Shown piece by piece: positions 1-64,000 of a stretch of DNA of 64,000 nucleotides; the first letter of the stretch is position 1, and each line of letters begins with the position of its first letter. The notes under the pieces were generated by a model, which was not told the origin of the DNA, searched no databases, and saw only the letters and a program-made list of their open reading frames with translations. A program made the position numbers and the translations under genes. The stretch is from Planctomycetota bacterium (GTDB lineage: Bacteria > Planctomycetota > JAJSAM01 > JAJVHW01): positions 160,001 through 224,000 of the forward strand of contig CBDFJG010000004.1 of assembly GCA_965248445.1 (NCBI GenBank), written 5' to 3'.

Positions 1-1
1 G

Positions 2-136
2 GGCCTGATCTGGCTTTTCACCGGAGGGTTCTTCCTGATCGGTCAGATCGTCGACCTCTTCCTGATCCCCGTGATCATCGACGAGGAGAACCGCGAACCC
101 GGCTACGCGCCGGCATACGCCCTGGGCGCTGGCTGA
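2..136 (+). CDS. C-terminal fragment of a TM2-domain membrane protein (5' end outside window)
   Basis: Frame 2 reads GLIWLFTGGFFLIGQIVDLFLIP...GAG*, matching the TM2 C-terminal pattern (LxTxGxxxIGxxxDLFLIP). Confidence 0.7.
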   Translation, partial: GLIWLFTGGFFLIGQIVDLFLIPVIIDEENREPGYAPAYALGAG

Positions 137-169
137 CGTTCCCCAAGGCGTCGCGGTAGCCTGCGCGGC

Positions 170-1024
170 GTGATGAGCACCGCCTTCCTGAACGGGCAGT
201 TCATGCCGCTCGGTGACGTGCGGATCTCGCCGCTCGACCGCGGGTTTCTGTTCGGCGACGGCCTGTACGAGGTCGTCCCGGCCTACGCGGGCACGCTGTT
301 CCATGCTGACGAACACGTCGTGCGGCTCGAGCGAGGCCTGCAGTTCATCAAGCTCGAACTCGGCTGCTACGACTGGCGCGGCCTGCTCCGCGACATGGTC
401 GCGCGCAACGGGGGCGGCACACTGAGCGTGTACGTGCAGGTGACCCGGGGCCCGACGGACCTGCGCACGCACTGGTTCCCGGAGAAGCCGACGCCAACGG
501 TGTTCTCGATGGCGACGCCACTGCGAGGCCCCGCGGCCGAAGCGCTGACCAACGGTGTGAGCACGACGGTCGTACCGGACATCCGGTGGGGCGCCTGCAA
601 CATCAAGGCACTGACGCTGCTACCCAACGTGCTGGCGCGGCAGGCCGCCATCGACGCCGGCACGAGCGATGCGATCCTCGTCCGGGACGGGCTGCTGACC
701 GAGACGACTGCGGGCAACCTGTTCCTCGTGAAGGACGGCGAATTGCTGACGCCGATCGCCGACAACCGCATCCTCCCCGGCGTCACGCGAACGGTGCTGA
801 TCGACCTCGCGCGGGCCGGCGGCATCACGGTGCGCGAGGAGGACCTGCCTGGGGAGCGTCTCGACGACGCCGACGAAGTCTGGCTCTCGAGCACGACGCG
901 GGACGCGCTGCCCGTGACCAGCATCGACGGGCGGCCGGTCGGCGACGGGCGACCGGGACCGCTCTGGCGCCGCATGTGGGACGCGTTCCAAACCCACAAG
1001 CGCGAAGTCTGCGGACTGGACTGA
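170..1024 (+). CDS. dat: D-amino acid aminotransferase (PLP fold-type IV)
   Basis: DRGFLFGDGLYEV, PDIRWGACNIK (PLP Lys), ILPGVTR and GRPGP motifs. Confidence 0.85.
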   Translation: MMSTAFLNGQFMPLGDVRISPLDRGFLFGDGLYEVVPAYAGTLFHADEHVVRLERGLQFIKLELGCYDWRGLLRDMVARNGGGTLSVYVQVTRGPTDLRTHWFPEKPTPTVFSMATPLRGPAAEALTNGVSTTVVPDIRWGACNIKALTLLPNVLARQAAIDAGTSDAILVRDGLLTETTAGNLFLVKDGELLTPIADNRILPGVTRTVLIDLARAGGITVREEDLPGERLDDADEVWLSSTTRDALPVTSIDGRPVGDGRPGPLWRRMWDAFQTHKREVCGLD

Positions 1025-1028
1025 GCCG

Positions 1029-2015
1029 CTAGCGGGCGCGCGCCCACTCGAGCGCCATCGCCAGTGCCGCCTGCGTGACGCGGCGCATGAACGTGAAGTC
1101 GAGCGTGTCGATCGTGTCGTGCGACGTGTGGTAGTGCGGGTTCCGGAAGTTCGCCGTGTCGCTCAGCATCAGCCCGTGCAGGCCGCGCTCCCAGTACGCC
1201 TGGTGGTCGCTCCTCGCGGCGTCGCCGAAGAAGCCTCCGAGGCGGTTCAGGCTGTAGTAGTCGAGGTCCGGCACGTAGTCGTCGGCGGCGCGCTCGAACA
1301 CGTTACCGATCCAGCCGCTGCGCAGGTTCCCGACCACCGCGATGAAGTTGCCGACCGTCGGCGGCTCGAGAAGCAACGGGATGCGAACGGGCGTCTTCTG
1401 TGATCCCTCCTCCGCGTTCGTGTAGCCGATCATCTCGAGAGAGACGAAACCCGCGACGCGGCCGGCCTCGCCGTTCAGCACGCGCTCGGCGTGGTGGCGG
1501 CTGCCGCCGAGTCCGTCCTCTTCCTGCGCGAGGAAGATGAACCGGAGGGTGCGCTCCGTGTTGGTGCCGGCCGCAGTGCGCGCGATCTCCAGCAGGCCCG
1601 CAACGGCACTGCCGTTGTCGTCCGCGCCCGGTGAACCCGGAACGGTGTCGTAGTGCGCGCCGATCTCGAGGACGCGGTCGGGTTCGCTCTCGCCGCGGAC
1701 CTCCACGATGACGTTCGTGTGCTCGCGATCCTCGGTGAAGATCTTGTCTCCGTCCCGCACGGTGGTCGACGCGACGAAGGTCTCGAGCATCGGAACGTGA
1801 CCGGCGGCCGACAGGCGGTCCACGAGATATGCAACGGTGCGCGTCATCGCGTCGCCGTCGTAGCCCGGCCGTGGTCCGTCTCGTGTCAGAGCCTCCACGT
1901 GCCCGCGCAGCAGCTCGTCGGAGACGTTGTCCACACGTGCGGCGATGACTGGATTCGTCACCGCTGCGCACCCCGCGAGCAGCGCGGCGACGAGAAGCAC
2001 CCGGAGTGCACGCAC
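1029..2015 (-). CDS. M28 family peptidase, lipoprotein
   Basis: Lipobox LAGC; GAHYD, GADDNGS, QEEDG, RSDH and PHYHT zinc-ligand motifs. Confidence 0.85.
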   Translation of the reverse strand: MRALRVLLVAALLAGCAAVTNPVIAARVDNVSDELLRGHVEALTRDGPRPGYDGDAMTRTVAYLVDRLSAAGHVPMLETFVASTTVRDGDKIFTEDREHTNVIVEVRGESEPDRVLEIGAHYDTVPGSPGADDNGSAVAGLLEIARTAAGTNTERTLRFIFLAQEEDGLGGSRHHAERVLNGEAGRVAGFVSLEMIGYTNAEEGSQKTPVRIPLLLEPPTVGNFIAVVGNLRSGWIGNVFERAADDYVPDLDYYSLNRLGGFFGDAARSDHQAYWERGLHGLMLSDTANFRNPHYHTSHDTIDTLDFTFMRRVTQAALAMALEWARAR

Positions 2016-2019
2016 GCGG

Positions 2020-3303
2020 TCACTCGTAGCGCAGCGCCTGGATCGGGTCGAGGTGGCTCGCGCGCCACGCAGGGAACAACCCCGAGAAGATCCCGACGAG
2101 CGCCGACACCGCGAGCGCCCACAGCGCGACGTCGAGCGTGAACTTCGCTTCCCAGCCCGTGTACCACTCCATCAGGTGGACTCCGCCCTGGCCGACCAGC
2201 ACGCCGAGGATCCCACCCGTCGCGGCGAGCATCACGGTCTCCATGAGGAACTGCCCCATGATGTGCCGTCGTTTGGCGCCGATGGCGCGGCGCACGCCGA
2301 TCTCCCGCGTCCGCTCGGTGACCGTCGCCAGCATGATATTCGCGATGCCGATGCCTCCGACCAGCAGCGAGATGCCTGCGATCAGGAGCAGCGCGATGTT
2401 GAACACCGCCTGGTACTTGCGCCGCTGCTCCAGCAGTTCGAGCGGTACGACCAGTTCGTAGTCGCGGTTCTCGTGCAGCTTGTCCAGCAGCGTGCGCAGC
2501 ATGTGCGCCACCGGGATCACGGACTGCTGGTCCTTCACCTCCACGACGATCTGGTTGAGCTCGATGTTCGTGGATTGGTACGAGCCGCTGGCGCGCGACA
2601 CGGAGCGTGTGCCGATTCGCGTGAGAACCGTCGAGTAGGGCACGTAGATCTCGTTGTCCCGGCGCTCCGGCGCGGCCAGCGCCTTGCGCATCAGGCCCTG
2701 GAACTCCTCGTCGTGCAGGATGCCGACGACCTCGTACACCTGTTCGCCAACGCGGATCTTGTGACCCAGCGGATCGCCGTAGTGCCCGAGCGCCCGCAAC
2801 AACTGTTGGTGCACGACTGCAACGGGCCGCCGCTCGCGCTCGTCATCGGCGGTGATGCCGCGGCCCCGCGCGACGGCGAACTTCACGGCGGGGAAGTAGT
2901 CGGGAGTGATCCCGACGACGAGCACGTCTTCCTTGAGGCTGCCCTCCCACGCGCTCTCGGTGTACGAGTGGACCGGCAGCGCGCGGATCAAGCCGGGCAC
3001 TGTCTCGATGATCTGGTCGTAATCCGCGAATGTGAGGCCGTAGCTCAGCGTCCATGAGCGCTCGGTGTTGGCGCTGCGATCCTCGGGCGGCTTCACGCTG
3101 TTGACGATGACGTTGGTGATGCCGAGCTGATCGATCTCGCGGAGGATCTCCTCCTCGGCGCCGCGGCCGAGCGCCATCATCGTGACGACCGACGCGATCC
3201 CGAAGACGACACCCAGCGTGGTGAGCAGCGAGCGAAGCGCGTACCCGCGCAGGTTGCGCAGAGAGAGCGCAGCGGTCTCCAGCAGACGGATGAAGAACGT
3301 CAC
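2020..3303 (-). CDS. MacB/FtsX-family ABC transporter permease
   Basis: RSLLTTLGVVFGIASV, GGIGIANIMLATVTERTREIGVRRAIGA and C-terminal LDPIQALRYE. Confidence 0.92.
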   Translation of the reverse strand: MTFFIRLLETAALSLRNLRGYALRSLLTTLGVVFGIASVVTMMALGRGAEEEILREIDQLGITNVIVNSVKPPEDRSANTERSWTLSYGLTFADYDQIIETVPGLIRALPVHSYTESAWEGSLKEDVLVVGITPDYFPAVKFAVARGRGITADDERERRPVAVVHQQLLRALGHYGDPLGHKIRVGEQVYEVVGILHDEEFQGLMRKALAAPERRDNEIYVPYSTVLTRIGTRSVSRASGSYQSTNIELNQIVVEVKDQQSVIPVAHMLRTLLDKLHENRDYELVVPLELLEQRRKYQAVFNIALLLIAGISLLVGGIGIANIMLATVTERTREIGVRRAIGAKRRHIMGQFLMETVMLAATGGILGVLVGQGGVHLMEWYTGWEAKFTLDVALWALAVSALVGIFSGLFPAWRASHLDPIQALRYE

Positions 3304-4004
3304 CCCACCGACTCCATGCGGCGGTCGCTGGTCACCAGTCCGTCGCTGAGCTGGACCACGCGCGGAGCGTGGTCGGCGATGGCCGGGTCGTGCGTGATCA
3401 GCACGACGGTGCGTCCCTCGTCGTGGATGTCCTCGATCAGCGCGAGGATCGACTTGCCGGTCTCCGAGTCCAGGTTGCCGGTCGGTTCGTCGGCGAGCAG
3501 CAGCGGCGGATCGTGCACGAGCGCCCGCGCGATCGCACCGCGCTGCTGCTCACCGCCGGAGAGCTGCGTCGGGCGATGGGTGAGCCGATGTCCCAGTCCC
3601 ACGCGTTCGAGTGCCGCCTTGGCCGCCTCGTGGCGCCGCCACCTCGGGACCCCCGCGTAGTAGAGCGGGACCTCGACGTTCTCGAGGATCGTGAGCTGCG
3701 GGATCAGCTGGAACGACTGGAAGACGAACCCGATCTCGCGAAGACGCAGTTCCGACAGCTCTGAGTCGCGCATCGCGAGGACGTTGCGCCCTCCGAGCGC
3801 GTACGAACCCTGTCCGGGCCGGTCCAGGCAGCCGAGAATCGCGAGCAGCGTGCTCTTGCCCGAGCCGGATGCACCGACGATCGCCATGTACTCACCGGCG
3901 TCGACCGCGAGGTCGATGCCGCGCAGCACCTCGACACGCGCGTCGCCCTCGCCGTACCACCGATGCACGTCGCGCGCCGCGATCAGCGGAGTGCCGGCTT
4001 CCAT
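3300..4004 (-). CDS. ABC transporter ATP-binding protein (LolD/MacB type)
   Basis: Walker A GASGSGKST, LSGGEQQR, LLADEPTGNLD, ITHD; start moved to ATG 4004 (MEAGTP). Confidence 0.92.
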   Translation of the reverse strand: MEAGTPLIAARDVHRWYGEGDARVEVLRGIDLAVDAGEYMAIVGASGSGKSTLLAILGCLDRPGQGSYALGGRNVLAMRDSELSELRLREIGFVFQSFQLIPQLTILENVEVPLYYAGVPRWRRHEAAKAALERVGLGHRLTHRPTQLSGGEQQRGAIARALVHDPPLLLADEPTGNLDSETGKSILALIEDIHDEGRTVVLITHDPAIADHAPRVVQLSDGLVTSDRRMESVG

Positions 4005-4017
4005 CTCACAGCTCCCG

Positions 4018-5526
4018 TCAGGGTTTCCCGGGCTTCTTGCCGGGTTGCGGCACGGAGCCGGACGACCCGCTCGGCGAGACGTCGGCTGCGCGCTCGGGGT
4101 TGTAGAGCGCGATGTGTTCACCGGCCGCGAGCCCCTCGGTGACGACGGTGTACTGCCCGTTGCCGGGAGCGATCTTCACGATCGCGCGCTCGAACCCGGT
4201 CGGCGTGCGCTTGAACACCCAGAACTCGCCGCTCTCGGCGAACACCGCCTGTACCGGCACGGCGAGCACGTCCTTCAATTCGTCGACGAGGATCTCGACG
4301 CGCGACGTCAGGCCGGGCTTGAGCTCCAGCGCCTGCAACTCACCGGTGAGCGAGACCTCCACGCGGAAGCGCTTCGTGTTGTCGCCCCACCGCCGACGCT
4401 GCGCGTTGGGGACAAGCGCCACCTTGGTGACCTCGGCGTCGAGCGTGCGGTTGCGGGCGGTCTCGACGGTCACGAAGGCCTTCTGGCCCGTCGCCATCCG
4501 GGAGATGTCGGCCTCGTGGATGGCCAGCACGACCTGCATCTCTGAGAGGTCCGGCAGGGTGAGGAACGCCTGCTTGGAGTACACGGTTTCGCCGACCTTG
4601 ATCTCGCGGTCTTCCCAGGGATTGCGCGCGTCGCCGTACACCACGATGCCTGGCCCCGGCGCGCGAATAACCATGTTCTCGAGGTTCGTATTCTGCTCGG
4701 TGAGCCGCGTGACGACGTTCTCGCGCTCGCGCTTCTGCCGATCCACGTTCGAGCGCTTCTGCGCCTCACGCGCCCTGCCGCGCTGCTTCACGCGGTCCAC
4801 CGCGAGCTCGGCGTTACGGACGTCGGCTTCGCGCTGCTGCAACTCCTTCGGCGCCGTGTACCTGAGGTACGTGGAGAGATCGAGCTTGGCGAGCTCGAGG
4901 TCGGACTCCGCCTTCACCTGGTTGATGCGCTCTTCCTCGACCTGTTCCGACGTGACGAAGCCCTCCTCGAGGAGCGCGGGCATCTGCTGGTACTTGCGTC
5001 GTGCGCGCTCGAGCGAGGACGTCGCCTCCTCCACCTTCGTGGTCTTGCGGGTCTGCTCCTGGACGAACTCGCCCTTCTGGTAGCGCTCCAGCTCGACGTG
5101 CGCGAACTTGAGTTCCAGCTCGGCGTCCTGCTGGTCCGCTTCGTTCTGACTGAGCTGGATCTCAAGTTCCGCGTCGGCGGCGGCCACTTCGGCCTGCAGC
5201 TGGATGACGCGATCCTCGAGCTGGCCGATCTCCTTGACGACCGACGTGGAGTCGAGTTCGCAGAGGATGTCGCCCGCCGCGACCGTCTTCCCCTCGTCGA
5301 CGAGCTGCATGATCTTCGCCTGCCCGGGGATCGCCGAGCGGATGAGGATCTGGTTCGTGGCCTTGAGCGTGCCCTTCTCGGTCACGGTGACGCGCAGGTC
5401 GCGACGTGCGACCTCGAACGTCGCAACGGCGGGCACGTTGCCCGCATCGGAGGAATCGCCACAAGCGGGCACGACGAGCGTGGCCGTGAGCACGAGCGCC
5501 ATCAGGCCGCGCGTCATTCGTTCCAC
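4018..5526 (-). CDS. Periplasmic adaptor (HlyD/MacA-family membrane fusion protein) with long coiled-coil hairpin
   Basis: VDEGKTVAAGDILCELD and IRAPGPGIVVY lipoyl half-motifs, LKPGLT, VLAVPVQAV; lies between TolC and ABC genes. Confidence 0.88.
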   Translation of the reverse strand: MERMTRGLMALVLTATLVVPACGDSSDAGNVPAVATFEVARRDLRVTVTEKGTLKATNQILIRSAIPGQAKIMQLVDEGKTVAAGDILCELDSTSVVKEIGQLEDRVIQLQAEVAAADAELEIQLSQNEADQQDAELELKFAHVELERYQKGEFVQEQTRKTTKVEEATSSLERARRKYQQMPALLEEGFVTSEQVEEERINQVKAESDLELAKLDLSTYLRYTAPKELQQREADVRNAELAVDRVKQRGRAREAQKRSNVDRQKRERENVVTRLTEQNTNLENMVIRAPGPGIVVYGDARNPWEDREIKVGETVYSKQAFLTLPDLSEMQVVLAIHEADISRMATGQKAFVTVETARNRTLDAEVTKVALVPNAQRRRWGDNTKRFRVEVSLTGELQALELKPGLTSRVEILVDELKDVLAVPVQAVFAESGEFWVFKRTPTGFERAIVKIAPGNGQYTVVTEGLAAGEHIALYNPERAADVSPSGSSGSVPQPGKKPGKP

Positions 5527-7115
5527 GTGCCGTCCTCCTCGATCACGAGCACACCCAGATCGCGCACGAGCTGCAGTCGCGCCGTCTCGACGTTCGTCTG
5601 CTCCCTGACGTGCCGGTCGCTCGCATCGGTCAGGCCGGTCAAGGCGTCGGTCAAGTCGTTGATGCCGATCTCGCCCTGCTCGAAGCGTAGTCTCGCCACC
5701 TTCGCGTTCTTTTCCTCGCTCGCCACGATCTGCTCCTGGATCGCCAGGCTGTTCGTGGCCGACCGCAGGTCTCGCAGCGACTCGCGGACCTCGAGGATCA
5801 CGTTGTCTTCGAGCAGAGCCAAGCTCCGGCGGGCGCGGGAGACCGAGATCTTCGCTGACCGGAGTGCTCCACGCTCACGGACGCGGTCCAGAGGAAGCTC
5901 GAGCGACACGCCCACCGAGTACGAATCGCGGTCGAGAGTCAGGTCGTTGATGCGGCGCTCGGTGTCCCGGCGGGTCCGCACCGCCTCGAGTTCCAGCGAC
6001 GGCAGCAGATCCCGCTCCGCGATGCGCAGGCGGCGCTCGGAGTCCTCGACCTGATTGCGGCTCGTCATCACATCCAGCCTGTTCCGCAGCGCCACGTTGA
6101 TCGCGTCTTCGAGGTCGAGGTCCATCGCGCGCGGGTCGGGGATCTCGTCTAGAACGTCGAACTGCACCGCGGACTCGATCCCGAGCAGGATCTTGAACCG
6201 GTCAAGGCGCGCGGCGAACTCCTGCGTCGCATCGATGAGGGCGTTCTCGGAGGTCAGGTACTCGCGCGCCGCTCGGAACTTGTCCACCTCGGAGACGCGG
6301 CCGACTTCGAACAGGCGCACCGAGCGCTTCTGCAGGAACTCAAAGTTCTCCAGTGAGACCTCGCGGTTCGTGATGACCGCCTTCTGCGAAACCAGCGAGT
6401 AGAACTCGCGCTGCACGCGAAGAGCTAGGTCCTGGCGCTGCAGTTCGAAGTTGCGGACGTCGTAGAGCGCCTGCCGCTCAGCATCTGTGAGGGCCTCGTG
6501 CGACGCCTCGTACCCCGCGTCCCGCAGCAGCGGCTGTGTGAGACGGAGAGAGATCGACCCGTCGGCAGAGGAGTTCTCCGCGGTGAACGCGCGCGAGCCG
6601 CGGCCGTGACCCCGGTCCACGTCGCCGGTCAGGCTGAGTTCGCCTCCAGTCGGCAGGAGGTCCGTTGCGGAAAGCGACACACCCTGCTCCTCGGACTGCT
6701 CGGCGTCGTCGCTGCCCGCGAGCAGGTACGAGATCGAGCCGGCCAGTCGCACGCCGACGTCGCGCTCGGCGTTGCGCAACGAGACCGCCGAGAGTTGGAG
6801 GCCCTCGCGCGCCTGGATGAGGTCGCGATTCCGCAGAGCGGCGATGCGCAGCGCGTCCTCCAGGCCGACGACCGGCGGCAGCTCGACGTCAGGCAGTTCG
6901 CGGCCCGCGCGCTCCGCCGTCGCGGTCGCGGCGCGGGCCGTGGCGCGCTCCTCGCGCACCTGCGCGTCGAGCCGGTCGAGGATCTCGGCTGTCTCGACGC
7001 GGCTCTTCTCGAGCATGCTCGCGGCGCAGCCCGTCAGCGCCACGGACACGACCGTCGCAGCCAGGGCGCGAGCGAGCGCGCCGACCCGTCCCTTTTCACC
7101 GCGTGCGGAGGCCAT
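5514..7115 (-). CDS. TolC-family outer membrane efflux protein, probable lipoprotein
   Basis: Two OEP-like repeats (LEDALRIAALRNRDL; LEDAINVALRNRLDV), LTQPLLR, lipobox LTGC. Start uncertain: ATG 7115 or GTG 7196. Confidence 0.85.
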   Translation of the reverse strand: MASARGEKGRVGALARALAATVVSVALTGCAASMLEKSRVETAEILDRLDAQVREERATARAATATAERAGRELPDVELPPVVGLEDALRIAALRNRDLIQAREGLQLSAVSLRNAERDVGVRLAGSISYLLAGSDDAEQSEEQGVSLSATDLLPTGGELSLTGDVDRGHGRGSRAFTAENSSADGSISLRLTQPLLRDAGYEASHEALTDAERQALYDVRNFELQRQDLALRVQREFYSLVSQKAVITNREVSLENFEFLQKRSVRLFEVGRVSEVDKFRAAREYLTSENALIDATQEFAARLDRFKILLGIESAVQFDVLDEIPDPRAMDLDLEDAINVALRNRLDVMTSRNQVEDSERRLRIAERDLLPSLELEAVRTRRDTERRINDLTLDRDSYSVGVSLELPLDRVRERGALRSAKISVSRARRSLALLEDNVILEVRESLRDLRSATNSLAIQEQIVASEEKNAKVARLRFEQGEIGINDLTDALTGLTDASDRHVREQTNVETARLQLVRDLGVLVIEEDGTWNE

Positions 7116-7164
7116 CCGGGCATTGGACGACCCCCTCGCAGAGCCATGCCACGGAAAAGCCGGC

Positions 7165-8535
7165 TCAGCGGGCGATGCGATGGACTCGGTACTCACGGCC
7201 GTCCCGGAGCACCTCGTACGCGGTCCCGCCGAGCGACACCGTGCCTGGCGGGAACTCGGCCAGGCGGTGGATCAGGAACTCCGGCGCAGGATCCGAGTCG
7301 CGGGCACGGATCACCCTGCGATCGAAGCCGAGCGCCCACTGAACCTCCGGCGCGACGCAAGCGGTGCGCTTGCGGATGCCGGGAACCTCGGCCACGGCGC
7401 GCAAGACCTCGTTCTCCCACGCACCGTGGCGCGGATCGTTCACGACGGTGTGGACGACGTGCACGACCCCGATCACCGCGAGAAGCAGCGGCACCAGCGC
7501 GCACCACGCCAGCTTGTCCACGCGCACCCGCGGCGTTGCCACCGCCGGGATCGTCGCCAGTGCAAGAGCCGGCAGCAGCCAGACCCCGAGAGGATCGCGG
7601 ATACCGGGGGCCGCCAAGAGGAACGTCGCTACGCCGCCGGCCGCGTACACGGACACGACCCGCCGGGAGCCGCGGGTCTTTGCACAGTGCACGACGCCGG
7701 TGATCGCCGTCGCCACGGCGACCGCGGTCAGTGCGACGTCGAACCAGCGTCCCGCCGCGATCAGGTCGAGGATGTTACGGAGAAAGCCGCCGGCCGGGAC
7801 GTTCGTCAGCCCGTCCAACCAGTCGTTCACGAGCTTCGCGTACGAGCCACGATAGCCCAGGACGGAGAGGGCGCCGGCGCCGGCCGCCGCGAGCCACGGC
7901 AGAGCGAAGACAACCGGCATGTCCCGCGCGACGCGGTCGTGCGAACCGAACCACAGCGCCGCGATCGCCGCCATCCCCATCAGCAGACCAGCAGGATGGA
8001 TGACCGCCCCGGTGGCCAGGAACCCGTGCGCGACGAAGATCCACATGCTCTCTTGCGTGTCCCGCCATCTCAGATGGAGGTGCAGCGCGGCACACACGAG
8101 CAACAGGCCCAGGGCGGCGGGGTGGATCGTGGCGGCGGCCAGTAACAGCGGCAGCGAGAGCGCCGTCAGGAGCAACGAGAATCGCGAGCCCGACGGATCC
8201 GAGCCGATCCGTTTCAACACCACGGAGAGGATGAAGACCGCGGCAAGTGCGGAGAGCGCCCCCAGCACGCGCCCCCAGATCACGTTGATCCCGGTCGGCG
8301 CGAACCAGGCAGCCAGCAGGACGGCGTAGCCCTCTCGGAATGCCGCGTGGAGAGGCCTGCCGCCCCTCCCGTCGACACCCAGCGCCATGAAAGCGCCGTC
8401 TTCACGAAACGTCGCAGCCGGCCCGGTCACCACGGCCTCGATCGCCTGCGGTGCCTCGAATCCTGCGAGCGCGATGCACAGCAGGGCCGCTACTGCGAGT
8501 GACGAATACACGGTCGGGGGTGTCGGGAGCCGCAC
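7165..8535 (-). CDS. Multi-pass membrane protein, possibly GT-C (ArnT-like) fold
   Basis: Many hydrophobic segments plus a soluble C-terminal tail; first gene of the export operon; GTG 8535 lies 8 nt after a TAGCAT hexamer. Confidence 0.55.
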   Translation of the reverse strand: MRLPTPPTVYSSLAVAALLCIALAGFEAPQAIEAVVTGPAATFREDGAFMALGVDGRGGRPLHAAFREGYAVLLAAWFAPTGINVIWGRVLGALSALAAVFILSVVLKRIGSDPSGSRFSLLLTALSLPLLLAAATIHPAALGLLLVCAALHLHLRWRDTQESMWIFVAHGFLATGAVIHPAGLLMGMAAIAALWFGSHDRVARDMPVVFALPWLAAAGAGALSVLGYRGSYAKLVNDWLDGLTNVPAGGFLRNILDLIAAGRWFDVALTAVAVATAITGVVHCAKTRGSRRVVSVYAAGGVATFLLAAPGIRDPLGVWLLPALALATIPAVATPRVRVDKLAWCALVPLLLAVIGVVHVVHTVVNDPRHGAWENEVLRAVAEVPGIRKRTACVAPEVQWALGFDRRVIRARDSDPAPEFLIHRLAEFPPGTVSLGGTAYEVLRDGREYRVHRIAR

Positions 8536-8541
8536 GGCGCG

Positions 8542-8562
8542 GGATGCTACCGCGTAGCATCC
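8542..8562. promoter_or_regulatory. Inverted repeat GGATGCTAC-CGC-GTAGCATCC carrying back-to-back TAGCAT -10-like hexamers for two divergent genes
   Basis: Perfect 9-bp inverted repeat in a 31-nt divergent gap; each TAGCAT is 6-8 nt before a GTG start. Confidence 0.5.
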
Positions 8563-8566
8563 GCCG

Positions 8567-9772
8567 GTGCGCAGCGTTGAGATCGCCAAGAAGGACGCCC
8601 GAGCCATCGCCCGGGGCCACCCGTGGGTGTACCGCCAGGCCCTCACGAGGCGCCCGAAGGGCCTCGACACCGGCGATTCCGTGGACGTCGCCACGCCGGT
8701 CCGGCCGTTCCTCGGGCGCGGGCTGTACGACGCAGACTCCACGGTGGCGGTCCGTGTCTTCACCCGCCGGGACGACGAACCGATCGACCGCGCTCTCTTT
8801 GCACGTCGGATCGAGAGCGCTCAGCGCCTGCGCGACGCCACGGGTGTGGCCGGCCGCACGGACGCCTACCGGATGGTGAACGCCGAGGGCGACCGGTTCC
8901 CGGGGCTCATTGTTGATCGCTTGGGCGACTGGCTGTCCGTGACCTACCAGACCAGATCACTGGAGCCCTGGACGGACGACATCGCAGCGGCGCTGACCGA
9001 GGCCGTGCCGTGCGAGGGGGTCTACCTGCACGACGCTGACGGAGTCCGCCTGTTGCACGGCGCACCCTGCCCGGACGGGCTCGTCGTGCGTGAACCGACG
9101 CTGCGAGCGCGGGTCTTTCCGGGCGGAATGGGAAAGAAGGACGAGGGCGGCAAGACGGGCCTCTTCGCGGACATGCGCGAAGTGCGTGTGCTGCTCGCCC
9201 CGATGCTCGCAGGACGACGCGTTCTGAATCTGTTCGCCCACACCGGTGCCTTCAGTGCTGCTGCAGCGCGTGCCGGGGCGTCTGAGGTCACGTCCGTGGA
9301 TCTCTCCAGCCCCTACCTCGCCGTGGCCGACGAGAACGTGGAGTTGTCCGCCCCCGGTTACGCGGCTCACACGGCGCTCAAGCGCGACGCGTTCGACGCG
9401 CTGAAGGACTTCGCACGCGAGGACCGCACGTTCGACGCCGTCGTCATCGACCCGCCCTCGTTCAGCGCATCCCGCCGTTCCGGCACGTTCAACATCCGTG
9501 ACCGCTACCGGCCGCTCGTCCGCAGCGCGATCCGCGTTCTCGCGCCGGACGGCCTTCTCGTGTGCGCCACGAACTTCCGCGGAATCAAACGCGATGAGTT
9601 CCTGCACCTGATCCATGACGCCGCCGACGCGGACGAGACCGATCTCCGAATCCTCGCCGTTCTCGGTCAGGCGGACGACCATCCCGTCGTGTCAGCGTTC
9701 CCCGAAGGTGCCTACCTCCACGTCGCGCTGGCCGCCGTGATCGCGCCACCGCGGTTAAAGTGGAGGCCGTGA
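8567..9772 (+). CDS. rlmI: RlmI/RlmK-family SAM-dependent 23S rRNA methyltransferase
   Basis: GHPWVY PUA-like start, NAEGDRFPGLIVD, KTGLFADMR, VLNLFAHTGAFS, VIDPPSF, DHPV...EGAYL. Confidence 0.82.
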   Translation: MRSVEIAKKDARAIARGHPWVYRQALTRRPKGLDTGDSVDVATPVRPFLGRGLYDADSTVAVRVFTRRDDEPIDRALFARRIESAQRLRDATGVAGRTDAYRMVNAEGDRFPGLIVDRLGDWLSVTYQTRSLEPWTDDIAAALTEAVPCEGVYLHDADGVRLLHGAPCPDGLVVREPTLRARVFPGGMGKKDEGGKTGLFADMREVRVLLAPMLAGRRVLNLFAHTGAFSAAAARAGASEVTSVDLSSPYLAVADENVELSAPGYAAHTALKRDAFDALKDFAREDRTFDAVVIDPPSFSASRRSGTFNIRDRYRPLVRSAIRVLAPDGLLVCATNFRGIKRDEFLHLIHDAADADETDLRILAVLGQADDHPVVSAFPEGAYLHVALAAVIAPPRLKWRP

Positions 9773-12255
9773 CGTTCGGAGTGTTCTCGAAGAAGATCTC
9801 GGCGCGCTCCTGGCGGGCACGGGTGGCCCTGGCAACGCTGTGCTTTCTCGGCACCGGCGCGATCGGCGGTGTCCCGCTCGTCAACAGCGACGGCGTGCCG
9901 TTCGACTGGAACCTCGATTCGGCGCAACCGAACGTCGTGGCCGGCGAGGTGACGTACTACGTGGACCCCAGCGGCACCTCAGATTTGATCACCGGCCCCA
10001 CCACCGGACTCGATGCAGTTCGGGCGGGCATCGCTGCCTGGGAGGTGTCCACGACGCGCATCCGCTTCAGCGAGGACGCCTCGCGCACCGCGAACGGCCG
10101 CGACGGCGGCGACCGCGTGAACTGGATCGGCTGGGTGAATGGCGGTCTCGGCCGTTTCACGTTCGCGGCCACGTTCCCCACCCGCAGCGGGCAGGACATC
10201 CTGGACATGGACGTGGTGTTCAACGACCGGGACTTCTCATGGGACACGCGCGCACCCGGGATCTCTGGCGTTGCGGACATCCAGGCGCTGACCTCGCACG
10301 AGTGGGGCCACGCACTGGGACTCGACCACGTGCCGCTGCGCGCATCGACGATGTACTTCTCCGCGGAGCCCGGTTCGACGTACTTCCGCACGCTCTCGCC
10401 CGACGATACCGCGGTGGTCGGCAGCATCTACACGAACGCAGCGTTCGACCAGACAACGGGAAGCATCTCGGGGAACGTCACGCGCGCGGACGTCTCCAAC
10501 CACCTCTCCATTCACGTGATCGCGGTGTCTCTCGTCACGGGCGAACCGACGGCCTCGACGCTGACAGAGAGCGACGGCGATTTCGTGCTCCACGGCGTGC
10601 CGGCCGGCGCGTACTTCCTGCTCGCAGCGCCGACCGTCCCGCTCTCCGGTTCGATGAACGCGTTCTGGACGGACGGCCGCACGGACTTCGTGCCGGGGAT
10701 ACTGCGCCCGACGGGCACGAACCCCGGACAGGCGGGCATCGCTCTCGTGTCGGCGGGTCAGGAAACCACGGTTCCCGCGTTCACCGTGCAGAACCAGGTC
10801 GAACCGTTCGAGAGCGACGACAACCAAGGCGCGGCGACATCGATCCAGCTGGGCGACGCGGTCGGCGCGCGACTCGAGGCCGCCGGCGACAGCGACTGGT
10901 ACTCGTTCACAGCGGACGGCGGTGAACGGGTGTCGGTGTGGGTGTTCGCGTGGCACATCGGAAGCGACTCGGACCCCGAGGTCGCGCTGCTGGATCAGGT
11001 CGGAAACGTGATCGCCGAGCGGTCCGACATGCGCGCCGCCGCGCTCTTCGGACGCACGATCGAGGGGCCGGACCTCGACGCGCGACTGACGGCGGTGGAA
11101 CTGACCGGCTCCGGGACGAACACGTACTACGTGCGCGTCCGGGCGCAGGGAGGACTGACCGGCACGAACCGCTTCTACGCGCTGCTTGTCACTCCTGCGT
11201 CGGAGTCGCCGAGCGCCGCGCTGACCAGCGTGACCGCGGCGCCGCTGCGGCTGGACGCGGGCGGCATCACGACGTCGATCATCACGGTGCACCCGGTGAA
11301 GGGCACCGGCGAGGACGTCGGTACAGGCGCGACGGTGGACGTAACGAACGACGGTGGCGGGAGCCTGTCGCCCGTCACCGATTCGGGCGACGGCGACTAC
11401 CTCGCCACTCTGACGTCGGGTCCGATCGCCGCACACGACGACATCTCGGTCAGCGTCACGACGCCGGACGGCACGGCGACGCTGAACGACGTCCTCCGGA
11501 TCGTCTACCTGGGACGGCCGAGCGCTGCGCAGACCACCACTACGCTCGTGCCGCGACGCATCGCGGCGGACGGTGCCGCGACAGCCACGCTCGTCACACG
11601 TCCGCGCGACGCGCAGGGCGAGGACCTCGGGACGTCGCGGTCGGTCGTAGTGACGCCCGCGGGCGACGCAGCGGCAAGTCTGTCGGCCGACTCGGGCGAC
11701 GGCTCGTACGCGACCACGGTGACGGCGGGCACGACCAAGGGCGCCGTCGGACTCGGTGTCAACGTCGAGGGACTGGACCTCGGTGCGCTCGCGACGGTCC
11801 AACTCGGCTTCTCTCTGCGCGACGTGCTGGCGCAGGCTGTGACCGACATCGACGGGTTCGAGCAGATCGCAGACGTCCCGAGCTCCGCGTCGAAGCAGCT
11901 GACCAAGGCCCGCAAGAAGATCGAAAAGGCCGTCGAATCGCTCGATGCCGAAAACGTCAAGAAGGCGGTCGCGCGGACGAAGTCGGCGTCCAAGAAGGTC
12001 GCCAAGGCGGTCTCAAAGGGCGCGGGCACGCTGCCGGAATTGGGCACGGCGGCCGAGCTCGGCCAGGCCATTCGCGAGGCCGCGCTCGAGGCGATCGACA
12101 CGGCGATCGTGAACTCCGACTCGGACCAGGCCAAGGTCGACAAGGCCCGACTCCTCGTCCAGGACGGCGACACGATCTTCTCCGGCGGCGACCTGACGAC
12201 CGCTGTGAAGCGTTGGACGAAGGCCTACAAGAAGATCGCCAAACTCCAGCCCTAG
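9769..12255 (+). CDS. Secreted matrixin-like (metzincin) metalloprotease with PPC-like and two invasin/Big_1-like domains and a Lys-rich helical C-terminus
   Basis: HEWGHALGLDH plus Met-turn STMY; DSDWYSF PPC-like segment; two repeats (LDAGG/IAADG...DSGDGxY.AT); K/A-rich tail. Confidence 0.8.
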   Translation: MTFGVFSKKISARSWRARVALATLCFLGTGAIGGVPLVNSDGVPFDWNLDSAQPNVVAGEVTYYVDPSGTSDLITGPTTGLDAVRAGIAAWEVSTTRIRFSEDASRTANGRDGGDRVNWIGWVNGGLGRFTFAATFPTRSGQDILDMDVVFNDRDFSWDTRAPGISGVADIQALTSHEWGHALGLDHVPLRASTMYFSAEPGSTYFRTLSPDDTAVVGSIYTNAAFDQTTGSISGNVTRADVSNHLSIHVIAVSLVTGEPTASTLTESDGDFVLHGVPAGAYFLLAAPTVPLSGSMNAFWTDGRTDFVPGILRPTGTNPGQAGIALVSAGQETTVPAFTVQNQVEPFESDDNQGAATSIQLGDAVGARLEAAGDSDWYSFTADGGERVSVWVFAWHIGSDSDPEVALLDQVGNVIAERSDMRAAALFGRTIEGPDLDARLTAVELTGSGTNTYYVRVRAQGGLTGTNRFYALLVTPASESPSAALTSVTAAPLRLDAGGITTSIITVHPVKGTGEDVGTGATVDVTNDGGGSLSPVTDSGDGDYLATLTSGPIAAHDDISVSVTTPDGTATLNDVLRIVYLGRPSAAQTTTTLVPRRIAADGAATATLVTRPRDAQGEDLGTSRSVVVTPAGDAAASLSADSGDGSYATTVTAGTTKGAVGLGVNVEGLDLGALATVQLGFSLRDVLAQAVTDIDGFEQIADVPSSASKQLTKARKKIEKAVESLDAENVKKAVARTKSASKKVAKAVSKGAGTLPELGTAAELGQAIREAALEAIDTAIVNSDSDQAKVDKARLLVQDGDTIFSGGDLTTAVKRWTKAYKKIAKLQP

Positions 12256-12312
12256 CTCGGGCGTGCTCTCCGGCCGGGACAAAGGAACCGCCGGTCCGGT
12301 ACATACCTTCAT

Positions 12313-13278
12313 GTGAGGCACTCCCGGGTCCGGACACTCGTCGCGACGGCGCTGCTCGCTGCGCTGATCGGACTCGCGCTGCCCGACGCGGACGGCCTGG
12401 TCAGGAAACTCGGTTCGGAGCGCGCTGCAGACCGCGACGCCGCGGCCGCCGCGCTCCTCGCCCTCGGACCGGCCGCCGTCCCGGCGCTGCGGCGCGGGGC
12501 GCAGGATCGCGCTCCCTCCGTTCGAACCCGTGCTGCGGCCCTTCTCGCGCTGGCCTCCGCCGACGGCGCACAGACGGATCGTGACGACGACGCTCCTGCC
12601 CGCCTGGCGCAGAGGGCACTTGCCATCGCAGAACATCGCATGGTGCCGTCGGACCTCGTGCGCTCGCTCGGCGCGCACCCGTCCGTCCCGACGGTGGCGG
12701 CGCTGACGAAGCTCGTCCACGACGAGCGGCTGCTGCCGTCCGCCGGTGTCGCAGCAGCCCGCGCGCTGGAGCGTCACGCGGCGCTACCGCCGCTCGCTCC
12801 GCACCTGCCCGCGCTCGACGAGGCCCTCGACACCGTTGACGGGCCGTTGCGCCGCGCCGCGGCCGCGCTCGTCGGCGCGCTGGCGACCGACAATCTCGAG
12901 CCGCTGGACCGGCGCGCCGGTGACGCGCATCCTGGAGTACGCATCGAGGTCGCGCGCGCACTGGGCCGCCGCGGCCGCGAGGCGTCGCGCGTCGTGCTGG
13001 CACGGCTCGCCCGGGACGCGGACGCCGGCGTCCGCACAGCCGCACTCGAAGCGCTGGCTGCGCTACCTGGCGCACCGCATCCAGCACCCGGCTTGGACGC
13101 CGCGCACGACGACGCACCGCGCGTGCGGGCAGCGGCGGCCGCCCTGCTGGGTCGCGACGCGCTGCCCTCGTCGCTCAGTGTGCTCGCTCTGCTGGCGGAG
13201 GATCCGGAGCTGCGTGTGCGCGCTGCGGCAGCCCGCGCGCTCGATCGGATGGCCCCCCTCTTCGAGCGAGGGGACTGA
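12313..13278 (+). CDS. HEAT-repeat (PBS lyase-like) protein with N-terminal signal/anchor
   Basis: Repeated D..PxVRxxAAxALG units. Confidence 0.75.
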   Translation: MRHSRVRTLVATALLAALIGLALPDADGLVRKLGSERAADRDAAAAALLALGPAAVPALRRGAQDRAPSVRTRAAALLALASADGAQTDRDDDAPARLAQRALAIAEHRMVPSDLVRSLGAHPSVPTVAALTKLVHDERLLPSAGVAAARALERHAALPPLAPHLPALDEALDTVDGPLRRAAAALVGALATDNLEPLDRRAGDAHPGVRIEVARALGRRGREASRVVLARLARDADAGVRTAALEALAALPGAPHPAPGLDAAHDDAPRVRAAAAALLGRDALPSSLSVLALLAEDPELRVRAAAARALDRMAPLFERGD

Positions 13279-13283
13279 CCGCG

Positions 13284-14483
<1,200 letters not shown>

Positions 14484-14498
14484 CGCAGTCCGTTCGTT

Positions 14499-15865
14499 CT
14501 ACCCACACCCACTGCGGAGCGGAAGCGCACGCCGATCCGGGCGGGCTCTGACGACGCGGGTCAGATCTGCAAGCGACTCCAGTTCCCCCCGGAGTACGAG
14601 AACGGCCTTCAGTCCCGTCTTCAGATAGCTGGTGATGTTGATCGCCCACCAGACCCCCAACGCGCCTAGGCCGAGGTGAATTGCAAGCCACCAGGCGAGC
14701 GGGACGCGGGCGATGTTCAGCGGCGTCGCGCTCCAGAACCCGGTGACCGTATCTCCGGCTCCGTCGAGCACTCCGTCGAGGAGCGACTCGTAGGCGACGG
14801 CGAGTTGAGACAGCGCGAGCACGTGCGCGTACTCGGTCGCCGCGAGGTGAACCAGCGGATCCTGGGTGAAGATGCCGGTGAAGAAGCGGCCCCCGAACCA
14901 GAACGCCGCCATGGCGCCGAGTCCGAGCGCCGTCGAGAACGGGAGCGCCCGCCGGATGACCCGCCGCGCGTCCTCGGGACGTCCGGCCCCAGCGCGCGCC
15001 CGACGAACGACGCGACAGCGATCGAGAGACCGTAGAAAGTCGGCCACGTGAAACCTTCGAGAGCCGTGAACCCGACACCGAGCGCGGCGTTCACATGCGG
15101 ACCGAGCGGCGAGATCGCCACGCGCACGACGAGCCAATACACGATGGCGTACGCGGCGACGCGCAACGCCACGGGCGCCCCGACCTTCATGACCCTCTTC
15201 AGTTCGGCCGGGACGACGTAGCTGCGCTTCATCCCCGCCTCTCGCCAGAGCAACCAGAGTGCGATCGACGTCGTAACCGCTCGCGAGCCATTCGATGCGA
15301 GAGCGGCGCCCACGACTCCGAGTTCGGCATGCACTGCCAGCGCCGGGGTCAACACCATGTTCAAGAGCAGCGAGACGATGTGCAGCAGCATCGGCACGCG
15401 TCCGTTCCCCATCGAGATGAACGCGTGGTCGACGATCGGAATCAGCACCAGGGGCAGAATCGTGAACGAGAGAGTGGAGAGGTAGCGCGTGCACTCAACG
15501 TTCGTCTCGCCCCGGAGGCCGAGCGCGTCGGAGATCGCCTGTGCTCCGACGCCGCCGATCACCGTGAACAGACCCGCCAGCACGAGTCCGCCGAAGAGAC
15601 CGGCGCCGATGATGCGGCGCCGCATCTCGGGGTCACCTGCGCCGGTCGCACGCGCAACGAGTGGCGCGACGCCGGCCGCAACCAGCGCGAACGCCGCGTA
15701 GAACAGGATGAGGACGAAGATACTCGTGCCGACGGCGGCCTGCGCGGGCGTCGAGACCTGCGCCATCCAGTACTGGTCGACGAGGCGGTACCCGTTCGTC
15801 AGGACGGCGAACGCGATGCTCGGCACGGCGAGGCGAAGCAGCGCGCGGGTGGTGACCTGGTCCAC
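14499..15865 (-). CDS. MATE family efflux transporter, one frameshift near 14990 (sequencing error or pseudogene)
   Basis: MATE repeats (ARATGAGD, LNMVLTPAL...GVVGAALA, GAGDT). Adding one G to the G4 run at 14987-14990 joins the two ORFs as VGRALGAGRPEDARR. Confidence 0.8.
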
Positions 15866-15911
15866 CGCGGCGGTGTAGCAGGGGGTGCCGCCGCCGCGGC
15901 GCGAATCCGCG

Positions 15912-16643
15912 TCAGAGCGAGTAGAGGGTCAGGCGGAACGGGAACCACCGCTCGCCGCCATCAGGCCCCTCGAGCCGGCGTGCCACGCGGGTCGCTGCCT
16001 CGAGCGTGGGGAGGAGGCCGTGCGCGTTGGTGCCGTCCGAGGCGTCCGGCCGAATGCCGCGGGCGGCGCTCTCGACCATCCACGAGTGCAGCTCCCCGCC
16101 GTACGGGCGGTACACGTCCCAGCCGAGTTCCTCGCCCCCGGACTCAGGCGCCGTGCGGCCGAGCGGCAGCCGGGCGAAGCCCGAGATGCCGCCGTCGGCA
16201 GCCAGCACGGCGTCGGCCAGCTCCTCGGGGAGCTCCAGTCCAAGCACCGCGATGCCGTGTGGCGGGCGTCCCACGTTGCGCAACACTCTGCGCACGGCGT
16301 CGAGCGAGGTGAACGTCGACGGCGACTCGAAGTCACCGCGCGCGGTCGCGGCCGCGAGCACCTCGGCCAGATCGGCGGACCCGCTGCTGTCCAGCCCGAT
16401 CCGCTCGAGGTCGGCCGAGAGCGCCCACAGGAGCTTGCCCTGCGCGGCGTCGGCGTACCCCGCGAAGCGGCCGTGCGGGACGTCGGCCGCCTCCAGCCAG
16501 CCGGCCGGAACCGCGGGAAGGACCGGCGCGACGAAGTCCGAAGCAGAGATCATCCGCGCCGGAAACGAGTCGTCGAGGTAGTCAGGACGATCGATCCAGC
16601 GGGTGAGCACATACCCCGCGGAGACCGTCGTGCAGACCTGCAT
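15912..16643 (-). CDS. Hypothetical protein
   Basis: Protein-like composition (LGWDVY...HSWM...NAHGLL); fills the gap between MATE and the divergent CBS gene. Confidence 0.6.
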   Translation of the reverse strand: MQVCTTVSAGYVLTRWIDRPDYLDDSFPARMISASDFVAPVLPAVPAGWLEAADVPHGRFAGYADAAQGKLLWALSADLERIGLDSSGSADLAEVLAAATARGDFESPSTFTSLDAVRRVLRNVGRPPHGIAVLGLELPEELADAVLAADGGISGFARLPLGRTAPESGGEELGWDVYRPYGGELHSWMVESAARGIRPDASDGTNAHGLLPTLEAATRVARRLEGPDGGERWFPFRLTLYSL

Positions 16644-16730
16644 GCGCCGAAGCATCGGGGATTGCCGCGCGCCGCCGCCAGCATCGAATCCGAAGCGGCA
16701 AGAACGTCTCGTTCCGAATACCCTGCGACG

Positions 16731-18092
16731 ATGTCTGAGATCCTCGAGTCGATTCTGGACGCGATCGGTGACACGCCGATGGTCCGCCTCCGAACCATAG
16801 GGCGCGACACCGGCTGCGAGATCCTCGCCAAGTGCGAGTTCCTGAACGCGGGCGGGTCCGTCAAGGACCGCATCGGCAAGCGCATGGTCGAGGTGGCCGA
16901 GCGCGAGGGACGCATTCGGCCAGGCGACACCCTCATCGAACCGACCAGCGGGAACACCGGCATCGGCATGGCACTGGCAGCGGCGGTGCGCGGCTACCGA
17001 ATGGTCATCACGATGCCCGAGAAGATGAGCCGCGAGAAGCAGGTCGTTCTCGAGGCGCTCGGCGCGGAGATCATCCGCACTCCCACCGAGGCGGCGTGGG
17101 ATTCGCCGGAGAGCCACATCGGGGTTGCCAAGCAACTCAACGAGATCCTCCCAAAATCTCACATCCTGGATCAGTACTCGAACCCCGAGAACCCGGCGGC
17201 GCACGAGGAGGGAACGGGGCGCGAGATCCTGGAGCAGACGGACGGACATCTCGACTTCCTCGTTCTGACGGCGGGCACCGGCGGGACGATCACCGGATGC
17301 GCGAGGGCCGTGAAGAAGGCGCTGCCGGACGTCAAGGTCATCGGCGTCGATCCGGTCGGCTCGATCCTCGCGGGGCCGCAGCCGATCGCGCCCTACAAGG
17401 TCGAAGGCATCGGGTACGACTTCATCCCCGACGTGCTGCACCGCGACCTCGTCGACGAGTGGATCAAGACCGAAGACGGCCCGTCGTTCCGCATGGCGCG
17501 CCGCCTCATCCGGCAGGAGGGACTGCTCTGCGGCGGAAGTTGCGGCTCCGCCGTCTGGGCATCGGTGCAGATCGCGAAGAAGTACGGACCGAACAAGCGC
17601 ATCGTGACGATCCTGCCGGACTCCGTGCGCAACTACATGACGAAGTTCCTCGACGACCAGTGGATGCGTGAGAACGGGTTCTCGGAGCGCCGCTGGGAGT
17701 CACAGACCGTCGGCGACCTTCTGCGGTCGCTGCCGCAGCGCGAGCTCATTACGGCAACGAGCGCAGACACGGTCGTCGACACCGTCGCGCGCCTGAAGCT
17801 GCACGGTGTCAGCCAGTTGCCGGTGATCGACGACGGGAGTCTCGTGGGGATCGTGACCGAGACCGACCTGCTCACGAAGTTGGTGGACGGCCACGCCAGC
17901 CCGGACAGCTCCGTCGCAGAGGTGATGTTCCGAAACGTGCGCACGGTCTCGCACACGGCGGACGCCAGCGCGCTGACCGACCTGTTCGCGGGCGACCTCG
18001 TCGCGCTCGTCACCGGCGACGACGGCGCGCTGGCCGGCATCGTTTCGAAGGTCGACCTGGTCGAGTACCTGACGCGGGCGCCCGGCAAGTAG
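16731..18092 (+). CDS. cbs: Cystathionine beta-synthase with C-terminal CBS domain pair (no heme domain)
   Basis: KCEFLNAGGSVKDRIG (PLP Lys), EPTSGNTG, GTGGT, VEGIGYDFIP, PDSVRNYMTKF, followed by CBS domains (SQLPV...GIVTETDL). Confidence 0.9.
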   Translation: MSEILESILDAIGDTPMVRLRTIGRDTGCEILAKCEFLNAGGSVKDRIGKRMVEVAEREGRIRPGDTLIEPTSGNTGIGMALAAAVRGYRMVITMPEKMSREKQVVLEALGAEIIRTPTEAAWDSPESHIGVAKQLNEILPKSHILDQYSNPENPAAHEEGTGREILEQTDGHLDFLVLTAGTGGTITGCARAVKKALPDVKVIGVDPVGSILAGPQPIAPYKVEGIGYDFIPDVLHRDLVDEWIKTEDGPSFRMARRLIRQEGLLCGGSCGSAVWASVQIAKKYGPNKRIVTILPDSVRNYMTKFLDDQWMRENGFSERRWESQTVGDLLRSLPQRELITATSADTVVDTVARLKLHGVSQLPVIDDGSLVGIVTETDLLTKLVDGHASPDSSVAEVMFRNVRTVSHTADASALTDLFAGDLVALVTGDDGALAGIVSKVDLVEYLTRAPGK

Positions 18093-18113
18093 CGGTCGCC
18101 CAGTATTGCCCGG

Positions 18114-19205
18114 CTACTTGGGCGGCGTCTCGCCGTCGGCCTCGTCCTCGGCGAGGTCGACGCCCAGCACCGACAGCACCATCAGCCGCACGGAGTCCGG
18201 CGGCCCCGGCAGCGCCAGGAGAACCGCCTGGCCGTCGGCCATCTCCAGAGAGCGTTTGACGCGTGTCTCGTAGACGTCGGGCGCCTGGATTCTGGCAGGC
18301 TCGGCAGCTCCGATATCGAACTCGATCACATCCATCGGCTCCCGCAGGTCCGCCGTGTGGTGATCAACGTGAACGCGGTACCCCCCCTCGGCGGACCCCC
18401 ACACCTCGAGGTCGAGAGTCGTGCCTGCGAACACCGTGTCGATGACGGGATCCGCGATCGACCCAACCTCGATGTCGATGTCGGATACGTAGCTGACTTC
18501 GCGCCCGAGCGTGATGTTGGCGGGCTGTCCGAGAGTGGTGACAAGACTCGGTGCGCTCAGCACGTCCACGCGGGCGGCAGCGGCCCACTCTCGTACGCGC
18601 TCGACGACTCCGTCGGACATCACGACGGCACCCGGGCGCACGTCGGTGAGGTCGATCCCGAGGTCCTGCATCCGATCCGCCTCGAGAAAGCGGGTCTCGA
18701 GCAGCACCATCGGCTGCGCGGCCCCGCGCAGATCGTCGAGCGTGCCCTGAAGGGCGTCGTGCACCGATCCGACGCCCATGACGATCAGCACGCCGTTCTT
18801 CTCGTCGGCGAACCGGATCATCGCACCGTGCCCGTTGTCCGACAGCACTTCGAGCAGCGACCCGGGACCGCCCGCCTGCTCGACGAGGTCGTGGACGTCG
18901 TAGAGCTGCACGTACGGCTGAACGTCCGTGGGATCCGCACGCGCAACGCGTTCGCCTTGCCGCACGGCCGCCGCGCCCGCGCGCTCCGCGCGGACTTGCT
19001 CGACCAACTGGAGCACGACGGCCAGCGCGGCGCCCGGCTCCGCCGAGAGGCGTTCCCGCGCCGAGGCGCGCTCGCCGGCATCCTCGGCGAGGAGCCGGTG
19101 CGCCGCGGCGGCGAGCGAGTCCTCCCTGTCGAGCACGACCTCTTGTGCTGCCGCCGGGACCGTCAGCACGACGGCCAGCAGCGCGAGTGTGAGGAACCGC
19201 TTCAT
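18114..19205 (-). CDS. Secretin-like (type II/III secretion domain) protein with signal peptide
   Basis: Signal peptide ending AAA-Q; N-domain-like LYDVHDL...LIV; PMVLLETRFLE; LSAPSLVTTLGQPANITLGREVSYVSDIDIEV...DPVIDTV. Confidence 0.65.
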   Translation of the reverse strand: MKRFLTLALLAVVLTVPAAAQEVVLDREDSLAAAAHRLLAEDAGERASARERLSAEPGAALAVVLQLVEQVRAERAGAAAVRQGERVARADPTDVQPYVQLYDVHDLVEQAGGPGSLLEVLSDNGHGAMIRFADEKNGVLIVMGVGSVHDALQGTLDDLRGAAQPMVLLETRFLEADRMQDLGIDLTDVRPGAVVMSDGVVERVREWAAAARVDVLSAPSLVTTLGQPANITLGREVSYVSDIDIEVGSIADPVIDTVFAGTTLDLEVWGSAEGGYRVHVDHHTADLREPMDVIEFDIGAAEPARIQAPDVYETRVKRSLEMADGQAVLLALPGPPDSVRLMVLSVLGVDLAEDEADGETPPK

Positions 19206-19354
19206 CCCTGCCTCCCTTCGGACGACGCTCCGTCCGGTCCATTGGACGATCGTGGGCGGCCGTCACCCAGGGGTCACCCGGACGTCACGCTGCCGCATCG
19301 TTCCAGATGGGTCCAAAGCGGAGGTACTGTCACGCCCATTCTGAAAGGGACGCC

Positions 19355-20128
19355 ATGAGCGCCAGCGAGATCAGACACGTCATGCTCGGCAAGGACCATG
19401 AGCGCTACGGCGCCTATGGCCTGGCCCAGGTGTCTGCAAACACCGTCGCAGCCATGTCGGTCGGCAGTGACGAGAAGTTCGCCTCTGACCACCCGAAGCA
19501 GCACCCGAACGAAGACGCACTGCTCGTCATCGAGGACAAGCGTCGGACGGTGCTGTGTGTGGCGGACGCCCACTACGGACGCGAGTCGAGCGAGGAGCTC
19601 ATCGTCCTGCTGCGTGAGCTGTTCAAGCCGGTACCCGGGACACCGGAAGAACTCGACGTTGCCCTGCGCAACATCTCCCGCGAGAAGCGGACCGGCCGTC
19701 ACATGTCGGAGACGACGCTACTGATCGCGATCTACGACCGGCTGTTCCGGCAGGGCTTCGGCCTCTCGTTCGGCGACAGTTCACTCGTGCTCGCGCGCCC
19801 GCGTTCGCTGCCGGAGAAGCAGAACCGCAAGAACAAGATGTTCGTGTCGATGACGGAGCCGAAGTCGCTGCGTCCCAGCAACGCGGACCACATCCACTTC
19901 TCCGCCGCGCCCGGAGACCTGCTCATCGCGTACACCGACGGCATCGACGAGTGCTGCTACCGCGAACCGGATCGTGGCGTGACCCCGCCAATCATGCAGA
20001 TGCTCGTAGACGGCCGCGCGGACGACCCGAAGGGCGCCGCGGAGGCCATCGTCGGTACCGCACTGAAGGGTGTGGGCGGCTGGGCCGGCGGACAGGACAA
20101 CATCGCGCTGATCGTGTCGAAGATCTGA
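19355..20128 (+). CDS. PP2C/SpoIIE-like phosphatase domain protein
   Basis: NEDA, VADAHYG, ETTL, GDS, YTDGI and GQDNIAL metal-binding motifs. Confidence 0.8.
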   Translation: MSASEIRHVMLGKDHERYGAYGLAQVSANTVAAMSVGSDEKFASDHPKQHPNEDALLVIEDKRRTVLCVADAHYGRESSEELIVLLRELFKPVPGTPEELDVALRNISREKRTGRHMSETTLLIAIYDRLFRQGFGLSFGDSSLVLARPRSLPEKQNRKNKMFVSMTEPKSLRPSNADHIHFSAAPGDLLIAYTDGIDECCYREPDRGVTPPIMQMLVDGRADDPKGAAEAIVGTALKGVGGWAGGQDNIALIVSKI

Positions 20129-20162
20129 GCGGGTAGCCTTCCCGCAGCCGGGGAGAAGCACC

Positions 20163-20777
20163 ATGTCCGAGCAGAGTGTCCGGGAAGACAAGGGACTGCC
20201 CGGCTGGGTCATCGCGCTGATCGTCGTGTGCGGGGCGTGCCTCTGCGGAGTCCCGGCCGTCGGCGGTGCGATCGCGGTCCTGGTTCCGAAGATCCAGATG
20301 CAGCACATAAGGGCGGGATGCGCCACGTCCCTTCGCACGCTCGGTAGCCTCCACATCGACCACTGGACAGAGACCGGTGGGCCGCCGACCGAAGGCGGTG
20401 TGAAGTACTTCCTGCGCCTGGCGGAGGGCACGGACGTGTCAATCGTCTGCCCGGACGACGGCCATGGCCGCCAAGCGCAAGTCGTGCAAATCGGCGACGA
20501 TCCGATGACCACGGCGTCAGAGCCGATGCTGCGCTCGATCTGCTCCTACGCGGTGCGCGACTTCGCGCGCTACCCGCTGAGCGACGACTACGCGAACGAG
20601 GCGATCGCGGCGGATCGAGAGGAGTTCCACCGCGGCGGCATCAACGTGCTGTACAGCGACGGCAGCGTGAAGTTCCACGACCGCGCGTGGCTCGGCATCC
20701 CGGACGGCGCGCCGATCGTCGTCGGTCCGGAGTCCGACCACGAGGAGCTGAAGAAGCTCTGCGTCGTCGCGGAGTAG
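20163..20777 (+). CDS. H-X9-DG C-terminal domain protein (DUF1559-like) with N-terminal TM helix
   Basis: HRGGINVLYSDG is H-X9-DG; C...LRTLG and CP motifs typical of the family; GGAG RBS. Confidence 0.75.
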   Translation: MSEQSVREDKGLPGWVIALIVVCGACLCGVPAVGGAIAVLVPKIQMQHIRAGCATSLRTLGSLHIDHWTETGGPPTEGGVKYFLRLAEGTDVSIVCPDDGHGRQAQVVQIGDDPMTTASEPMLRSICSYAVRDFARYPLSDDYANEAIAADREEFHRGGINVLYSDGSVKFHDRAWLGIPDGAPIVVGPESDHEELKKLCVVAE

Positions 20778-20824
20778 GGGCGCGGGTTTCGACGTGCGCG
20801 GGCGGGGCAGCGCCCCGCCCCTAC
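20774..20824. repeat. GTAG-type REP-like palindrome between convergent genes
   Basis: Minus strand reads GTAGGGGCGGGGC-GCT-GCCCCGCCC (9-bp hairpin). A second, inverted GTAGGGGCG starts at 20774. Confidence 0.55.
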
Positions 20825-20931
20825 AGCAGGCTCGCACTCGTTGTGTGAATCGCGGAGGGCGCGGCGGTTGAGGCAAGCGACGTGACCGCAGCCCTCGCGC
20901 AGTGTCCGGAGGACGCGGAGCGAGGGAGACA

Positions 20932-21225
20932 CTAGCCCGAAGCGTGGCCGAGGATCGCTCCGCGATCCGCAGGACCACGCGCACGGGCTGTGACCGTGTA
21001 GCTGCGCTTCGGATCCCACCCGCTGATCCCCATCTCCTCGACGGCTTCCTTGCCGAACATCACCCGCGTCTCGCGCCAGCGCGTTCCCACGCCCGAGGAG
21101 CGCTCCGAGAGCAGTTCGATCTTCTGGATGCCCTCGATCGTGCTCTGCCACTTCTTCACGTCCGCTACCACCTCCCACACGCGGTCGGGTGGAGCGTCAA
21201 TCGTCTCGGTGAGCAGCAGGTTCAT
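20932..21225 (-). pseudogene. Truncated SRPBCC (START/Bet v1-like) family protein
   Basis: IDAPPDRVWEVVAD and GVGTRWRETRVMFGKEA are SRPBCC-like; the ORF stops at 97 aa and I could not recognise the C-terminal part in another frame. Confidence 0.6.
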
Positions 21226-21340
21226 CGCACGCTCCTTCCGAAGGTCGAGAGCGTAGTCACAGGGCGTCGCCGGATGCAACGCCGGAAACCCAGGCGCTGG
21301 CCCGCTCGCTGCGTATGCTCTTCGGCCGGAGGCCCACGAC

Positions 21341-22915
21341 ATGCGCGCACATCTCCCAGTAGTCACTACTCGACCGGTCATCACTCGACCAGTCATGCGG
21401 CTCGTCGTCGCTGGGCTCGTGGTCATCGGACTCGCAGCCTGCGCTCCGCCTCCCGACGACAACGAGAAGCCGGCACGGGGCCGTCGCTCGGGAGCAGCGC
21501 CCGTCGTGACACCAGCGGCCGCTTCGCCCGATCCGGCGCCGGAGGCCGATCAGGCCCCCGCGAGAGCGCGGCCGGCCTCGACGCCGATCACCGACCGCTA
21601 CCGCGACTTCGTCACGCGGATCGTGAACGCGGCGCAGAGAGACGGACTGGCGCACGATCGGCTGCGGCACATGTGCGACGTGATCGGCCCGCGGCTCTCC
21701 GGAAGCAAGGGCCTCGCCCGCGCGGTCGACTGGACCGCCGAGGTCGCCGAGAAGGACGGAATGCGCGTCACCAAGCAGAAGGTGATGGTGCCCAACTGGA
21801 AGCGCGGCAACGAGAGTGCGACGCTGCTCGCGCCGCGCAAGGAGCGGCTCGAGATGCTCGGCATCGGCAACTCGATCGGCACGCCGCCCGAGGGCATCAC
21901 AGCCGAAGTCATCGTGGCGACGGACTTCGACGAGCTGGCTGCGCTCGGTGACGCAGTCAAAGGGAAGATCGTCCTCTTCAACAAGGCGATGCCGCCCTAC
22001 GACCCCGAGACCGGTGCGGGTTACGGCGCGACGGTCGGGTACCGGACCTCCGGCGCGAGTAAAGCCGGCGCGGCGGGCGCCGTGGCCGTGCTCGTGCGCT
22101 CCGTCACCGCCACCAGTCTCGCGACGCCGCACACCGGAATGCTGAGCTATCAGACGGACAAGCCGCGCATTCCCGCAGCCGCGGTGTCCATCGAGGACGC
22201 TGAGTTGATCGCGCGTCTCGCGGCCGCGGGCGAGACCGTGCGTGTGCACCTGCAGATGGACGCGCACTTCGAGGAAGACGCCGAGTCCGCGAACGTCATC
22301 GTCGACCTGGTCGGCAGCGAGCTGCCTGACGAGATAGTCCTCATCTCCGGGCACCTGGACTCCTGGGACGTCGGGCAGGGCGCGCACGACGACGGCGCCG
22401 CGTGCATGGCGGTGCTCGACGCAGTGCGCCTCCTGAAGTCGCTCGGCCTGACCCCGCGGCGCACGATCCGCGTGGTCCTCTGGACCAACGAGGAGAACGG
22501 ACTGCGCGGATCGCGGGAGTACATCCGCGCCTTCGGTGAGGAGATGCCGAAGTACGCCGCAGCTCTCGAGGCGGACTCCGGGATCTTCCACCCGGTCGGA
22601 TTCCGCAGCCCCAAGCCCAAGGACGAACGGGGCGAGCGCGTCGTCGCACAACTCCAGGACATCCTCACAGTGTTCGACGAGTGGAACGCGGGGCGACTCC
22701 GCGAGGGCGGCGGCGGTGCGGACATCGGCGCCATGGCGGCCATGGGCGTGCCCCTGCTCGGACTCGACGTCGAGGGCAGCAAGTACTTCGACTACCACCA
22801 CACGCACGCAGACACGTTCGACAAGGTCGCCAAGGACGACCTGCTGCTCTGCGAAGGCGTGCTGGCCGCGATCGCGTACGTGCTGGCCGACATGCCGAAG
22901 AAGCTTGGCGACTGA
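21341..22915 (+). CDS. M28 family peptidase, carboxypeptidase Q-like with PA domain, lipoprotein
   Basis: IGPRLSGS, GHLDSWDVGQGAHDDG, NEENG, EAD, YHHT; lipobox LAAC; GGAGG RBS before ATG 21341 (alternative ATG 21395). Confidence 0.88.
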   Translation: MRAHLPVVTTRPVITRPVMRLVVAGLVVIGLAACAPPPDDNEKPARGRRSGAAPVVTPAAASPDPAPEADQAPARARPASTPITDRYRDFVTRIVNAAQRDGLAHDRLRHMCDVIGPRLSGSKGLARAVDWTAEVAEKDGMRVTKQKVMVPNWKRGNESATLLAPRKERLEMLGIGNSIGTPPEGITAEVIVATDFDELAALGDAVKGKIVLFNKAMPPYDPETGAGYGATVGYRTSGASKAGAAGAVAVLVRSVTATSLATPHTGMLSYQTDKPRIPAAAVSIEDAELIARLAAAGETVRVHLQMDAHFEEDAESANVIVDLVGSELPDEIVLISGHLDSWDVGQGAHDDGAACMAVLDAVRLLKSLGLTPRRTIRVVLWTNEENGLRGSREYIRAFGEEMPKYAAALEADSGIFHPVGFRSPKPKDERGERVVAQLQDILTVFDEWNAGRLREGGGGADIGAMAAMGVPLLGLDVEGSKYFDYHHTHADTFDKVAKDDLLLCEGVLAAIAYVLADMPKKLGD

Positions 22916-22952
22916 ACCCAGGCTGACGCCGCTCGCGTATCCTCGGTAGCAC

Positions 22953-24200
22953 ATGAGATCGCTCCGTCTGCCGCTCGCCATCGCCCTCGGACTGGCGACC
23001 GGTGCGGTCGGCGGCTGGGCCGTGGCGACCGTCATGCAGGATCCGCCGGAGAGCGACGCGCTCCCCGCCCCGCAGGACGACGCCGTGGACCCGGAGATCG
23101 CGCGCCTCGAGAAGGAACTGCTCCGCAAGGAGCGCGACCTGGACACGGCGTACCGCGAGCTCGAGCTGTTGCGGCGGGCGCAGTCGCCGGTGACGCAGGA
23201 CACAGCCGGTCTGCTCGACGCAGCCGGCAGGCGAGCAGGCGTCGCGCTGGGAGACTCCGCTGCGGACGAGTTGACGCGTCGCGCCGCGGGCATCCGGCGC
23301 ACGCACCTGCAACGCGCTGCGGCGGCTGAGCACACCGCCGCGAGTCAGATCGCACAGGAGACGGCGGCCGAGCGGTCACGCCTCGTCGACCTGGAGCGCG
23401 GCGGCACGATGGCGTTCATGCGCGCGCTGCAGGAGAGCTGGGCGCCGCCCTGGGAGACGCTGCGCGACCCGGAGGCCTACAGGAAGCTGTTCGAGCGCAA
23501 GAGCGCGTCCGTGCCGGTCGACCCGGAGGCCCTGTCGGGCACCGGGGACTTACCCGACGGCGCGCATGTCCATTACCCGGCCGGACGGCACGCGTTCGCG
23601 GCGGGGAGCCTCACGAATCGTGCCACCTTCCCGAAGGACTTGCTGGTGACGGGCGCGGGCATGGACGAGACCGTGCTCGTCTTGGACACGGAGCTGCGCA
23701 TGCGGCCCGACGTCCACAGCCTCTCGTTCCGCGATCTGACACTCTTCACGAACGACAACTCCCTCGAGAGGATGCGCACCAACCCCTACACGCTCCGCCT
23801 CGAACGGTGCCGCGTCATCGGATTCGATTCGGGAGCCGGCGGGTCCAAGATGCTCGGCGGCAGGGTCGGCGCGTTCTACGCGTCCGACTGCCGGATCGAG
23901 GCCGGGTTCGGAAGATCGCCGGGCGGGAACCTGTTCGACGTACGTGGCGCCCTGATCGCGCGACTGGAGCGCTGCACGATCGACGGTCCGTTCAGCAGCG
24001 TGTACTACCAGTGGAGCGGCGCCGCCCAGGTGTTCGAAGATTGTCGCTTCGAGAACATGTCGCCCGGGCGAAAGACGCATCTCGAGACGCCGGGAGACAT
24101 GGTCCGGTTCATCAATTGCACGCTCGCCTATGCGGAGACGGACAAGGAGAGTCGAAAGCGCCGGTCGCTGATCGACATCAATCCGGCCTGGAGCAAGTAA
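22953..24200 (+). CDS. Hypothetical membrane-anchored protein: coiled coil followed by a probable parallel beta-helix
   Basis: N-terminal TM, heptad region, then LVTGAGMDETVL and repeated LERCRV/ASDCRI/LERCTI/FEDCRF/FINCTL rungs. Confidence 0.6.
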   Translation: MRSLRLPLAIALGLATGAVGGWAVATVMQDPPESDALPAPQDDAVDPEIARLEKELLRKERDLDTAYRELELLRRAQSPVTQDTAGLLDAAGRRAGVALGDSAADELTRRAAGIRRTHLQRAAAAEHTAASQIAQETAAERSRLVDLERGGTMAFMRALQESWAPPWETLRDPEAYRKLFERKSASVPVDPEALSGTGDLPDGAHVHYPAGRHAFAAGSLTNRATFPKDLLVTGAGMDETVLVLDTELRMRPDVHSLSFRDLTLFTNDNSLERMRTNPYTLRLERCRVIGFDSGAGGSKMLGGRVGAFYASDCRIEAGFGRSPGGNLFDVRGALIARLERCTIDGPFSSVYYQWSGAAQVFEDCRFENMSPGRKTHLETPGDMVRFINCTLAYAETDKESRKRRSLIDINPAWSK

Positions 24201-24279
24201 CGCACACGCGCCCCGGGGCGCCTCGGTTCGCTATCCTGGCGCGTGGCGGAAGACGCGGGGGGGGAGAACGGAGCGCAGT

Positions 24280-25715
24280 ATGGCCACGTTGCCCACACTG
24301 GACGCGACACGCGCCGCGGCGTACGTGGACGCCGCGTGGGACCGGAACGTGATGCCCGCGCTGCTCTCGTTCATCCGCATCCCGAACAAGTCGCCGCACT
24401 TCGACCCCCACTGGGAAGCGCACGGGCACATGGAGCGGGCGACGCAGCTGGTGGCCGACTGGTGCGAAGCCCACAAGCCCGAGGGCGCGTCGGTCGAGAT
24501 CGTCCGGCTCCCCGGGCGCACGCCTCTCGTGTTCGTCGAAGTGCCCGCCACCGGCGGTCTGCAAGACGACACCGTGCTCCTCTACGGCCACCTGGACAAG
24601 CAGCCCGAGATGACCGGGTGGGCCGAGGGCCTCGACCCGTGGACGCCGGTGCTCCGCGAAGACAGGCTGTACGGCCGCGGCGGCGCAGACGACGGCTACG
24701 CGGCGTTCGCGGCCGTGGAGGCGCTGCGCGCGATGGACGAGCAGGGTGTGCCGCGTCACCGCGCCGTCATCCTGATCGAGGCGTGTGCGAGGAGAGCGGC
24801 AGCCCCGATCTCCCCCACTACGTCGAGCATCTGGCCGGCCGCATCGGCGCGCCGTCGCTGGTCGTCTGCCTCGACTCCGGATGCGGGGACTACGAGCGGC
24901 TGTGGCTGACGACGTCGCTGCGCGGCATCGTCGTCGGCCGCCTGGAAGTGACGGTGCTGACCGAGGGAGTGCATTCGGGTGACGCCGGCGGTGTCGTCCC
25001 GTCCTCGTTCCGTGTCGCGCGGCGCGTGCTCTCGCGACTCGAGGACGAGATGACGGGCCAGATCCGCCTGAACGAACTGCACGTGAAGGTCCCGCCGGAG
25101 CGCATGCAGCAGGCGCGTCAGGCCGCTGCCGTGCTCGGCAAGAAGGTGCACGAGCGATTCCCGTTCGTGGAGCGCGGCGGACCCGAGTCCGACGATCCGC
25201 TCGACTGCGTGCTCAACCGCACGTGGAAGCCGACCCTCGAGATCACGGGTGCCGACGGCATCCCCAGCGTCGAGGACGCGGGCAACGTGCTGCGGCCCGG
25301 CACCACCCTCAAGATCTCACTCCGGCTGCCACCGACCTGCGACGCAGACCGCGCGGTACGGATTGTCCGCCGCGTTCTGGAGCGGGAACCGCCGCACGGG
25401 GCGCGCGTCCGGCTGCTGGACGCCGGGGGCGCCACGGGCTGGAACGCTCCGCCGATGGACGCGTGGCTGACGGCGTCGCTCGACGCGGCCTCGCAGGCCC
25501 AATTCGGAACTCCGCCCGCGTACATGGGCGAGGGCGGGACGATCCCGTTCATGGGGATGCTCGGCGAGCAGTTCCCGGAGGCACAGTTCGTGGTCACGGG
25601 CGTCCTTGGCCCCGGCTCGAACGCGCATGGTCCCAACGAGTACCTGCACCTGCCGACGGCGCGGCGAATCACCGCGGTGATCGCGCACGTCCTCGGCGAC
25701 CACGCCGCGCGGTGA
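24280..25715 (+). CDS. M20 family metallopeptidase (dipeptidase-like), one frameshift near 24785
   Basis: YGHLDKQP, LYGRGGADDG, LDSG, GEGGTIPF, NAHGPNE. Removing an extra TG from GCGTGTGCGAGGAG restores the catalytic IEACEESGSPDL. Confidence 0.85.
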
Positions 25716-26005
25716 GCCGCGCCGCGCAGCCTCCCGAGACCTGTCCCACGTGCGGGGGGCGCGTGCCATCGCGCCCGGACGGCCGAGTCGTCGGGTGCTG
25801 TCCCGCGGGCATGGTGCCGAAGCAGCACGACGAAACCCGCTCGACGACGGCCGCGTGGTCCCGCGGCGTCGAGCGGATCGTGTACGGGCTCGGAGGCCTG
25901 ATGTCGGGCGGCCCGGGACTGCGGTTGGGCCTGGGCGTGTTGCTCATCGTCCTGGCGGCGGCGTGCGTCGCGGCGATCCAGTGGCTCGCGGTGCAGTACT
26001 TCTAG
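25712..26005 (+). CDS. Small membrane protein with N-terminal CPTC...CC motif
   Basis: GTGA start/stop overlap with the M20 gene; CxxC zinc-ribbon-like start and C-terminal TM helix. Confidence 0.5.
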   Translation: MSRAAQPPETCPTCGGRVPSRPDGRVVGCCPAGMVPKQHDETRSTTAAWSRGVERIVYGLGGLMSGGPGLRLGLGVLLIVLAAACVAAIQWLAVQYF

Positions 26006-26439
26006 TCGAACGCGGCTTGCACCGTGGGACGCGCGAGCACGACGAGCGTGAAGATGCCGAGGGCCGTGCCGAGCGGGATGCTGAGGAGCGCCAGTGCCGC
26101 GACCACCTGGCAGAACGTGCGGTTCCGGCGCTCCTTCAGGAAGCGCGCGCAGAAGAAGCTCAGCGCCGCCGATCCGAGCTGGATCACAGCGATCACGCCG
26201 AAGATCACGAAGAACATCGGGAACATGGACTCGAGCATCTGCACGACCTCGACGTCGGCGCCGCTCTCCGCCATCTGATCCGTCATGCCCTTGATGAACC
26301 TGGGCATGAAGACCGCGTAGGCGCCCATGGCCATGCACCCCATCACGGACATCGCCGCCATGACGTAGTGGAAGATCATCAGCAGCTCGAGGTGCGAACG
26401 GTCCTCGGGCGGCAGGTCGACTGCGGATGCATCGGTCAT
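26002..26439 (-). CDS. Hypothetical membrane protein (about 3 TM)
   Basis: HLELLMIFHYV and IPLGTALGIFTLVVLARP hydrophobic segments. Confidence 0.75.
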   Translation of the reverse strand: MTDASAVDLPPEDRSHLELLMIFHYVMAAMSVMGCMAMGAYAVFMPRFIKGMTDQMAESGADVEVVQMLESMFPMFFVIFGVIAVIQLGSAALSFFCARFLKERRNRTFCQVVAALALLSIPLGTALGIFTLVVLARPTVQAAFD

Positions 26440-26461
26440 GTCTGTCGAATGAACCGGCTGT

Positions 26462-27658
26462 CTACTCGACTGGTTCGTTGTCGGCGGCAGGTTCGTTGTC
26501 GGCGGGGGGTTCGTTGCCGGCGGGACCGACCGGGGCGCCCATCTCCGCGAGGAGTTCGTCCACGGCCTCGTCCATCTTCTCGCCGCGCACGTTCTTGAAG
26601 CGGATCCTGCCTTCGGCGTCGATCACGTAGATCGTCGGCCAGCTCGACACGTTCCAGCGCGCAGAGATCGGACCGCGCGTTCCCTCGGGCCCGTTCCAGA
26701 AGCTTCGCCACGTGATCTTCTCTTCCTTCATCCGCGAGGCGAGCTTGTCCTTGTCCTTGTCACTGTTCAGACCGATGAGCGCGAAGGGCTTGTCAGCGAG
26801 TCTCTTCACGAGCGACCGCTCGTGCGGGTACATGGCCCGGCAGGGTCCTCACCAGTCGCCCCAGAAGTCGAGCACCACCACCTTCCCTCGGTAGTCCGAG
26901 AGTTGGAAGGCGACGCCGTCCAGGTCCTCGCCCGCGATGTCCGGCGCCTCCATGCCGATCTGCAATCGCTCGATCTCGAAGATCGTCGACGCGGCACGCT
27001 TGCCGTGTGCCGACTCCGGCGCGATCTCGGACGCACGGTTCAGATCCACGAGCGCGCCCGCAAGCGCCCCTTCGCGCGCGGCCGGGTTCTCGAACTCGCG
27101 TCGCAGGACGCCTGCACCGCGGGCATACAGCATGGCGGCGGTCACAGCGTCGTGTGCCGTGATGGACACATCCATGGCTTTCGCGACCCGCTCCTCGCCG
27201 AGTTTGTCGGCGTAGTACAGGAACGTGAACGTCAGATCCGTCCATGCTCCGCTGCCGGCATGGTCGGCGATCAGCGTGTCGAGCGCCGACTGGGAGGCCT
27301 CGATCTCGTGACGCATCGCGTACTGGACCGTGCGAACGAGGAACTTGGCGGCCTCCGGCGTACCCGCGAACTGCGCGGCGGCATCGCGGTACTTCGGCCA
27401 CATGACCTTCTCGGCCGGCGGCTTGGTCTGCTGCCGCGGGCCCGTCGAGCCCTTGGGCTGCGCGCGGCGGGACCTCGCGTACTCCGAGCGCGCGGTCTTG
27501 TACTCGGCGGCGAGCCTCTCCAGCACCGCTGCGGCGTCGGGCGCGGCCTCGACAGCCGCCCCCGGCGGCTCGGCGTCCTGCGCGCGCAGATCGCCGCTCG
27601 ACAGAGCGAGCGATGCCAGTGCGGCGATACCCGCGGCGAACACGATGCCTCTTCGCAT
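26462..27658 (-). CDS. Secreted TlpA/redoxin-family thioredoxin-like protein with in-frame TGA, probable selenoprotein (UxxC), 398 aa
   Basis: ORFs 26849-27658 and 26462-26833 are in one frame and read LSDYRGKVVVLDFWGDW-[TGA]-GPCRAMYPHERSLV...WPTIYVIDAEGRIR; AAGGAGG RBS and signal peptide. Confidence 0.88.
26472..26525 (-). repeat. Three 18-bp tandem units encoding the NEP(P/A)AD tail of the redoxin
   Basis: + strand GGTTCGTTG(T/C)CGGCGG-NN occurs three times. Confidence 0.7.
26807..26824 (-). promoter_or_regulatory. Candidate bacterial SECIS element
   Basis: mRNA CACGAGC-GGUC-GCUCGUG: perfect 7-bp stem with a GGUC loop starting 31 nt after the UGA. Confidence 0.75.
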
Positions 27659-27728
27659 GTGGCCCTCCTTGGTGCGACCGCCCGACAGGATACGCCGAGC
27701 CGAGGGACGGTGCGCGTCCCGTGTGCGG

Positions 27729-28616
27729 TTACTCGGCCGAGAGGCTCTGGAAGATATCTCCAGCCAACCTGTCCGGCGGGATGAAGCCGCCGCCCCACTT
27801 CTCGTCCCACGCGGCCGTCGGCTTGGCTTCGATGACCTCCTCCTGCGTCTTGCCCTCTTTGATGAGGGCAGCCACGGCGTCCACGCAGCCCGTCAGCATG
27901 TCGCGGTACGCGGTGAGCCCGGCCTTGTCGGTCACCGGTCCGTGCCCGGGGATGACCTTCGTGCCGTCGCCGCAGAGCGTCAGCGCGCGCTCGATCGCCG
28001 CCTGCGCCCCCGTCACCGAGCCACCCGCGGATAGGTCGATGAACGGGTACATGCCATTGAAGAAGCAGTCGCCCATGTGGACGACGTCCGCCTCGGCGAA
28101 GTGCACGATCGTGTCACCGTCGGTGTGCGCCGGACCTGCGTGGAAGCCCTTCACCGTATCGCCGTTGACGTGGAACGTCATGTCGTGGGCGAACGTGACG
28201 AGCGGCAGCGCCACGTCCGCCGCAGGCTTGCCGAAGCGCTTCGCATACGCGGGATCCGTCATGCGAGAACGGACGTTGTCGTGCGCGTAGATGGTGGCGC
28301 CGGCCTTGCCCATGTTCTCGTTTCCGCCCGTGTGGTCGCCGTGGAAGTGCGTGTTCAACAGGAAGCGCGGCGCCTCGCCCCCGAGCTCCTTGATCGCTGC
28401 CAGGATGTCCGGAGAGGCGGCGGCGAACTGGTCGTCGATCAGGAACACGCCGTCGTCACCCACGGAGAGCCCGATGTTCCCCCCCCGTCCGAACAGCACG
28501 TGCACGTGTCCGGAGACCTGCTCCGTCCGCATGCTCTGCGCCTCGGTCGCGGTCTGCCAGAGCCACGCACCGGCGCCCGCCACGACGATCGCGCCCAGGA
28601 TCAGGATCTTGCGCAT
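27729..28616 (-). CDS. MBL-fold metallo-hydrolase (cyclase-like), exported
   Basis: NTHFHGDHTGGN, AHTDGD, HMGD, IPGHG; N-terminal signal. Confidence 0.88.
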   Translation of the reverse strand: MRKILILGAIVVAGAGAWLWQTATEAQSMRTEQVSGHVHVLFGRGGNIGLSVGDDGVFLIDDQFAAASPDILAAIKELGGEAPRFLLNTHFHGDHTGGNENMGKAGATIYAHDNVRSRMTDPAYAKRFGKPAADVALPLVTFAHDMTFHVNGDTVKGFHAGPAHTDGDTIVHFAEADVVHMGDCFFNGMYPFIDLSAGGSVTGAQAAIERALTLCGDGTKVIPGHGPVTDKAGLTAYRDMLTGCVDAVAALIKEGKTQEEVIEAKPTAAWDEKWGGGFIPPDRLAGDIFQSLSAE

Positions 28617-28688
28617 GGTTCAGCCTCCTCGGTGCGGAGTGACGTCTCCCGGTAAGCCCTCCGGGTTACTCGACGGAGGCGACCGCGC

Positions 28689-29582
28689 TCACGTTCCGCG
28701 GGCGGAGCGACCGCCGAGCCGGAGGATACGCCGAAATGCCTGCAGAATCCGCGATGGGTCGGCACGGCGCGTGAGCAGCGCGTACTCCACGCGCGGCAGG
28801 CCTCGCGGCGCGTCGCGGAAGGCGACTCCCGGCCGCCCCGCCAGCGAGGACGATTCCGGCACGACCGCCACGCCACACCCCGCCGCCACGAGAGCGATGA
28901 CCGCATGCACCGTGGACGCCGTCTGAAGCACGCTGAGACTGACTCCCGCGCGTGCAAATGCGGCCAGCACGTCGTCATGGATGGCGGGCTGCACGTCGCG
29001 ACGCAGCATGACGAGTCCCGCCGACGCCAGCGCCCGCAGACCAGGCCGGCGGACCGCGGCCAGCGCCCCCCCCTCCGGCACGGCGACGACGAAGCGCTCG
29101 CGCCCGACGGGCGTGACCTCGAGCCCCGCGACGTCGTGCCCCGCGACGCGACCGACACCGGCGTGCACCCGACCCTCGCGCAAGGCAGTGATCTGCGCAG
29201 CAGTGGGCGCCTCGCGGAGCTGCACGGCGACGGCTGGATGCTCGCCGCGGAACGCACGGATCGCGTCCGGCAGGAATCCGTCGATCACCGGGGTCGCCGC
29301 CGCGACGCGCAACTCACCGGCCTCTCCGCGCGCGACGGCACGGAGCGTCCGGACCGCGCGTTGCTCGGCGTCGAGCAGTCCGCGCGCATCCGCGAGGAAT
29401 GCGTCGCCCGCATCGGTGAGCCTCACGCTGCGAGTCGTGCGCAGGAGAAGCGTGACATCGAGCCGTTCTTCGAGCCGCCGGATTGCCTGGCTGAGCGGCG
29501 GCTGGGTCATGTGCAGCCGCTCAGCCGCGCGACCGAAGTGGAGTTCCTCCGCCACCGCGACGAAGTAGCGCAACTCGCGCAT
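28689..29582 (-). CDS. LysR family transcriptional regulator
   Basis: LRYFVAVAEELHFGRAAERLHMTQPPLSQAIRRLE HTH; start at ATG 29582 or 29600. Confidence 0.93.
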   Translation of the reverse strand: MRELRYFVAVAEELHFGRAAERLHMTQPPLSQAIRRLEERLDVTLLLRTTRSVRLTDAGDAFLADARGLLDAEQRAVRTLRAVARGEAGELRVAAATPVIDGFLPDAIRAFRGEHPAVAVQLREAPTAAQITALREGRVHAGVGRVAGHDVAGLEVTPVGRERFVVAVPEGGALAAVRRPGLRALASAGLVMLRRDVQPAIHDDVLAAFARAGVSLSVLQTASTVHAVIALVAAGCGVAVVPESSSLAGRPGVAFRDAPRGLPRVEYALLTRRADPSRILQAFRRILRLGGRSARGT

Positions 29583-29590
29583 GTCCAGAT

Positions 29591-29622
29591 TGATATGCAT
29601 TACATCTTAATTATATCATATC
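29591..29622. promoter_or_regulatory. AT-rich divergent promoter, probable LysR operator
   Basis: Conspicuous AT-rich patch with inverted repeat TGATAT (29591-29596)...ATATCA (29613-29618) between lysR and the ferredoxin gene. Confidence 0.5.
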
Positions 29623-29702
29623 TCAGACCTTCTCGCACTATGTCACGGCTCGTAGGCTGCTCTCACCGTCGCGATGACTGCGACGCAGAACAGGAGATCG
29701 TG

Positions 29703-30023
29703 ATGGCATTCGTGGTGACGGGACGCTGTCTCGGAGAGCGCTACGGCGCATGTGTGGACGTCTGCCCGTGTGGGTGTTTCCACTACGGCGACCACGACGG
29801 GGCGCCGATGATGGTCATCGACCAGGAGGCCTGCATCGACTGCGGAGCTTGCCTGCCCGAATGCCCCCTGGGCGCGATCGAGGACGAGACCGCCGACGTT
29901 CCTGAATGGCGCGAGTACAACGCGGCTGCGGCTGCCATGTGGCCGAGCGCTCACGACCAGCCGGACGGCTGGCAGCAGCGCGATCCGACGGAGCCGCCGC
30001 ACAACCCCGCGAACGCTGCGTGA
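29703..30023 (+). CDS. Dicluster ferredoxin (FdxA-like 7Fe type)
   Basis: C...CVDVCPCGC and CIDCGACLPECP; AGGAG RBS before ATG 29703. Confidence 0.88.
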   Translation: MAFVVTGRCLGERYGACVDVCPCGCFHYGDHDGAPMMVIDQEACIDCGACLPECPLGAIEDETADVPEWREYNAAAAAMWPSAHDQPDGWQQRDPTEPPHNPANAA

Positions 30024-30051
30024 GGCGAGGTCCAGGGCCTAGTCTCTGGGC

Positions 30052-31095
30052 GTGACAGCGCAACCGGCTGCCGGATGGACAGGGGGACAGGTCTCCATCG
30101 TCCGAGTCCTCGTGGCCGTCGGCGCCGTCAAGCTCGCGGTCCTCGCCTTCGCAGGGACCGGCAGTCCGATCGTGGCCGCCTGCGCGGTCCTGGCCGTCCT
30201 GCTCGCGCTAGCCCTGATCCCCGACGCCGTGCCGCCCTGGCCGGCCGCCGCGCTGGCGGTCGTGCTCGCGATCTCGGCCAGCGATCTGCCGCGGCCCTCG
30301 GAGACGACCGCCGCCGCCGCCGCCGCGGTGGCGCTCCTCGCGGCGGCGCCGCTGGGCGCCTTCGGTTCGCGGGCGGCGCGGGGCCGGCCGGATCCGGACG
30401 GCGGGTACCCACTGCCGCGCTGGATCGCCGTGCTGGCTCCCCTCGCGGTGATCGCGCTGCAGGCCGGACGCGGTGCCGTGCTGATCGGCGAGGACCGCGC
30501 GGGTCTCGGGGCAGCGCACCTGCTTGCCGCGGCCCTGTGGGCCGTGCCGCGGACGCGCCTCGCCGCATGGGGTCTCGGCTTCCTGGTCGACCTGGCGGAC
30601 CTGGTCCTGATGGGCTCACCGGCGACGTTCATCGCGCGCACCATGCCCCGGCTCCTGGCGACGGACCCGCGCTGGTTCCCGCCCTTGCGGCCTCCCGGCG
30701 AGGCGCTCGTGCTCTACGACGGCAACTGCGGACTCTGTCATCGAAGCGTGCGCGTGTGCCTGGCCGAGGCACCGGACGACACCCCGCTGTCGTTCGCGCC
30801 GCTCGGGAGCAAGGCGATGCGCGAGCGTCTGGGCGACGACCCGGAGCTGCCGGACAGCCTCGTCTTGCTGACCGCGGACGGGCGCACGCTGGTGAGGTCC
30901 ACGGCCATCGTGGTGCTGATGCGCCGGCTCGGCGGGCTGTGGCGCGCGCTGGCCGCGCTGCTTGCAGCGGTTCCGCGGCCGGTGCGCGACCTGGGGTACT
31001 CCGGCGTCGCGCGGATCCGCCACCTCCTGTTCGCCCGCCCCGCTGCGGCGTGCCCGGTCGTCCCGGCGGCCCTCCGGCCGCGCTTCCGGGACTGA
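30052..31095 (+). CDS. DCC1-like thiol-disulfide oxidoreductase fused to an N-terminal membrane domain
   Basis: LYDGNCGLC, FAPL, PDSLVL...RSTA, RDLGYSGVARIRHLLF, CP; hydrophobic N-terminal ~200 aa. Confidence 0.8.
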   Translation: MTAQPAAGWTGGQVSIVRVLVAVGAVKLAVLAFAGTGSPIVAACAVLAVLLALALIPDAVPPWPAAALAVVLAISASDLPRPSETTAAAAAAVALLAAAPLGAFGSRAARGRPDPDGGYPLPRWIAVLAPLAVIALQAGRGAVLIGEDRAGLGAAHLLAAALWAVPRTRLAAWGLGFLVDLADLVLMGSPATFIARTMPRLLATDPRWFPPLRPPGEALVLYDGNCGLCHRSVRVCLAEAPDDTPLSFAPLGSKAMRERLGDDPELPDSLVLLTADGRTLVRSTAIVVLMRRLGGLWRALAALLAAVPRPVRDLGYSGVARIRHLLFARPAAACPVVPAALRPRFRD

Positions 31096-31117
31096 GAGGG
31101 GTCGATACGATGCCCGC

Positions 31118-31996
31118 GTGATCCGCTACGAAGGCACGCTCTACCGACCGCCCTCCGAGGGCAACAGCCTGATCCTCCAGGCGACCATCGGCTGCTCGTA
31201 CAACGAGTGCACGTTCTGCGGCATGTATCGCGCGAAGCAGTTCCGCGTCCGCAAGATCGACGATCTACGCCAAGAGATCGCGTGGGCTCGCGAGCGGATG
31301 CCGGAGGTCACGAAGGTGTTCCTGGCCGACGGAGACGCGCTCATCGCGCCGCCGCGCTATCTGCACCGGATACTCGACGCACTGAACGAGTCGTTCCCCG
31401 GGTTGCGGCGCGTCTCGTGCTACGCCTCGCCGCAGGCATTGCAGGTGCGCACGGTCGAGCAGATGTCCGCACTCCGCGAAGCGGGACTCACGCAGTACTA
31501 CCTCGGCGTCGAGAGCGGCCACGACACGGTGCTCGCGAAGCTCGAGAAGGGCGTCGATGCCGCCGAGATGGTCCGGGTCGCGAACAAAGCCCACGCCGCC
31601 GATGTCCGGCTCTCGACCATGTTCCTGCTTGGAGCGGGCGGCCGCGCACTCTCGCTCGACCACGCCCGTGCGTCGGCGGAGGTCGCCAGCGCGATCAACC
31701 CGCGCTTCGTCAGCACACTCGTCATGACGCCGGTCGAGAACACTCCGCTGCACGAGCAGGCGATGCGGGGCGAGGTCGACGACCTCGATCCGAACGAGCT
31801 CACACGGGAGTTGCGCGAGTTCGTGGCCGGGCTGGAACTGGACGGGTCGATCTTCCGCTCGAATCACGCGAGCAACTACCTGCCCGTCGGCGGAACCATG
31901 CCGAAGGACAAGCAGCGCATCCTCGATACCCTGGACACGGTGCTCGCGCACCCCGAGGCCGCGCCGTACGTGCCCGACGCGTTCCGCGGCCTCTGA
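31118..31996 (+). CDS. Radical SAM protein of unknown function
   Basis: YRPPSE...GCSYNECTFCGMY (CX4CX2C), FLADGDAL, GVESG, FRSNHASNY. Confidence 0.88.
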   Translation: MIRYEGTLYRPPSEGNSLILQATIGCSYNECTFCGMYRAKQFRVRKIDDLRQEIAWARERMPEVTKVFLADGDALIAPPRYLHRILDALNESFPGLRRVSCYASPQALQVRTVEQMSALREAGLTQYYLGVESGHDTVLAKLEKGVDAAEMVRVANKAHAADVRLSTMFLLGAGGRALSLDHARASAEVASAINPRFVSTLVMTPVENTPLHEQAMRGEVDDLDPNELTRELREFVAGLELDGSIFRSNHASNYLPVGGTMPKDKQRILDTLDTVLAHPEAAPYVPDAFRGL

Positions 31997-32036
31997 CGCG
32001 CTGCCGGGCGGGTACGATGCGCCCGAAGAGCCATCG

Positions 32037-32768
32037 ATGCCGCGCACCGCACGCACCGCCGCCCGCCTGACGCTGTTGCTCGTCCTCCCGCTGCTGGCGC
32101 TCGCGTGCGACTCGGAGTCCGGCGACAGTGCCGGGAACACGAACGGCGGCGGATCCGACGACGGCGGACTCGTCGGCCGGGACGACATGAGCACGACCGG
32201 CCAGGAGCACTACGACCGCGGCGTAGCGGAGGCGAAGGCCGCGATCGCCGCGGGCGAGCCCCGCCTCCAGACGCTCGGCCTGCCCGACTTCAGCGCGGGC
32301 GAGCTCGACATCGAGACGGGGTTGCCCACACAGAATCAAGGCTGCGTGATCACCGAAGAGATTGGTGGGTACGTCTCCGGCTGGAACTCGGAGATGCGCC
32401 GGGCGGTGGCCGCCGGTGAACTCGACGGCGTGTCGCTGCTCACGAAGGTGACGACCCGCGAGGCAATCGAGCGCCGGTTCGCCGACGGGAGTGCGCACAC
32501 CATCCGGTCCGGGGGCGATCCGATCGCGGCTCCGGGCGGCCGCTTTCGCATCGAGGCCGCACCGCATCGCACGCTCGATTCGGAGTACCTCTGGGTGATC
32601 GACACCAAGAGCGACGAGCGCCGCGAACTGGCCTTCTTCAGCGGCGAGGCGAAGCTGTTGTTCGAGCACGACGGGGGCACGCTGCTGCTGCGGGACGACG
32701 GCTACGGCGTGTACCAGACGTTCGATCTCGGCTCCGCCCTGTTCATGCAGGGGTTCTCCGACCCCTAG
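32037..32768 (+). CDS. Hypothetical lipoprotein
   Basis: Lipobox ALAC followed by a G/S/D-rich linker. Confidence 0.7.
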   Translation: MPRTARTAARLTLLLVLPLLALACDSESGDSAGNTNGGGSDDGGLVGRDDMSTTGQEHYDRGVAEAKAAIAAGEPRLQTLGLPDFSAGELDIETGLPTQNQGCVITEEIGGYVSGWNSEMRRAVAAGELDGVSLLTKVTTREAIERRFADGSAHTIRSGGDPIAAPGGRFRIEAAPHRTLDSEYLWVIDTKSDERRELAFFSGEAKLLFEHDGGTLLLRDDGYGVYQTFDLGSALFMQGFSDP

Positions 32769-32876
32769 GCTCAGCCAGACCGGAGCCGTTCCGGAGCGCC
32801 GGGGCTCCGGACGGTGCGGCGTAAATGAGCGAAGTCGAGGGTGGATCGGGTCAGCCGCGTCGTCTAGCCTCGGGGG

Positions 32877-33002
32877 ATGAAATCCGCCGCGGAGGTGGCT
32901 CCCAACCGAACCCCGATCCTCTGCATGAAGAGCATGCAACGAGTCAAACACTCGTGCGCACGATGGCATGCAGCCCCACCTCCGCCGCAGACGGAGGTCA
33001 CC
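32877..33002 (+). promoter_or_regulatory. Candidate structured 5' leader with alternative RBS-sequestering helix
   Basis: TAGCCT at 32865-32870; 32889-32898 pairs with 32976-32985, which competes with 32978-32984 pairing over the RBS (32992-32998). Confidence 0.4.
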
Positions 33003-36000
33003 ATGCTGGGATCGTTCAAGACCAAGATTCTCACCGCGCTGGGTGCCGCGATCGTCATCGCGACGCTCGCCCCGTCTGCGTTCGCGCAGAGCTACACCAT
33101 CACCACGGGCAGCGGCAACTACGCGACGCCGCCCACGAGCGCGACGCAGATCATGCTGGGTGACGACGACACCAAGCCCGTGGACATGCCGTTCGGCTTC
33201 CTCTACTACGGGACGTCGTTCACCAGAGTGAACGTGGGCTCCAACGGCTTCTGCATGTTCGGCGAGTCGTCGGGGTCGCCCTGGAACTTGGTGAACCTGT
33301 TGGACGGAATGGTCGCCGCATGCTGGGACGACATGCACCCCAACGTTGGAGGCCGGGTCGAACACTGGACCACGGGGACCGCCCCGAACCGGGTCTTCCG
33401 TGTCTCATTTACGGGGGTACCGCACTACAACAACCAGGGGTCCTACTACTTCCAGATGCACTTCTACGAGACCTCGGGCCGCATCGTGTTCGCGTACGAC
33501 CAGACCCAGGGCACGTGGACATCGGCGAGCTTCAACGTCGGCATCGATGGGCCGAACGGCGACAGCCGCAGGGACATGGCGAGCAACTCGACGCTCACCT
33601 CGCGACCGGTGGACGACTACATCTTCGATCCGCGGAACACGACGTTCACCGGCACCGTGCTACTCGATCAACTGGTGGTAGACGGCTCGGGAATCGGCAA
33701 CAGCCAGCTCGCCGATCAGCCCGCCGCCTTCGTGCGCATCGAACTCAACGGACCGAAGGGGCTCGCGGCGACCGTTTACACGAACGCGAGCGGCGTGTAC
33801 TCCATGCAGGGACTCGCACTCGACGGCAGCCTCAGCGGCACGGTATCGGTCGTCGCCGGCTCGCTCGCCGGGAAGGTGCTCCAGTCGGACGGCGGCGCTG
33901 CCGTCACATCTGACATCCAGTCAGGCGTTTCGTACGCCAACGACGTCAACCTGGGCACACATACCATCGATGACGGGAACGACTCCGGCGGTTCGATCCG
34001 CGCGGCCGTCCAGGCGGGGATGGCTCTCGGCACGGTGTACGACTGGGTCTCGTCGCGCACCACGTCGGCGATCCCACCGATCGACTTCGTCTATGACGCC
34101 AACAGCGGGAACAACACGGCCTATACGCCGGCGCAGGGCATGGATGCCGCCAAGGCGATCATCGGTTCGCCTCAGAGCGGCAACGATGACGCGACGGACC
34201 CCGCCGTCCTCGCACAGCTGTTCGCGCACCACGCGATCGCGTCGATGACGGGCTTCACACCTACGCAGCCTCACGTCTCGGGCCTCGACAAGGCGACGTC
34301 CGTGGAGAACGCATTCGCGGAGGGCTTCGGCGCTTACCTCTACTCCGTGGTCTCGAACACGAGCACGTGGTTCGAGGGCGTCAACGGCTCGACCTCTGTT
34401 GCCGTCGATCTCGAGACTCCGGCGTTCACCGTCGGGAAGTCGCCGAGCGCGGCCGCCTGGGTCGCCGCGGCGCTGTGGGATCTGGTGGATGCCGAGAACG
34501 AGTCGCACGACGGCGTGGACGGGACCGCAGGGACGGACAAGGAGATCCCGTTCGACCTGATCGACGCCATGCTGTTCGAGCCGACTCCCGCGAGGTTCCT
34601 GGCTGACTGGACCGCGAATGGCGGCAGCGGCCCGGCGCTCGTGCGCGACTTCATCTTCCACGGCGTGTTCGCGGACGACATCTACGAGTTGAACGACTCC
34701 ATCGCGGAGACGGCCAAGCTCGGCGAGATCGGCGTGCGTGTGAACGACCTGGTCCTTCAGCCGTACAACGACGACGTGTTCGAAGTCAGCGTGGGACAGG
34801 ACATCGACGGGCTGCTTGCCGGCATGTCGTTCAACCGATTCGCCGAGAACGCCAGCGTCACGTTCCAGATCCTGGACGAAGCCGGCACGGTGCTCGCCAC
34901 CGGCGCCGCGAATGGCGCGAGCGCTCCGTTCGAGGCGTCCACGGGCCCGCTGGCGGCGGGCAACTACCTCGTCAGGGCCCAGCACGACGCCGGCCCCGTG
35001 GTCACGGACTACACGCTGCAGATCTTCGCACCGATCAAGGCTTCCGCCCCGAACACGCCCGCGTGGACGGCCGGCCGCCCGATCAACCAGCAGATCACCG
35101 TGGAGGGCGGGATCCCTCCCTTCACGATGAGCGTCAAGCCGCCGAACATCCTGCCCAGCGGCCTCACGATCAACAGCGTCGACCTGACGCTCGGCGGCGT
35201 GATCAACAACATCGGCAACATCTCGTTCGCGCTCACGATCGAGGACGACGGCGCCCCGATCCACTCGGCCCAGCTGGGCCGCAGCTTCGTGATCAACCCG
35301 GCGCTGGAATTCGCGGCGCCTGACCTGACCGGCGTCCCGATCAACAAGCAGACGACGATTTCGCTCGGGCGCACCGGTGGCACGCCGCCGTTCCTCGTCA
35401 GCGATCTCCAGGGCACCATCCCGAGCGGGCTGACGGTCGACACCGACACGTTCGAGATCATCGGCACTGCGACCGTCGCAGGCGGCGAGAAGCTGACCAT
35501 GGAGGCATCGGACGTCGCCGGTTCGACCGCGAACCTCGACACGTCGATCGTGGTCTGCCTCCCGTTCGAAGGGAAGTCCACGAACGCGCTCCTGAAGACG
35601 GGCGACTCGTCCGCAGGTTTCTACTTCGATGCGCTCGAGGCCACCACGGCCAACATCAGCATCAAGACGCTGAAGCGGCAGGAGAAGCGCACTCTGAACA
35701 TGATCCTGATCGGTCCCGACGGAGGCGCGGTCGACGCCGGCGTCCTCAAGCTCAAGAACGGCAAGGCAACTCTCAAGAAGGTGACCCTGCCGGACACGGG
35801 CCGGTACTACGCCGCGCTCGCGAGCGAGCAGGGCGGTGAGACGACCTTGGTCGGCAAGCTCAAGAAGAAGCAGCCGACGACGTTCAAGGGCAAGGAAGAG
35901 AACATCGGTCTCGAGACCGTGATCGAGTTCTCCTTCCCCGCCATCGAGGGCGCCACGTTCGACTTCCGCGGCCGTCTCTCCGGCGGAGTGGGCGTCAGGG

Positions 36001-36209
36001 TCGAGTACCTGAGGGCACCCGACGGAACGCTCGTCGCGGGCGCGTCACTCGACATCACCGAGAGCGGTAAGTCGATCCGGGTGCGCGGCGACCTCGATCA
36101 GTCCGGGACATGGACCGTTCGCATCAGCCCGAAGGCCGGCAAGCGCGGGAACCTGAAGTACACGATGAAGGTGAAGAACCCGAAGGGTGTGGAGTTCTCC
36201 GCCGACTGA
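33003..36209 (+). CDS. Large secreted multidomain protein (nidogen-like N-domain, degenerate zincin-like domain, putative Ig repeats, Lys-rich C-terminal domains)
   Basis: GGAGG RBS, signal peptide AFA-Q, GGIPPF/GGTPPF...LPSGLT Ig-like repeats, two K-rich PPC-like repeats. Confidence 0.8.
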   Translation: MLGSFKTKILTALGAAIVIATLAPSAFAQSYTITTGSGNYATPPTSATQIMLGDDDTKPVDMPFGFLYYGTSFTRVNVGSNGFCMFGESSGSPWNLVNLLDGMVAACWDDMHPNVGGRVEHWTTGTAPNRVFRVSFTGVPHYNNQGSYYFQMHFYETSGRIVFAYDQTQGTWTSASFNVGIDGPNGDSRRDMASNSTLTSRPVDDYIFDPRNTTFTGTVLLDQLVVDGSGIGNSQLADQPAAFVRIELNGPKGLAATVYTNASGVYSMQGLALDGSLSGTVSVVAGSLAGKVLQSDGGAAVTSDIQSGVSYANDVNLGTHTIDDGNDSGGSIRAAVQAGMALGTVYDWVSSRTTSAIPPIDFVYDANSGNNTAYTPAQGMDAAKAIIGSPQSGNDDATDPAVLAQLFAHHAIASMTGFTPTQPHVSGLDKATSVENAFAEGFGAYLYSVVSNTSTWFEGVNGSTSVAVDLETPAFTVGKSPSAAAWVAAALWDLVDAENESHDGVDGTAGTDKEIPFDLIDAMLFEPTPARFLADWTANGGSGPALVRDFIFHGVFADDIYELNDSIAETAKLGEIGVRVNDLVLQPYNDDVFEVSVGQDIDGLLAGMSFNRFAENASVTFQILDEAGTVLATGAANGASAPFEASTGPLAAGNYLVRAQHDAGPVVTDYTLQIFAPIKASAPNTPAWTAGRPINQQITVEGGIPPFTMSVKPPNILPSGLTINSVDLTLGGVINNIGNISFALTIEDDGAPIHSAQLGRSFVINPALEFAAPDLTGVPINKQTTISLGRTGGTPPFLVSDLQGTIPSGLTVDTDTFEIIGTATVAGGEKLTMEASDVAGSTANLDTSIVVCLPFEGKSTNALLKTGDSSAGFYFDALEATTANISIKTLKRQEKRTLNMILIGPDGGAVDAGVLKLKNGKATLKKVTLPDTGRYYAALASEQGGETTLVGKLKKKQPTTFKGKEENIGLETVIEFSFPAIEGATFDFRGRLSGGVGVRVEYLRAPDGTLVAGASLDITESGKSIRVRGDLDQSGTWTVRISPKAGKRGNLKYTMKVKNPKGVEFSAD

Positions 36210-36235
36210 TCGGCGAAGCCAGAGCGACACAAACT

Positions 36236-36271
36236 GCGCCCGGCCGCTTCGGCGGCCGGGCGCTTCTCGTT
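36236..36271 (+). terminator. Intrinsic terminator
   Basis: 12-bp stem GCGCCCGGCCGC-TTCG-GCGGCCGGGCGC followed by TTCTCGTT, 27 nt after the stop. Confidence 0.75.
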
Positions 36272-36390
36272 CCCGGCGCACGTTTGCCGGCGCACGCTTG
36301 CCGGTTCGGGGCGCCGGGCGTCAGCTGTCGCATGCGGCGGGCACACCGGCACGGGTACGATGCGCGCTTCCCCTTCTGGAGCCCGACGCC

Positions 36391-39300
36391 ATGACCCGAC
36401 GCCTCGCCGTGTTCGCCGCGACTCTCGTCCTCGCGCTCTCGGTTCATCACACGCGCGCCCAGGACGAGCCGCCGGAGAACGACAAGGACACGCCCAAGTG
36501 GGACGTCGATGACCCCGGCGGTCCGTATCGCACCCTGTCGTTCGACACGGATGAAGGCACGTGGATGAGCGTCGACGTGCATCCGGACGGACAGCTGCTC
36601 GCGTTCGACCTGCTCGGCGACATCTACACCGTCCCGGTTGCGGGCGGCGACGCAACGCTCGTCTCCGGCGGCCTGGCCTACGACGTACAGCCCCGTTGGA
36701 GCCCCGACGGCAAGACGATCTCGTTCACCTCGGACCGCGGCGGCGGCGACAACGTCTGGCTGATGGAAGCGGACGGCGCCAATCGGCGGGCGCTGACGAG
36801 CGAGGACTTCCGCCTGATCAACAACGGCGTGTGGCACCACTCCGGAGAGTGGATCGTCGCCAAGAAGCACTTCACGTCGCGGCGGAGTCTCGGCGCGGGC
36901 GAGATGTGGATGTACCGCCTCGACGGTGCCGGCAAGGGCGTCCAGCTCACCAAGCGCAAGAACGACCAGCAGGACGTCGGCGAGCCGGAGCTCTCGCCCG
37001 ACGGCAAGTACCTCTACTGGTCCGAGGACATGTCCGGTGGCGAGACGTTTCAATACAACAAGGATCCGCATGGCACCATCTACGTGATCCGCCGGCTCGA
37101 CATGGAGAGCGGCGAAATTCGCGACGAGATCCGCCGCCCCGGCGGCGCGATCCGCCCGCAGATCAGTCCCGACGGCAAGACGCTCGCGTACGTGCGTCGC
37201 GTGCGCGGCAAGTCCGTGCTGACGCTCCGCGACCTGGGGCACGGCACCGACCGCGATCTGTGGAACGGCCTGTCCATCGACCAGCAGGAGACCTGGGCAA
37301 TCTTCGGTCCGTACCCGGGGTTCGACTGGACACCGGACGGCAACGCCATCGTGATCTGGGCCAAGGGCAAGCTGTACCGGGTGGACGCTCGCGGCGGCAA
37401 CGCGACCGTGATCCCCATCAAGGCGAAGGTCGAACAGCGGTTGCTCGAGACCCGCCGTATCGACCACTCGGTCGCCGGCGGCACGTTCGACGTCAAGGTC
37501 GTGCGCTGGCCGCAGATGAGCTCCGACAGGAAGACAGCGGTGTTCCAGGCGCTCGGAGCCCTCTATCGCCGGTCGCTCCCCGACGGCACGCCTGAGCGCA
37601 TCACCGGCAAGACTGCGGACTTCGAGTACGCGCCGTGGCTCGCAGCCGACGGCCGGACCATCGTCTACACGACGTGGAGGGACAACGAGGGCGGGCGCGT
37701 GAAGTCCGTGAACATCGACGGCTCGAACCCGCGCACGCTGGTCGACTGGCCCGGTCACTACGCGTCGGCGGCGCTCTCGCCGGACGGCAAGGAAGTGGTC
37801 TTCCACCGCGCGAGCGCCGACGGTTACCGCGGCGCGGCGTTCGCACACGAGCCGGGTGTCTACCGCCAGAAGATCGCGCCGGGCGCCGAGCCCCGTCTGG
37901 TCGCTCGCGGCGGACGCAAGCCGCGATTCTCGGCAGACGCCCGCCGCATCACGTTCCTCGGGCGCGACGGCGAGAAGAACGCGCTGATCTCGATGGACCG
38001 GATCGGTTCGGATCGCCGCGTCGTCGCGACGTCCGAGCACGCGACCGACTTCGAGGTCTCGCCCGACGGCAAGTGGATCGCTTTCCAGGAACTGTGGCAG
38101 ACGTACGTGGCGCCGTTGCCCGCGTCACCCGCCACGGTCGAACTGGGACCCAAGTCGAAGGCTGTCCCCGTTCGCCGCCTCTCGTACCCGGGCGGCGCGT
38201 ACCTCTCCTGGTCAGCCGACTCGTCTCAGGTGCGCTGGAGCCTGGGTCCGGACGTCTACGACGCCGCCGTCACCGACGTGTACGCGAGTGAGCCGGAGAA
38301 AGACCAGCGTGGCGTCGGAGCGGCGCCGCTGCGTCTCGGCTTCCCGCAGCCGGCCGACGTGCCCGGCGGAGTCGTCGCTTTCACGAACGCGACGGTCCTG
38401 CCGATGCACGACCTCTCCCGGATCGACGGCGCGACCGTCGTCGTCCGCGGGAACCGCATCGAAGCGGTCGGCGCGGACGTCGCCGTGCCCGAAGGCGCAA
38501 CGGTGATCGATTGCGACGGACAGGTCCTCATGCCGGGGATCGTGGACGTGCACTCGCACACGGGGTCGAGCTCTCACAGCATTCAGTCCCAGCAGAACTG
38601 GGCGTTCGTCGCCATGCTCGCCTTCGGCGTGACGACCTCACACGACCCGAGCAACAACACCGAGAGCATCTACGCGGAGTCGGAACTCGTGCGCGCCGGC
38701 CATCGCGTCGGTCCGCGCATCCTCTCCACGGGCACGATCCTGTACGGCGCGGAGGGCGACTTCAAGGCGGTCGTCAACTCGTACGAGGACGCGCTGCAGG
38801 AGGTCGCCCGCACCGCCGCCTGGGGACCGGTCAGCGTGAAGAGCTACAACCAGCCGCGACGCGATCAGCGGCAGCAGGTGCTCAAGGCCGCGCGTGAAGT
38901 CGGCGTCATGGTCGTCCCCGAGGGCGGTTCGACGCTGCACTACAACATGTCGCACGCGCTCGACGGGCACACGACGCTCGAGCACGCCGTACCGGTCGCT
39001 CCGCTGTACGAGCCGTCCCTGCGGCTCATCGCCGAGTCCGGCACTGCGTACACCCCCACGCTCGTCGTCGGGTACGGCGGGCTGATGGGAGAGAACTACT
39101 GGTACGCGAAGACGCGCGTCTGGGAGAACGAGCGCCTGCTCCGCTTCGTGCCGCGCAGCGTCGTCGACCCGAACGCCCGCCGCCGCACCCTCGCGACGGA
39201 CGACGACGACTATCACCACATCCGGCTGGCGGAGACGTGCGCCGAAGTCGTGAGGCGAGGCGGCACGGCCGAGATCGGCGCGCACGGCCAGCTACAGGGA

Positions 39301-39642
39301 CTCGCGGCGCACTGGGAGACGTGGATGCTCCACCAGGGCGGACTGACGCCGCACGAGGCACTGCGTTGCGCGTCCTACATGGGCGCCAAGGCGATCTGCC
39401 TCGACCACGAACTCGGCTCGGTGCAGCCGGGCATGCTCGCCGATCTGATCGTCATGGATGCCGCCGTGCTCGAGGACATGCAAGCGTCGGAGCGCATCTC
39501 GTTCGTCATGGCGAACGGCCGGCTGTACGACGCGAACTCCATGGAGCAGATCGCTCCCGTGCGCCGCAAGCTCCCACGCGGCCCCGCGCTCGATCAGATC
39601 CGCGGAGACACCGTGCACGCCCACTGCCGCTGCGGCCGCTGA
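36391..39642 (+). CDS. Secreted amidohydrolase with N-terminal PD40/TolB-like beta-propeller repeats
   Basis: Signal peptide; repeated SPDG/TPDG blades; MPGIVDVHSH, TLEH, GSVQPGMLADLIV. Confidence 0.88.
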   Translation: MTRRLAVFAATLVLALSVHHTRAQDEPPENDKDTPKWDVDDPGGPYRTLSFDTDEGTWMSVDVHPDGQLLAFDLLGDIYTVPVAGGDATLVSGGLAYDVQPRWSPDGKTISFTSDRGGGDNVWLMEADGANRRALTSEDFRLINNGVWHHSGEWIVAKKHFTSRRSLGAGEMWMYRLDGAGKGVQLTKRKNDQQDVGEPELSPDGKYLYWSEDMSGGETFQYNKDPHGTIYVIRRLDMESGEIRDEIRRPGGAIRPQISPDGKTLAYVRRVRGKSVLTLRDLGHGTDRDLWNGLSIDQQETWAIFGPYPGFDWTPDGNAIVIWAKGKLYRVDARGGNATVIPIKAKVEQRLLETRRIDHSVAGGTFDVKVVRWPQMSSDRKTAVFQALGALYRRSLPDGTPERITGKTADFEYAPWLAADGRTIVYTTWRDNEGGRVKSVNIDGSNPRTLVDWPGHYASAALSPDGKEVVFHRASADGYRGAAFAHEPGVYRQKIAPGAEPRLVARGGRKPRFSADARRITFLGRDGEKNALISMDRIGSDRRVVATSEHATDFEVSPDGKWIAFQELWQTYVAPLPASPATVELGPKSKAVPVRRLSYPGGAYLSWSADSSQVRWSLGPDVYDAAVTDVYASEPEKDQRGVGAAPLRLGFPQPADVPGGVVAFTNATVLPMHDLSRIDGATVVVRGNRIEAVGADVAVPEGATVIDCDGQVLMPGIVDVHSHTGSSSHSIQSQQNWAFVAMLAFGVTTSHDPSNNTESIYAESELVRAGHRVGPRILSTGTILYGAEGDFKAVVNSYEDALQEVARTAAWGPVSVKSYNQPRRDQRQQVLKAAREVGVMVVPEGGSTLHYNMSHALDGHTTLEHAVPVAPLYEPSLRLIAESGTAYTPTLVVGYGGLMGENYWYAKTRVWENERLLRFVPRSVVDPNARRRTLATDDDDYHHIRLAETCAEVVRRGGTAEIGAHGQLQGLAAHWETWMLHQGGLTPHEALRCASYMGAKAICLDHELGSVQPGMLADLIVMDAAVLEDMQASERISFVMANGRLYDANSMEQIAPVRRKLPRGPALDQIRGDTVHAHCRCGR

Positions 39643-39648
39643 GGTTCG

Positions 39649-42276
<2,628 letters not shown>

Positions 42277-42321
42277 CACGCGCCTCCTGCCACGCCGGCC
42301 GGGCGCGGTCGGTAGGGAGAT

Positions 42322-42338
42322 CGCAAAGCCCCTGCCGA
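42322..42338 (-). promoter_or_regulatory. Candidate sigma-54 (-24/-12) promoter of clpB
   Basis: Minus strand TCGGCAGGGGCTTTGCG has GG-N10-GC with GGCA and TTGC, about 45 nt before the start and upstream of an AGGAGG RBS. Confidence 0.5.
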
Positions 42339-42422
42339 ACCCCGCAGGCTGCGAGCACGTCGCAGAGCGACGCTCCAGAGGCGCCGAGGCCGTCGCCTGC
42401 GACGTCGCCCGGCGCCGGAGTG

Positions 42423-45400
42423 TCAGGCGGACAGGGAGCGCACGAGAGCCTCGATCCGGGCCCGCGCGTCCCCATCGAGCGGCCGGCCACCGAAGCGCGC
42501 GGCGTCCAGGTCGCGTGCTGCGGGCAGGAGCGCCGCCATACCGGCGCCGGCCGCACCGACGACGCGGCCGGCCAGCTCGCCGCGTGTCTCGGCGGGCCCC
42601 CGCCGGAAACCGCGCCGGGCCAGCGCCCGCTCGAGCCGCTCGGACAGCAGGAGCGCCTCGCGCGCGGCAGGATCGATCGGTGTGCCGGGGCCGGCTCCCC
42701 GACCACGACGGATCAGGTAGGCGATCTGCGCCAGGAGAGCGGCGAGCACGAGCGCGGCGACCAGCAGGCGAATGCTCCGCGGTGTGCGCGAGAGCGTCGC
42801 GCGGAGCGCGCGAAGCGCGGCGGTTCCGCCGCCGCCGAGCAGCGCAGCCACGTCGTCAAGCGCTTGTTCGGCCCACTTCGCGGTGGGCCCGGTCGTCCCT
42901 CTCCCGGTGTCGCGGTCAGGATCGGGCGGGGTCGGGTCGAAGGCCACCCACCCGACATCCGCGAAGCGCACCTCGATCCACGCGTGCGTGTCGCGGGGCC
43001 GAACAACGTACGCGTTTCTTGCTGCGTCCCACTCGTGAACCGTGAACCCCGACACGATGCGAGCGGGCAGCCCTTGCGTGCGGAGCATCAGCGCGGCCGC
43101 AGTCGCGTAGTGCGTGCAGTACCCCTCGCGCCGTTCGAGAAGATCGACCACGCCGGCGGCGTTGACCGAGCGGGTCGTCTCGCGTGAGTACGAGAAGCCC
43201 CGCTGGAAGAAGGAGACCACCCGTTGCACGCGGTCGAGGTCGCTGCGGGCCCGACTCGTGATCCTCTTCGCCTCCGCGGCGACGCGTGTCAGCGCAGGCG
43301 TCGGCGGCGGTAGCTGCGTGTGCCAGCCCGACGACGCTTCGGTGTTCATCGAGTGGTCCACTCGCGATCCGCGACCGGGATCGCGTGCGCGGAGGTCGTA
43401 CGTGAACCACTCAGCGGGCGCCTCGTCGAGCACCGTGAACCGCTCGGGATCGTGGCGCAGTTCGGGAAGCCGCACGGCCTGAGTGTTCGCGGTCGCGAAC
43501 AGCAACGACCAGCCATGCGGCGGCACGGGCATGTCGTACTGCGATACGCGCAGTTCCACCGCATCGCGGTCGCTCACCGGCGAGCCGACCTGCGTCCAAC
43601 CGTCCGCAACGCCGTCGCTTCTGTCGAGTCGCTTGCCCGGCATCTTGATCGTGCTTGAGCGTGGTCCGCCGGGTCCGAAGCGAGCCATCGCGATGCCGCG
43701 CAGGAGCAGCGGACCGAGCCACCCCGCCGGAGTCGCGCTGCGCCGGGGCTCGACCTCCATGATGATCTCGTAGCCCGGCAGGGGGATGCCCTCGCCGGAG
43801 ACGCCGGAGGGGAACTCGTGCCGCAGTGCGGCAGCGGAGAGCAAGCCGCGACCGCCGTCCTCCGCCCGGCCGCCCTCGGCGAACTCTCGATCCTCGATCA
43901 GGTCGCCGCTCACGCTCAGCGAGCGGAGCGGCGCCCACGCGGCGAGTGGCTGCAGAACCACGAGGAGCGCTGCGAACACGGCGGTTGCCGCGATCGGGCG
44001 GAGGAACCGCCGCACGCGCGTTGTTCCCGCGGCGATGGAGCGCTTGGTGACCCGTGCTACGGCTGCGCGCCGGCGGGTCGAGAGCACCTCTCCCGCCGCG
44101 TTGAATGCGACCAGGGCGACCGCGAGCAGCGCCAGTCCGACGAGACCGCTCGGCAACGTGGCGAACGCCGCCACGGCGAGCGCGAGCGCGAGCGCGGGCA
44201 CGGAGGTGCGAGCACTCTCCGCCGGAAGGCGACCGATCGTGAACGACAGCGCGGCGAGGAGCACGACGACGGCCGCGAGCGAAACATCGTGCACCATCAC
44301 GGTGCCGAGGCCGACGACGGCCAGCGACACGAGACCGATCGGAGCCGCGCGCCGCAGGGACTTGGAAGGGCCCCGTCCTTCGAGCGCTGCCGCGAGACCC
44401 GGGAAGTGCGAGATGGCGAGAACAGCAAGCGGGGGCGCGCGCTCGGCGAGGAGCACGATCACGCCGATCACCAGCCCGAACACGCCGGCCACGTACACCA
44501 TGAGACTGGGCGCAGATCGTTCGGGCGCCCTCCGCGCTCGCCGGAACCGCCGGTGCCGAGCGCCGCGCCGCACCAGCGCGGCCCGCACGGACTCGCTGTC
44601 GACGTCGAGAACCCGCACCGCCGCGTCCCCCCACGTCTCCAGGTCACTCAGCCGCCCGCCGCCGGCCGTCACGACGATGACGTCCTCGCCGCGCACCGGA
44701 TGCAGACCAGCGACCGGCGTCTCCGGCTGTTCGGACACGACGCCGGCGAGCGTGCTCAGCATCGCGGGCAGCGCCGACCGTCCGCGGCGGGAGCGCGTGA
44801 CCGTGCGCTCCGGGCCGGCGAGTGAGAGCCGGACAGCGCGACGTTCGCCCAACTCGTGCGCGGCGACGGACGCTGTCAGCGTCACCGCGTCCTCGAACGC
44901 GCGGCGGCGTTCGCGTGTCGATCCAGCGACCCGCGGGTCCAGTACGACGTGCGTGGACGGCCGCTCCTCGCCGCGGAGTTCCCGCACCAGCAGATCGCCC
45001 CGGCGGGCGGAGAGGCGCCAGTGCACGTGCCGCAAGGACTCTCCCGGGCGCCACTCGCGAACGCCGAAAGGCTCCTGCGCTGCCCCCCGCGGGGACGGGG
45101 CTGCATCCACGGCCCCCGCACGCGGTGGGTGTTCGAGCGGAAGGTCTCGCAGCGCCACGACGCGGGGCAGCACCAGCAGGTCGGCCGCGACGTCGTGACG
45201 CGCCGTCGTGCAGAGGATGCCGAGCGGATCGGTGCTGTCGATGACGAGTGCCAGCCGCGAATGACGTCCACGCCGCGCGATGCGGTGCACGCCGCGAACG
45301 TGCATAGACTGACCCGGACGCAGAGCCGCCAGGAAACCGAGCGGTCGCGTGCCGGTCCCCACCACGACGCGCACCGTTGCGTCCTCGAGCACACCGAAGC

Positions 45401-45668
45401 GACCGGTGTGCTCGACCGGGACCCTCAGCTCGAACGGCTGCCCGGCGGTGCCGCTCGCCGGAAGCAGCGCGCCGATCTTCACGCGGCGCAGCGGCGTCCA
45501 CGCGAACAGCAGCCCGATGAGGAGGAGCGCGGCGAGCGCGGCAGCCACCGACGCCAGGGCGCCCCCGACGGTCCACGCCAGCAGCCACGCGAACAGCGCC
45601 GCCAGCGCCACGACGCGGCCACGGGCGGTCAGCGAGCGCGTGAGCGACGGCGGATCAGCTGGGGACAC
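42423..45668 (-). CDS. DUF58 domain fused to membrane and transglutaminase-like (TgpA-type) domains
   Basis: [22 protein letters not shown] (DUF58); GYCTHYA, HAWIEV, FDPTP (Cys-His-Asp triad); DUF4129-like tail. Confidence 0.82.
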
Positions 45669-46599
45669 GCGTGGTCTCGAGCACCTCGTGGATCAGGGCC
45701 TCGGCATCCCGTCCGTCGGTGCCGCGCACCTGCCTGGGCACCACCCGGTGCGCCAGGACGGACACCGCCACCCGCTTCACATCGTCCGGCACGCAGTAGT
45801 CGCGCCCGTCGAGCGCGGCGTTCGCCTGCGCGGTGCGTCGCAGAGCCAGACCCGCCCGGGGGCTGAGGCCGACCAGGAAGCGGCCGTCGTCCCGCGTCGC
45901 TGCGAGCAGGTCGAGGACATACTCCACGAGCGAATCGTCCATCCGGATCGCGAGCACGGCTTCCCTCGCCGCGCTCACCTCGTCCTCCGTCATGACGGAC
46001 TGCACGCTCGCGAGGAGGTCGGTCCCGGCATGATCAAGGAGCACGCGCCGTTCGGCGTCGCGGTCCGGGTACCCCATGCGGACGCGGAGAACGAAGCGAT
46101 CGAGCTGCGACTCGGGCAGTGGATACGTGCCCTCGAACTCGAGCGGATTCTGCGTCGCGATCACGAAGAACGGCTGCGGCAGCGTGTACGTCTCACCGTC
46201 CACGGTGACGCGTCCCTCCGCCATGCACTCGAGCAACGCGGATTGCGTGCGGGGACTCGTGCGGTTCAGTTCGTCTGCCAGGACGACGTGGCCGAAGATC
46301 GGTCCGCGCTGGAACACGAACTCGCCTCGTGCGCTGTCGTGCACGGACACGCCAAGGACGTCGGCCGGCAACAGGTCCGATGTGAACTGGATGCGGCGGA
46401 ACGAGAGGCCCACCGATTGTGCGAGCGCGCGCGCGAGCGTCGTCTTGCCCGTACCCGGCGCGTCCTCGATGAGGACGTGCCCGCCGGCGAGCAATCCGAT
46501 GGTCGCGAGCGTCACGGCGTCGCGCTTCCCGAAGATCACCCGCTCGACGCTCTCGATGATGCGCGGCAGCTTTGCCAGCGCGGAACCGGAGGCGGCCAT
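45655..46599 (-). CDS. MoxR family AAA+ ATPase
   Basis: EDAPGTGKT, RIQFTSDLLPAD, DELNR, ATQNP, YPLPESQLDRF. Confidence 0.93.
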   Translation of the reverse strand: MAASGSALAKLPRIIESVERVIFGKRDAVTLATIGLLAGGHVLIEDAPGTGKTTLARALAQSVGLSFRRIQFTSDLLPADVLGVSVHDSARGEFVFQRGPIFGHVVLADELNRTSPRTQSALLECMAEGRVTVDGETYTLPQPFFVIATQNPLEFEGTYPLPESQLDRFVLRVRMGYPDRDAERRVLLDHAGTDLLASVQSVMTEDEVSAAREAVLAIRMDDSLVEYVLDLLAATRDDGRFLVGLSPRAGLALRRTAQANAALDGRDYCVPDDVKRVAVSVLAHRVVPRQVRGTDGRDAEALIHEVLETTRVPS

Positions 46600-46733
46600 C
46601 TCCCCTCCCTCCTCATCCGGACTGGCTGGCCCGGTAGTACCCGGGAGAGACGGGCAATGCGCACCCGCGGCTCCCTCTCTCCGCATCCTAGCAGTCCGTT
46701 GAAAACACGGCGGGCCACGATCTCGCAAGCGGG

Positions 46734-47681
46734 CTATTCGGGAACTACGCGCCTGCCGCTCTCGTATCGCTCGCGGAGCTTGACGTTGCCGGCGGTCGTG
46801 TACTCCACGTACTCCCCGTCCAGCTTGCCGCCTGCGTACCGCCCCTCGGCCTCGACCATCCCGGTCACGCTCCACCACGTCGCTTCCCCGTTGCGAGTGC
46901 CGTCGTGATAGGCGATGGACCAGGCCGGGTCGCCGGATTCGTGCCACCCGCGATTGACGCCCACCTCGCGGCCGGCGTCGAAGAACGACTCCTCGGCGAG
47001 GACGCCGTTCTCGTGGAAGCGGCGCAGCGGACCGTCCAGCTGTCCATTGACGAACGTGCGCGTCATCTTGACGACACCGTTCTCGTGCCACGCGGTCCAA
47101 GTGCCGTCCATCTCGCCCTCGGCGTAACCGCCGACGAACTTGTTGGAGCCGTCAGCGTTCCAGCCGGCCTCGCGCCCGTGCTTCTCGCCGTTCTTGTACT
47201 CCGCCTCCACGCGGCTCCCGCTCACGTACGTCTCGGTCCAGAGCCCGTTCCGCACTCCGTCGACGAAGTTGCCCTCGCGAAACACGGTTCCGTCGGGGTG
47301 GTACGAGATGAACACGCCGTTCTGCGCGTCGCCGACGGGTTGCGGTCCGCCGAGCGGCGCAAGGCGGCGGACGCGCGCTTCCTGGCGCTTGCGTTCCTCG
47401 CGCTGAACCCGCCGTAGTTCGGCCAATTCGGTGAGCTTGCGCACCGCCTCCGCCTGCGCTTCGCGGGCCGCGCCGACGCGCACGCGCTCGCGTGACGGTC
47501 GCTGCGCCGGCGCGTCGGTCCGGGGGACAGCCAGACCGTCCTCTGCCGTCGGCGCGACGGCGGAGCGATGCGTCTCCGGCCCCGGCTCCGACTCCGACTC
47601 CGGCCGCAGGACGACGAACGTCGCCGCCACTCCGCCCCCGACGAGCAGAAGGACTGCAACGAGAACGGCCGCCGCGCGCAT
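46734..47681 (-). CDS. Membrane-anchored MORN-variant repeat protein (YwqK-like)
   Basis: Repeated G...NG.W..(Y/W)HENG units after an N-terminal TM helix. Confidence 0.8.
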   Translation of the reverse strand: MRAAAVLVAVLLLVGGGVAATFVVLRPESESEPGPETHRSAVAPTAEDGLAVPRTDAPAQRPSRERVRVGAAREAQAEAVRKLTELAELRRVQREERKRQEARVRRLAPLGGPQPVGDAQNGVFISYHPDGTVFREGNFVDGVRNGLWTETYVSGSRVEAEYKNGEKHGREAGWNADGSNKFVGGYAEGEMDGTWTAWHENGVVKMTRTFVNGQLDGPLRRFHENGVLAEESFFDAGREVGVNRGWHESGDPAWSIAYHDGTRNGEATWWSVTGMVEAEGRYAGGKLDGEYVEYTTAGNVKLRERYESGRRVVPE

Positions 47682-47726
47682 GCAAGTGAGGCTAGCGCAC
47701 GGCGGCCGTCGGGATGGAAGAGTGGT

Positions 47727-48746
47727 TTACTCGTCCTTCGGAGGCGTGGTGCCCTCGTCCTTGGTCGCGGCGCCGCCGGTGACGGGCACCTTGGCCTTCG
47801 CCTCGCCGACCGTCAGGGTCCGGTCCACGTCGAACGATCCGTTCTCCCCGCCCATCGCGGAGAGGTCGATCTTCGCGCGCAGCGCGATCTTCTCGTTCGT
47901 GGCGAACCCCGTCTTCCGCGAGAGCGTGCCCTCGAGCGTCACGCTCGGGTCGGTGATCGGGATCATCCCGTTCATCAGCCCGCCTTCGACCGAGCCGCCG
48001 CCCTTCGCCGTGTACGTGACCGCGTCAGCCGTGACCGTCGTCACCGTGTACTCGATGTCGAGGTCGAACTTGACGCCCTGGATGGACATCTTGCGCTTGC
48101 CCTTCCACGTCGACCCGACGGCGACGTCGTCGGACGGAAGCTGCGGGAAGACGTTCGACATCTCTTCGCGCAGGTCGGCGGCAGGATCGCCCTGCATCGC
48201 GGCCTGCGGATTCGCCTCGAGGATCTCGGCGGCGATTTCGTCAGCGCCCTTGACCTCGGTCACCTCTGCGGTCGGCGACAGCACGAGCGTCATCTTGCTG
48301 TCGATCAGCGGCGCCATCGACTCGGAGATCGAACCGGCAATGGGATGGTCCGCACCGAGACTCGGATCTGCGGAGTCGAAACTCCCGGGGGGACCGGCCT
48401 GCGGGATGTCCAGGTCGCCGTGAATGCGCTTGTAGACCATCTCGAGGTCTGTCGACTTCGCCTCCGTCTCGGCAGCCGACGTCGGCACGCCGACAACTGT
48501 CGCCGAGTACTGCGTGGTCACCGCGACCAGCGACGCCGACTCCTGACCGCCCATGTTGATGAGCGTCTTCATGTCCTCTTTCACCACGACGTCCAACTCG
48601 CGATTGAGTGGCATGTTGAGCGCCAGCTTGATCTTCTCGACGGCGGGCGGCGCAGCGGCGGGCGCGTCCTGTGCCAACGCCGGCGCGAACTGCACGCTCG
48701 CGAGGAGCACGGGAACCACCAAGAACAGACGCGAGAGAGTGCGCAT
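47727..48746 (-). CDS. Secreted hypothetical protein (DUF6263-like)
   Basis: Signal peptide ALA-Q; FDS, EVKG and FPQLP...VAVGSTW motifs; GGAG RBS. Confidence 0.65.
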   Translation of the reverse strand: MRTLSRLFLVVPVLLASVQFAPALAQDAPAAAPPAVEKIKLALNMPLNRELDVVVKEDMKTLINMGGQESASLVAVTTQYSATVVGVPTSAAETEAKSTDLEMVYKRIHGDLDIPQAGPPGSFDSADPSLGADHPIAGSISESMAPLIDSKMTLVLSPTAEVTEVKGADEIAAEILEANPQAAMQGDPAADLREEMSNVFPQLPSDDVAVGSTWKGKRKMSIQGVKFDLDIEYTVTTVTADAVTYTAKGGGSVEGGLMNGMIPITDPSVTLEGTLSRKTGFATNEKIALRAKIDLSAMGGENGSFDVDRTLTVGEAKAKVPVTGGAATKDEGTTPPKDE

Positions 48747-48954
48747 TGAGAGCTCCAGAGAGAGGGAGTGAGGGGCAAGAGAAAGGAAGTGACGGGGCTG
48801 TGCGGACCGCCGAGTGCCGCGGCGAGCGGAGGGTCCGGCCGGAGGAACCGACGAATCTAACCGCCCTCGAACCCCCGGGTTCAGCTTCCAGGGAGCGTCG
48901 TCCATCGCTCGGCAGCTGGGTTCGGAGCGGCGAGAGTGGAGTCCGGAGGCCATC

Positions 48955-49884
48955 TTGATCGTCTCGTTCACCCCCAATCCCGCGCTCGACCTGACCCTCG
49001 AGGTCGAGGATGTCGAGATCGGCGGCGTCAACCGCACCGAGGCCTCCCACCTGGACCCGGGAGGCAAGGGCATCAACGTCTCCCGCGTCGTCCATCGCCT
49101 GGGTGGCGAGACCGTCGCGCTGGGTGTCCTGGGAGGGCACATCGGCAAGCTCGCCGAGCGGGCGCTGCGCAAGGAGGGTGTTCCCACGGAGATGGTCTGG
49201 ATACGCGCCGAGACACGCCTCAACGTGATCCTCCACGACACGCTGAGTGACGCCGGCACCCGCGTGTACGACAGGGGTCCGCCGGCAGGCGTCTCGGGCC
49301 TCGAACGCGTGGACGAGATGCTCGATCGCTGGCTGCCGCGCGCGGACGTGTTGGTCACGACCGGGTCGCTGCTCCCGGGCATGCCCGAGGATCTGCATCG
49401 CCGGATTCTCGCGCAGTCCAAGGATCACGGCACGCGCACGATCCTCGATAGCTCCGGCACCGTGCTGGCGGCCGCGCTGGACGCCGGCCCGGACCTCATC
49501 AAACCGAACGCACAAGAGGCCGGCGACATCCTGGGCCGCACACTCGACAGCGAGGACGACGTTCTCCGCGCGGCGGAGGAACTGCGAGCACGAGGCGCCG
49601 GCGCCGTCGTCATCTCGCGCGGGCGATACGGATCGATCCTCGCGTCCGACGAGGGACTGTTCCGCGCGGTCCCCCCCGGTGTCGAGCTCAACAGCACGGT
49701 GGGCTCCGGGGACTCGATGGTCGCCGCGCTGGCGCTCGCGATGGTGCGGGGCGAACCGCTCTCCGAGGGGCTCCGCCTCGGATCGGCGGCCGGCGCTGCC
49801 ACCGCGGCCTCGCGGGGCACGCAGCTGGGCACGGCCGAGGAGATCCGGGAGCTGCTGCCAGGCGTCGTGCTCGAAGAGATGTGA
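48955..49884 (+). CDS. 1-phosphofructokinase-family (PfkB) hexose kinase
   Basis: NPALD, GGKGINVSR, IKPNAQE, STVGSGDS; TTG start with GGAGG RBS. Confidence 0.9.
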   Translation: MIVSFTPNPALDLTLEVEDVEIGGVNRTEASHLDPGGKGINVSRVVHRLGGETVALGVLGGHIGKLAERALRKEGVPTEMVWIRAETRLNVILHDTLSDAGTRVYDRGPPAGVSGLERVDEMLDRWLPRADVLVTTGSLLPGMPEDLHRRILAQSKDHGTRTILDSSGTVLAAALDAGPDLIKPNAQEAGDILGRTLDSEDDVLRAAEELRARGAGAVVISRGRYGSILASDEGLFRAVPPGVELNSTVGSGDSMVAALALAMVRGEPLSEGLRLGSAAGAATAASRGTQLGTAEEIRELLPGVVLEEM

Positions 49885-49921
49885 TCCAAAGGCGCACCTC
49901 GTCCGTTTCATGAGATTGAAG

Positions 49922-51304
49922 ATGTCCCCGAGAAACCTGCACCCCCCGCTCGCCGTGTCGCTCACCCGGTCGCTCGCCGCCGCAGCGCTGCTGCTCGCGC
50001 CGGCGATCGGCCACGCACAGGACGACTCCCCCGAGGCGGTCCGCCGCCGCGCGCTCCGCCGGACTCCCGTTGTGGAAGCCGTCGAGAAGGCCGCTCCGTC
50101 GGTCGTCTCGATCGGGACGACACAACTCGTCCGCGTGCGCCGGTTCTGGGAGTGGGAGTTCCTCGTACAGGAGAGACCGGGAGCGCTCGGCTCCGGCGTG
50201 ATCGTGCACCCCGACGGTTACGTCATCACCAACGCGCACGTGATCAACCAGGCCGAGCAAATCGCCGTCAAACTCACGGGTCTGGGCGACGACGACACCG
50301 AGATCGCCGCCACGCTGATCGACGTCGACCTCGAGCACGATCTCGCGCTCATCAAGATGGACACTCCGGGTCCGTACCCTGCCGCCAGATTCGGGCGGAC
50401 AGACGACCTCATGGTCGGCGAGACGGTCATCGCGATGGGCAGTCCGTTCGGGCTCGGGCGAACGGTGACGACCGGCGTCGTCTCCGCGCTCAGCCGCGAC
50501 ATCCACATCCGTGACCAGCTGTTCGAGGGGATGATCCAGGCGGACGCGCTGGTGAACCAGGGGAACAGCGGCGGTGCGCTGCTCAACATCCTCGGCGAGT
50601 GGATCGGCGTGAACTCCGCGATCTACTCGCTCTCGGGTGGTTCGGACGGCATCAGCTTCGCCATCCCCATTGAGACGGCGCGAGCGTTCGTGGTACGCGC
50701 GATGCGGCCGCGCAACATCGCCAATCGCTGGCTCGGCCTCGAGTTCGGCGAGCACGCGAACGGCCGTGTGTTCGTCAGCAAGGTGTATCCCGTCGGCCCC
50801 GCGAACGGGAAGGGCGCGCACGAGGGTGCACTGGTGCTCGGTCCGGACGGCAAGCCGTTGACGGATCTGATTGCACTGACGTTCGCCGTCCTCGCTGCCG
50901 CAGACGAGGGAGCGTTCGAGTTCCGCGTGCGCGGAGACCGCGAGATTCGCACGGTGCGCATCCCGTTCACCCCGCTCCCGACGGAGAAGCTGTCCTGGCT
51001 GCGCGTCGGCGTACGCGTCGCGGAAGTCACACCCAAAATCACCGAGAAGACCAACTTCCGCGAGGGTGCAGGCGTCATGGTCCTGGACGTCCGCAAAGAC
51101 GGCCCCGCGCAGCGCGTCGGTGTGCGCCCGGGAGACCTCCTCATCGGCATCGGCGGGACGCCGATCCGGTCGCTGGAGCACGTCCTCGTGACCCTCCAGG
51201 GGGCCGGCGCGGGCGACCTGCTCGACGTCCGCATGATCCGCCGCAATCAGACCCGCTTCGGGGTGAGTTTCGAGCCCTGGAAGGCCACGCTGGCGGCAGA
51301 CTGA
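49922..51304 (+). CDS. HtrA/DegP-family serine protease with PDZ domains
   Basis: Triad ITNAHV, DLALIK, GNSGG; C-terminal PDZ (GPAQRVGVRPGDLL). Start uncertain (49910 or 49922). Confidence 0.9.
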   Translation: MSPRNLHPPLAVSLTRSLAAAALLLAPAIGHAQDDSPEAVRRRALRRTPVVEAVEKAAPSVVSIGTTQLVRVRRFWEWEFLVQERPGALGSGVIVHPDGYVITNAHVINQAEQIAVKLTGLGDDDTEIAATLIDVDLEHDLALIKMDTPGPYPAARFGRTDDLMVGETVIAMGSPFGLGRTVTTGVVSALSRDIHIRDQLFEGMIQADALVNQGNSGGALLNILGEWIGVNSAIYSLSGGSDGISFAIPIETARAFVVRAMRPRNIANRWLGLEFGEHANGRVFVSKVYPVGPANGKGAHEGALVLGPDGKPLTDLIALTFAVLAAADEGAFEFRVRGDREIRTVRIPFTPLPTEKLSWLRVGVRVAEVTPKITEKTNFREGAGVMVLDVRKDGPAQRVGVRPGDLLIGIGGTPIRSLEHVLVTLQGAGAGDLLDVRMIRRNQTRFGVSFEPWKATLAAD

Positions 51305-51358
51305 AGCTCGGGCTCATGCGAGGCTGGGCGGAATCCCGAAGGAATCGTCGGATCCGTC

Positions 51359-51775
51359 ATGTCGAACTCCCAGAACGCTGCAGGCCAGGACCAGCGTGTG
51401 GAACCCAGTTCCGCACCCGGCGTGATCGACTGGAATAGCCTGCGTGAACTGGCGGCCGCCTTCGGTCCGGCCGCGCCTGAACAGATCGCCGAGTGCATCG
51501 GACTGTTTCGGGACAGCGCCTCGGATCTGCTCCGCCAGGTTGCCAACGCACTCGACGGCCCGGACGTCGCCAACGCGGCGGCTCCCGCGCACGCGCTGAT
51601 CGGATCGGCAGGGATGCTCGGCGCAAGGCGCCTGGCGACGGCAGCGAGACACATCCAGGTGGCGGCGCAGAACACCGCTCCGGTCGTCGAGCTGCGCCTC
51701 TTGCTGTGTCGCGCCGCAGCCGAGCTTGCCTACGTCGAGGACGCCCTCGACCACCTGCCCCCCGACCTACGCTAG
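51359..51775 (+). CDS. Stand-alone Hpt (histidine phosphotransfer) domain protein
   Basis: AHALIGSAGMLGA resembles the AHxLKGS Hpt motif; predicted helical. Confidence 0.7.
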   Translation: MSNSQNAAGQDQRVEPSSAPGVIDWNSLRELAAAFGPAAPEQIAECIGLFRDSASDLLRQVANALDGPDVANAAAPAHALIGSAGMLGARRLATAARHIQVAAQNTAPVVELRLLLCRAAAELAYVEDALDHLPPDLR

Positions 51776-51870
51776 CGCGGCCGGCCTCATGCTGTCCCGC
51801 TGCGGGACGGTGCCGGCTCGCCCGCATGCAGACCGATTCCCGAAACGCGGGAACCGATAGCCTCCGCGCG

Positions 51871-52248
51871 ATGAGCGGACTCGACACACCCTTCGATCGC
51901 GTGGTCGCCACCGTTCGGCCCGGCACGCGGCTGCGCACGCCGGACGACCGGACAGGCAGGCCGTTCATCGTCGACGTCGTGGATGGCGAGGGCGTGCTGG
52001 TCAAGACGTACAGCGGCGGGCGCGTGAGAATCGGCCTGTTCACGTTCGACACCGCGGTCAAGTACCTCGATGACATGGGCGTGCGCGGCGAAAAGTGGAT
52101 GCCCGTGAAGGACGACCTCTTCCAGGCGATCCTCAACTCGGAGAACGACCGCGTGCGCGCATCCTCGTACGTGGTCGCGATCCTCGGCGCCGCGGGGGTG
52201 ATCGACGTCGACGGCAGCCGGCCGAACCGAGTCCGGATCGCCGGGTGA
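51871..52248 (+). CDS. Hypothetical protein (125 aa)
   Basis: Strong GC3 bias, TAGCCT 7 nt before the ATG, GTGA overlap with the next gene. Confidence 0.7.
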   Translation: MSGLDTPFDRVVATVRPGTRLRTPDDRTGRPFIVDVVDGEGVLVKTYSGGRVRIGLFTFDTAVKYLDDMGVRGEKWMPVKDDLFQAILNSENDRVRASSYVVAILGAAGVIDVDGSRPNRVRIAG

Positions 52249-53615
52249 AGACCGCCGCGGCCGCGTTGCTCCTGCTTCTCGGCGCTTGCAGCTCGCAGGC
52301 CGAGGACGGCGGCGCGCTGGTGCTCCGGCACGTTGTCACACCCGACGCGAGGCTCCGCGCCAGCGACGTACATGTGACCTTCGACGGGCGGCAGCCGAGT
52401 ACGTTGCGACTCGCGCGAAAGGCGACGGGCGCCGCACTGACCGACCTGCGCGCGCAGCCCGGCGACAGGCCGCTCGCCCTCGACGACGGACGGATCGCGC
52501 TCGAACCCGGCGTCTCCGGCATCACCTACCGCGTGCTCCACGACTTGGTCCCTGACACACGACCGCGAGCCGTGCTGTTGGGCGACGACGCCGTCGCCAT
52601 CGAGGCAGACCTGCTGCTCGTGCGTGCCGATGGCGGCGCCGACGTGACCGTGTCGTTCGCGCCGCCGGAGGGTGTCGCGGTCGCGAGTCCGCTCGGAGAA
52701 GGCGACGGAACGGGCAGCATACGCGTGCCACGCTCGGCATTCTCATCAGTCTGCTACGTCACGTTCAGTCACCGCCCGGTGCAGCGGTTCCAGCGCGCAG
52801 GAGTCCAAATCGACGTCACCCGGCTGCGCGACACGGCGCTGACGGACGCCGACGTCGAACGGTGGATCGGAGACGCTGTCGAGCAGGTCGTCGGAGCGTT
52901 CGGGCGCCTGCGGTCGTCGCGACTGCTCGTGATCCTCTCCCCCACGACCGGCGGCGGTGAGCCGCGCTTCGGCGTCGCGTACCACGGCGGCGGCGAGACG
53001 CTGCTGCTCCACATCGGCGAAAAGACCAACGCCGCGGACGTGCTGGACGACTGGATCGGGCAACACGAGTCCGTGCACACCGGCGTGCCGAAGTTCCGCA
53101 AGGAGGACGCCTGGTTGTCCGAGGGCCTCGCGACGTACTATCAGGCCGTGTTGCGCGCACGGAGCGGCCACCTGAGCGAGGCGGACGCATGGTGGGAACT
53201 CGTGGACGGCTTCCGCCGGGGTGGATCCAAAGCGGGGAGTCACACGCTTGCGAACGAGAGCGCGGAGATGGGCCGGCGGCACGCGTACTGGCGCGTGTAC
53301 TGGTCGGGCGCCGCCATCGCGCTCCTCTGGGACGTCGAACTCCGTCGCGAGCACGGGCGGACGCTCGATCAGGCGCTGTCCGCGTTGAACGATGCGCCCG
53401 GCGCAGACGGCTCGCTCGCAGCGCGAGACGCGCTCGAGTTCATGGACGCCTGGCTCGGTGAACCACTGTTCAGCCGCATCGCCGACGCGCACCTCGAGTC
53501 GACCGCGTTCCCGGAGGTGAGCGACACGCTGACCCACCTCGGCGCGCGCCTCGACGGTGTGGACGACGCGGCGCCGGGCGCCTCGATTCGCCGCGCCATC
53601 GGCAGCAGCCGGTGA
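52245..53615 (+). CDS. M61-like gluzincin metallopeptidase, lipoprotein
   Basis: Lipobox LGAC; HESVH followed by WLSEGLATYY; RVYWSGA. Confidence 0.78.
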   Translation: MKTAAAALLLLLGACSSQAEDGGALVLRHVVTPDARLRASDVHVTFDGRQPSTLRLARKATGAALTDLRAQPGDRPLALDDGRIALEPGVSGITYRVLHDLVPDTRPRAVLLGDDAVAIEADLLLVRADGGADVTVSFAPPEGVAVASPLGEGDGTGSIRVPRSAFSSVCYVTFSHRPVQRFQRAGVQIDVTRLRDTALTDADVERWIGDAVEQVVGAFGRLRSSRLLVILSPTTGGGEPRFGVAYHGGGETLLLHIGEKTNAADVLDDWIGQHESVHTGVPKFRKEDAWLSEGLATYYQAVLRARSGHLSEADAWWELVDGFRRGGSKAGSHTLANESAEMGRRHAYWRVYWSGAAIALLWDVELRREHGRTLDQALSALNDAPGADGSLAARDALEFMDAWLGEPLFSRIADAHLESTAFPEVSDTLTHLGARLDGVDDAAPGASIRRAIGSSR

Positions 53616-53905
53616 CCGGCATCGCGGTTTTTCTTGCCACGGCCACGCGCTGAACGTCACCCTTGCGGCGGAGGGCGAGGCGCGTTCTGCGCCTCCGACT
53701 CAGACGAATGATCATCCTCGGGACACCCTGCGACCCCACGTCCGTCGTCGTCATGACGCCGACAGACGGCTCGGGTCGCCGGCGGATTCCCGCGTTCGCG
53801 TATGCGTGGGACCGCTGCCAGGCGGCCACCCAGTCGCGGGCCCTCTAGCAAACCTGCTAGACGCCCGACGCACGCCAGCGACGCTCTCTCTGCTCCGAGG
53901 ATGAC

Positions 53906-55770
53906 ATGGCCCGTACCCCAAAATACGAACCGGCCCCCCAATCCGAACCGGCCTCCGGATCCGAACCGGCCCCGACGACCACCACCGATCCCGCACGAGT
54001 CCGGGTGAAGTCACGCGAGACGCTCGCGCGCCTGTTCCGGCGGTTCCTCCCTGTGCTCCCATGGTCACTCGGCGTGTTCGGCGTGTTGACGCTGCGCGCG
54101 ACGTTCGAGATTCTCATGCCGCTGCTGATGGGCGGAGCCCTCGACAGCATCGCCCCGGCAGTCGCCGGCGCACCCCGCCGCCTGCCCGAAGAGTTCGTGT
54201 TCCTGCTCATGCTGCTGGGCGCGTGCATGGTGCTGCGCGCCGCGTGCGCGTTCTGGGCAATGGTCGCGCAACAGAGTCTCGGACAGGAGCTCGAGAACCG
54301 GTTCCGTACGGAGCTGTTCGTGAAGGTCACGCATCTTCACTTCCGCTACCACGACGCCAACCGGAGCGGGAAGACGATCGCGCGGAGCCTCCGCGACATG
54401 GAGAAGGCCAAGCGGTTCTTCCGCGAGGTCGGCTTCGGGTACGCGGAGCTATTCCTCATCGCCGTCGGATCGCTGATGGCGTCGTTCGCCGTCCACTGGA
54501 CCTACGGCCTCGCGCTGGCCACGGTGATGACGATTGCGATCTCGAGTTCCGCGAAGTTCGGGCAGGAGATCGCCCAGCGGGATCGCGTGGTCAGCGATCA
54601 CTACGACGACGTGACGACGGTCCTTCAGGAGAACGTCGCGGGCGCCCGCGTGGTACGCGCGTTCGGCCGGGAGCCGGAGGAGGTCGGGAAGTTCGGGGGC
54701 ACGCTCCGCACCATGACCACGGGCTGGCGCGGGCTGGCTCGGTACTGGACGTCCCGCATGCCCGGAGTCGGCGGCATCTACCACCTGACGTCGTCGATCG
54801 TCCTGCTGATCGGCGCGCACCGCATCTCGAACGGCGCGGGATCGTTCGGCGAGGTCGCCGGCGTTCTGTTCCTCGTGAGCCTGCTCCGCCGCCGGATGCG
54901 GATCCTCACGCGGCTGATCATCCTCGGCCAGGAAGCGGTCGCCAGCGCCACGCGCGTGTTCGAGGTGCTGGACCACGAAGAGGAGGTGACCGCGCCTGCG
55001 AGTCCGACGCCGCTGCCCGACGGGAGCGGCGAGCTGCGGATCGAGGGCGTGCACTTCGCACACCGCCAGGACGTGCCGATCCTGCGCGGCCTGGATCTCG
55101 TCGTCCCGGCCGGCACGTCCCTCGGCATCCTCGGTCCCACCGGGAGCGGCAAGAGCACCCTCGCGGCTCTGCTGCCCCGTTACTACACCCTGTCGAGGGG
55201 CGCATCCTCCTCGACGGCGTGGACATCCGCGACGTGGATCCAGCCGACCTCCGCAAGGCGGTCGGCCTGGTCTTCCAGGAGGCGTTCCTGTTCTCGGCGA
55301 CCGTGCGCGACAACATCGCGTACGGGCGGCCGGACGCGTCTCTCGAGGACGTCGTCGAGGCGGCGCGGCTCGCCGCGGCGCACGACTTCATCGAAGCACT
55401 GCCCGATGGCTATATGACGATGGTCGGAGAGCGCGGCGTGAGTCTCTCGGGCGGGCAGCGACAGCGTCTGACGATCGCGAGGGCGCTCGCCATGCATCCG
55501 CGCGTCCTTCTGTTCGACGACGCGACGGCGGCCGTGGACGCCGTGACGGAGAAGCGGCTGTTCGAGGGCATCCGGGCCGCGGCGCGCGGACGGACTGCGC
55601 TCGTCATCAGCCAGCGCGTCACGTCGGTGCGCTGGTGCGACCGAATAGCCGTCATCGAGGACGGCCGCGTCACTGCGATCGGCACGCACGGCGAGTTGCT
55701 CGAGACGAGTTCGCTGTACCGCGAGATCTCCCACCACCAGGCGCTCGTGCGCACCGGAGGTGCGTCGTGA
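53906..55770 (+). CDS. ABC exporter half-transporter (TMD+NBD), one frameshift near 55187
   Basis: GPTGSGKST, LSGGQRQR, LLFDD, ISQR. Inserting G after 55186 gives YYDPVEGRILLDG. Confidence 0.85.
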
Positions 55771-57551
55771 GTCCGCACGACGAAGTCGCCCTCGAAGAGG
55801 AGTTCGCGCGCAAGCCGCTCGAACGCAAGAACCTGCGCCGCCTGCTCGCGTACTTGAAGCCGCACATGCCGCGGCTCTACCTCGCCATGGGTCTTGAGAT
55901 CGTCTGGGTGTCCAGCATGCTCGTGGACCTGCGCCTGATGCGGCTCGCTGCCGGTGGCCCGGTCGAGGCAGGCGACGTGCCCGGCACCTGGGTGCTCGCC
56001 GGATGGATGGCCGCGAACATCGTGCTGCGCGTGTTCCTCACGATCTGGGAACTCGGCATCTCGGTGTCGACGGGCATCGAGGTCGTGCACACGATTCGCA
56101 AGGAGGTGTTCGATCACGTCCAGCGGCTGTCGATGCGGTACTTCGACCGCACGAAGCAGGGCCGCATCATCGCCCGCATTGATCGCGACGTGGAGACCCT
56201 CGAGCAACTCGTGATCTGGGCACCGATCGTGGTCGTCAGCCTGACGTTCAGCGTGATCTTCGCGATGACGATGATCGTCGCCACGAGTCCGCGCTTGCTT
56301 CTGTTCGTGCTCCCGGCGATCCCGGTGATGTGGGGTCTGACGCGGCTGTTCCAGAGACTCGGCTTCCCGCCCTACCGGCGCCAACGCGAGTCCAGCTCAC
56401 GCATCTCCGCTCATGTCGCGGAGACGATCACGGGCGTCCGGGTCGTCAAGGCGTTCGGCGCCGAGGACCGCGAGCTCGCGCGGCTCGAGGACATGCCGAC
56501 GACGTACCGCCGGGCCGTGCTCGACGGTGCGCGGGTGGCCGGCTCGTACCTTCCGGCCGTCGCTCTCACGTTCAACGCGGTGCTGATCGGCATCCTGATC
56601 GTCGGCGGCCTGCAGATCGTGGACGGAACCCTGGACGTCGCGGCGCTGCTCGAGATGGCGTTCCTGATCGGCTTCGTGCTGGGGCCGGTCGAGGGACTCG
56701 GCGGGCTGTACAACGACTCGCTCGTCGCCGGAGCGGCGGCGGAGCGGATCTTCCTGCTGCTCGACACGGAGCCGGAGGTCATGGACCGTCCGAACGCGCT
56801 GGATCCCGGCCGGCTGCGCGGGGAGGTGGAGTTCGACGGCGTGTCGTTCTCCTACGACCCGAAAGCGAACGCAGGGCGGCAGCTCCACGACGTCACATTC
56901 CGCGTGCCGGCCGGCCAGACCACGGCGCTGGTCGGTCCCACGGGCGCAGGGAAGACGTCGATCACCAACCTCGTCGCGCGCTTCTACGAGGCGCAGGAGG
57001 GGGTGGTCCGCATCGACGGACACGACGTGCGTGACCTGAAAGCGGAGGCGCTGCACCGGCAGATGGGAATTGTCCTGCAGGAGAGCTTCCTCTTCGCCGG
57101 CAGCGTGCTCGACAACCTGCGATTCGTGCGCGAGGAACTGACGGCGCAGGAGGCCGTGGACGCGTTCGCCGCGCTCGGGTGCGAGGAGATCCTGGCCCGC
57201 TTCGCCGACGGCGTCGACACGGACGTCGGCGAACGCGGAGCCAATCTCTCCGAGGGCGAGCGGCAGATCGTGTGCTTCGTGCGCGCGCTTCTCGGCGAGC
57301 CGTCGATCCTCGTCCTCGACGAGGCGACGAGTGCCGTCGACACGCGCACCGAGCGGCTCATCCTGCTGGCGCTGCACAGGCTGGCGGAACGGCAGACGAC
57401 CTTCGTCATCGCCCACCGTCTGTCCACGATCCGGGATGCCGACCGCATCCTGGTCGTGCAAGAGGGCCGCGTGGTCGAGGAAGGCCGTCACGCGGACCTT
57501 CTCGCGCTCGAGGGAGCGTACGCCGCGTTGTACGCCGAGTACGCGGCCTAG
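55767..57551 (+). CDS. ABC exporter half-transporter (TMD+NBD)
   Basis: GPTGAGKTS, LSEGERQ, LVLDEATS, IAHRL; GTGA overlap with the upstream partner. Confidence 0.92.
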   Translation: MSPHDEVALEEEFARKPLERKNLRRLLAYLKPHMPRLYLAMGLEIVWVSSMLVDLRLMRLAAGGPVEAGDVPGTWVLAGWMAANIVLRVFLTIWELGISVSTGIEVVHTIRKEVFDHVQRLSMRYFDRTKQGRIIARIDRDVETLEQLVIWAPIVVVSLTFSVIFAMTMIVATSPRLLLFVLPAIPVMWGLTRLFQRLGFPPYRRQRESSSRISAHVAETITGVRVVKAFGAEDRELARLEDMPTTYRRAVLDGARVAGSYLPAVALTFNAVLIGILIVGGLQIVDGTLDVAALLEMAFLIGFVLGPVEGLGGLYNDSLVAGAAAERIFLLLDTEPEVMDRPNALDPGRLRGEVEFDGVSFSYDPKANAGRQLHDVTFRVPAGQTTALVGPTGAGKTSITNLVARFYEAQEGVVRIDGHDVRDLKAEALHRQMGIVLQESFLFAGSVLDNLRFVREELTAQEAVDAFAALGCEEILARFADGVDTDVGERGANLSEGERQIVCFVRALLGEPSILVLDEATSAVDTRTERLILLALHRLAERQTTFVIAHRLSTIRDADRILVVQEGRVVEEGRHADLLALEGAYAALYAEYAA

Positions 57552-57712
57552 CAGCGAGTGGGCCGGCGGCCTACGCAGTCGGGTGCGCGCACTCTCCGGC
57601 GGACGAACCTACCCACGCCCCATACCGGACCCGGCCGCCGGTGCAGCGCGCCCGGCAGGAACATCGATCGTTGCGCCGATCCGTGCCTTCCTCAGATAGG
57701 CTCCCGGCAGAC

Positions 57713-59059
57713 ATGCAGGACGCGCGCGCGACCCATCTGCACCAGGCCGTCGTCCTGCTCGCAGTCGTCACCGCGGCGGCGCTCACTCTCCCGTTCCTGC
57801 CCACCCGGTCACTTGGCACGGACGAGATCAACAGCCTGTACATGGCCGGCCACTTCGATGCGGCCCTGGCCGACTCGAACATGCTTCTCTACTACGGCGG
57901 CCTCCGCATCTGGAGTGTGATCGGCACCGGTGAGTTCGCGCTGCTGACGATCCCCGTCGTCTTCTCGGTAGCTCGGCGCCTGCACGGTGCGCCGGCCGCG
58001 GCGTTCGCAGCGGTGCTGCTCGCGACGAACGTGTTCTTCCTGCGCTACGCGCAGGAGGTCCGGAGCTACAGCCTGTTTCTGCTACTGGCGTCATTCTCCG
58101 TGCTGCTGCTGCTCCGGGCTCTGGACAGCCCCACTCCCCGCAAGTGGTGTGCGCTCGGCGTCGTCACGGCCGCGGCCGTGTACGCGCACTTCTTCGCGAT
58201 CCTGCTGATACCGGTGCACGCGCTGATCACGATGCTCAGCCCGTCCACGGCTGCGCGAGGCAGGTCGATCGCGATCGGAGTCGCGGTGACGGCAGCACTC
58301 GTCGCCCCGATCGCGTTCCTGACTCCGCTGGGCGCCGAGCAGATCGCATGGATTCAGCCGCCGTCGCCGACGGAGCTGATCGGTGTGCCCCGCCGTCTCG
58401 CGGGAGGTCGCGTCTTGCTGGTCCTCATGGCGTCGCTCGCGGCTTGGGGAGGGTTTTGCGCCGCGCGCCACGAGCGCACCGCGATGCGCGGGGTGCTCGC
58501 GTGCGCTGCGTGGTTCGCGGTGCCGATCCTTGTCGCGTTCGCGTTCTCCCGCCTCTTCAATCCGGTGTTCTCCGACCGCTATCTCATCCTGAGCCTGCCC
58601 GCGATGGTGATCCTGGCCGCCGCCGGAGTCGCGCGCTTGCCCGGGGCACCGCTGCGCGGCGTCGCGCTGCTCGCACTGGTTGCCGGGTCCGCCTGGTCGA
58701 TCGACGACGCGTACCCGGAGCCGGAGGACTGGCGGGGCGCAACGAGTCTTCTGCTCGCGGAGGCACAACAGGGTGACGCCGTGGTGTTCGCTGCGGGGCG
58801 CGGAGTCCGTCAGCTCGACTATCACATGCAGCGTCACGATCCGGAGCGCGGTGACGGCCCCGGGATCATTGCGAGTGGACCGCTACCGTCGGCTCCGCGC
58901 GTCTGGTTCGTCGTCCCCGAGGTCGGTGTGCACGCCCCCCCGAACGCGGCTGCGACCGCAGCCATGCGGGAGCGGCTGGCGGCGACCCGCGCGCGATCCG
59001 CGATCCATCGCGTCGCCGGCGTGACCCTCGAGGTGTACGGGGCGCTCGACGAGCGCTGA
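57713..59059 (+). CDS. GT-C (GT39/ArnT-like) membrane glycosyltransferase
   Basis: SLGTDE, LYY, YAQEVRSYSL, YAHFFA, RYL, EDWRGA; many TM segments. Confidence 0.8.
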   Translation: MQDARATHLHQAVVLLAVVTAAALTLPFLPTRSLGTDEINSLYMAGHFDAALADSNMLLYYGGLRIWSVIGTGEFALLTIPVVFSVARRLHGAPAAAFAAVLLATNVFFLRYAQEVRSYSLFLLLASFSVLLLLRALDSPTPRKWCALGVVTAAAVYAHFFAILLIPVHALITMLSPSTAARGRSIAIGVAVTAALVAPIAFLTPLGAEQIAWIQPPSPTELIGVPRRLAGGRVLLVLMASLAAWGGFCAARHERTAMRGVLACAAWFAVPILVAFAFSRLFNPVFSDRYLILSLPAMVILAAAGVARLPGAPLRGVALLALVAGSAWSIDDAYPEPEDWRGATSLLLAEAQQGDAVVFAAGRGVRQLDYHMQRHDPERGDGPGIIASGPLPSAPRVWFVVPEVGVHAPPNAAATAAMRERLAATRARSAIHRVAGVTLEVYGALDER

Positions 59060-59095
59060 CCGCTGACGCGCCTTGGCGTCAGTCGGCCAGTGACG

Positions 59096-60067
59096 TCAAT
59101 CGATCTGTCCCAGGTACCACTTCTTGAACCGTTCGAGCCCGACTGCAAGCGATGTCGTCGGCTCGTAGTTCAGTGCCGCGCGCGGCAGGGTCACGTCCGC
59201 GCAGGTGAGCGGCACGTCACCGGGCTGGTCCGGCATGCGATCGAGGACCGCGTCGACGCCCCACAGGTTCTCCAGCGCCCTCACGAGCCCATCGAGGGAG
59301 ACCGTCTCGCTGTTGCCGAGGTTGTAGACGCTGTACCCGCTGCCGGGGCAGCACTCGACCGCGCGGACCACGCCGTGCACGATGTCGTCGATGTACGTGT
59401 GGTCGCGGCGCATGGACCCGTCGCCGTAGAACGGGAGCGGTTCGCCGGCGAGCATCAGCTTCGTGAACTTGTGAATGGCCATGTCCGGCCTCTGCCGGGG
59501 ACCATACGCGTTGAAGAATCGCAGTGACGTCACGTCCATGCCGAACAGGCGCGCGTACATGCGGCCGATCGCCTCGGCGCACTGCTTCGTCGCAGCGTAC
59601 GGCGAGAGTGCCGGTGCTGGCGGATCGGATTCGCGGAACGGCGGATCGCTGCGCGCGCCATAGACGGACGACGACGACGCCTGCACGAAGGCGCGCACGC
59701 CTGCCGTGCGCGCGCTCTCGAGCAGGACCGTCGTGCCGCGCACGTTCACGTCCACGTACTCGGCGGGAGCAGCGATCGACGGGCGCACGCCGGCCTTCGC
59801 AGCCAGGTGCACGACATCGACGACGCCGTGCTCCGCGAGCAGGCGCCGCACGAGCTCGGCGTCGCGGATGTCGCCTTCCACGAACGTGAAGCCCGCGTGT
59901 TCTCCGAGTGCGCCGACGTTGCGCCGTTTGATCGCGACGTCGTAGTAGGGATCAAGATCGTCGAGACCGACGACGGCACGCCCGCCGCGAAGCAAGCGCT
60001 CGCTCACATGCGAGCCGATGAAGCCCGCCGCACCTGTCACGAGCACCGCGCCGACGTCGTCCGCCAT
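59096..60067 (-). CDS. NAD-dependent epimerase, UDP-glucuronate 4-epimerase-like
   Basis: TGAAGFIG, HLAAKAGVRPS, ASSSSVYG, YAATK, RPDMA, RDHTYIDDI, QPGDV. Confidence 0.9.
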   Translation of the reverse strand: MADDVGAVLVTGAAGFIGSHVSERLLRGGRAVVGLDDLDPYYDVAIKRRNVGALGEHAGFTFVEGDIRDAELVRRLLAEHGVVDVVHLAAKAGVRPSIAAPAEYVDVNVRGTTVLLESARTAGVRAFVQASSSSVYGARSDPPFRESDPPAPALSPYAATKQCAEAIGRMYARLFGMDVTSLRFFNAYGPRQRPDMAIHKFTKLMLAGEPLPFYGDGSMRRDHTYIDDIVHGVVRAVECCPGSGYSVYNLGNSETVSLDGLVRALENLWGVDAVLDRMPDQPGDVPLTCADVTLPRAALNYEPTTSLAVGLERFKKWYLGQID

Positions 60068-60129
60068 GGCGGCGGTTCTACTCGACGCGTGCCTCGTGAA
60101 CCCGGTCTTGCGGGGGCGCGCCGGCCCGG

Positions 60130-61389
60130 TCACCCATCGCCGCGCTGGCTCTGGTACCGGCGTGCCAGCACGATCATCAGCCCGCAGCGCACGATCAGAG
60201 CCGCGCTCAGCGCTGCAGCGGCGCCAACGGGGCCGTAGTGCGGCACCGCCCACCAGGTCCCGCCTGCGGCAATCACGAGGGCTGCCGCGGAGACCGCGGT
60301 CGTCGCCGGCAGCCGGTCGCGCAGCAGCAGGACGTAGCCCGTCACCGCGCTCGCGCCGTGTGCCAGCACACCGGGCAGCAGCGCAATCGCGACCGGGACC
60401 GCGTCGCTGTACCGGCCGTTTCTGACGAGCGGCAGCAGCCAGGCCAGGAGCCCGGCATAGACCACGAGCCCGAGCGCGCCGACGACCAGGAACTCACGCT
60501 GTAGGCGGTGGTGGCGCCGCTGCATCGTCTCGGGCCGCTGGGCCAGCCGCGGGTACGCGGCCTGCGAGTACGCCTCGGGCAGCGCGATGAGCGGCAGCGT
60601 GAGCGCCATGGCCGAGTAGAGCTGGCCGACGGCGTCGAGATCGGCTCCGCGCACTTCGGCGATGCGCAGGATGACGATCAACCGGGCCGTCTCGACGGCG
60701 AACAGCCTCATCTGCGCGCGCCCGACGTTGAACACCGGCGCGAAGAGACCCCAGCGCGGCCGAGTCGCGCCGCCGTTCTCTGGCCTTCCGAACACGAGGG
60801 CGGCGACCGCGCACAGGAACGCGGCGGCGACGCTCCACTTGACGAGTCCGTCCAGAGAGTCGTAGAACGCGCCGGCTGCGGCGGCGACAAGCATCGTGAC
60901 ACGGACCGCCGCCTCGATCGTGGCCTTGCGGCGCAGCCGGTTCGCTGCATGCAACGAGGCGAGCAGGAGCGCAATCGCGACCAGCGCAGGGACGCGCAGG
61001 GAGTACGGCCCGACGAAGCTCGCCGCGGTCAGTTCGCCGGTGATCACGCGCGAGACCGCCGGCAGCCCCCAGATGCACGCCACGACCAGTGCGGAGCAGA
61101 GCAGCGCCGCCACCAGCGCAGTTGTGAGGAGCGACGACGCCTCGTCTTTGCGCTTCGGCATCACGCGCAGCAGTCCGGTCGCCAGCCCCAGCCCGGCGAT
61201 CACGGTGGCCCAGCGGATGGTCTCGTTGAGGATCCCGAACGCGCCGAAGTCGGCGGGGTCCAATGCGATCAAGAGGGCCGGCCGCTGCAGGAGCCCGACC
61301 GCAAGGATGGCAGCCTGAGCCCCGAGCAGGGGAACCGCCGCCCGCCAGAGGCGAACGAGTTCGAAGCGAACCGGAACGTCGCTGGCCAT
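60130..61389 (-). CDS. Wzx-like oligosaccharide flippase
   Basis: About 12 TM segments, LDPADFGAF, VGQLYSA, VPHYGPVGAAAA; adjacent to epimerase and glycosyltransferases. Confidence 0.75.
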   Translation of the reverse strand: MASDVPVRFELVRLWRAAVPLLGAQAAILAVGLLQRPALLIALDPADFGAFGILNETIRWATVIAGLGLATGLLRVMPKRKDEASSLLTTALVAALLCSALVVACIWGLPAVSRVITGELTAASFVGPYSLRVPALVAIALLLASLHAANRLRRKATIEAAVRVTMLVAAAAGAFYDSLDGLVKWSVAAAFLCAVAALVFGRPENGGATRPRWGLFAPVFNVGRAQMRLFAVETARLIVILRIAEVRGADLDAVGQLYSAMALTLPLIALPEAYSQAAYPRLAQRPETMQRRHHRLQREFLVVGALGLVVYAGLLAWLLPLVRNGRYSDAVPVAIALLPGVLAHGASAVTGYVLLLRDRLPATTAVSAAALVIAAGGTWWAVPHYGPVGAAAALSAALIVRCGLMIVLARRYQSQRGDG

Positions 61390-61556
61390 CGCGTCAGCCC
61401 GCCGCGCCGGCTCCCACAGAACGCGCCGGGCGCTCGGAACCAGCCAGGCCCTCGGAACCCGGCAGCGTCGTGCACCAGACGGGTCCTGCGCGCACCGGCC
61501 CTCCTCCGAAGCCGCCGCGGCGACGCGCCCGGAGGCGGGCGCTGCAAAGCAGCGCG

Positions 61557-61634
61557 TGGTACCCCTACGGGGATTTGAACCCCGGTCTCGGCCTTGAGAG
61601 GGCCGCGTCCTAGGCCAGACTAGACGATAGGGGC
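61557..61634 (-). tRNA. tRNA-Glu (anticodon CTC)
   Basis: Acceptor stem GCCCCTA/TAGGGGT plus ACCA, anticodon arm CGGCC-CTCTCAA-GGCCG, T arm CGGGG-TTCAAAT-CCCCG. Confidence 0.96.
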
Positions 61635-61728
61635 ACCGTCAGATCGTTCGAGCCCGGCATTCTGGATGCCTGCACGAGCCGGTCAAGAAATCGGTTCTGA
61701 CGATCGCTCCCGCGAGGACGATCTGCGC

Positions 61729-62151
61729 GTGATACAGCATCAAATCGAGCTGAGCGTCGCCACCGGAGGCCGCGGCCTTCACGAGGTGACGAGCGAGGTC
61801 GCGGGGGCCGTCGCGGCCTCTGGGATCACGACCGGCATGGCCGTGGTGTTCTGCCGTCACACGTCGTGTTCGCTCGTCATTCAGGAGAATGCGGACCCGA
61901 GCGCCCGCCGCGACCTGGAACGCTGGCTGGAGCGGCTGGCCCCCGACGGCGACCCGGCGTACACACACACGGCCGAGGGCCCCGACGACATGCCGTCGCA
62001 CCTGCGCGCGGCGATCACGAAGACGTCTGAGACGATTCCGATCAGCGGCGGCCGGCTGGCACTCGGAACCTGGCAGGGTCTCTTCCTCGCCGAGCACCGG
62101 ACACGGCCGCACCGGCGGCGGCTGATCGTGCACGTCACGGGGACGGCGTAG
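61729..62151 (+). CDS. yjbQ: YjbQ (UPF0047) family protein
   Basis: HTSCSLVIQENADP, EGPDDMPSH, LGTWQGLFLAEHR. Confidence 0.92.
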   Translation: MIQHQIELSVATGGRGLHEVTSEVAGAVAASGITTGMAVVFCRHTSCSLVIQENADPSARRDLERWLERLAPDGDPAYTHTAEGPDDMPSHLRAAITKTSETIPISGGRLALGTWQGLFLAEHRTRPHRRRLIVHVTGTA

Positions 62152-63169
62152 TAGCGGCCTCCTGCGGCCACGGGAGTTTCGCGACCCGCCGACGCTTGCG
62201 CAGCAACCGCAGGATCGGCAGCCGGAACAACACCCCGCGACGTGCGCGGTCGAGCGTCTCCCCGTCGTCGATGCGGTAGTACTTCGCGGCGTAGAGCGCA
62301 GAGAGACCGTCCCGGGCGACGGGCGAGCGGTCGCGCAGACCGCGCCACGCCCATCGAACAGCGGCGGCGATCTCCGGGAGCACGTGCCGCCCCCACTGCT
62401 GACGCAGATCAATGTAGAGCTGCGTCGCAAGCAACCGCAGCGACGCAAGCACGCTCCACGGCGCGGGGTACAGGCGCCACGTCACGTATTGCAGATGCGA
62501 GTACCCCGTCGAGATCAACTCGCGCCAGTGTTCGTCGGTCTTGTCCACGTGGTGGTGAAAGACGAGATCGGGGACGTGGCGGATCGCCCAGCCCGCGCCG
62601 TACAGCCGCACCGCGAGGCCGAACTCCTCGCTCGGTCCGGTGAAAGCCTCGATGTAGCCACCGCACTCACGGAAAGCGGCAGCGCGCATCAGGCACGCGC
62701 CGCCTGCAAAACCGTCGTGGTAGCAGCTGTACGGGACCGGTCCGAGGGAGCGCGCCCAGCCCGTCGGTTCGTCGAGCTCGGCGTCGTAGATCGCCATGCT
62801 CACCATGCCCGCCCGGGGATCGGACTCGAGGCCTTCGATCAGGCGCGTGAGTGTGTCAGTGGCGCGGATCTCTCCGTCGTCGTCGAGGAACAGCCAGTAG
62901 CGACCCTCCGCCGGCTCCGTCACGCGATTCCTGCCGGGCGCTGATCCGATGTTGTCGGGCAGTTCGATCAGGTGCACGTCCGGGTAGGCGTCGCGTACGA
63001 AGGATGCCGTGTCGGCGCAACCGTTGGCGAGCACGATGATCTCCGTGCGCGTGTGATCCTGCGCGCAGACTGAGTCGAGGCAGCGGCGCAGCCAAGCGGT
63101 CCGCCCCCGCGAGAGGATCAGAACGCTGACGAGCGGAGCCTCGCCAGTCGCGCCGCCCGGCTCACTCAC
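62135..63169 (-). CDS. Glycosyltransferase family 2
   Basis: PLVSVLI, N.G.APGRN, FLDDD, GGACLMR, SEEF. Confidence 0.85.
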   Translation of the reverse strand: MSEPGGATGEAPLVSVLILSRGRTAWLRRCLDSVCAQDHTRTEIIVLANGCADTASFVRDAYPDVHLIELPDNIGSAPGRNRVTEPAEGRYWLFLDDDGEIRATDTLTRLIEGLESDPRAGMVSMAIYDAELDEPTGWARSLGPVPYSCYHDGFAGGACLMRAAAFRECGGYIEAFTGPSEEFGLAVRLYGAGWAIRHVPDLVFHHHVDKTDEHWRELISTGYSHLQYVTWRLYPAPWSVLASLRLLATQLYIDLRQQWGRHVLPEIAAAVRWAWRGLRDRSPVARDGLSALYAAKYYRIDDGETLDRARRGVLFRLPILRLLRKRRRVAKLPWPQEAATTPSP

Positions 63170-63183
63170 GCCGCCGGGCTCTC

Positions 63184-63999
63184 TCAGTCATCTGCGTCGG
63201 GCGCCGCCTCGGACGCGGCGCGCAGGCGCTCGAGCGAGACATCGCGACCGAAGATCTCCATGACGTCGAAGATCGGCGGCGAGACCGTTCCCCCGGTCAG
63301 AGCGACGCGGGCAGGCTGCCCGACGTGCTTCATCTTGAGCTCGCGCTCCTCGAGAAACGCCTGCGTCGCCGTCTCGAGCTCCGGCGCTCGGAACGGTTCG
63401 ACCGCACCGAGTTTGTCCGCCAGTTCGGCGAGATGCGCGCGTGCCTCCGCCTTCAGGAACTTGCGCGCCGCCTTCTCCTCGTACGTGACGGGTCCGCGAT
63501 CTGCGAACAGGGACAGGCCCTCCGCGACCTCGACGAACGTCTTCGCCCGTTCCTGCACGGCCACGACTGCGCGTGGCAGCCATGGTGCGTCGGCCGGTAC
63601 GCCGTGGGCGGCGAAGAACGGCTCGGAACGCTCGAGCAGCACCATCGGCGCCAACTCCCGGATGCGTCGCCCGTTCTGCCAGTCGAGCTTCTTGTGGTCG
63701 AAGATCGCCGCGCTCGGCCGGACGTCCGCGATGTCGAAGAGTGACGTCAACTCGTCGACGGTGAATTCTTCCTGGTCGCCGTGGCTCCAGCCCAGGCGAG
63801 CGAGGAAAGACAGCATCGTGTCGGGCAGGTAGCCGAGCACCTGGAACTGCAGGATCGATGACGCGCCGTGGCGCTTGGACAGCTTCTTACCGTCGGGGCC
63901 GTGCACCATCGGCAGATGCGCGAAGCGGGGCGGCTCGGCGCCGAGCAGCCGGTACAGATGCATCTGCTTCGGGGTGTTGTTCAGGTGGTCGTCGCCGCG
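63184..63999 (-). CDS. gltX: Glutamate--tRNA ligase, C-terminal part (5' end outside window)
   Basis: RGDDHLNNTPKQ, KLSKR (KMSKS-type), RLGWSHGDQE, RVALTG.TVSP. Confidence 0.95.
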   Translation of the reverse strand, partial: RGDDHLNNTPKQMHLYRLLGAEPPRFAHLPMVHGPDGKKLSKRHGASSILQFQVLGYLPDTMLSFLARLGWSHGDQEEFTVDELTSLFDIADVRPSAAIFDHKKLDWQNGRRIRELAPMVLLERSEPFFAAHGVPADAPWLPRAVVAVQERAKTFVEVAEGLSLFADRGPVTYEEKAARKFLKAEARAHLAELADKLGAVEPFRAPELETATQAFLEERELKMKHVGQPARVALTGGTVSPPIFDVMEIFGRDVSLERLRAASEAAPDADD

Positions 64000-64000
64000 G

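Follow-up and report, generated by a model that had tools for sequence, protein, structure and literature searches.

Introduction

In thioredoxin-fold enzymes with a CxxC motif, the first residue attacks and the second Cys resolves, and a G-P or P-P dipeptide between the two redox residues is thioredoxin-like. TlpA of Bradyrhizobium (1jfu), ResA of Bacillus (2f9s, 4nmu) and the TlpA-like proteins of Bacteroides (4grf, 2lrn) have an extended thioredoxin fold with a W-[C/U]-x-x-C motif and a proline loop, and the protein described here resembles them in all three respects. Among selenoproteins, the Prx-like UxxC family has been defined (PMC1088965), and the Sec machinery together with selenoprotein candidates has been described in planctomycetes (PMC4807772). 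Dataset S1 of the 2008 GOS study (PMC2398784) lists members of the same subfamily with U at the same place, and gives the motifs W-U-G-P-C-R-E-M-Y-P-H-E-R-S-L-V, D-F-W-G-F-W-U-P-P-C and D-F-W-G-D-W-U-P-P-C; three entries come after the heading 'Prx-like 1' and before 'Prx-like 2', and one stands under 'Trx-like 1'. These entries are partial reads placed in broad families, and they are predicted, not experimentally verified. In a search of openly accessible papers and some supplements, no paper was found that names the subfamily, the helical domain, the full architecture or the invariant hairpin described below, and the text of the BSepDB paper contains none of the terms searched for.

The gene and its in-frame TGA

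The gene occupies 26462..27658 on the minus strand of the window (that is, the whole stretch of 64,000 nucleotides that was analysed). It runs from the ATG at 27658 to the TAG at 26464-26462 and comprises 398 codons with a single internal stop in the translation, while the plus strand of 26462-27658 gives no meaningful translation. A Shine-Dalgarno sequence, AAGGAGG, is located at 27664..27670 (minus strand) with a spacing of 5 nt to the ATG. The internal stop is the TGA at 26851-26849, which is codon 270 and stands in the context DFWGDW-[TGA]-GPCRAMYPHERSLV; the residues around it are D-F-W-G-D-W-[TGA]-G-P-C-R-A-M-Y-P-H-E-R-S-L-V. Translation table 11 yields two ORFs instead, one of 269 aa (26849-27658) and one of 123 aa (26462-26833), and public protein collections carry both halves, each as a protein of its own.

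When the TGA is read through, the 398-aa protein exceeds the Pfam cut-offs of AhpC-TSA, Redoxin, Thioredoxin_8 and Thioredoxin, and all of the match stretches cross the TGA; the match to PF00578, with a thioredoxin-type UxxC motif, reaches 63.2 bits against a cut-off of 26. Among the NCBIfam models, none scores above its cut-off for the joined protein. An earlier sequence-only reading had proposed that one gene is split here by a TGA and that the joined ORFs form one thioredoxin fold. Both proposals are borne out, by the single frame and by the Pfam and structural matches, and the strand, which that reading did not give, is minus. The two database proteins thus come from one gene, whose active-site residue, judged by sequence comparison, is almost certainly selenocysteine encoded by UGA (26849..26851, minus strand), the first position of U-G-P-C.

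The letter at 26849 was also checked: contigs from three runs of one sample are identical to 26300-27800 of the window. Since the assembly may derive from this sample, their agreement is not independent and carries little weight. The independent support for codon 270 is the conservation of the TGA in other genomes. Scanning for promoters and terminators gave nothing informative, and run X5 yielded only short, diverged pieces from relatives.

Gene neighbourhood

Across 111 loci there are no conserved neighbours that would point to a substrate or to DsbD; the five window neighbours compared match at 0 of the 111 loci, and the largest neighbour cluster comprises 6 loci. At 26002-26439 (minus strand), 23 nt past the end of the selenoprotein gene, begins a gene for a 145-aa membrane protein that matches no family, and at 27729-28616 (minus strand) a gene for a metallo-beta-lactamase-fold hydrolase, which scores below all the curated cut-offs shown, stops 71 nt short of the selenoprotein gene. 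These two genes may share a transcript with the selenoprotein gene, although they are not conserved neighbours. Further away, at 24178-25715 on the plus strand, an M20 peptidase gene appears to be frameshifted: a 209-aa ORF from 24280 encodes the N-terminal portion, and a different frame, which ends at 25715, encodes the dimerisation and C-terminal domains. This would be a pseudogene or an assembly slip.

Conservation of the TGA codon

Homologous loci (L011-L076) were collected with peptide seeds lying outside the active site and the hairpin, which gave 72 full-domain matches, with 3 short ones left out. Forty-three of the 72 (the window counted) have a thioredoxin-domain identity of at least 50%, and they comprise 42 with TGA and 1 with TGC, so the tabulation of TGA against TGC/TGT proposed in the earlier reading comes out in favour of TGA. 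The other 29, with less than 50% identity, divide into 24 with Cys, 3 with TGA and 2 with another codon. Metagenomes were scanned with a codon-degenerate M-Y-P-H-E-R-S-L-V pattern that does not include the TGA codon, and at least 125 stretches were obtained; the matches listed amount to 123 distinct sites, of which 122 have TGA and 1 has TGC. Of 401 genomes examined from the phylum, 67 have the pattern with TGA (up to 6 copies per genome) and none has it with TGY, encoding Cys. Viral contigs gave no match to the pattern.

The relatives found belong to the Planctomycetota, in agreement with the earlier suggestion that the DNA comes from a probable Planctomycete. selA, the one gene of the Sec machinery examined in the relatives, is present in 67/67 genomes with the TGA form (9 + 58) versus 49/61 in a general sample, and the TGA form occurs in 0 of the 12 genomes lacking selA. 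The weight of this co-occurrence is limited by the fact that selA is common in this phylum, and no P value is attached to it because kin are not independent.

The full-length Cys homologues in the protein collection have Cys at the same position as Sec270, and this confirms the earlier placing of the TGA at the N-terminal Cys of CxxC. A DNA-level Cys control that keeps the same peptide was found in 0 of the 401 genomes, and the single case among the 123 listed metagenome sites has an altered peptide; in the protein collection, Cys proteins with the same peptide do occur. A tree was built from 107 Sec and 88 Cys domains over 127 columns, with the hairpin-coded region masked. It contains 23 changes of the Sec/Cys label, versus a mean of 64 after shuffling, and the Cys forms are scattered among the Sec forms. 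A direction of change from Sec to Cys is suggested by this pattern, as read from a biased sample and an unreliable root.

Some degenerate relatives were also encountered. The locus L102:1483 (plus strand) is a degraded copy in which the open frames to either side are short, and its hairpin is the sole broken one among the 122 listed TGA sites. The homologues P0005-P0008, P0015, P0023 and P0117 have a degenerate redox motif in which one or both Cys are lost; of these, P0005, P0006 and P0008 start directly after the presumed Sec site and have a second, degenerate domain.

The SECIS hairpin

According to the legend of Fig. 2A in PMC13188914, the bacterial SECIS model requires a loop of 3-9 nt, a stem of 4-16 bp, a distance of 16-37 nt from the UGA and a limit of -7.5 kcal/mol. 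Downstream of the TGA, within the codons of H-E-R-S-L-V (26807..26824, minus strand), there is a hairpin with a 7-bp stem, a GGUC loop 31 nt downstream of the UGA and a folding energy of -10.5 kcal/mol, which satisfies all four constraints and which was not mentioned in the earlier reading. It also follows the bacterial SECIS consensus given in the same source, having a 4-nt loop of the form G-G-N-N with G at the first two positions. Unlike that general consensus, the sequence of the hairpin here is almost unchanged in genomes that span 46-73% GC.

The five core codons are exact in 120/122 of the metagenome TGA sites among the matches listed, in a search that allowed every synonym, and in 39/42 of the close TGA homologues (the exceptions being L052, L063 and L019). 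From the codon use of the same genes, an exact core would be expected in about 1.1% of cases; this expectation and the GC range were computed on the first 80 loci, with 76 sites. The Pro and Gly codons flanking the core vary freely. Among the 3456 synonymous encodings of H-E-R-S-L-V, the one in use is among the four tied as best-folding and is the one with the GG loop. Compensatory changes from G-C to A-U, on both sides of the stem, are seen in L083 and G377 at the cost of Leu to Phe, and in G144 the stem pair is kept as a U-G wobble. In the relatives with a Cys codon for which DNA is available (L069, L191), the hairpin is absent, and their peptides also differ. The PHERSLV peptide occurs in 19/88 Cys homologues and is more variable there than in the Sec forms.

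Against shuffled sequences, the folding scores have z values of -0.3 to -1.4 in three short windows and positive values in two long ones, and in two of the five the hairpin region folds differently. The support for the SECIS element is conservation, mostly invariance with a few covarying cases, and the folding score alone is not significant. The element is an unusually clean natural case of a coding sequence constrained by a hairpin, and the set of hairpins is useful for the training of predictors or for tests of SelB specificity.

Sec-decoding machinery and use of TGA in the genome

The genome comprises 5.4 Mb in 4 contigs and is 92% complete. The sequence-only reading had found no sel genes in the window and had expected a Sec-decoding system elsewhere; this system is present, with selA at C1:526553, selB at C4:739119, selC at C2:455518 and selD at C3:1080793, all above cut-off and all outside the window. 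The tRNA-Sec encoded by selC scores 68.3 bits against a cut-off of 47 and has the anticodon TCA, and selD carries an in-frame TGA of its own, at G-U-A-C-K. What was found is therefore opposite to the signs of error named in that reading: the site reads TGA and not TGC or TGT, the TGA is shared with other genomes, and none of selABCD is missing. TGA is the commonest stop codon in the genome, closing 1251/1994 long gene-like ORFs, and the genome encodes RF2; there is no general reassignment of TGA.

When the genome was searched for read-through genes with the family profile, 5 thioredoxin-fold genes were found with a TGA in frame inside the match, and all 5 have a downstream hairpin satisfying the SECIS constraints as coded; 2 further weak matches have the TGA outside the matched part. 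The other 4 genes are located at C1:614313 (minus), C1:315009 (plus), C4:671858 (plus) and C3:1771889 (minus), each with a TGA and a SECIS-like hairpin, and their motifs are U-A-G-C, U-T-P-C, U-V-G-C and G-S-Y-T-U-G-P-F. The last of these motifs resembles a deiodinase-like entry of the 2008 dataset.

Protein architecture

The N-terminus was predicted to be a cleavable signal peptide (residues 1 to about 26; 27581..27658, minus strand), with two Arg, a hydrophobic core and L-R-A before QD, where cleavage would take place. The prediction comes from a simple hydrophobicity rule and not from SignalP: the best 11-residue mean is 2.58, there is no second strongly hydrophobic 19-residue window, and the same rule is passed by 80/91 relatives. 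The AlphaFold2 model, in which Cys stands for Sec, has a pLDDT of 89 and consists of an N-terminal helix, a linker, a helical domain, a thioredoxin domain and a disordered acidic tail. The tail (26465..26542, minus strand) has N-E-P repeats, is of low confidence in the model and is not conserved among the relatives.

The helical domain (residues 42-231; 26966..27535, minus strand) is an all-helical, TPR/HEAT-like solenoid, which reaches a pLDDT of 95 when modelled alone. Its length of about 190 aa and the signal-like start agree with the earlier description of a signal peptide followed by a helical domain of about 200 aa. Its best structural matches are generic TPR/HEAT repeats with VIA-align Z of 9.5 or less; Foldseek gave no match at E 0.001 or below, and Pfam and the PDB sequences gave nothing specific, the best being a CpoB TPR at E 2e-4. 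HEAT_2 is matched in 21/83 relatives and is absent from the protein here. Since the domain has no Cys, is poorly conserved (mean column identity of 21%) and is missing or replaced in some relatives, it fits a variable binding module, and may be one.

The thioredoxin domain (residues 232-372; 26543..26965, minus strand) is of the TlpA/ResA type. In VIA-align it matches 4grf with Z 20.6 (rmsd 2.0, 140 aligned), ResA 2f9s with Z 19.8 (rmsd 1.7, 135 aligned) and TlpA 1jfu with Z 15.0 (rmsd 2.4, 136 aligned). Cys273 (26840..26842, minus strand), which aligns as the resolving Cys, is the sole Cys codon of the gene. The W-P-T loop proline named in the earlier reading is likewise present (Pro341; 26633..26641, minus strand) and is invariant in 64/64 sequences of alignment A1; it stands at the cis-proline position of the thioredoxin fold, so its cis geometry is that expected from the fold.

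Two relatives have a doubled architecture: L202 (G279:C42) and L203 (G141:C92) are in-frame fusions of two helical-plus-thioredoxin units, each unit with a TGA and a hairpin, and they would encode two-Sec proteins. Seven database proteins begin just past a Sec site and end at the next, and look like middle pieces of two-Sec genes.

Proposed mechanism and presumed link to DsbD

Taken together, the gene very probably encodes an exported TlpA/ResA-type thiol-disulfide oxidoreductase with Sec as the attacking residue of U-G-P-C, an estimate that does not extend to the link with DsbD. In the proposed mechanism, SelB would, with near certainty, bind the GGUC-loop hairpin 31 nt past the UGA and bring the Sec-tRNA, and translation would run on to the TAG at 26462. 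Judging by its N-terminus, the signal peptide would very likely direct the protein to the periplasm. There, by analogy with known enzymes, the selenolate of Sec270 would attack a disulfide in an envelope protein, Cys273 would resolve the intermediate to an internal Se-S bond, and DsbD would re-reduce the enzyme with electrons from cytoplasmic thioredoxin; this course of the reaction is somewhat probable. The helical solenoid might select or hold substrates or partners.

By the same analogy, the protein most likely reduces disulfides in the periplasm and receives its electrons from DsbD. The G-P/P-P dipeptide, the TlpA/ResA fold, the presence of DsbD and the lack of a DsbB match in the genome speak for a reducing role, though at 92% completeness the lack of DsbB may also come from incompleteness. 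The genome has one DsbD gene, with matches to DsbD_N, DsbD_TM and Thioredoxin_7. It is located at L208:823-2718 on the minus strand (G000:C1:397665-399560) and itself contains a TGA at L208:1101-1099. This TGA is at the first Cys of the C-terminal thioredoxin domain, in F-T-G-K-G-U-I-N-C; the Sec call is less complete for this DsbD, since the downstream stem lacks the consensus G of the loop. A search for DsbD gave matches in 33/61 genomes, and the 30 loci fetched comprise 22 with TGA, 7 with Cys and 1 without a visible motif. In the 9 sampled genomes with the TlpA pattern, there are 7 TGA DsbD, 1 Cys DsbD (G038) and 1 partial match (G057). At L246 (G040:C58:8000-14500), a TGA DsbD is followed immediately, on the same strand, by a TGA member of the family, which is the single adjacency of this kind seen. 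The link between DsbD and the Sec-TlpA protein is inferred from the fold and the chemistry of the family.

A wider reading, put forward tentatively and rather doubtful, is that in many uncultured Planctomycetota envelope reduction uses selenium at two consecutive stages, from Sec-DsbD to an expanded Sec-TlpA family with a TPR/HEAT-like substrate-binding domain. The peptide would then be frozen because the SECIS hairpin froze its five codons phylum-wide, and would drift after repeated reversion to Cys. Against this reading stand G038, which pairs a Sec-TlpA with a Cys DsbD, the many Sec-DsbD genomes without the subfamily, and the fact that linkage was seen once. Sec-containing 'thiol:disulfide interchange' domains, moreover, were already listed in 2008.

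Alternative explanations

Several explanations would remove selenocysteine from the protein. A pseudogene or an assembly error, namely an ordinary CxxC gene with a nonsense mutation, is a kind of decay that does occur, as one degraded copy among the relatives (L102) illustrates. But the same TGA is found in 122 of the 123 listed metagenome sites and in 67 genomes; P0004, an independent protein with 80% identity, stops at this very codon; conservation of the downstream half is high, and the contigs have no other letter at the TGA, which leaves this explanation with a negligible probability. The UGA could instead be read as Trp, Cys or Gly through a reassigned code or leaky read-through, since the identity of residue 270 is drawn from sequence comparison. 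This is very improbable, given that TGA is the stop codon used most and RF2 is encoded, the sole tRNA with a TCA anticodon is tRNA-Sec, the nearby Trp codons are TGG and the co-occurrence with selA is perfect (67/67). Two polypeptides would result if translation stopped at the TGA and re-initiated at the Met of M-Y-P-H-E-R, the hairpin being some other regulatory element; an ATG does lie 18 nt past the TGA, with a weak and distant SD-like site, and gene callers predict both pieces. Such a division would, however, cut the thioredoxin fold and lose the redox motif, yet Cys273 is conserved; some TGA relatives have CTG, TTG or CTA in place of the Met codon (CTA in G377), and the second piece has no signal peptide, so that re-initiation is extremely improbable.

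The remaining alternative keeps the selenoprotein and changes its job: a periplasmic oxidant scavenger or repair relay, which passes electrons to a peroxiredoxin or methionine-sulfoxide reductase or reduces peroxide directly, or else an isomerase or oxidase. The top Pfam match is AhpC/TSA, relatives stand under 'Prx-like 1' in the 2008 dataset, the Glu typical of ResA is missing, and neither cytochrome-c-maturation genes nor other informative neighbours are present, all of which is consistent with such a job. On the other hand, the redox residues form a U-x-x-C motif enclosing G-P or P-P and not the peroxiredoxin T-x-x-U, and structures of the TlpA/ResA/DsbE type rank above peroxiredoxins (Z 20.6 versus 17.0 for Bcp1). 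This job is possible but less than probable, and the disulfide reductase fed by DsbD is the preferred reading.

Comparison with known systems

Three assignments to described families were tried and rejected. Orthology to ResA or the rhizobial TlpA (NF002854, NF047696) fails at 71.4 bits against 170 and 50 against 230, with the ResA Glu absent and the context not conserved. A Sec peroxiredoxin does not fit, since the P-x-x-x-T-x-x-U motif is absent and the motif here is W-U-G-P-C. The WAxxUGC ResA-like selenoprotein (NF041054) reaches 32.7 bits against a cut-off of 300, and the motif is U-G-P-C, not U-G-C; with these UGC-containing proteins the protein here shares the TlpA-like fold and Sec at the first position.

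Annotation of this subfamily is wrong at scale, the Sec form being present in 67/401 sampled genomes of the phylum and deposited as inactive halves. Because it is stored as halves, searching protein collections brings up mostly Cys forms, and a common selenoprotein stays hidden. Whether envelope redox control in planctomycetes depends on selenium is a testable question. The frozen hairpin, the two-Sec fusions and the Sec-DsbD are reason enough to build a family model and to test the biochemistry, but they do not warrant claiming new biology.

The signal-peptide-like N-terminus suggests that the protein would, like TlpA and ResA, be exported. It differs from them in having Sec for Cys, at about 26-28% identity, and in having an apparently cleavable signal peptide and a 190-aa helical solenoid instead of their membrane anchor; in the alignment with 4nmu, the Glu that ResA has three residues past CxxC is Met here. 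The entries of the 2008 dataset (PMC2398784) have the same motifs and the same Pfam families, a match at the level of motifs. The protein is a member of a kind of selenoprotein known for about twenty years, from a subfamily published with U in 2008, and it brings no new mechanism.
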